Shown here piece after piece: positions 1 through 64,000 of a stretch of 64,000 nucleotides of DNA; position 1 is the first letter of the stretch; each line of letters begins with the position of its first letter. Both the position numbers and the translations under genes were made by a program. Source of the DNA: Magallana gigas (lineage: Eukaryota); the NCBI RefSeq assembly GCF_963853765.1, contig NC_088859.1, positions 38,688,001 to 38,752,000 of the forward strand. Direction: 5' to 3'. A model generated the notes under the pieces. That model did not search any database and had not been told where the DNA came from. It saw nothing but the letters and a program-made list of their open reading frames with translations.

Positions 1-640
1 ATTTCAAGAACTTGGCATAAAAGGCAAGAAAACTTCATTTAATTACCCGACCAAGGTCGTTTTATCAAGGTCAATGTCAACTGACAATATTTGACTCACC
101 CATAATCTTTGGTCTCCCAATAGCAAAGAACGTGTCCAAGAATATTTCAGCGGTAGAATTTTGATTCAAAACTTGTGTATGCAAATTTGTGTCGTGAATG
201 AACAAAGATGGTGTCATCTTACACAAAACCTGACTTTACTTATCTTTACTTTAATGTGACCCTTTTGTATAAGGATAATATAATTACATTATCTGATATA
301 TTTTATATACAAAAATATATATAAAATATATATAAACAAAACACAACAACAACAACAAACACAGAAGATAACACGCTCTATACAAAGATTTATTTACGTT
401 TGTATAAATATTTAATGCGTTGAGGCTTGTGAACATCTGAAAACGGAGTTGATCGAACTGCTGATGAATTAAAAACAGCAAACATTTATATCGTTTGTTG
501 CCATGATGTCCTTCAAATGTAGAAAGACAGATTTTTTTTCTACAAAATGCCTCACACTTATTTAAAGAGTCAAACATTAAATTAGAGCGATTGGATATCA
601 AGTTGAAAGACAGCAGGGATGTCTTTTTCAATGATTGGAT

Positions 641-1101
641 CTAATCAACACCAAGGTTGACGTATTTTTCAAGCCTCTCCATTTCTTTGTGGGCTTTTTC
701 AATCTGTTTCTGAATGCGGGCCTCCTCTCTCTTTTGTTGTGCCAGCATCTGTTTCCTTGCCAAAATCTTTCCTTGATTTTCTGTGAAAAATATGTACATA
801 AAAAACGATAAAGAACAATAACTACGTTTCAATTATGGTATTATCAACATTTGATTTTTATGGTCTTTTCCAATTTACCTCTCCATTTCTCGGGATCCTC
901 TTTTTTGAGTTCCATCAGTCTGCGAGGCGGCATCTTTGGGGCTTCCTCCGACACGAAGGTCAGACCGAATGCTACCCCTCCTTTCTTTTCCGTCACCCCC
1001 TCTGTTACCATCGTACGACGTACCTTATCGTACACTTCTTTCTCCTCTTTCATGACACCGACTTTGTTATTTCTAGCCAAACAACTCTGAAACAACCCCA
1101 T
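641..1101 (-). CDS. Stathmin-like (STMND1-like) small coiled-coil protein, copy 1, 120 aa, 2 exons
   Basis: Exons 1101-879 and 780-641 (GT-AG, phase 1, 98-nt intron) give [120 protein letters not shown]. The GGVAF-x-L-x-F motif, Pro-rich linker and charged helix resemble the stathmin-like domain. Gene model is strong; family call is moderate. Confidence 0.7.
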
Positions 1102-1304
1102 GTTGATTTCTTTGATTTACAGAATGCGTGTTACTACACAATATCAATGATAATGTATAACATTGTGATGTCACAGTATCATGACGTATAGTATGTATGC
1201 AAAGTAAATCTCAACGTCATAATGACTGGCAATTTATGACGTAATCACAGTTGATCAATATAATGTTGTTTGATCATTTTCCGTATAATTATAATTTTAT
1301 TTAA

Positions 1305-2056
1305 GGAGGCCGACTTTAGTTTGCATTGCGCATGTTTTTGCGCATTCTAATATAATACAGTTGATTTATACTTCTTATGAATTTTTTTCGATATCATTTA
1401 TAAAATTGAACACAATAAACAAAATACAGATAAAAATATTTAGATTGTTAAAGGAAATTTTTATTTTTAACATGATTTTTACGTTGTGTGGTAGGGGAGC
1501 ATTGCCGTTGCGCTTTTATGACGTTATGATAAAATGAAGCTTTGTAGAAGTACGTTATAAGAAATAACATAAAAGAAAAAGTAAAAATTGTACGCTGTTG
1601 GAATTTTATATACAGAATGATGCTATCCTCGAGGACATTTTCCTCATTTTTGGAATGAATCCATTATACCAATCATCATTCGTGATGATCCAAATATATA
1701 GCAAAATTTGGTGCATTTTAATATTTTGAGATGGCCCCCACTAAAAACCAGACGGTAGAATTTTGTGTTTTTTACATATAAGGTAGGAAAAGCTATTACT
1801 AATCATATATAACAATTTGAGAAAAAAAGCTATTGAAGTATTTTTTTAAAACTGCTTTGATGTGCGGAAAATGCAGTTTCCTATATATTCCTATAGTGAA
1901 TGTACCTCTATTTTGAGATGGTCCCTAAAAAGAACCAGACGGTCGATTTTCATGAACCTTCGCAAATAAACTAGAGTTGGTTTAAATTACATATGGTTAA
2001 AAAATAAAGAGTTATGCTATTGTAGTTTTTCCGCAAAAAAACCCAAATCGGCCTCC
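1305..2056. mobile_element. Non-autonomous DNA transposon (MITE) with TTAA target-site duplication (Kolobok/piggyBac-type ends)
   Basis: TTAA at 1301-1304 followed by GGAGGCCGA; TCGGCCTCC followed by TTAA at 2057-2060. No ORF inside. Confidence 0.75.
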
Positions 2057-2212
2057 TTAAGGGTTACGTTTACTCAGGGGGAAAAGAATCCACTAATATG
2101 AACAAAAAACTACTTATTGTACATTGCAGCCCAACTATTGGGTTGCTATTTTTCACTTTCAAATGACTAGGTCAATTTGTCCACCGTTTCCAAGGCTTTC
2201 TTTATTTTGTCA

Positions 2213-3062
2213 TTATTATACCCCCCGCAAACAAAGTTTGGGGGGTATATAGGAATCACCTTGTCCGTCCGTCCGTCTGTCCGTCTGTCTGTCTGTCTGT
2301 CTGTCCGTCTGTCTGTGCAATCGTGTCCGGTCCATATCTTTCTTATGGAGAAACATTGGAAGTTCTTACTTCACACAAAGATTGCTTATGGCCTAAGGGT
2401 GTGTCATGACCTTGACCCAAGGTCATTCAGGCAAGGTCAAGGTCACTGGCAGAAAAAGTGCAAAATTTGTTTCCGGTCCATATCTTTCTTATGGAGAAAC
2501 ATAGGAAGTTCTTACTTCACACAAAGATTGCTTATGACCTAAGGGTGTGTCATGACCTTGACCCAAGGTCATTCGGGAAAAGTCAAGGTCACTGGCAGAA
2601 AAAATGCAAAATTCGTGTCCGGTCCATATCTTTCTTATGGAGAAACATAGGAAGTTCTTACTTCACACAAAGATTGCTTATGACCTAAGGGTGTGTCATG
2701 ACCTTGACCCAAGGTCATTCGGGAAAAGTCAAGGTCACTGGCAGAAAAAATGCAAAATTCGTGTCCGGTCCATATCTTTCTTATGGGGAAACATTGGAAG
2801 TTCTTACTTCACACAAAGATTGAGAAAGTTCAAGGTCATTGTTTCAAAAAAGCTGAATTCTGTCTGTGTCATGTCTTGTATTAATGGAAATATTAGAAGC
2901 TTAAAATTAACATTTTTGAAAAATAAAGCAGTTGTTATTTATAGAAAATGGACATTGAAATAGATTCATCCAATATTTTCTATAATAGCAAAAATACAGG
3001 CGTTATGATTTTTTTCTTAGCGGGGGGTATCAATTGTGAGCTTGCTCACAGTACCTCTAGTT
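2213..3062 (+). mobile_element. Helentron-associated non-autonomous element (HINE) with GTCC/GTCT microsatellite and ~146-bp internal tandem repeats
   Basis: 5' subTIR and hairpin TATACCCCCCGCAAACAAAGTTTGGGGGGTATAT; (GTCC/GTCT)n at ~2262-2315; about 3.5 repeats with period 146 (2458 to 2604); 3' subTIR GCGGGGGGTAT (3020-3030) and hairpin TGTGAGCTTGCTCACA (3035-3050); T-rich insertion site. Confidence 0.85.
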
Positions 3063-4395
3063 AGAAATAATAACACAGTTTGTAGGTTGGGAAACAATTA
3101 GTTGAAATATAATAACTTACTATATAAGATATATATAACATCCCCGTAAAAACCTTCAATTGTTTTTTTTCCATGAGATACTCTACATGTTTGTACATTG
3201 CATATATGTGAAAATTCCAAAACAAACTTGTAAAAATTATATACGAGTTGTGTTCTATCAGAAATATAAGCGCCATTTGTTTACTTTTGCAAAAGTTATG
3301 TTTCTTTTTAATATTTTCTTAATCAAATAGTGACCCTTCTCTGGCCCCCAAGGCTACGATTTGACTTATTGTGAAATTTCTATACACTAGCTAATACTAT
3401 AGAATTTCACAGTTATTTTTTCGTTATTTTTACATCGTCATGTAATGTAATGTTAACTTCCTTTATGTTCATTTCACAGATTAAAAGCTTCTCTCTGCTT
3501 CAATTTTCCTCGGGATTTCAATTCTGAATTTCCTAATTATATCCCCTTTAAAGAAGACCAGATCTCTTGTTGTATCAATTTTCAAAGCCTTTTACAACAG
3601 AATGCTTTGCTCCAAGTTTGATTGAAAATAGGCCAAATATTCTAAGAATAGAAAAAATGACCGAGGTAATGAATTAATATATTCCACCTTTGTGTAACGC
3701 TTTCGTTTCCAGGCGAAATCATAAAAAAACCGTTTTTTAACCATAGTTTTTAATGACTTAAAGAATACCTTACTGATTCTGAGGTCAAAGAATCATAGGT
3801 TAAGATCAGAATACCGAATTGTTTCTAATTTTTGTTAGGAGAAAACTACATTTAATTTTTAAGGTTTTTGCAATAAAACTATGAATTGACTCTTCCGAAT
3901 TGAAGGATTTTAAATCATATCATGTAACGATTATAGTGAAGCTAATCTTAAATTCAAAGATTTTGATATTGCTGGCTTTTGGGTCTTGAGAGCAAGATTT
4001 TATATGAATCTAAACTCGATTATCCTCTACCCGATGAACCTATAGTATATAAGGACTTATACTAGTATATAAGTCCTATAGGCTACGAGTAAATTTCAAT
4101 GTTATTTTATCTTGGTTACAATTCCGTTTAAAATCAAGGTTTTTGTTCAAAGAAAGAAAACAATGGCATGCATTCGATACATGTTTGGTTTTTTTTACAA
4201 ACATAATCAAGACGACATGCTCACATTTCATGTTTTTATTCAATGAGATTTAGTCACTCTTGCAAGGATGGTGATATGTTTCTTATTTTTTAGGAAAAGA
4301 GCAACAACAACAAAAATATGTTGAAATTAAAAAAGAAACAAAATGTGAGTACTTTTTAATCAGTTTCTATCAGGACATAGTTATGACAGCATAAT

Positions 4396-5148
4396 TTATT
4401 CTGTAGGAAAGGGAGCTCCACAAAGACTGTACTTGTTGGTCGCAATTAATGTAGAGAACCCCTGTCCGGTGCTGATACATCCACAGCTGTTCACCCGGTC
4501 ATAACAGGGAACCGTCTCTCCCACGGAGTAAATCTTACCTCCGGTCGTACATGTACCTGAAACAAAAGATGACACAAACATACAAAACAAATAGACTTTA
4601 TTTCTTAAATTCTTAAAATAGACCCTACATAAAAGCCAAGTGAAGAGAGAATGGAAGATGACTTTTAAATATTTGTAAAGAGATGTTCTGCAATATGTAC
4701 CTGGACATAAGGGGCAGGGTTCGCCCTCCTGATCGACCTGTTCCTCTCGGGGACAGCTCGCGACCTCACACTCCCAGGTCTTGCAGTAATACAGCCCGTC
4801 TTGGTAATCGTGTACACACTCTGTCTTCTCTGTGGGTCTGTCCTCTTCTTTGGAGTAGACCTTGCAGTCATAGAACGATTTGTCATTTTCAGAACCTTGC
4901 ACTGCCATTGCGTGAAAAACAGAAGTAAAAATTCGTTCTCTATATGTTTTTTATGGCTGTCTGCTAATTCTATACAGTTACTACGACCAATGGTGTAGAC
5001 TTCATGTAGACATCATGTACATTTTCAAAGCAACTTCATGGCATCCAATTCGCACTAAAATTTGACAGATTTAAGTGATATAAACTATTTCAGATTAATG
5101 TTCTGAAATTATCCAGAAGAATTTTAAAACTCTTAATGCATAACTGTT

Positions 5149-5214
<66 letters not shown>

Positions 5215-5356
5215 AATATAGGATTAGATAAAAATTAAAATATATCGCAAATACTGCCTCAGTAAATGATTTTTCAGTATGGTACATACCGGTTACTGGT
5301 ATACTAGTAAACGCCACTAAGCACATCACTAAACCGTAGGCCAGGAAGGCAGTCAT
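4396..5356 (-). CDS. Secreted 12-cysteine protein, VWC/pacifastin-like, copy 1, 142 aa, 3 exons
   Basis: Exons 5356-5290 (signal MTAFLAYGLVMCLVAFTSIPVT), 4901-4701 and 4556-4396, all phase 1 GT-AG. Protein continues VQG/SENDKSFYDCK...CKTWECEVASCPREEQVDQEGEPCPLCPGTCTTGGKIYSVGETVPCYDRVNSCGCISTGQGFSTLIATNKYSLCGAPFPTE*. Confidence 0.8.
5152..5211. repeat. (CT)n microsatellite in intron 1 of the secreted protein gene
   Basis: Pure dinucleotide run. Confidence 0.95.
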
Positions 5357-5488
5357 GTTCTGCAATAAAAAGTGTGAAAAAAACAAGAATGATTCGAAGG
5401 ACAAATGAGTATACAAATGAAATTTATGATAAAATGAAGTTCACAAGTATTATACATACTGAACCTGTCAATATCGGTAACCCAGTTC

Positions 5489-5528
5489 AATGAAATGGAC
5501 GGTTTTCAAGCTGGTTGGACCTTATAAA
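5489..5528 (-). promoter_or_regulatory. Candidate TATA box plus initiator for the secreted 12-Cys gene copy 1
   Basis: Minus strand reads TTTTATAAG (~5530-5522) with TCATT about 30 nt downstream (~5493-5489), then a GTATGT donor (~5459) and an acceptor TTTTATTGCAG three nt before the ATG at 5356. Confidence 0.45.
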
Positions 5529-5743
5529 AGAAGCAGATGTTACGTGTTTGTCATCACTGAATTTTGCCATCATCCGACATATTGTAATGGTCAACCGGTG
5601 GTTTGTTGGATAGTTTAATTACAATGGTAACAGTTTATTTTGACATTACACTGACGACTAATAAATGACCATTATTCATTAAGTATCAGCTGATGTGTGT
5701 CACCTCATAATTAGGAAAATATAAAGAAGATCATGACATTTAA

Positions 5744-6062
5744 GGTTGTATGAAATACCTCCATTATGTGACGTGCATCCTATTGAAACAATAAAATCAG
5801 AAGAATAATTTTATTGTTCTCTCCTGGAAATGTAACTCAACAACCAAGTACAATGGGGTAGAGCGTTAACTATGAATCTTTTAGTCATGATTTCGGATCC
5901 TGCTGGGGTTTTTATACCTTTTCAAAGGTTTTTACCATGCCAAAACTGTATTAAGTACATTTATTTGGTCAAATTTTGTAAAAATTTAAAAATTCAAAAC
6001 GGTGAAAGTATTTTAAATGTAATGTACTACATTCTCATTAAGGTTCAGATTTCGATACCACC
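5744..6062 (+). mobile_element. Degenerate ~320-bp TTAA-type MITE with an internal tRNA-like segment
   Basis: TTAA|GGTTGTATGAAATACCT ... AGATTTCGATACCACC termini; colinear with the element starting at 21665. Confidence 0.6.
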
Positions 6063-7491
6063 AAAACGTTAGGCAATAAATTTTTTTCTTTGTGTTTATT
6101 AATATATTCTAACCTCCTATACTAATAGTAAAAAAATTGTTCTTTTGCAAAATTGTATCATATTGTTAAAAAGGATATTTAAAAGAAAAAATAAAAAAAA
6201 TTGAAAATTGTATTTTACATGTACAATTAAACGAAACCAACGGGTTTGATATTCTTCTTTAATACACAAATATTCCATAGCTAATGTTGGCTATATTGGC
6301 TAAGTGATTAGACACCAGTTTCGGTTTGAGTGATATAAAAAGCGGATATCATTTACCTTTTCTGTCAGAGGTTTCATAGAATATTCCTCCTGTCTGACGT
6401 TTGACTAAAAGTTAACAGGTCGTGGGTTCTATCCCCAGTCCAACTATTAATTTTCGTTTAATTATAATTACTAATTCCAACCTTCATACTACGACAGAAC
6501 TGACAGTTAATGAGCGTCCAAGAAACATTAATGGCATACTAATATAATATGCTAATATGTTAGTATAGGCGTCTTATTTTACGTGTGAGCACGTTTGTCA
6601 CGAATGTACAAAGCCTAGATCGACCTTGCAGTACCATTGTACCCAGTTTGTTGACCTATGTCCGCTGTACAAAAAAATGGGAGAAAACATGCAACTGTGA
6701 ACAGATATTAACTGTTTAGTCTATAATTTATCCATACTGAGAACTGTCCTTTGCAAAACAATATAGAACTGGATTTTGTCTGAGTTTCTGGAGATCGTTT
6801 AAAATTGTATGAAATACATGTACATGTATATATTACCATAAGCCGGACGGTAATATTCAACCGTTTCATCACACAATGCTTTTATATGGTGTCAAGTGCC
6901 ACGATGTTTCTTTTAAAAAATCATAAGATTAATCTCTTTCTAGTTGTTGGGTGTAAAGTTAGATAATTAAGTTTGAAATCTCTTTTAATAGTACTGAGTG
7001 GTAAATCTCTTTATGGGTAAATCTAGGATGATGGCGATGTCCCCAAAACCTTATTGCACGTGGCAATGTAAATGTACTAATACTTGTATTCTGCTTTGCA
7101 TTTTTGCTGAACCAAGCTACTTCTAAATCGAGTACATTACCATTTACCCTACATGATCTCAAAAAGAATTTCTCACTCTCCCAAAACTAAGCGAGCGTGA
7201 TTTCAGATTGATGAAAACGCTTTTACCAATTACTAACAATGAACATACACTAAATATACACGTCTTTTTCTGCAATTAAAAACAAAGTATTTATAAAATA
7301 AGAAACAAATTCATCCAATTTTAAATTTATTAGTTATTTCTTCGTCACATTGATTAAAAATTTCATGACGACAAAGAAAGTGTAAATTTAACGGTCTTCG
7401 ATAAACGTTTTATGTCCCACGCACGTAAAGTTCAATCATTATCCTTAAACTCCACAGCTTTGGACAATTTCAGACAGTGTTAGAGTGGCAT

Positions 7492-7946
7492 CTAATCAGC
7501 ACCAAGGTTGACGTATTTTTCGAGCCTTTCCATTTCTTTGTGGGCTTTTTCAATCTGTTTCTGAATGCGGGCCTCGTCTCTCTTTTGTTGTGCCAGCATC
7601 TGTTTCCTTGCCAAAGTCTTTCCTTGATTTTCTGTGGAAAAAATACCAGTTTATCAACAATCACGTTTTGATTAAATGTTATCAAAAATTTGGTTACGAT
7701 AATAGTTGTCTGCTCCAGCTTACCTCTCCATTTCTCAGGATCCTCTTTTTTGAGTTCCATCAGTCTGCGAGGCGGCATCTTTGGGGCTTCCTCCGACACA
7801 AAGGTCAGACCGAATGCTACCCCTCCTTTCTTTTCAGTGACCCCCTCTGTTACCATTGTACGACATACCTTATCGTATACTTCTCTCTCTTCCTTCATGA
7901 CACCGACTTTGTTATTTCTAGCCAGACAACTCTGAAACAATCCCAT
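7492..7946 (-). CDS. Stathmin-like protein, copy 2, 120 aa, 2 exons
   Basis: Exons 7946-7724 and 7631-7492 (92-nt GT-AG intron). Same exon sizes (223+140) as copy 1; ends KYVNLGAD*. Confidence 0.7.
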
Positions 7947-7980
7947 GTTGATCAATAACCTGTTTCTAAGAACGAATGGC

Positions 7981-8040
7981 ATTGTGACGTCACAATCTAA
8001 TTGACGAAACATTCCTTCTACATCAAGACGACGTCATAAC
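7981..8040. promoter_or_regulatory. CRE-like (TGACGTCA) cluster upstream of stathmin-like copy 2
   Basis: Perfect 16-bp palindrome ATTGTGACGTCACAAT (7981-7996) plus TTGACG and ACGTCA half-sites; conserved upstream of copy 3. Confidence 0.55.
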
Positions 8041-10608
8041 GTAATCAAAATCAAGTAGAAACTTCAACATCGACGTAAACACAAAATTACACAGGTACCT
8101 TTCACAAACTTACTCATAGTAAGAACAATTTTAGATAATATGTTTTACGGTGTGACCGTTAGGGCGAGCGCAGAAGGAACCACACATCTGTCATCATTGT
8201 TAAATGCAACCCGTTGACTTGCCCTAACAAAAAAACTTGGGCTTTGCATAATGTTTGAAAACTTTACCGCCGCAAGGAACCCAAAGTTTTTAAACTTTTA
8301 TTCCAATGGTCCCTTCCTTAAGGCTTATACACTTAAACAAACTACCATGCACTGAGCATTAATAAAATGTTAAACAGACTTATTAAAATATTTAGATAAA
8401 CACAAAGCCGTTTGGTTTTTTTATGTAAATACAATTAAGTTTTTACCATTCCTTTACCTTTTTAATAATGATCATTAAAATCAGTAAACATTAAAGTGTG
8501 TGTCTGTGTTATTTCTCATTTTGTACCTTTTTGAAATCTGTGTTTTTGTTTTTAATCTTTTTAATTTTTGTACGCTATATAAGCGTTGTAGACATGTGCC
8601 CTCACCCTTTTTTAGTGTGTGTTATCCAATTTTATTTAAAGGTTTGACCACATATGCAACTATAACGAATACATGTAGATATTTTAACAGTTTAATTTTT
8701 TTCTTTTATTTATTCATTACAAAATGACATGGCTGCACGTAGATCTAATAATGATTGGACTTTTCTTTTTTTTTTCTTTTTTAATAATATTTTTTTCACC
8801 TACCTAACGTATGCATATATGTTTGGATCAATATGACAGTAAATTTAGCATGGAACTTGCATGTGTATTTACTGACCAAAAAAAATCATCAAAACTAATC
8901 AGCCAAAGAGTCACCGTTAACACTGATATTGAGTACTTTCTATACGTTACATCCAGTACAGATGCTTGATTTACCTCTAAATTTATTGCTGGAAATTATA
9001 TAGCCCGAGATCATTGTTATGTCATACTTAACTTTTGCGCTCGACAGTTTTCGTAAATTGTCGGGCAAATTCGGGGAAGGAAATGACGTCATATGTCAGC
9101 AAAAGTTCAGATAGGTACAGTTTTTTTACGTAAGCATATGTGTTTTTAAAAGGATTTTTTAATTGTTAAATGAAAATGATGTATGCGATTTACAGGTAAG
9201 AATTTTCCGTAGAAACGCTTCCTGTTCCACCATGTTGCTATGCACCGCAAAGGATTATTGGGATATGTAGAACTTTTTCACGTGGCCTCATAAAAATTTC
9301 TTTGAACAATGTGCAGATTTCAACTCGAATTTTCTCCGTTCGTACACGTTGTCTATGGAGCTCGCTTCGCGAGCGCTGCGCTCGCTATAAAATAGTAAAA
9401 CATGTATTGCTATGCAAACAATATTAATACCGATGTATGATATCTTTAATTTCAAATTATGAGAAAAAAATCGCCTTGTAAAACTGCCGTGTAAATTACC
9501 GTGGGTTTCAGGATAGTAGTGGGCAGTGTTTTCTAATTATATCCACTGCAGTCCAATATGACGTTTTCATTAAAAAAAAGTATAAATTACGTGTGCATGT
9601 TGTGGTTTTTTTTTTATGTTTTAAACTGTTGATATGGTTTATAAAATTCACTGCTTTTGCTTACTGGCCGTGGACCAACTTGCTGATATTTCCGTTCTTG
9701 TTAATAATTTATTTCATGTCCAACTTTTTTCCTTCGCACTTTTGTGAGTGAATTATCTCCGATCGCGTTTTTTAAAATGCTTAAGCATACATCCATAAAC
9801 ATATCGATGCATTGTTTTAACGCCAGAATAAAGTCGTAATTTTTTTTCAATATTACAAATATCAATGATAAGAACGCTTCAGTTAGTTGCCAGTAAGCTT
9901 ATATTTGCGAGACCTCGCACCAGGATTCGATATAATTTCAAAAGATGTAAAATGAATTAATGCAATTTTGATGTCTCTGTTAATACTTAGTGTCATCAGA
10001 GATGGTTTCTTTGTACACACATATATCTTCATATAATAAAGCACCATCTTCACATGAAATAACCACAGCATAATATAATAAAGCACCATCTACATATAAA
10101 ATAGCCACATAAGGCAGCTATGGCGTTCCATACACATAACTTTAAAAAAAACATGTGGTACATGTTTCGGATTTTTTGTTCGTTTTTTTAAAATGTAAGA
10201 TGTAAGAAAAAAAGTTTTGTTTTTGTTTTTTGTTTTTTGACCTTTTTATTGGTGTACATGCATTAATATTTTAGAAACAAAAACAAAACAAAAACTTGTT
10301 GTTCAAGATAAAATCTTTATTTTAATTTTTTGACATTCAGTTGCCATTGATTGATCTTTACGACAAAAAGTAGGCTTAAACAAAATAAAAATACACACTG
10401 CTGATTCAAGATTAACAGAACAAAATTCGTTGTTTTTTAATGTCTTTTATATTTATCAATTCGTTGACTTTAACAATAACTTCATTAAATCGTTGAATCT
10501 GTTTTTATGAGACACTAAATATAATTATGAAATTATCAAATAGATTCCAAATGCGTAACTTTCAATATAAGGTACAAATAGTAGAGGAGAATGTTTCAAA
10601 ATATATTC

Positions 10609-10800
10609 TGTAAACAAATTTTTATTCGCGACGACTTTATTTCGCGAGACACCCTAGAAAATTTAGTTCGCGACGACTTATTTTGACAATCAAGCATATT
10701 ATCCAATTGTGCGATATTAAAGCAATGCGGCAAGGACAAGCTGGCGACGAGAAATATTCGCGATGGTGAAGCTCTCACCGCAAAAATTGTTTACACGTGA
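10609..10800. mobile_element. Short MITE-like element (CTGTAAAC...GTTTACA ends, TTCGCGA internal repeats)
   Basis: Imperfect terminal inverted repeats and repeated TTCGCGA motifs. A related degenerate copy lies at ~19105-19230. Confidence 0.4.
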
Positions 10801-10858
10801 ATAAATATTTTATTCATACATAGTTTCGATGAATTATAAACCATATATTCTGCTTTTA

Positions 10859-13628
10859 TTATTCCGAGTTATGTGGTGCTCCACAAAGCATGTACTTGTT
10901 GGTCCCTGCATATGTTGAAAAAGCCTTTCCGGTGCCGACACACCCACAGATATTGGACCCATCCACACACGTGACTGTCTCCCCCACATTGTAGATCTTA
11001 CCCCCGGTGGTACAGGTATCTGCAGGACCAAATAAAAGACTGTAACTATAGGCTAAACAAATTCAAGCAAATTGTTTTCAAAATTTTCTTCGAGGGGTAA
11101 CACAGGGCAGGTGTTCATTGGCGGATCCAGAGGGGGGGTTCCGGGGGTCGGAACCCCCCCACCCCTTTCTCTGGGACATATAAATTTTTTTGAAAACTTG
11201 TAATGCCTATTTAAAGGCAATTGTCCCCATTTATAATATAAATACTGTAATTATTTCAAGTAAATGCTTTTAAAATTGCTAATTTAAAGAATTTTTTACA
11301 ACGCACCGTAATTTACATGTACATGTATTTCTTATATGAAAAAACCCTAACGATTTTTTTTTATCGAAAAAGGTACTCCCCATCAGCATCCAGTGCTCAC
11401 ATCTTTGAGTAAACATGTGGAAAATTTTAAAAAAATTAACTAAGCAGTGGTGCTAAAAACACAGATTTATAATAACATCTCTAACATCTACAATGTATTG
11501 TCTACTCTATTTCTTTAAAAAATGGATTATAGTTAATTTTATGCAAGTTATGCTATTTTTCTGGAATGCTAGCTATACCGTACCTTCATACCCACATGAA
11601 ACACAAAAGAAAGCCCTTTTTTGGTTTTTTTTCCAAGAATCGGAAATTATGTTACAAAATACCGTGTAAGGGGTTTATATATAAACCATTATGAAAATGC
11701 ACAACTTTTCAAAACTTTCCTGAATAAGATCGCATCTGTACAAGTGCCGGGTGATGTGGCGCACCCATTATACAGAGGTCACATCAAGTTCCCTGGGACG
11801 ACTATTGCTTGTACAATTGTATTTCACATGTTCCATCTATTCAGCAGATAAACTATCCCCATTTTTGTCATATCCAATCATTTAGACCTTTATTTAAGAA
11901 GGCAACCGATAGAAATCAAAGTCAATAAATAGTTCAGAATTTAACCATCAAAGACATAATTTTTTTTTACCAAAAATTCATTTTTACAATAGCTTGTCGT
12001 AATAAGTCTGAATTATTTTTGGTTTCTTACTGTTTCTTTCTATTAAGCATAGCATAGACGCACGTTCTCATTGCTGGAAACTTCCTTACCTAAACCAAAA
12101 CGCTCAATAATGCAGTGCACTCTGATATTAAAATACATGTAGATGTGAAATAAATATTGATGAGATAAATGTTCATTAAATTTACGCACGGAAAACGTTC
12201 AAAAGGCCTTGTTTATTGACAAATAATGTATTTTGCATGTATTGATTTTCATCAATTGGAACCCCCCCTTTTCAAAATTGCTGGATCCGCCTCTGGTGTT
12301 AATAATTTGAATACTGTCCATTACGTCCGATATTGAGCGACCCGAGGTGCGTTATATGGTTGTATTATCTCTGAAATAACTGACAATTCAAGGTCTATAA
12401 CTTTAAAAAAAACCAAAAAAAAAACAAAAACAAAAACAAAAAAACAAAAAAACGCCACCAACTTCTCTACCGAAAATGGGAAATTCTTTAATATTCTTGC
12501 TTGCATTAGTTGACAAATATTGAATGTATTGTCCAGGGGAAGACATTTTTAAATATTACAACTTAGCTGCAACTACTCTATAAATAGTGCCTGTTTGGGA
12601 GGGTAACAATATATAAATAGTGCCTGTTTGGGAGGGTAACAGTTGAAATTGACACCCCCGAGAAAACCATTGTCAACCGACGCGAATTTTGTCAACCGAC
12701 GCGAAGCGGAGGTTGACAATGGTTTTCGAGGGGTGTCAATTTCAACTGTTATCCTCCCAAACAGGCACTATTTATTTTGTTATACTGAATGTCTTAATTT
12801 TTAAGAAAATTTTACTGCTTTTATATAGGAATTATACAGCGAACCGTACGCGCATAATTTTCGCGCATGTAACATTTTTTAATGTTACCCGTTGCTAAGT
12901 GCGTTACTAACGCTGAGGGTAAAAGAAAATATTATTAACTGCGTCTTAACCAATCAGATTTCAGTAATTAACATGAAAGTATAGCAATTGAAATTGACAC
13001 CCGAGAAAATCATTGTCAACCGATGCGAAAGGTGGACATGCAGTTTACCATGAGTAGATCCCGAGTTTGACAAGTGCAACCCAAAGTACTAGTCCAAGCT
13101 CTTGTCAATACGGCTCTAGTTGGAACAATATATGCTGATATTATTTATTTTCATGAAAGAAATTAGAATTTTTGTCAATTGTTAGGTTCTGTAATTGTAC
13201 CTGGACACAAGGGGCAGGGTTCGCCCTCCTGATCGACCTGTTCCTCCCTGGGACAGCTCGGGACCTCACACTCCCAGGTCTTGCAGTAATGCAGCTTCTC
13301 TTGATAGTCATACACACAGTTCGCCTTTTCTGTGGGTCTCTCCTCCTCGTCGAAATAGACCTTGCAGTCGAAGTACGATTTCTCATTTCGAGAACCTTGC
13401 ACTGCCATTGCATAAAAGATAGTGCAAACTTAATAGTACAACTGCCTTTTCATGGAGAAAACAATATTAATTTTTTTTTAATTTCATCAATTTATTTTAA
13501 ATCTTTATGTCTTTGAAAAAATAGACCAATAGTATTTGTATAAAGTGCATATGATGTAAGAACTAACCTGCAAAAACAGCCATGGAACAAACACATGCGG
13601 CAAACGTCAGAGAGAGGTTCATTTTCAT
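10859..13628 (-). CDS. Secreted 12-cysteine protein, VWC/pacifastin-like, copy 2, 140 aa, 3 exons
   Basis: Exons 13628-13568 (signal MKMNLSLTFAACVCSMAVFA), 13401-13201 and 11019-10859. Exons 2 and 3 match copy 1 in size (201, 161). C-terminal part PDTCTTGGKIYNVGETVTCVDGSNICGCVGTGKAFSTYAGTNKYMLCGAPHNSE*. All 12 Cys conserved. Confidence 0.8.
11116..12295. mobile_element. 1180-bp non-autonomous DNA transposon with 5-bp TSD in intron 2 of the secreted gene copy 2
   Basis: TIRs CATTGGCGGATCCAG / CTGGATCCGCCTCTG; direct repeat GTGTT at 11111-11115 and 12296-12300; subterminal GGAACCCCCC motifs. Confidence 0.8.
12580..13030 (+). mobile_element. Palindromic non-autonomous element (Crypton-like by inference) with internal duplications
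   Basis: Arms 12613-~12680 and ~12712-12775 are near-perfect inverted repeats around CGACGCGAAGCGGAGG. Tandem duplications of the 5' ~30 bp and of TTGTCAACCGACGCGAA; a partial second copy at ~12985-13030. Confidence 0.6.
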
Positions 13629-14883
13629 TTTTCTCCGTAAGTTGACTCCGTGAGACTTGGATTCTGATTTGAAGTAGAGTAAGGACCTGCTGAGGGGTTT
13701 TATATCGCCAGTCGAAAAAGCAGGTGCGCGCCGAAAATGAATTTAGCCGCACCGTGCAGCATATGTGTGGTCAATATAAATTGTATGTGCAACTGAAATG
13801 ACAGTTATAATTATAATACCGTCATTTAATATCAAATTTACTTGATCGACGGTTAAGTAATTTGAACAAATGAAACAGATGTGTCAAATTGGCCTTACTT
13901 CTGTAATGACTTGCCCGAGGGCTCTGTTTGGGGTCAATTTTACTTGATGTGACGTCATTGTATACGAACGAAAAAAAATATCACCCACTTTCATAACGGC
14001 TCTTTTTTATCAATTACTTACTGATGCTCAGTCCTCCAAATGTTCTTATTATTTCCAAATCTTGATAGAATCTTTTTTCTCAGGTTCAGATTTTCAAAAA
14101 CCACACAAGTATAGAATTACATTTAAAAAGAAGATGGAGAAATAAGATGGTACAAATGCCCATTGGTTCAATTGTAAAATATAATTTCAATTTTGTTATT
14201 TTTCAATCAAAATCTATATGATAATAATTTGATACTATTTTGCATTAGAAGAATTTCTAACTATAGACAGATTGAATATTCTAACGAACATGAATAAAAC
14301 AAGATATCTTGATAAGGTGCACTATAGTTAAAATGTTCTTCACCATTTGTTCTCATTTTACAATTTCATCAGACTATCACGGAGTAAAAAATTCAATGAC
14401 CTATTATTGAAAACATTTTGTATGAATTTTTAAATTAACATTCCTTTATTTGTTATAATTTTTTCTCCATGCTTTATTTCTATTATTACAAATACAATAG
14501 TTATATTTTTAAAGACAAACCCACCAAAAAGACAGAACACAAACTGTCACTCTTTCACTCATTATCAAATTGTTATATCTATAACACATTCTATCTTTAA
14601 TAACATAAATTCAAAAACATTTGTTTACGTAAGGCGTAATAGCCCTTATTTGTCCAGAAACCAATGGCAGTTAAACGCTTTATGTTTTTAAAAAAAATCA
14701 TATTAGCCGACGATGAATAGGGTCATACTTTCATTAATTTATTGAAAATTATTATAATAACACCACAAATTTTGATATAACGTTATGACGTCGTCTTGAT
14801 GTAGAAGGATTGTTTCGTCATTAGATTGTGACGTCATAGTGTATTGATACTAGTTCTACATAGAAACATTCGAAGAAATCAAC

Positions 14884-15351
14884 ATGGGGTTGTTTCAGAG
14901 TTGTTTGGCTAGAAATAACAAAGTCGGTGTCATGAAAGAGGAGAAAGAGGTGTACGATAAGGTACGTCGTACAATGGTAACAGAGGGGGTGACGGAAAAG
15001 AAAGGAGGGGTAGCATTCGGTCTGACCTTCGTGTCAGAGGAAGCCCCAAAGATGCCGCCTCGCAGACTGATGGAACTCAAAAAAGAGGATCCTGAGAAAT
15101 GGAGAGGTGAGCTGGAGCAGACAACTATTATCGTAATCAAATGTTTGATAATATCGCAATTGAGCCGCGAATTGATATTCTAGTTTCTTTTTATATCTTT
15201 TTTTGGTACAGAAAATCAAGGAAAGACTTTGGCAAGGAAACAGATGCTGGCACAACAAAAGAGAGATGAGGCCCGCATTCAGAAACAGATTGAAAAAGCC
15301 CACAAAGAAATGGAGAGGCTCGAAAAATACGTCAACCTTGGTGCTGAATAA
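14884..15351 (+). CDS. Stathmin-like protein, copy 3 (inverted), 120 aa, 2 exons
   Basis: Exons 14884-15106 and 15212-15351 (GTGAGC...TACAG, 105-nt intron); ends [19 protein letters not shown] at 14829-14836 upstream. Confidence 0.7.
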
Positions 15352-16051
15352 ATGTCATAGAGTCGAACCAAATATCTTACAAAGATTTGACTAATAGAAT
15401 GTCCAAGTAACGAAGAAACCCGTCAATCAAGAATCCTGTGATTGGGACATAAAGGTCTAGGACGATTTCTATTTGCTAAAAATGTGTGTGTATATTGATG
15501 TTTGGAACTTTCTAAATCCAATAATTTCCTTTATATATAGTTTCTTAATGAATGATTTGAAAAAAATTCATTTTGAAATAAATATTTTGAAAACGTGCGT
15601 TCTTGATTGTTTCTTTTTTCTAGTAAATATGTCGAAAACGTTGCTCTGGTGGCATCATATCTCTTTTCATAGAAAACATATTTTGATAAAAAGTATTAAT
15701 AAAACTGTCTGAATTCCAAAACCACTTATTAGTAACTCGCTGTATCATGTTCCAGCCATTGTTAATTGATATATTTGTATTACTCTACATGGTGCTAAAA
15801 CTGAACATGTATAAGTGAAAAGAACGTGAAGAAGCGCGAAGATGCGGCGACGAGAAAAAGAGATGTGTGGAAAAGATCTATCTCCTTAATAGGACCGTAT
15901 AACAAAAACTTTAAGGTTGCTTAATATCAAAAACATAACTCTAAGCGTCAGCTCTTTGATATTGTTTTTATTGATATTTTTCCTTTTTGAAAAATAAAAG
16001 CTCTGGCCCCTTACACACCTTTTATACGTAAAATAAATGAAAAAGTGCACT

Positions 16052-16299
16052 GTCGTCCATCCGAATTTTTCAGACCGGGAGCTGCAGCTAGCGTGTCATA
16101 TTGATATGAATATGATATTTACATAAAGAGAAAAGACAAGTACATTTGCACTGGCTTTAACCAATCATACAAAAAATAATTCTACTGTGCACAACGACTA
16201 TCTAAGTCGAACCAAATTCAAATTATCAGTATTTTATTCCCCCTTCCTCTTTAAAAACAGTCTGCAGCTCCCGGTCTGTAAAAAAAACGGATGGACGAC
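16052..16299. mobile_element. ~250-bp MITE with ~38-bp TIRs
   Basis: GTCGTCCATCCGAATTTTTCAGACCGGGAGCTGCAG at the left end and CTGCAGCTCCCGGTCTGTAAAAAAAACGGATGGACGAC at the right end. Confidence 0.7.
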
Positions 16300-16565
16300 C
16301 TAGATCGTTAAAAAAAAAATCAAACCGGGAGCTACAGACCTGCAGCTAAGATTTAAAGCGCGTTATCAACACAAAATCTGTAAAAATAAAATTCGTACTT
16401 TGTCAAACACTAAAATATGAGTAACTTTTCCTCTTTAGTTCCCGACCAACACACAAAATAATGATACAAAAGATGTATTTCTAAAGAATATATCATTTAA
16501 TGCAACAAAATGTGTAAAACAAACAAATAAAACAGGTGGGAAATGAGGTAAAGTGATGGAGTTGT

Positions 16566-19500
16566 TTAGTGGATCAGCATGAGGGCGATGACCGTGAGTT
16601 TGTCCACTGACTGGATGTTGTCCTTGCCCAGCAGAAGGCGGGTCCCGGCCCCCAGGGCGTCCTGTCGACTAAAGGCGCTGTGGAGGTCCGCCACGGGGGC
16701 TGCTCCAACCACCCTACAACCACAGGAAATAATTAATCCATGTAGATAAAAGGGAAAGAATACGTCAATATATTTTAAAATCTGAGAAACAGACACAATG
16801 GAAGAGTTGCAATCACTGACATCAATTTTTTTCAAGCAAATTGCATTGGATTTGTAACCCATTAACTAGTTAGAACTATGTACAGAGATATACCGTCGGA
16901 TTAGTTCACATCCTGCAAATCCAGCCATTTCTGACAGCAGGTTGTCTTGATACTGTTGTAGTGTCCCTACACTGCTCGTCATTTCCTTCAGGTAACTACT
17001 CACTGTAACAGTGAAGATTGTAGTCATCAGACGGCAATGAGGATTAAAACGAAGATGAACACAAACCAACGGCCATTATTGCATACGCTTACTGACACTG
17101 CCGTGGGTTTCCGGAGATGACACAAAACTAATTGTGATGTGATATGATGTTTTGATTGTAATGTGATACAATGAAATGGTTGTGATGTGATAGGCTGTCA
17201 GGATTGTGATGTGATACATTGGTTTGCTTGTGATGTGATGCCATGATATGGTTGTGATGTAATACATCGATATCATTTTGATGTGGTACGATGTTATTAT
17301 TGTGATTTGATAGGATAATTTTATTGTGATGTTATAACTTTGATTTGATACGATGACATGATTGTGATGTAATAAGATGTTATAATTTTGATGATATACG
17401 ATGTAATAATTGTGATATGATACAATGATATGGTTGTGATTTTATATGATGAAATGGTTGTGATTTGATACGATTACATTATTGATACATGCTATGACGC
17501 ACCTGTTAATTTACATGCTTCTATCATCTTCTGCGCAAACTTCCGGTGTCTGTCGTTGTCCTCTGGTATAGACATGTGTCCGTAGTAAGAGAAAATATAA
17601 TTGGCCAGGAGAACCCCGATATCAAACGCTGGGGGTCCCATGTAGGCAAATTCCAAATCAATCATCTGGATGTATAACATAACAAATATCAAAACGACGG
17701 TGTTAAGCCGTTTTGTTTTTTCTTCATTAGGCGTCCTTTTCTTACATTGTTAATGATGTGGTAATAGTTGTCACAATTTACGTCCATAATTACTTTCCAT
17801 ACATTTTGTGCTACGTTTATAATGTTACTTATTTATTGTTAGAGTTGCTTTCCATAGTTTAAAGCTCACTCAGCCGGTTTTACTAGGCGGGTTCTAAGCC
17901 CGTGCATTTAAGAATTCACTCTGGGCGTAGCAATTGGAGAGAGCGGACGTTTTCTACCAGCTCCCTCATTTCATCCTACATGTAATGTATAAGTATTTCT
18001 GACCAGAGTCCAACTATTCTGGGTAAGTTTGTTTTTATTTTAATGAAACGGATTTAATGCCGTATTTATTCCTAAAATGGCCAGATAATCTTGTTTTATA
18101 TTTTCCGTGAGTAATTTGGAAGTATTTCGAAGTAATGTGTGATAATGAGTATTTGCTCATACGGAAACTATTAAGTAAAAGTATGTGTATTGTTGTGATG
18201 TAAACATATGTTGTATGTATTTCAGAGTAAGGCGCGTAGTAGTTGCCGTAAAATAAATGTATTTATGTAGTACACAAGTATATGAAAGTGAAGTACGTGT
18301 ACGAGTCTAGTGATTGAGTAAAGTAAAGTATATGTAGTGAAGTAGTAAAGTTATGTACAGCAAAATGTGCAAATGTAAGTGTAAATACAGGAAAATGTAT
18401 TTAGTAGAGTAATGCGCAGTAAAATGCAACTATGAGTAAAATAATGTTATCTGTGTATTTATCATTTCATTTATATTTCAGATCCCTTTTTGTACCTTAA
18501 TCTCAAGTCTGTTGAAGAATTGGAAATTTATCTGTAAATTATCACCTGAATAAAAGCTACGTAAACCTATTGAACGTTATTATTTTGGAGCCGCAACGCC
18601 ACCCGGCGACAATAGTATACAATAAAAAAAAATGTCCACAGTTTTTTGGGGGTTATATCACTTACTTTTGAATTCCCGCCGTCAACCATCACAGAACCTG
18701 TATGTAGGTCGCCGTGCAGAAGACACTCTTTCTTTGTCAGGAAGATGTTCTTCATAACATCAGCTGCCTCCAAAACTCGGGGATTATCGTAGAGCTGAGG
18801 GAGACTAGAGCTGATGTCTTCCGAGAGTCTGTTGGTGCTGTCAGACTTGTCGAAAGGTTTCGTGAAAATATACTGCTCCGTTAAGGAAACCAGTTCAGTA
18901 TCTCTGTCGTCATAATATAAAAAAGAGCATCGATCAATCAATTACAATTTTTACTAAATTCTTGAAAAAGGACTGGTGTCATCAGTGAATTTTCATAATA
19001 ATCCAATTCAATTGTTTTATGAACACAAATAATGTACGAAAATTTAGTATAAATACATTATCAGATTATCAGCAGAGCAGGTGCCCACGAGCACTTGCAA
19101 ATACGTACCGTATATCCAGTAATTTTACTCGATTATTTAATATTCGCTTGTTTCGCGATGACTTTTAAATCGCAAAATATTAAAACGCAAAAATTGTATC
19201 CTGCAAAATTTTCTATAAGAAACTTTACGGTAAATTACAGGAATAAGGAATTCTGTCAAACGCCAGCGAGCTCCAGCCCTCAAGCATAGATAATGACATA
19301 CTCACGGGAATTTCTGTTTGAGTTGGGAAAAGCTTTGCTCGCCAACTTTGGCGAGATGTGATTGATTGTGAACTTTGCCTATCCCTCTGGCTAATTTCTT
19401 AACCGCCTCCAAACTACAAACGCCATCTATGAGCTGCTTACGGAAATCCGTATATGTGGTTAAGTCTTCCATACACACTGTAAGAAATTCAAAATTGATT

Positions 19501-21100
19501 TTAAACAATTAAATCAAAATTACACACTAGCATAATATACTGCATCATAATTTTACAGCAGGCTTAAAGGGGCATGGTCACGATTTTGGTCAATTTCTAT
19601 TTTTCTGTTTTTTTTATTTACAATGCATTTCTAATAAACAAATGAAATTTGAGAGTCATTCGTAAAGTTATATGCAAGATACAGGGCTCACAATTCTTCC
19701 TCATGTAAACAAGGCTCGTGCCTTGTTTTTGTTTATATAGGTTCAATGTACCATTAAAAAATCTTTTGCAAGATAATTTGTCTATCTTTTTATTCATTTT
19801 AAGCATAAATAAACAGTTCCAAACCTTTAACACGTTCATTTTAGGTCCAAAACTTAAATTTTTTACTTTAACATTCAAAATATAAACAAACTTTGTGCAC
19901 AGATCACACAATTTCAAGCTCTGTAACTCCCTTATAACTCAACGAATGAAACTCAAATTATGGTTGCCTATTAAAAATGCCTAACTAAAGCATTGTAAAC
20001 ATTAAAATCGAAAAAAATATTTTTTGACCAAAATCGTGACCATGTCGTAAAGAGTTAAGTGAATTTACATGAGCACTTGTGCGTTATTTTTCTCGTTTTT
20101 CTCAACACAATTACTTGTTTTACAAGTATCATAAAATATGTAAATACTGACGCTTATCTCAAGAGACAGGTTTGTTCCATTTTGTGAAAGAAATTCTTTT
20201 AAAATGAATGATTGGTGCATTAATTACTAGTTTTTGATTCTTTGTCATAGAAATAGGGCTGGGGTACACATCCAGGCGCCAAATCTGAGAAAATACGGAG
20301 AGCTTCATATTCAGTCTGACCTCGACATGGATCCAGGGGATACTCGGGACCCAGACACTACAATATAAAAGAGTTCATTACTGACATCAAAAGTTATTCG
20401 CTAATTCTTAGTTTGATCTAAATTCCATTCGGCACTTGTTTCAACGAATAAAGCGCTAGAGCTAGTACTTTGTGTGTAACAATGCAAATACATGTGTCTA
20501 CCTTGATATATGGAGGTGCACTTTTAAGAATGACGCTTTTAGACGCGTTTTTAACCCTTATCACATCGTTCAAATTTCCATCTCCAACTGATGCCAATTC
20601 TATTTCCTCTGTACGAACAGTGAAATGCTGTAAAAGAAAAATATGGAACAATATCTCGATCTTCAGAACATCTCCTTTCAACGATAAATCAATAAACCAG
20701 TCCTTATGGCTGTGTGGAAAGCTTTCAGTGCAATGAGAAAAATTTCCGATAGGCCCAGCGATTCTAATTGCGGAGGGGGGGGGGTGCTTTTACAATTGTA
20801 ATATATTTGACCAAAGGCTAACCGATTCGCCCCATATATATTATTAATTATTGATTAGGATACCCATTTTTCGGGTCTGTTCAAGAAGCAGTTTTAAATA
20901 AACAATAAAATTAACAAAGTACTTAGTAATTCATTAATTAAATAAACAAAGTACTTAGCAATATACTGTTACATACTAGTCCGCCGTACATACATTGTAG
21001 TACAACACTGACCTACCTTGATCTGGTCAAGCCGTGAGTATTTGTTTAGTAGGTCGATGAACGTCGTCCGATTGTTTATATCCTCACTTTCAGCGGTCAT
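16566..21100 (-). CDS. mtnK: 5-methylthioribose kinase (MtnK family, choline/aminoglycoside kinase fold), 389 aa, 8 exons
   Basis: Exons 21100-21017, 20627-20502, 20357-20228, 19477-19306, 18903-18666, 17665-17503, 17002-16894, 16713-16566 (1170 nt, all GT-AG, phases consistent). Motifs VGDGNLN (glycine loop), VILKSAPPYIK, MEDL, LLHGDLHTGS, IDLEFAYMGPPAFDIG, GFAGCELIRRVVGAAPVADL. Confidence 0.9.
17130..17490. repeat. Degenerate TGTGAT-based minisatellite (~23-25-bp unit) in MTR kinase intron 6
   Basis: Repeated GGTTGTGATGTGATACAATGA-like units. Confidence 0.8.
19568..20045. mobile_element. ~480-bp TTAA-type MITE (AGGGGCATGGTCACGATTTTGGTC family), right end degenerate
   Basis: TTAA|AGGGGCATGGTCACGATTTTGGTCAA ... 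TTGACCAAAATCGTGACCATG; colinear with 33967-34454. Confidence 0.8.
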
Positions 21101-21664
21101 CGTAACCCAAGTGTTGTGATCAACAACTTTACAAAGATTTTACAAAAAGATCATACTCGGAGGAAGTTTTTGCGGATAAGGTGACTTGTCTTAATCTGTA
21201 AAATTGCGGTACCACATGATTGACCTATTTAGATCATAGGGGTCGAGCCTGATAAAGATCTGTGGAAGGACGAACATTCGAGTCAAAAGTAGATATTTTT
21301 TGTATAGAAAAATTCCATACTCTGGGATGATTGGTCAGTGGATGTATTAGCAAACAATTAGAGATACCATTTAGTTTGCTTTGAATTTATGGGGATAATT
21401 TTTGTCAATTTTGCTCAAACGTCTTCAAGGTGTTATGGGCGGTTAAACAAACAAGTCCTTATTATTTATAAGCAGTTTGACATACTTTCTTTAACCCCGT
21501 CGCCTACATTTTAACTGAATTTTTCCATTTTTCAACTTGTTCTCTACAAAGATCATAATCAAACATAAAGCGATTTCAACTTTATTCAAATGGTAAGTAA
21601 TAGACTTCATTTCCAAAGGGAAGATAATAAAAAAAAAAAAAAAGGAATCATTATAGTGTTTTAA

Positions 21665-34650: not shown

Positions 34651-37600
34651 TCTGGTCTTTTGACATGCCCAAATCTATTCCGTCCATAACAATGTAACTG
34701 TCACAGCATTCGGAAGATGACTGTTTTTTGCTAATACTTTGGTTCACTTCCTCATCCTTAACTTCCGGTATTTCTTTAGGATCAGTGCGCCCTCTGATGT
34801 TTTTGCAATGGTCTGTATCGATCTGGACGTACAATTTCTCCTGACCACTGGAGGTAGATGGAGTGGCATTTAAAAGTTTCTGAAAAGTTGGATATTTTCC
34901 TTAATTTTCCAAAAAGAATACTTCAAATAGTAAATCTTTGACACAATGCATGCACGGCTGTTACCTGATTTTGTTCACTGCCTACTGGGGGAACCTCTAT
35001 TTCAATGTTAGTTCTCCACAACCTGTAAACGCAAAAACAACATATTGTAATTTTCAAATCTATACGGTCTGGATTCCCCGATAAAAGGGATACAAATGCT
35101 ACATTCATCTGCACATGATTTGCGTCAAAAAGAAAAGGGCCTTCATGACAAAATTTTGGGAAATGAGTTTTCTTTTGTTTTTAAATAGAGTATGTTCTTC
35201 TGATTATTTTGATTCCAAACAGAACCATTTTAACAAGGCCTTGGACTTTTGGAAGAGCGTAACTATCTATTTCTTGCTTCTCACAAGTTAAATATGACGC
35301 TGGTTTCAAGCGAAATATGCACCGATTGTGTATTACAAATTGTATATACAAATTTTGTTGACTTTAATGAACCATCATCGAGTGGGCAGTAATGAAATGG
35401 ACAGGCCTTGTTTGACACAACTACCCAAAGTCCAAGCGCTTGTTAAAATGGTTCTTTTTTATCAAATTTATCTCTTAACCAGAAGTAAAACTAACGCGTG
35501 GTCCAAACGAAAGATAATGTCAGAAAAATTGAAATACAGACGTCAATACTAGAAGCGCCGATACCACTTTGCAACGATAACGTATGGGGAAAAATAATAA
35601 CATGTATAAAACCAAATGAAATTAATTTTTTATGTCTAAAAACAGATCATTCAGATTGCGTGGTGAAAAATATTTTATGATTTTATGAGATTAGTCAACA
35701 CAGATCCTAAATTAACGTGTGATTATCTGCAGGTGAATTCTGGTAACGCCTCTTGTGTAAGGAAATACTGTACAGTCAAATAAAAAAGTGTTTCTTGATT
35801 CTTGTAAGATTAAAGTATCGCTAAACGAAACATTTACAAGCAATACTCATCCGACTGCCACCAGAAGCAGTGCTTGAATACAATATGAACAAAAATATTA
35901 TACATTATCTCCACTTGTGATTTGATGCATCTGCCATTTGCGATGAATGAGTTTCCTCACAAATGCCATCACTTCATGACAAATTGTACATATTTTGATG
36001 AATTGGCAATTTGGTAAGAACTGTAGATGGAAATTTGTTGCATACTCGATAGCGTGACTCATTTTGACAAATCAAATTGAATATCAAATTAACACGACCT
36101 TATCAATTGTTTTAAGAGTCTCCCCAACATTCCAAAAACAGCTGACATTTTTTGTTGTCTAGGTTTTTAAATCATAATTTTGGAGGTTGGTTATAACTCT
36201 TGAAAGAAGAAAAGCGTGGAATATCAATGTTTATCAATTTGTTATACAAACTAAGGAACTACACGTATAGAATGGTTAAAGTTTCGCAATTTGTCATAAA
36301 AATACAAACCTTAGAACTCTGGTTATAATGAGACAGAGAAAGAAGATGGATGCGCAGACTGCAGCAAAAATTATGATGGGATCTGTGGAAAAAAACAATT
36401 CGGTGACTTACATTTAATTCTGGAGCATACAAAGATCCAAATAAAGTTTGGAAACAAAGATTTTCGATAACTTACATAGGCTGGACTTCTTTCCAGTTGT
36501 ATAACATTGAATTCTACCATTTTGTAATTTCTCTCCCGCTAATGTTAGAACATTTATCTCTGCACAAAGTATATCTTCGTTACTTAAATCGTAGGAATAT
36601 GATGTTACTTCCGGCGAGATATTGAAACTTCTCTTTGCTTCAAATAGAAAAGAATTGTTCCATAAAATCAAAATAATTTTGCAAAATGTTCCGATGATCA
36701 GACTTTTCAGATCAATTATTCCATTACTTATGTTGTTGTCTCTTTGCAACTTTTCCCGATCTTTTTTTTTTATTTTGAAGCAGTTTCGAATTACAATATT
36801 TTGAAAGCCGTAGCTGTTCCCTGATAGTTCACACATTAGCGTTTCATAGGTCAGGCAACCTTAACTATGCCATTGATAGTAATAAGATGTAGCCTGGCAA
36901 ATGTTCACGTTCAAATGTTCTCACTCATACAGTCCGATGTGCTGCAAAAGGAGAGGACATAGTGATCCACCACAGCGGACACCAATCGCATGTTACAGGT
37001 AGGTATTCTCCAAGTGACCTCCAGATGATCTTCTTCCGTGTGGGTCAATGTCATTTCTAGCAGACCTGGAAGCTCTAAAGAAGAGATTACAACCAAACCG
37101 TTCATTCACAGACAGTGGTTGATCTTTAGAGTTTGTATTACAGGCTATCGTGAGTGCCACTTGTAATTGATCTTTTTAAAATTGATCTTTTTAAAATACT
37201 GAGTAATCTATAATTATGTGTTCCTCTATATGGGATCAGCCAACATATAGACCTATTTCTGTTCTTACCGCCATTTTGAAAAACACAATCTGCCCATTTT
37301 ATTCCACTCGTCCTTTCGCCTCGGTTAACAGACACGCCATATTTGAGAGAGACGCTATGACTGTGATTTATTGTTATTGTCGTGTTCCGAAGATTATCCA
37401 GCCACCGTAAATTCTAAATTTAAAAATACAAGACAGGGTTTCGTTAATTGTTCATTCTATATCAACTCATATGAGAAAAATGATACTTTTATGATTTATA
37501 ATTACCCGAAAATCTTCTTTTTGGCACCAAAATACCGTAAATCTGACATCTTTCTGTTGAGCAATATCCAAGAAGACTGTTGTTAAGCTGCCACTGACGA

Positions 37601-40600
37601 CAACCAAAATGTCGGGCGATTGTAACACTAAATGTAAACAAAAAAACGTGTAGAAATCATATAAATTATTAAAGCATAATCGAAGTACTATTGGTTTGAA
37701 CAAGAAAGATTACTTTTAACTGGGAGTAACGTGTTTTAAATTCGGTCAATTTATCGTCAATTTCTCTAACGCGGGGATATATTGAGTAGGTGAATTACTG
37801 ATAATATCCATGTTTACTCAATTTCACAGGTGTCAAACTTCAATAAAAGATGTTTACAAACTTCAATAAAACAACATGTTTACATTCATCTTTTGATGGA
37901 ATTCTAATCAGAGCAAAATCTCGTGACGTTCCAATTTCATTCTTTGACCAAATTCTGGTCGTTATTTCCTGTTGCGCGGGGATTTGGAATCGAGCGAAAT
38001 TGAATACAGTTTCCTCAGTGCAGTCTCTAGGTTCCTGTGATGTATTGTATGGACATACGGACACTACGTAACGCAAATGGGATCCATAAATCCTTTGTTT
38101 TTGAATCTCCTGTAAAATATCGACGCAATGAAAATAACATAAAATGGAAAATATTTCCAGCGCTACAACAGTCAGCAAAAGATTCTTTTCATACGGGACA
38201 ATTGAGTTGATCTTATATTAAAAATACCCTCCAGAAGATCAAAAGGCCGCTATATGCGCAATTTCCCCGGGAAATTATGGTGAACGAATTGATGTGAACG
38301 TAGGGTGGGAGGCCAGGTACTGTAAAAAAGAAAGACTATTAAAGTCACGTTAGTACCTGGAATAGACTATAAACAATGCAATTCATGGTAACACCTGTCA
38401 AGCATTGTTTATAAACATGCCTGTCTTGTCTGTGGATGCTGTAATAGATCGACTCTCGCTCCAGATTCCTCCTTCCTGAGGTATGGCTGCAACTTTGATG
38501 AGGTATTTTGTGTAAGGCAACAAACCACACACTTCAAACCGTGTGCTGTTGACTATCCAGGTAGAATTGTCTGATGGCTGAGAAAGAAATTAATCAAAGA
38601 TTTTTATTCCAATAGCCATTAGTTGTGGTAACCTCTCTTATACGCTAAATTATGAAACAAGCAATCTTACATGTTGTTGTCCTTCAGGTGAGATAGCTAG
38701 ACACGTGATTTGGTAGAGTTGGGGGTACAGGACACTCCACAGATAGCCCCTACCGTAGGACCACTGCAGTGTCACACAAGAAGGGGTGGTCCCCACAAGG
38801 CTTACATTCTGTACAGGGGCAGGTTTGACTGCAATGATAAGTTATGAAAATCCTGAAACTTAAATTTATTATGTATGCTACATGTACATTGTTTTGAAAA
38901 TTTCGCTATCTGTGCAAAATGTTAGGTAATTATTTTTACGACGATTTTTAGCTTTCAAAAAATTGACAGGATGATGATATGAACAGTATACACCTGAAAG
39001 TGCTAGCAACAGAATTTTTTTTTATCAATAATATAAATAAGATATAACAATTTGTTGAGCCAGCAGAGGAAATGTTGATAGAATTTTTCAATATCTGTGA
39101 CTGGTCCTTAGAAGGAACCCTTAATTTTGATGCTATATGTTCTCAAAGTAATTACTTATCGTAAAATCAACCAAATATAAACTCAGTCCCTTTCAGACAA
39201 CCTCGGCTGAGTTTTCTATTGACGATTGAAATTATTATTTGCATTTCGCCAAAAGAATTTTTATGTCAATATAACTTGCTGGAATGCTATTTAAATGACA
39301 GGAACGTTTTAATTGATACGTGTGCTTATTGATAGTAAACAATAATCTTGAGAAGTGGCAATGTTCATGAAAATGCATTCTGTGTGGTAAATTGCTGCAT
39401 TTCAAAACTTTAAGTATTACATTATTACATAATATAGAATAAAAGAGGTGAAGAAAGCCTATCCAGAAGTTTCAAAAAGGAGGGTGATTCTAGTTCTATT
39501 CCAAAATGCAAAATAACACACGATAATAGCTTGTAAATCTCTTGGCGACAAATTGAATTCTATTTCGCGGACACTGCTAATTTTTTTTTCAAACTTCGTA
39601 GTTGTAAGGGCAATGACACTCGCTGGTTAATCAATCTGTAGTGCGTGATCATCCCTAGGAGCCTCTAAGGAGAGACCAGGCGTCAAAATTCTACTCTAAT
39701 ATGGCTAATTTCTGTAGTTTTTGTCATTAGAGACATCTATTCTTCGAATCTAATTTCCGCACTCCTAATTACACATAATCATTGCATAAATGTATACATT
39801 GTATTTGGGTAAAAATATCCATGAGAGAAAAGTTTAAAAAAGAAGGAGTGTTTTTTCTTCTCACCTTGAAAACATCAGATCGATGCATGCGCAGTTCTTT
39901 TTCAGAGTAATATTAAACTATATAAAACTATACTTTGAAAACCAAAACTCCAATTCTTTTTAATGAAACTTGGAATCCCAATACCCCCCCCCCCCCCCCC
40001 CCCCCCCCACCGGTGCCCAAAATTGAACGATAAACGATATTTTTTATTCTTTACAATGTACATGTAATACTTTTTTTTACAGGTGTAACCATTTTGAACA
40101 AAAATAAACAGCTAACTTTTTCATAACGCAATGGGAAAACATCAGAAGTCGTAAAAAATGTATAGTCTTTTAACTAAGATACTAAAGTATATATATAATA
40201 TTCATATACAGTTGTTAATATCGAACTTATGTCTTGTATGAAAAATAATTGAGAGTTTATTGAAGATCAATATAAACATGCATCATTTTGTTGTATTTGA
40301 ACACAAATCAAATTTTAGAATATGATACGCTCGTCATCGTTATAAGTGTATTTTACATACGTAGCTACAGTAACACACCACCTGTGTGAATGTAGAAATC
40401 ACATGTGTAGTATATTGTGTACCTTTCTGTTGGCAGTGAACTTCGTAACAACTGTTAAACAGGCTGACGCACAATCTAATGACGCAATTAGGATCCAGAT
40501 CCCCGCGTTCTATGTCCCATCGACAGGAATTCTGGGATTGCTCTGGACAATCAAGCCAACTGGACATCAAGGAGCCGGATATCAAACTCCTACACATTCA

Positions 40601-42841
40601 AATTAAAAACGGATGTCAGTTATCAAACATAATATTTGCTTGAAAGTAATTATATGAATGGCCTTGTCAATATGTATACATGCTGATTATCATGTCCATC
40701 TGGGTCTCACAATGGTAAAACATTTAATATTGGAACTAAGGAAAGATGTGTTATTGTAAGTATCTTAACCTTTTATCTGTAAATGGTATCTCACAACACC
40801 CACATGATTTTCACTCTACGTGTAGACTTTAACAAATTAAAAGTTTATATGATACATGTACTACATGTTAAATTGACAAGGTACCAGATATTTTCATTGC
40901 AAATCATACCGCGTTTTTTGTCTTGCCAAGCACTGCAGACGCTGACAGTTTATAATTCTTGTGTTTTTGGTAACTTCAAAATGAACGATTCATTACTGCT
41001 GACATAGAATCATTATTGGATATAAAAAAAATGAACAAATGAAAACAAAAATAAAGCTTAAAACAAATAAGTAACCATATCAAAATTGGAGCGATTATTA
41101 TAATAAATTTTCACTAAAATACCTTTAGTATATGCCTTTTGCTATAACATAGTAAGATAGCCTTGTTTTGATTAACAGTACCATGTATCTTTCATAATAT
41201 ATATTTTTTGAATTAAAAAGAAGAAGAATTCATGTCTTTTTGTTTTTGTTCTTAAATCACTTTTGTTGGTAAGGATTTCCCCTCTTTTCTTTTAATTAAT
41301 ATTATCATCTGTACTCTAGTCTTTATCATATGACTGTGGTTATATCTTTGTAACTATGTTAATAAGTTATATACCCTTTTCTCATGTTATTTATATCATT
41401 AGCATCTAAAATGTTTTCATGATGTATGGCAATACTTGTATCATGTTAAATCTTGTTAGTTTTGAGAGAACATATATAGAAGCACCGCCTGCTTTTCAAT
41501 CCCTTTTGATGTATTCATATTAACATTGTACTTGATTAAAATACTTTTTCAATGAAACAAAAATTTAGAGACATATTAGAAAGAATTTCACAGACAGCCA
41601 ATATTTCGTTATTTAGAGACACTATAACACAAAATTGTAACGAGAAACGTGTGAGACTGTTTTAAAAAATCAAAGATAACGGTTTAATCTGCCATAGAAA
41701 AAACAATTCAAATAAGTCTACTCTTTAGATGTAAATATCTGCTTAATGAATATCAGTATTGCTGCAATTCTTCATCTTTACAAGATATTCAGTTTCGGTC
41801 AAGACATCAAGATATCCATAATGTTGACCTTAATTGCTTGTATCAGTTTTTCAAGTATAGTTTTATGCCATTGTTCTGATGTACAGATTTTGTTTCAAAA
41901 CAAGACGTTCATAGTATACAATGTATGGATATTTGTTACTACTTTCAGAGAGGAAATAAAAGAAACATTAAAAACTTTGTCAACCCCCTTGTTATAAAAT
42001 AGAGTAAATATAGCCTTTGTACATGTATGTTTAAATTCATTGGTTACTCCCCGGTCCAATTTTATGCTGTAGTAAGCACATATAAACACTCGTTAAAGCA
42101 AAAGTGTCACAAATACACGTTAGAAGTCATTGATCTAGTATATACTTAGAACATATACACCATATACTCTTTAAAAGATATCGAAATCATTCAACGGAAG
42201 TAATCAATTATACATGTGTTCTCGTTCAATCTAATTACAACTATATGTTAGTTAATCATATCCGGATCTTTTTCATTCTAACTGAGATCTTTTTCATTCT
42301 AATTGAGATTTAATTTCGATCGGCAATGACACTTCAGATTTGCAATAACCACGGTCACGATGTAAAGTCGTATTCGAGGACCTTACACGGTTGTATGCAT
42401 ATATGAGTAATTTAAACCGGTGGCATTTTAAATCTGAATACATCTGGTAAATCAATATGGTAATGAATGAAATCTTTGATTTTGGTACACAGCGTGAATT
42501 AAGGGAAACAAACAGATATATCTCACTGTCTTTTATTGGTTGTCTTAATCCATTTTACAGCGCACTTACCACTTCACTGTGACGTCAGTCGTACCGCTAT
42601 CTGCAGTTGACGAATTCCACGAGCAGAAGAGGAACTCTTCGTAATTATAGGTGTAACAGTTGACAGCATCACCTGACAATAGAGCAAAGGAAATATCAAT
42701 AAACAGATTATTTTTTTTATTCAGGTACGTCCAATATCAGAGGCCCTCGTTAACACTTCTAATGAGAATTTCCTCCTTACAGATGACGGTTCCCGCCCGG
42801 AGGAAAACCAACAGAAGTTGTAAACATTTCCAGGATGTCAT
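34646..42841 (-). CDS. Class-I cytokine receptor-like type I membrane protein (Domeless/gp130-like), 635 aa, 14 exons
   Basis: Exons 42841-42781, 42672-42570, 40589-40423, 38828-38671, 38577-38421, 38319-38228, 38109-37884, 37627-37506, 37413-37269, 37074-36925, 36637-36476, 36382-36310, 35022-34965, 34879-34646 (1908 nt). Signal MTSWKCLQLLLVFLRAGTVI; CYTYNYEEFLFCSW; hinge VKPAPVQNV; GGIWSESRS (WSxWS-like); further FN3 domains including SGIKWADC; TM PIIIFAAVCASIFFLCLIIT; ~100-aa tail. Confidence 0.8.
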
Positions 42842-45026
42842 TGCAGATCGAATGCTTTCATATCAGGAATGAGGATACATCTTGAATTCCTCACAGAGTA
42901 TCCGTTAATATCCACAATAACTTTGAATCATACAGGATACTGTTTTCCATTATTATTCTCATGTTTCTTCCTTTCCTTGTTAGAAAAACACCCCTCTCAT
43001 GAGATGGCCATAACTTGAAATTTCAGTATTCTTATATGAGAAATATTGGAACTTTAAACCACACATTCGCTGGGATGCAATGGTTTTGAATATTCCATTT
43101 TTTCAATAACCATCAAGATTAATCAGATCGATAAATGGCAATAAAGAATTGATCGGGTATTTTTCCTTTTCAACGTTGGGCGCCCAGAATATATACTAGA
43201 AATCGACAGGGCACACAATGGACATTTTCAGATGTCAAAGAAATTTTATTCTTTTTTTCCCTTTAAACACACGTTTTATAAAGGGGCTGAACATAAATTA
43301 AGAGGCCGTGTATCTGAATCACCGGTGAACCTCAACTGTACTTGTTATGAGTGTAAATGTGTGTGTATTGTTGAAGGGAAGGGGGGGGGGGCAATCATGA
43401 TTCTGGACATGGTAGAGTGAGATACAGTGACAAGAAGGGGGTGATGTCTAAACGTGAGGAGTGGAGTAGCGGGTCGAATTTAAAACAAATTGCTATACTT
43501 TGAATGTATGTGTAAAATGTCCTTTCTGATTCAACATGATCAAAGCCACGTTTATTATGTAGACATATTTAAAATCGTGCAAGTCGTTCTTTTCTCAATC
43601 GACGTACATCGAGGCTCAATCGACATACATCGAGGCAATGAAACCGGTCTGATCAGACCAATAAAATTCCGAGGAAGACGTTTTCTGAAGAAAAAAACAC
43701 ACACACACACAAAGGAAGTTCGGATAATTCACCACTTTTTTGTAGTAATAATGATGAAACACAAAAACAAAGCGTTTCTTTTTTGGAAAAAAAAATTGTG
43801 ATCATTGAGCACGTATAACTCATACATTGACGTCTTTATAGCGTAGGTTTTTGTGACCTTACGTTGGGATTTAGGCTAGAGGGAGAGTGCAGTTGATTTA
43901 TGCCTTGCATTTCGTTCTGTTCCAACCTGACCCGGTCCCGTATTAATGACATACACTGATATCCAATCTTTTGTAAACCTCTTTTTGGTGGATTAATTAA
44001 AGAGTCAACAAACTTGATAGATTAGGAGATATTCGCATACCGACAGCAAGCAAACATTGCTTTAGATTTCAGAAAAAGACATTGAAAATTGTCGTACATT
44101 ATTTTACCGAATTTCCAAATCTATTACAGGGATGAGATAAAATATAAAATTATCCTATAATGAGAAAATGTTATTTTCCCTTTTCCTATTGTTTTTTTTT
44201 GAGAGAGGTTAAAAGGTGAACAGTTCATAAATAGAAAACGAACAAAGAGTTGACAGTTAAATGAAGGGTTATTAACATTTAATCCAAAAACGTAAAGCTT
44301 TAGGAAGCTACTAAGAATTAGGATTGATTTAATACTAATTATACCAATCAGGAATATTATGGTCACAAAAGTAACGAGATTACGGTATAATAAACATCTC
44401 AGTATCAACAAATGATAAGCCTGCAATTCTCTGACTGTAATTCCGGATTACGAAAGACTGATTTTGAGTTTTTAAATAAAGTTAAATCAGGCAATGGAGT
44501 CTTTCTTTTCTGAATTTTCAGGATATTGAAACTACAGTTGAGGATCTACAAATTGACCACAATACAGCTAATGTTCAAATAAGATCTACGGAAAGCTGAA
44601 AGCTGAGCAGTTTCCAACGTGCATGATAAATTCAAAATTTGTTGGATCATTTTGTCATTAAGACTATCGGACATTTGACACTAAACAGTAAACACATGTG
44701 TTTTTCACCTTTTTTTTGGCAATGCCACAAATGAGTACATATTCATATAATGAGTATTTGTAAAGACAGGTGGGAAATTGGCCAGCGTAGCCTTTTGTCA
44801 ACAGACACATTGCTATTAGCACGTTTTTCAAGCATTGGCGACACTTTAAATCGACAGAAAACATAAGTTGATTGTGTCTATTCAAAAATCTCAATAGTAA
44901 GGGAACCTCGTCCTTCAAATCTTAAGAAGTGCATTCTTCTCTTACAAAGCTGGACGAAACAGAAAAAACCCCCAATGTAATTCATGTATTACTGAGTTGT
45001 ACAATCGTGATACGTTGATGCATTAA

Positions 45027-45247
45027 GGGGGCTATGGGGTGGCTGTCATTTTATAGACAATATTGATCTCCTTTACAGGAAGAGCTCCATATTAAGATAA
45101 TGGAAAATGATGAAATTTTATATTAAAATATATGAATTTTTTCTTTACCAAATAGTAGTCGACAGCTTCAGAAATTACCTATAAAATTTTCAGCAAAATC
45201 TGATGGTTTTTATATAATATTTTGACCCCCCCCCCCCACCAGCCTCC
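45027..45247. mobile_element. Short degenerate TTAA-flanked MITE
   Basis: TTAA|GGGGGCTATGGGGTGG ... CCACCAGCCTCC|TTAA. Confidence 0.5.
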
Positions 45248-46639
45248 TTAAGGGTTTTATTTGAATCTAAAAAAAACTATGGAATGGAAAGTAAATAATT
45301 ATTTAAAGGTCATAGAAAATTTCTTTCATACAAGGAAACAAATAAAATCATTTTTTTTTACTTCTGATTAATGTTTATCATTCAAATAAGGAAAGGTTCT
45401 TTTTAGTGACATTGATATTAAGGAAGATTTCTGAGATTAAATTCGGACATGACATTTACCGTAAAACATTTTATTACTTAATGCAAATGTATTAATTCGG
45501 CTCTGCAGAAAAAAGAACCAGAGGCAGAATATCATAAAAACCATCATTATTTGATGGGAATATCAGTAGAAAAGATCTGCAACATATTGTTTGCTGTATA
45601 CTCAATGAAGTCGGAATACAATCGATGCACATGCAGCACAGATGGGGGCATTGTATATTCCTATATTGTATCGGACTAGCGTTATCAGAAAACTGGCAGT
45701 AAAGTGATTCAAGTGTCCGACTGTCCCTCCTTAAAACTGCCTGCTCTAAAGAGTTTAAACCCTTGACAATTTTCAAACGAGGACCAACAAGTACGGCGAA
45801 AACAGAATTAATCGGAAAACAGAATGCTCAGCAAATATAGGGGCTTCTACAGGATACCCTTGCGGTTTGAATGATTTTCTAATGCGAGGAATATCTGAAT
45901 ATCTTCCATTTAAGGAGGTGACTCTTGCAGAAAGCAGACGTGATAGGCTCGTGTGGTTTCCATTCAAAGAACAAACTCGTTCGATAGTATCTTCCAAGAT
46001 CTAACCCCTTTGTTTGGAAGTCTATCAATATTCCGGCGTTTTTATGTAACAATGATTTATACAAGTCGACAGAATATTAGACTATTACTCGCTTCATGAT
46101 CTTGCTTGCCAAATTTTCGGGAGAACATAACAAACCTAGTGTAAATAAAACTGTTAAAGACCGAAGGAGGAATATCTTTATCATTGCAAAGTCTGTTCTG
46201 TCAAACATTCGATAAAATTGATCTTTGGGACATTGGTGATTATTAAAATACCTTAAGTTTTAATCAGTGAAACGAGGCACAGTTGAAGATCAACTTTAAC
46301 GATAACCGTATTCGAGGGAATTGGCAGTAGCGTAACCCACACTTCAAACACGAACTGGGTTGGTCGGTAAGAAATTGACTTAAACGTCCGTTCTTTCAAC
46401 AAATACTTATCCACTATTTCTTACGTACGTTCTTGAAAGTTGAATTGGGGAATATTGCATGAATTCGTAATCGATATGAGGAGCTGTATTCGTTTCAAAC
46501 ATGGCCAGTGATTTTGTACATGGACAGACTCTTTGATATTTATTTGATTCAAATTAAGAAACGTATTATTTTTGTTATCCTCGATCAGGGTGTGTTAATC
46601 AGTGTTTATTGGATGATATTACATCAGCAACAAATAACC

Positions 46640-47220
46640 ATGGAAACCGAAACGTTAAATAATTCTATAGACAACTGCCAAGAGAACAGCAGAAGTCAGT
46701 TAGATCATCTTCACTTGGAGTTAAACAATCTAAGAATGGCAAAACTGTCGATTCCGAGTGGTTCTCAAGAATTTCAGCAAGCTCTTGTGGAATCAGGGGT
46801 AGAACCCGAGGAGACGGGGTTCAGGAAGCGAAGTCATACTGTAGATAGTTCTTACGCAAGGCCCAAAAATCATGTTCATTTCTCAATGAAATTGACAACG
46901 ACTGAACCCTGTAAGCACGGGTCCTCTGAAGACATCCATAAACGTCACGGCATCCTGAGGCACCACGAAGGGGGCAGAGGCAGAAGCAACACACTGGACC
47001 ATCCTTCGATTTCTGAAAAGGAGGATGTGAAGGCTACGAAAGAAACTACAGAAAAGGCTAAACAAGCAGAAAATGGAAAACCGCACAAAAATCAAGAAAA
47101 TCACAAAAAATCTGAAGCTCAAGAACACACATCAGGATTTCGGAGTATATTTCGGTCGAGGCCCAAATCAGAGAGTTCTGTGAAAAAGGATTCGAAATCG
47201 CCTTCACGGAAAAAGGAAAA
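46640..47220 (+). CDS. First coding exon (193 codons + 2 nt) of an unidentified gene with a disordered, Ser/basic-rich N-terminus; remaining exons not identified
   Basis: Kozak-like AACCATGG at 46640; open frame METETLNNSID...SPSRKKE; donor AA|GTAAAT at 47221; upstream acceptor at 46587-46588 and donor GTAAGA near 46367 suggest a 5'-UTR intron. Confidence 0.65.
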
Positions 47221-48928
47221 GTAAATAAAGATGGTATAATTTGCTATGAAGGTTAAGTTCTCTTTTTTTGTTCACATAGTTGATGTTTAAATCGTTAAAT
47301 AAATGGTTTTGCATCGATAAGAATAAGTGGATGCTTCAGAAAAAGCAATCTACGATCTGGTGATAAAAGCAGTATTTTCTCGATTTGTAGAATGAGCCAA
47401 ATCAGACTCATATTAAAAATATCCTAATCATGCTCGTTAGTTTTGCGGTACTGTGCCATTGTAGAATTGTAGAATTCTGTAATTAGTTTTAAAAATAGAA
47501 ATCGTCATTTTACATGCACAGGTATGGCATGTTTCAAGAAGTTGACAAGAAGACTCATAAATGTCTACCAATGTCTTCTGTTTGTTTGCTCTCAAATTTC
47601 GTCTATGTGGGGCAATATTGACTTCTCTTGTAAAATAAGGTTAATACGCCGTGAAAGCACGAACGTTTTCAAATTTCCAGCTGTAAATTTGAAACGGAAG
47701 ATATACGGCAACTCTCCCCAACAATAGGGTATGTGCCAAATGGAAGACTTTTCTCGGTATGTATTTGTTATTTGACAATCATATAGATTAATCAATCACT
47801 TCCGTCACTGTATGATCGATATTTTGTAAATCACTAAAATTTTGTAAGCAAAAATGAGTGCTAGTTTTGTTTGTCTTTGTGTTTTTGACGGTTTAATTGT
47901 ATATTTCGTGTAATCGTAATTTTTTTTACAATTTACATCAGCAATGAAATCAAAGTGCAATATGCATACAAGTATGTGTAACTCTAGAAAATTTGTACAC
48001 TATGTCACTGAATCAGAATGGCTTACAAGTGTATACATGTTAAATGCAAATAAAAATTTTGTACAAACTTTTTGGTGCCTGTTATAAATTTATGTAATTA
48101 AATTCATTTTATCAATTGCAATTGCTTTCCTGTGCAAGAATTAAGTTGTGAGATGGATTTTCTCATTTTTGCTTCTCTTCAATCAATTTTATTGTTAAAA
48201 TTTGCTCATTTCACATTTAAAATTAATATATGCATCGATTTTGTTGTGTAACACAACAAGACAAACTGTTGAAAGACGGTGCGAGCAAAAATCCATTTGT
48301 CAAGGGCATTGTTTGTGTCTTTGTATATATTCACAAAACACACCCTCGTATAAAGAGAAAAATGCGTCAGTTTCTTAAACAACTTCATTTACTATGTCTA
48401 AAACTGTTTCTCTATGATTTATTAAGGTGTTAAACCGATTTCAGCTTGAGTCACTGGTACATTTATCTATAGATTTCAATAGAAAATTGATCAAGCTGTT
48501 CAATTTTGTGGTACGGAAACATTAATATCAAAATATTGTTTTTCGACCGTTTGGCAACAGACATTTTTAAATCACTCTCGAGTCTTTCATGTTTTCATTC
48601 TTATAAAGGAAAACAGCTGTAATTCACTATTAAAACAAATTGAGTGTTTCTTGTCAAAGAACAGTTAAATTTCACCTTTATTAAAAACAAATGATATAAC
48701 CATTAGCAAAAATTTAAAAGCACAGTGCAATGAATACAATTTCTCTCCATATCATGTTTCTTTATGCTGAAATATTGAGATTTTGCGTAGTTTAAAAGTT
48801 TGGGGGACGTGTAAAGACAAGAATACCCTACCCCTTTCTCAAATTTCCAGGCGCTTTTTCAAGCACTGTACTATTCAGAAATGAGTATTAAAGAGCTCTT
48901 CAATACTTGAAAATATAAGATTGAAATC

Positions 48929-48941
48929 TTTTTAGCTCACA

Positions 48942-48990
<49 letters not shown>

Positions 48991-64000: not shown

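What the first reader, a model, noticed from the sequence alone, without database searches (positions are those of the whole stretch)
16566..21100. Intact, intron-containing methylthioribose kinase in an animal genome
Seen in sequence: an 8-exon, 389-aa ORF with all MtnK motifs (GDGNLN, HGDLHTGS, DLEFAxxGPxxFDIG). Established: MTR kinase belongs to the nucleosidase/kinase branch of methionine salvage used by many bacteria and plants, whereas model animals use MTA phosphorylase in one step. Seven spliceosomal introns and oyster-type transposons inside the introns exclude bacterial contamination. Inference: either an ancient horizontal acquisition or a patchily retained ancestral gene. It could let a filter feeder salvage free methylthioribose from algae or bacteria, or indicate a second salvage route.
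Basis: partly seen in the sequence, partly recalled or inferred. Interest (0 to 1): 0.7.

Follow-up and report, generated by a model that had tools for sequence, protein, structure and literature searches.

The report
Oyster methylthioribose kinase gene, ancestral not transferred
The oyster window holds a real, expressed, eight-exon gene for a methylthioribose-kinase-family enzyme, but the same gene is already annotated in many marine invertebrates, and it looks inherited from early animals, not recently taken from bacteria.

Summary
A minus-strand gene (21100..16566) has 8 exons, 7 GT-AG introns and a 389-aa product. All seven junctions appear in RNA contigs, and a transcript-derived protein (P0170) is 98.5% identical over its full length.

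The protein belongs to the MtnK family. It matches TIGR01767 at 259.9 bits, just under the 275 cut-off, while orthologues in three other phyla pass. The AF2 model (pLDDT 93.7) hits only solved MTR kinases at the top (TM 0.78-0.89). The G-loop, HGD, IDxEF and RR motifs are intact.

It is not special to oysters. Named homologues exist in many molluscs, a brachiopod, annelids, echinoderms, amphioxus and a sponge, and an unnamed one in an ichthyosporean. The gene tree mirrors the species tree. Six of the seven intron positions and phases match exactly between oyster, Lingula and amphioxus; the first falls within two alignment columns. This supports a patchily retained ancestral gene and argues against recent transfer.

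Two points are new. Animal, algal and Poribacteria-like members form a subfamily whose 5-substituent pocket (Tyr/Tyr/Ala) differs from the characterised enzymes (Trp/Leu/Leu). The substrate (MTR versus 5-deoxyribose) and the source of free MTR are untested.

The biology is interesting but largely already annotated. Interest is moderate to low. The scan had not noted this before on other DNA.

The parts
21017..21100 (-). Exon 1 (84 nt, Met1-Lys28), start codon at 21100-21098
   Evidence: Junction 20627/21017 seen in RNA contigs of X3, X14 and X1 and in one raw read of X21. In-frame TAA upstream at 21142-21140.
20502..20627 (-). Exon 2 (126 nt), holds the G-loop GDGNLN and the ATP-binding Lys63
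   Evidence: Matches TIGR01767 positions 26-66. Junction 20357/20502 seen in RNA. G45, N46, N48 and K63 are invariant in the 48-sequence alignment.
20228..20357 (-). Exon 3 (130 nt), W-loop region, here CLGPEYPL with Tyr in place of Trp
   Evidence: Matches TIGR01767 positions 67-107. Junction 19477/20228 seen in contigs and in 3 raw reads. Pocket table.
19306..19477 (-). Exon 4 (172 nt), linker (MEDL) and first C-lobe helices
   Evidence: Junction 18903/19306 seen in X14 and X1 contigs. Exon size is identical in Lingula, sea urchin and C. virginica.
18666..18903 (-). Exon 5 (238 nt), holds the HGDLHTGS catalytic loop (Asp236)
   Evidence: Matches TIGR01767 positions 169-241 at 65.9 bits and PDB 2olc at 5e-11. 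Junction 17665/18666 seen in RNA.
17503..17665 (-). Exon 6 (163 nt), Mg-binding IDLEF motif followed by GPPAFDIG
   Evidence: Matches TIGR01767 positions 247-294. Junction 17002/17503 seen in RNA.
16894..17002 (-). Exon 7 (109 nt), ends inside the GFAGCELIRR twin-arginine substrate-binding motif
   Evidence: Matches TIGR01767 positions 323-349. Junction 16713/16894 seen in RNA (reported as 16712/16893 with 'cut +1').
16566..16713 (-). Exon 8 (148 nt including the TAA stop at 16568-16566)
   Evidence: Covered by RNA contigs of X1, X14 and X3.
21101..21232 (-). 5' untranslated region (minimum extent)
   Evidence: RNA contigs reach 21232 (X14) and 21218 (X3). The true start was not mapped.
16391..16565 (-). 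3' untranslated region (minimum extent)
   Evidence: An X3 contig runs on to 16391, while the X14 and X1 contigs end at 16552-16556. The poly-A site was not mapped.
19573..20044 (.). MITE-like multi-copy element inside intron 3
   Evidence: 41-nt inverted terminal repeats, 80% complementary. Depth in the thousands and many loose ends at 19563/19564 and 20044 in all four runs.
17131..17474 (.). 24-bp satellite array inside intron 6
   Evidence: Tandem Repeats Finder: period 24, about 8.6 plus 6 copies, 72-73% matches.

Best explanation
This is a single-copy, expressed oyster nuclear gene for a kinase of the 5-methylthioribose kinase (MtnK, EC 2.7.1.100) family, under purifying selection. Descent: it was inherited vertically from at least the last common ancestor of animals, and probably from an earlier holozoan. 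It was kept in many marine invertebrate phyla, and it was not seen in the vertebrate, arthropod or nematode models. Mechanism, inferred from conserved residues and the solved homologues: the Gly-rich GDGNLN loop and Lys63 hold ATP. Asp253 and Glu255 of IDLEF bind Mg. Asp236 of HGD polarises O1 of the alpha-ribofuranose. Arg340 of the RR motif grips O2/O3. The product would be a 5-substituted ribose 1-phosphate. The most likely substrate is free 5-methylthioribose. The resulting MTR-1-P would enter the universal lower methionine-salvage pathway at the same point as the MTAP product. The enzyme would therefore be a second entry route, for MTR that comes from a nucleosidase or from food and microbes. 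Shown here: gene structure, expression, family membership, fold, motif conservation, phylogeny and intron conservation. Inferred: substrate, pathway role and source of MTR.
For: All 7 junctions are seen in RNA contigs and raw poly-A reads, with first mates on the + strand, as expected for a minus-strand RNA in the usual stranded library. P0170 is 98.5% identical over the full length. The TIGR01767 MTRK hit is 259.9 bits at 4e-77 over residues 13-381, against 35 bits for the next family; orthologues in sea urchin (281.8), Lingula (294.4) and Owenia (297) exceed the 275-bit equivalog cut-off. PDB hits are 2olc at 9.6e-45 and 2pyw at 4.3e-39. The AF2 model has pLDDT 93.7 and pTM 0.93. Its 15 best Foldseek PDB hits are all MTR kinases (TMq 0.78-0.89), followed by a drop to PsiK at 0.64. 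The motifs that PMC2194712 gives as defining MTR kinases (G-loop GXGNXN, HGD, IDXEF, RR with Glu three residues upstream) are all present, and their core residues are invariant or nearly invariant in 48 sequences. dN/dS against the C. virginica orthologue is about 0.11, and 8 of 11 exonic polymorphisms are synonymous. Microsynteny with C. virginica is kept on both sides: neutral ceramidase upstream and an array of a small gene downstream. For vertical descent, the careful ML tree gives Bilateria 99/92, Metazoa with sponges 94/92, and Metazoa plus an ichthyosporean and a protist 94/87. Inside Bilateria it recovers amphioxus, echinoderms (98/89) and lophotrochozoans (98/94). Introns 2-7 sit at identical alignment columns and phases in oyster, Lingula and amphioxus. 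Sea urchin lacks only intron 6. Intron 1 falls within two columns in all four.
Against: The oyster protein falls 15 bits short of the NCBIfam equivalog cut-off. The three residues that cap the 5-methylthio group in the solved enzymes (Trp74, Leu180, Leu345 in B. subtilis, per PMC2194712) are Tyr76, Tyr182 and Ala345 here. They are Tyr/Phe, Tyr/Phe and a small residue (Ala, Thr or Val) in almost all animal, algal and Poribacteria-like members. To my knowledge no member of this subfamily has been assayed. A close MtnK paralogue (DrdK) uses 5-deoxyribose as well as MTR (PMC6079011), and NCBI names one brittle-star paralogue '5-deoxyribose kinase-like'. No MTA nucleosidase was found or could be searched for in this genome. 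MTAP protein is present in the mussel genus Mytilus, so the endogenous route may not need this enzyme. The nearest bacterial relatives sit next to asd and dnaJ, not next to mtnA, so gene context does not confirm a methionine-salvage role for the subfamily.
Confidence: 0.68

Rival explanations
1. The enzyme's main substrate is not MTR. It would be 5-deoxyribose, the by-product of radical-SAM enzymes, or another 5-substituted ribose. The gene would then serve detoxification or carbon salvage, not methionine salvage, or it would do both promiscuously.
For: B. thuringiensis DrdK is 59% similar to B. subtilis MtnK and uses 5-deoxyribose and MTR with equal kcat/Km (PMC6079011). The pocket residues that cap the 5-substituent differ from all characterised MTR kinases (Tyr/Tyr/Ala against Trp/Leu/Leu or Trp/Val/Val). 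NCBI labels an Amphiura paralogue '5-deoxyribose kinase-like'. MTAP already covers MTA in bivalves.
Against: The best and only strong family match is the MTR kinase equivalog model, and orthologues pass its cut-off. The ribose-binding residues Asp236, Arg340 and Phe256 are the same as in MTR kinases. The pocket stays hydrophobic or aromatic, which fits a methylthio group. Animals have no known drdA-type partner linked to this gene.
Confidence: 0.2
2. The gene entered the animal or holozoan lineage by one ancient horizontal transfer from bacteria, for example relatives of the Poribacteria-like group. It then acquired introns and was inherited vertically.
For: The closest bacterial sequences (36-38% identity) share the Tyr/Tyr/Ala pocket and the IK(C/I)LGP W-loop with animals. 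At the base of the tree, the holozoan clade, the Poribacteria-like clade and the Bacillus/Mesorhizobium clade form an unresolved fork. The sponge gene has no introns.
Against: A second group with the same pocket includes a pelagophyte alga and many metatranscriptome-like sequences, and an ichthyosporean and another protist sit beside animals. The subfamily is therefore widespread in eukaryotes, which fits old eukaryotic ancestry just as well. The tree is unrooted, so direction cannot be read.
Confidence: 0.3
3. Recent horizontal transfer from bacteria into oysters or bivalves, or bacterial contamination of the assembly.
For: MtnK is best known from bacteria and plants. Model animals use MTAP.
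Against: There are seven spliceosomal introns, all confirmed in RNA. Six of the intron positions (introns 2-7) are shared exactly with brachiopod and amphioxus genes and five with the sea-urchin gene; the first lies within two alignment columns in all. The tree is congruent with the species tree. Synteny with C. virginica is conserved, with animal genes on both sides. A multi-copy host repeat lies in intron 3.
Confidence: 0.01
4. The gene is a decaying relic or a non-functional pseudokinase.
For: It scores slightly below the equivalog cut-off. One RNA contig retains intron 4.
Against: The reading frame is open. All catalytic and Mg/ATP/substrate-binding residues are intact. dN/dS is about 0.11 against C. 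virginica. Spliced transcripts are present in several independent studies. The fold prediction is confident.
Confidence: 0.02

Closest known systems
Bacillus subtilis MtnK (5-methylthioribose kinase; PDB 2olc, 2pu8-2pup)
   Same: Same protein-kinase-like fold (TMq about 0.8). Sequence E-value 9.6e-45. Same G-loop GDGNLN, HGDLHTGS, IDxEF and GFAGCELIRR motifs, with Glu three residues before RR.
   Different: About 27-30% identity. The three residues that cap the methylthio group are Tyr/Tyr/Ala here and Trp74/Leu180/Leu345 there. The oyster gene is a nuclear gene with 7 introns and is not in an mtnK-mtnA operon.
Arabidopsis thaliana MTK (PDB 2pyw), the only eukaryotic MTR kinase with a structure
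   Same: Best structural match by TM-score (TMq 0.89, rmsd 2.6). Same catalytic motifs. Also a eukaryotic nuclear gene.
   Different: The plant enzyme has the Trp-type W-loop and Lys, not Glu, before the RR motif (PMC2194712). No plant-type sequence was among the 150 best representatives of the exon-5 search, so the oyster enzyme belongs to a different subfamily.
'Methylthioribose kinase-like' proteins annotated in other invertebrates (C. virginica, Saccostrea, scallops, Mytilus, Haliotis, Patella, Lingula, Owenia, Capitella, sea urchins, sea cucumbers, Branchiostoma, Sycon)
   Same: They are orthologues, 77-79% identical within oysters and 40-53% across phyla. C. virginica and Lingula have the same 8-exon structure. 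They share the same pocket residues.
   Different: None of substance. Patella (two tandem copies) and Sycon have intronless genes. Haliotis and Amphiura have extra paralogues. I found no paper that assays any of them.
DrdK, 5-deoxyribose kinase of Bacillus thuringiensis (PMC6079011)
   Same: It is an MtnK paralogue that phosphorylates both 5-deoxyribose and MTR. This shows that family membership does not fix the 5-substituent.
   Different: DrdK is defined by its drdK-drdI-drdA gene cluster, which has no counterpart at this locus. No DrdK sequence was available here for direct comparison.

Membership tests
MtnK / 5-methylthioribose kinase (TIGR01767, EC 2.7.1.100) | Protein-kinase-like (APH/choline-kinase) bilobal fold closest to solved MTR kinases | tested here: met
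   AF2 model with pLDDT 93.7. The 15 best PDB matches are all MTR kinases, TMq 0.78-0.89, and the next family scores 0.64.
MtnK / 5-methylthioribose kinase (TIGR01767, EC 2.7.1.100) | G-loop GXGNXN | tested here: met
   GDGNLN at residues 43-48. G45, N46 and N48 are invariant in 48 sequences. The motif is defined in PMC2194712.
MtnK / 5-methylthioribose kinase (TIGR01767, EC 2.7.1.100) | HGD catalytic loop | tested here: met
   HGDLHTGS at residues 234-241. H234, G235, D236, H238 and G240 are invariant.
MtnK / 5-methylthioribose kinase (TIGR01767, EC 2.7.1.100) | Mg-binding DXE motif, extended to IDXEF | tested here: met
   IDLEF at residues 252-256. D253, E255 and F256 are nearly invariant.
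MtnK / 5-methylthioribose kinase (TIGR01767, EC 2.7.1.100) | Twin-arginine RR motif with Glu or Lys three residues upstream | tested here: met
   E337-L-I-R340-R341. R341 is invariant and R340 nearly invariant.
MtnK / 5-methylthioribose kinase (TIGR01767, EC 2.7.1.100) | Semi-conserved Trp at the tip of the W-loop, capping the 5-methylthio group | tested here: not met
   Tyr76 replaces Trp, and the two partner residues are Tyr182 and Ala345 in place of Leu/Leu. The source paper calls this residue semi-conserved, so this marks a subfamily and does not exclude membership.
MtnK / 5-methylthioribose kinase (TIGR01767, EC 2.7.1.100) | Score at or above the curated equivalog cut-off (275 bits) | tested here: not met
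   P0170 (98.5% identical to the window protein) scores 259.9 bits and C. virginica 249.2. Orthologues in S. purpuratus (281.8), Lingula (294.4) and Owenia (297) pass. The model is built for bacterial and archaeal annotation.
MtnK / 5-methylthioribose kinase (TIGR01767, EC 2.7.1.100) | Catalysis: MTR + ATP gives MTR-1-phosphate + ADP | not testable with these tools
   Needs an enzyme assay. No assay of any animal member was found in the paper library.
MtnK / 5-methylthioribose kinase (TIGR01767, EC 2.7.1.100) | Pathway partners in the same organism: an MTA nucleosidase upstream and MTR-1-P isomerase downstream | not tested
   Only this 64-kb window of the genome can be read, and no partner gene lies in it. 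An earlier scan note reports a PNP-type nucleosidase domain in an NLR-like gene elsewhere in this genome, which I did not check.
Horizontally acquired bacterial gene in an animal | Recipient sequences nested inside a donor clade, a distribution restricted to one recipient lineage, and no ancient shared introns | tested here: not met
   The animal sequences form one clade that mirrors the species tree. They occur in at least six animal phyla. Six intron positions are shared by protostomes and deuterostomes.
DrdK (5-deoxyribose kinase) | Clustering with drdI isomerase and drdA aldolase, and activity on 5-deoxyribose | not testable with these tools
   Operon context does not apply to an animal gene. 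Activity needs an assay.

The most novel reading that the evidence does not exclude
Many marine invertebrate phyla, and perhaps the first animals, keep a functional 'Tyr-type' MTR kinase alongside MTAP. It would let them capture free methylthioribose (or 5-deoxyribose) released by bacteria and algae in food, gut or seawater. This would be a diet- or microbiome-fed entry into methionine and sulfur salvage that was lost in vertebrates and the ecdysozoan models. The subfamily's altered pocket would reflect a substrate range different from the textbook enzyme.
Probability: 0.3. Interest if true: 0.55.

Novelty: new member of a known kind. Interest (0 to 1): 0.35.

Why it matters
Textbook accounts, and the structural papers on this enzyme, treat MTR kinase as absent from animals and hence as an antibiotic or herbicide target (PMC2194712 cites the lack of a mammalian homologue). 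This locus and its orthologues show that the statement holds for mammals but not for animals as a whole. A well-conserved, expressed MtnK-family gene runs through sponges, lophotrochozoans, echinoderms and amphioxus.

Three consequences follow:
- It affects the reconstruction of methionine and sulfur metabolism in commercially and ecologically important invertebrates.
- It affects the off-target risk of MTR-kinase inhibitors in aquatic settings.
- It affects how gene loss shaped vertebrate and ecdysozoan metabolism.

It is a tidy case of ancestral retention that could be mistaken for horizontal transfer. The practical novelty is limited, because genome annotation pipelines already name these genes.

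Tried and rejected
- **Family scans on single exons.** The hits were collinear with TIGR01767 but each was weak. This was resolved by using the full-length transcript-derived protein P0170.
- **Exhaustive search with exon 5.** The oyster's own cluster representative was only a fragment. Full-length relatives were reached through the scallop protein.
- **Word-index search with the sponge protein.** This returned mostly Mesorhizobium sequences and no cnidarian, ctenophore or placozoan names. It says little about absence.
- **Plant-type sequences for the tree.** None lay among the fetched proteins, so plants are missing from the phylogeny.
- **Gene context of the nearest bacterial relatives.** The arrangement asd, mtnK-like, dnaJ is conserved, with no mtnA nearby. 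It is uninformative about substrate.
- **Ten literature searches.** No paper discusses an animal MTR kinase. Several broad OR-type queries returned irrelevant lists. No paper on free MTR in seawater was retrieved.
- **Earlier scan notes.** Nothing on this gene, on MTAP or on methionine salvage in this genome.
- **Recent HGT, contamination and pseudogene readings.** All rejected, as set out under the rival explanations.


Full report
**1. The observation**

The gene lies on the minus strand. Reading the reverse complement of 16400-21300 and assembling candidate exons in a script gives eight exons: 21100-21017, 20627-20502, 20357-20228, 19477-19306, 18903-18666, 17665-17503, 17002-16894 and 16713-16566. 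They sum to 1170 nt and encode 389 residues plus TAA. Every intron begins GT and ends AG. Intron lengths are 389, 144, 750, 402, 1000, 500 and 180 nt. An in-frame TAA at 21142-21140 precedes the start codon with no other ATG between them (read). CDS G+C is 47%, against 34% for the window.

**2. Expression and splicing**

Twenty public runs from eight studies hold the stretch or a part of it. RNA-library runs hold about 0.31-0.37 of its sampled words, which is roughly the exonic share of the 4.5-kb stretch. Laying four runs on 16100-21500 shows all seven junctions as CT..AC skips on the + strand, at exactly the predicted coordinates, in assembled RNA contigs of three runs.

- One 1316-nt contig (X14) spans 21232 to 16552. 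Its listed pieces cover exons 1 and 5-8, and that run's joint table shows all seven junctions at the contig's depth.
- Raw poly-A reads of a fourth run show three of the junctions. Their first mates lie on the + strand, as expected for a minus-strand RNA in the usual stranded protocol.
- One contig retains intron 4.

A 389-aa protein assembled independently from public runs (P0170, 97 member sequences) is 98.5% identical to my model over all 389 residues. Of 11 exonic polymorphisms seen in the RNA contigs, 8 are synonymous.

**3. Host context**

Intron 3 contains a 472-bp element with 41-nt inverted termini. Its depth in RNA contigs is in the thousands, with many loose ends at its borders, so it is a multi-copy MITE-like repeat. 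Intron 6 holds a 24-bp satellite.

The C. virginica orthologue (P0176, 79% identical) has the same eight-exon structure: 81, 126, 130, 172, 238, 163, 109 and 145 nt. It has the same neighbours. A neutral ceramidase gene lies upstream (window about 28.6-31.3 kb, minus strand). A tandem array of a small gene lies downstream (window 623-1104, 7491-7947 and 14883-15351). dN/dS between the two oysters is about 0.11, although dS is near saturation at 1.3. Only one MtnK copy lies in the window. Contamination, recent insertion and pseudogene readings are therefore excluded.

**4. What the protein is**

- **Exon scans.** Exon pieces hit NCBIfam TIGR01767 (S-methyl-5-thioribose kinase) collinearly at model positions 26-66, 67-107, 169-241, 247-294 and 323-349. 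Pfam gives only weak APH hits on the pieces.
- **Full-length score.** P0170 scores 259.9 bits (4e-77) over residues 13-381. The next family scores 35 bits. The curated equivalog cut-off is 275 bits, so the oyster protein misses it by 15 bits. C. virginica (249), scallop (273) and amphioxus (261) also miss it. Sea urchin (281.8), Lingula (294.4) and Owenia (297) pass.
- **Solved structures by sequence.** Only two distinct PDB sequences match, both MTR kinases: B. subtilis 2olc (9.6e-45) and A. thaliana 2pyw (4.3e-39).
- **Predicted fold.** An AlphaFold2 model built on a 48-sequence alignment has mean pLDDT 93.7 and pTM 0.93. Its 15 best Foldseek matches in the PDB are all MTR kinase chains (TMq 0.78-0.89). 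The score then drops to PsiK at 0.64, then LxmK, then the ethanolamine, choline and aminoglycoside kinases.

**5. Active site**

PMC2194712 lists the conserved elements of MTR kinases:
- the G-loop GXGNXN;
- the HGD catalytic loop, whose Asp polarises O1 of MTR;
- the Mg-binding DXE motif, usually IDXEF, whose Phe stacks on MTR;
- the strictly conserved RR motif, whose first Arg binds O2/O3, with Glu or Lys three residues upstream;
- a semi-conserved Trp on the W-loop which, with Leu180 and Leu345 (B. subtilis numbering), caps the 5-methylthio group.

The oyster protein has GDGNLN, HGDLHTGS, IDLEF and E337-x-x-R340-R341. The core residues of these motifs are invariant or nearly invariant in the 48-sequence alignment.

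The cap differs. It is Tyr76, Tyr182 and Ala345. Tabulating these three columns splits the family cleanly:
- Almost all the animals, the sponge sequences, the protist, the pelagophyte alga and its unnamed neighbours, and the Poribacteria-like bacteria carry Tyr/Phe, Tyr/Phe and a small residue (Ala, Thr or Val), with a W-loop reading IK(C/I)LGPxYPL. Capitella (His/Ile/Val) is the main exception.
- The Bacillus-like and Mesorhizobium sequences carry Trp, Leu and Leu with (V/A)GESWPL. Most of their unnamed neighbours also have Trp but vary at the other two positions.

The oyster enzyme therefore belongs to a distinct, apparently uncharacterised 'Tyr-type' subfamily. The ribose- and ATP-binding machinery is intact, but the size and shape of the 5-substituent pocket are not those of any assayed enzyme.

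**6. Distribution and descent**

An exhaustive phmmer search with exon 5 against 1.84 billion representatives found 311 proteins at E of 0.001 or better. Look-ups and a word-index search with the scallop protein named the following:
- **Molluscs (many):** Ylistrum, Pecten, Mizuhopecten, Saccostrea, C. virginica, Mytilus, Mya, Dreissena, Mercenaria, Sinanodonta, Solemya, Tegillarca, Haliotis, Patella, Gigantopelta, Pomacea and the chiton Liolophura.
- **Brachiopod:** Lingula.
- **Annelids:** Owenia and Capitella.
- **Echinoderms:** Strongylocentrotus, Lytechinus, Diadema, Holothuria, Apostichopus and Amphiura.
- **Cephalochordates:** two Branchiostoma species.
- **Calcareous sponge:** Sycon.
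- **Ichthyosporean:** Chromosphaera.
- **Alga:** a pelagophyte.

Most RefSeq entries are already named 'methylthioribose kinase(-like)'. In the scallop-query list every named animal hit ranked above every named bacterial one, and no vertebrate, arthropod, nematode or cnidarian appeared. This is suggestive but is not proof of absence.

A careful ML tree of 67 sequences (LG+C20+F+G4 PMSF, with a quick version on 95 rows) gives:
- Bilateria 99/92 (ultrafast bootstrap / SH-aLRT);
- Metazoa including three sponge sequences 94/92;
- that clade plus Chromosphaera and a EukProt protist 94/87;
- inside Bilateria, amphioxus, echinoderms (98/89) and lophotrochozoans (98/94).

The gene tree therefore repeats the species tree. 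The deeper fork between this clade, the Poribacteria-like bacteria and the Bacillus/Mesorhizobium clade is unresolved, and the tree is unrooted.

**7. Introns**

I mapped exact exon chains for the sea-urchin, amphioxus and Lingula genes on their fetched loci. I then projected the intron positions on a protein alignment.
- Introns 2-7 fall at the same alignment columns (76, 119, 177, 259, 314, 363) and the same phases (0, 1, 2, 0, 1, 2) in oyster, Lingula and amphioxus.
- Sea urchin lacks only intron 6.
- Intron 1 is phase 0 and falls within two columns in all four.
- Exon lengths 130, 172, 238, 163 and 109 are identical in oyster and Lingula.

This intron set therefore predates the protostome-deuterostome split. 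The Sycon gene and both tandem Patella genes are intronless, although they sit among intron-bearing animal genes on chromosome-scale records. This is either intron loss by retroposition or, for the sponge, introns gained later on the bilaterian stem.

**8. How it most likely works, and what is not known**

By homology, the enzyme transfers the gamma-phosphate of ATP to O1 of an alpha-ribofuranose with a small hydrophobic 5-substituent. MTR is the best guess for that substrate. MTR-1-P would then join the universal lower methionine-salvage pathway at the same point as the MTAP product.

MTAP protein has been detected in the mussel Mytilus californianus (PMC13535095), and Mytilus edulis has an MtnK homologue. 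The two routes probably coexist in bivalves. The kinase needs free MTR, either from a nucleosidase that I could not look for or from outside. Bacteria that lack MtnK, such as E. coli, excrete MTR (PMC6302742), so uptake from food or microbiota is plausible for a filter feeder. That remains inference.

The main functional rival is 5-deoxyribose. The paralogue DrdK handles both sugars equally well (PMC6079011), and the oyster pocket is not the canonical one. Gene context of the closest bacterial relatives (asd, mtnK-like, dnaJ, and an aminotransferase a few genes on) does not settle the matter.

**9. Novelty and verdict**

I found no paper in the searchable library that discusses an MTR kinase in animals. 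PMC2194712 stresses the absence of a mammalian homologue. However, public annotation already names these genes in dozens of invertebrate genomes, including two other oyster genera, so the bare finding is not new.

- RNA proof of the gene model.
- Recognition of a Tyr-type subfamily whose substrate pocket differs from every characterised MTR kinase.

Interest is moderate to low at 0.35.

Noticed in passing
window 17729-18633 (inside intron 5): This stretch is covered by RNA contigs and raw reads at higher depth than the MtnK exons. One contig shows a GT..AG skip on the + strand (18021 to 18481). It may be a repeat family or an independent or antisense transcript nested in the intron.
   Followed up: no
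window 623-1104, 7491-7947 and 14883-15351: Three copies of a small gene lie downstream of MtnK; one of them is the ORF at 7470-8012 (minus strand, 180 aa). Two homologous 120-aa genes sit in the same position in C. virginica (L009 15902-16366 and 20514-20976). Pfam gives only a sub-threshold DUF4727 hit.
   Followed up: partly
window about 28660-31290, minus strand: Exons of a neutral/alkaline ceramidase gene lie upstream of MtnK, syntenic with C. virginica (tblastx up to 98% identity).
   Followed up: partly
L005 8001-9167 and 11894-13060 (Patella vulgata); L001 6001-7143 (Sycon ciliatum): The MtnK homologues of the limpet (two tandem copies) and of the calcareous sponge are intronless, unlike the 7-8-exon genes of oyster, Lingula, sea urchin and amphioxus. 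This suggests retrogene replacement or late intron gain.
   Followed up: partly
L006, L007, L008, L010 (Poribacteria-like bacterial loci), around 5900-9100: The bacterial Tyr-type MtnK homologues always sit between aspartate-semialdehyde dehydrogenase and a DnaJ-like gene. In three of the four loci (L006-L008) an aminotransferase and a sulfatase lie a few genes downstream. There is no mtnA nearby. A PDB entry (9a5i) models B. subtilis MtnK bound to homoserine dehydrogenase, another aspartate-pathway enzyme.
   Followed up: no
window 16060-16340: A short element with inverted ends (cagaccgggagctgcagct ... gcagctcccggtctg) lies just beyond the 3' UTR. RNA contig depth is about 290 in run X3, so it is probably another MITE.
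   Followed up: no
proteins P0052, P0098 and P0125 (Amphiura filiformis); P0195 and P0199 versus P0171 and P0179 (Haliotis): There are lineage-specific duplications of the animal MtnK gene. The brittle star has at least three paralogues, one of which NCBI names '5-deoxyribose kinase-like'. Abalones have two divergent paralogues.
   Followed up: no
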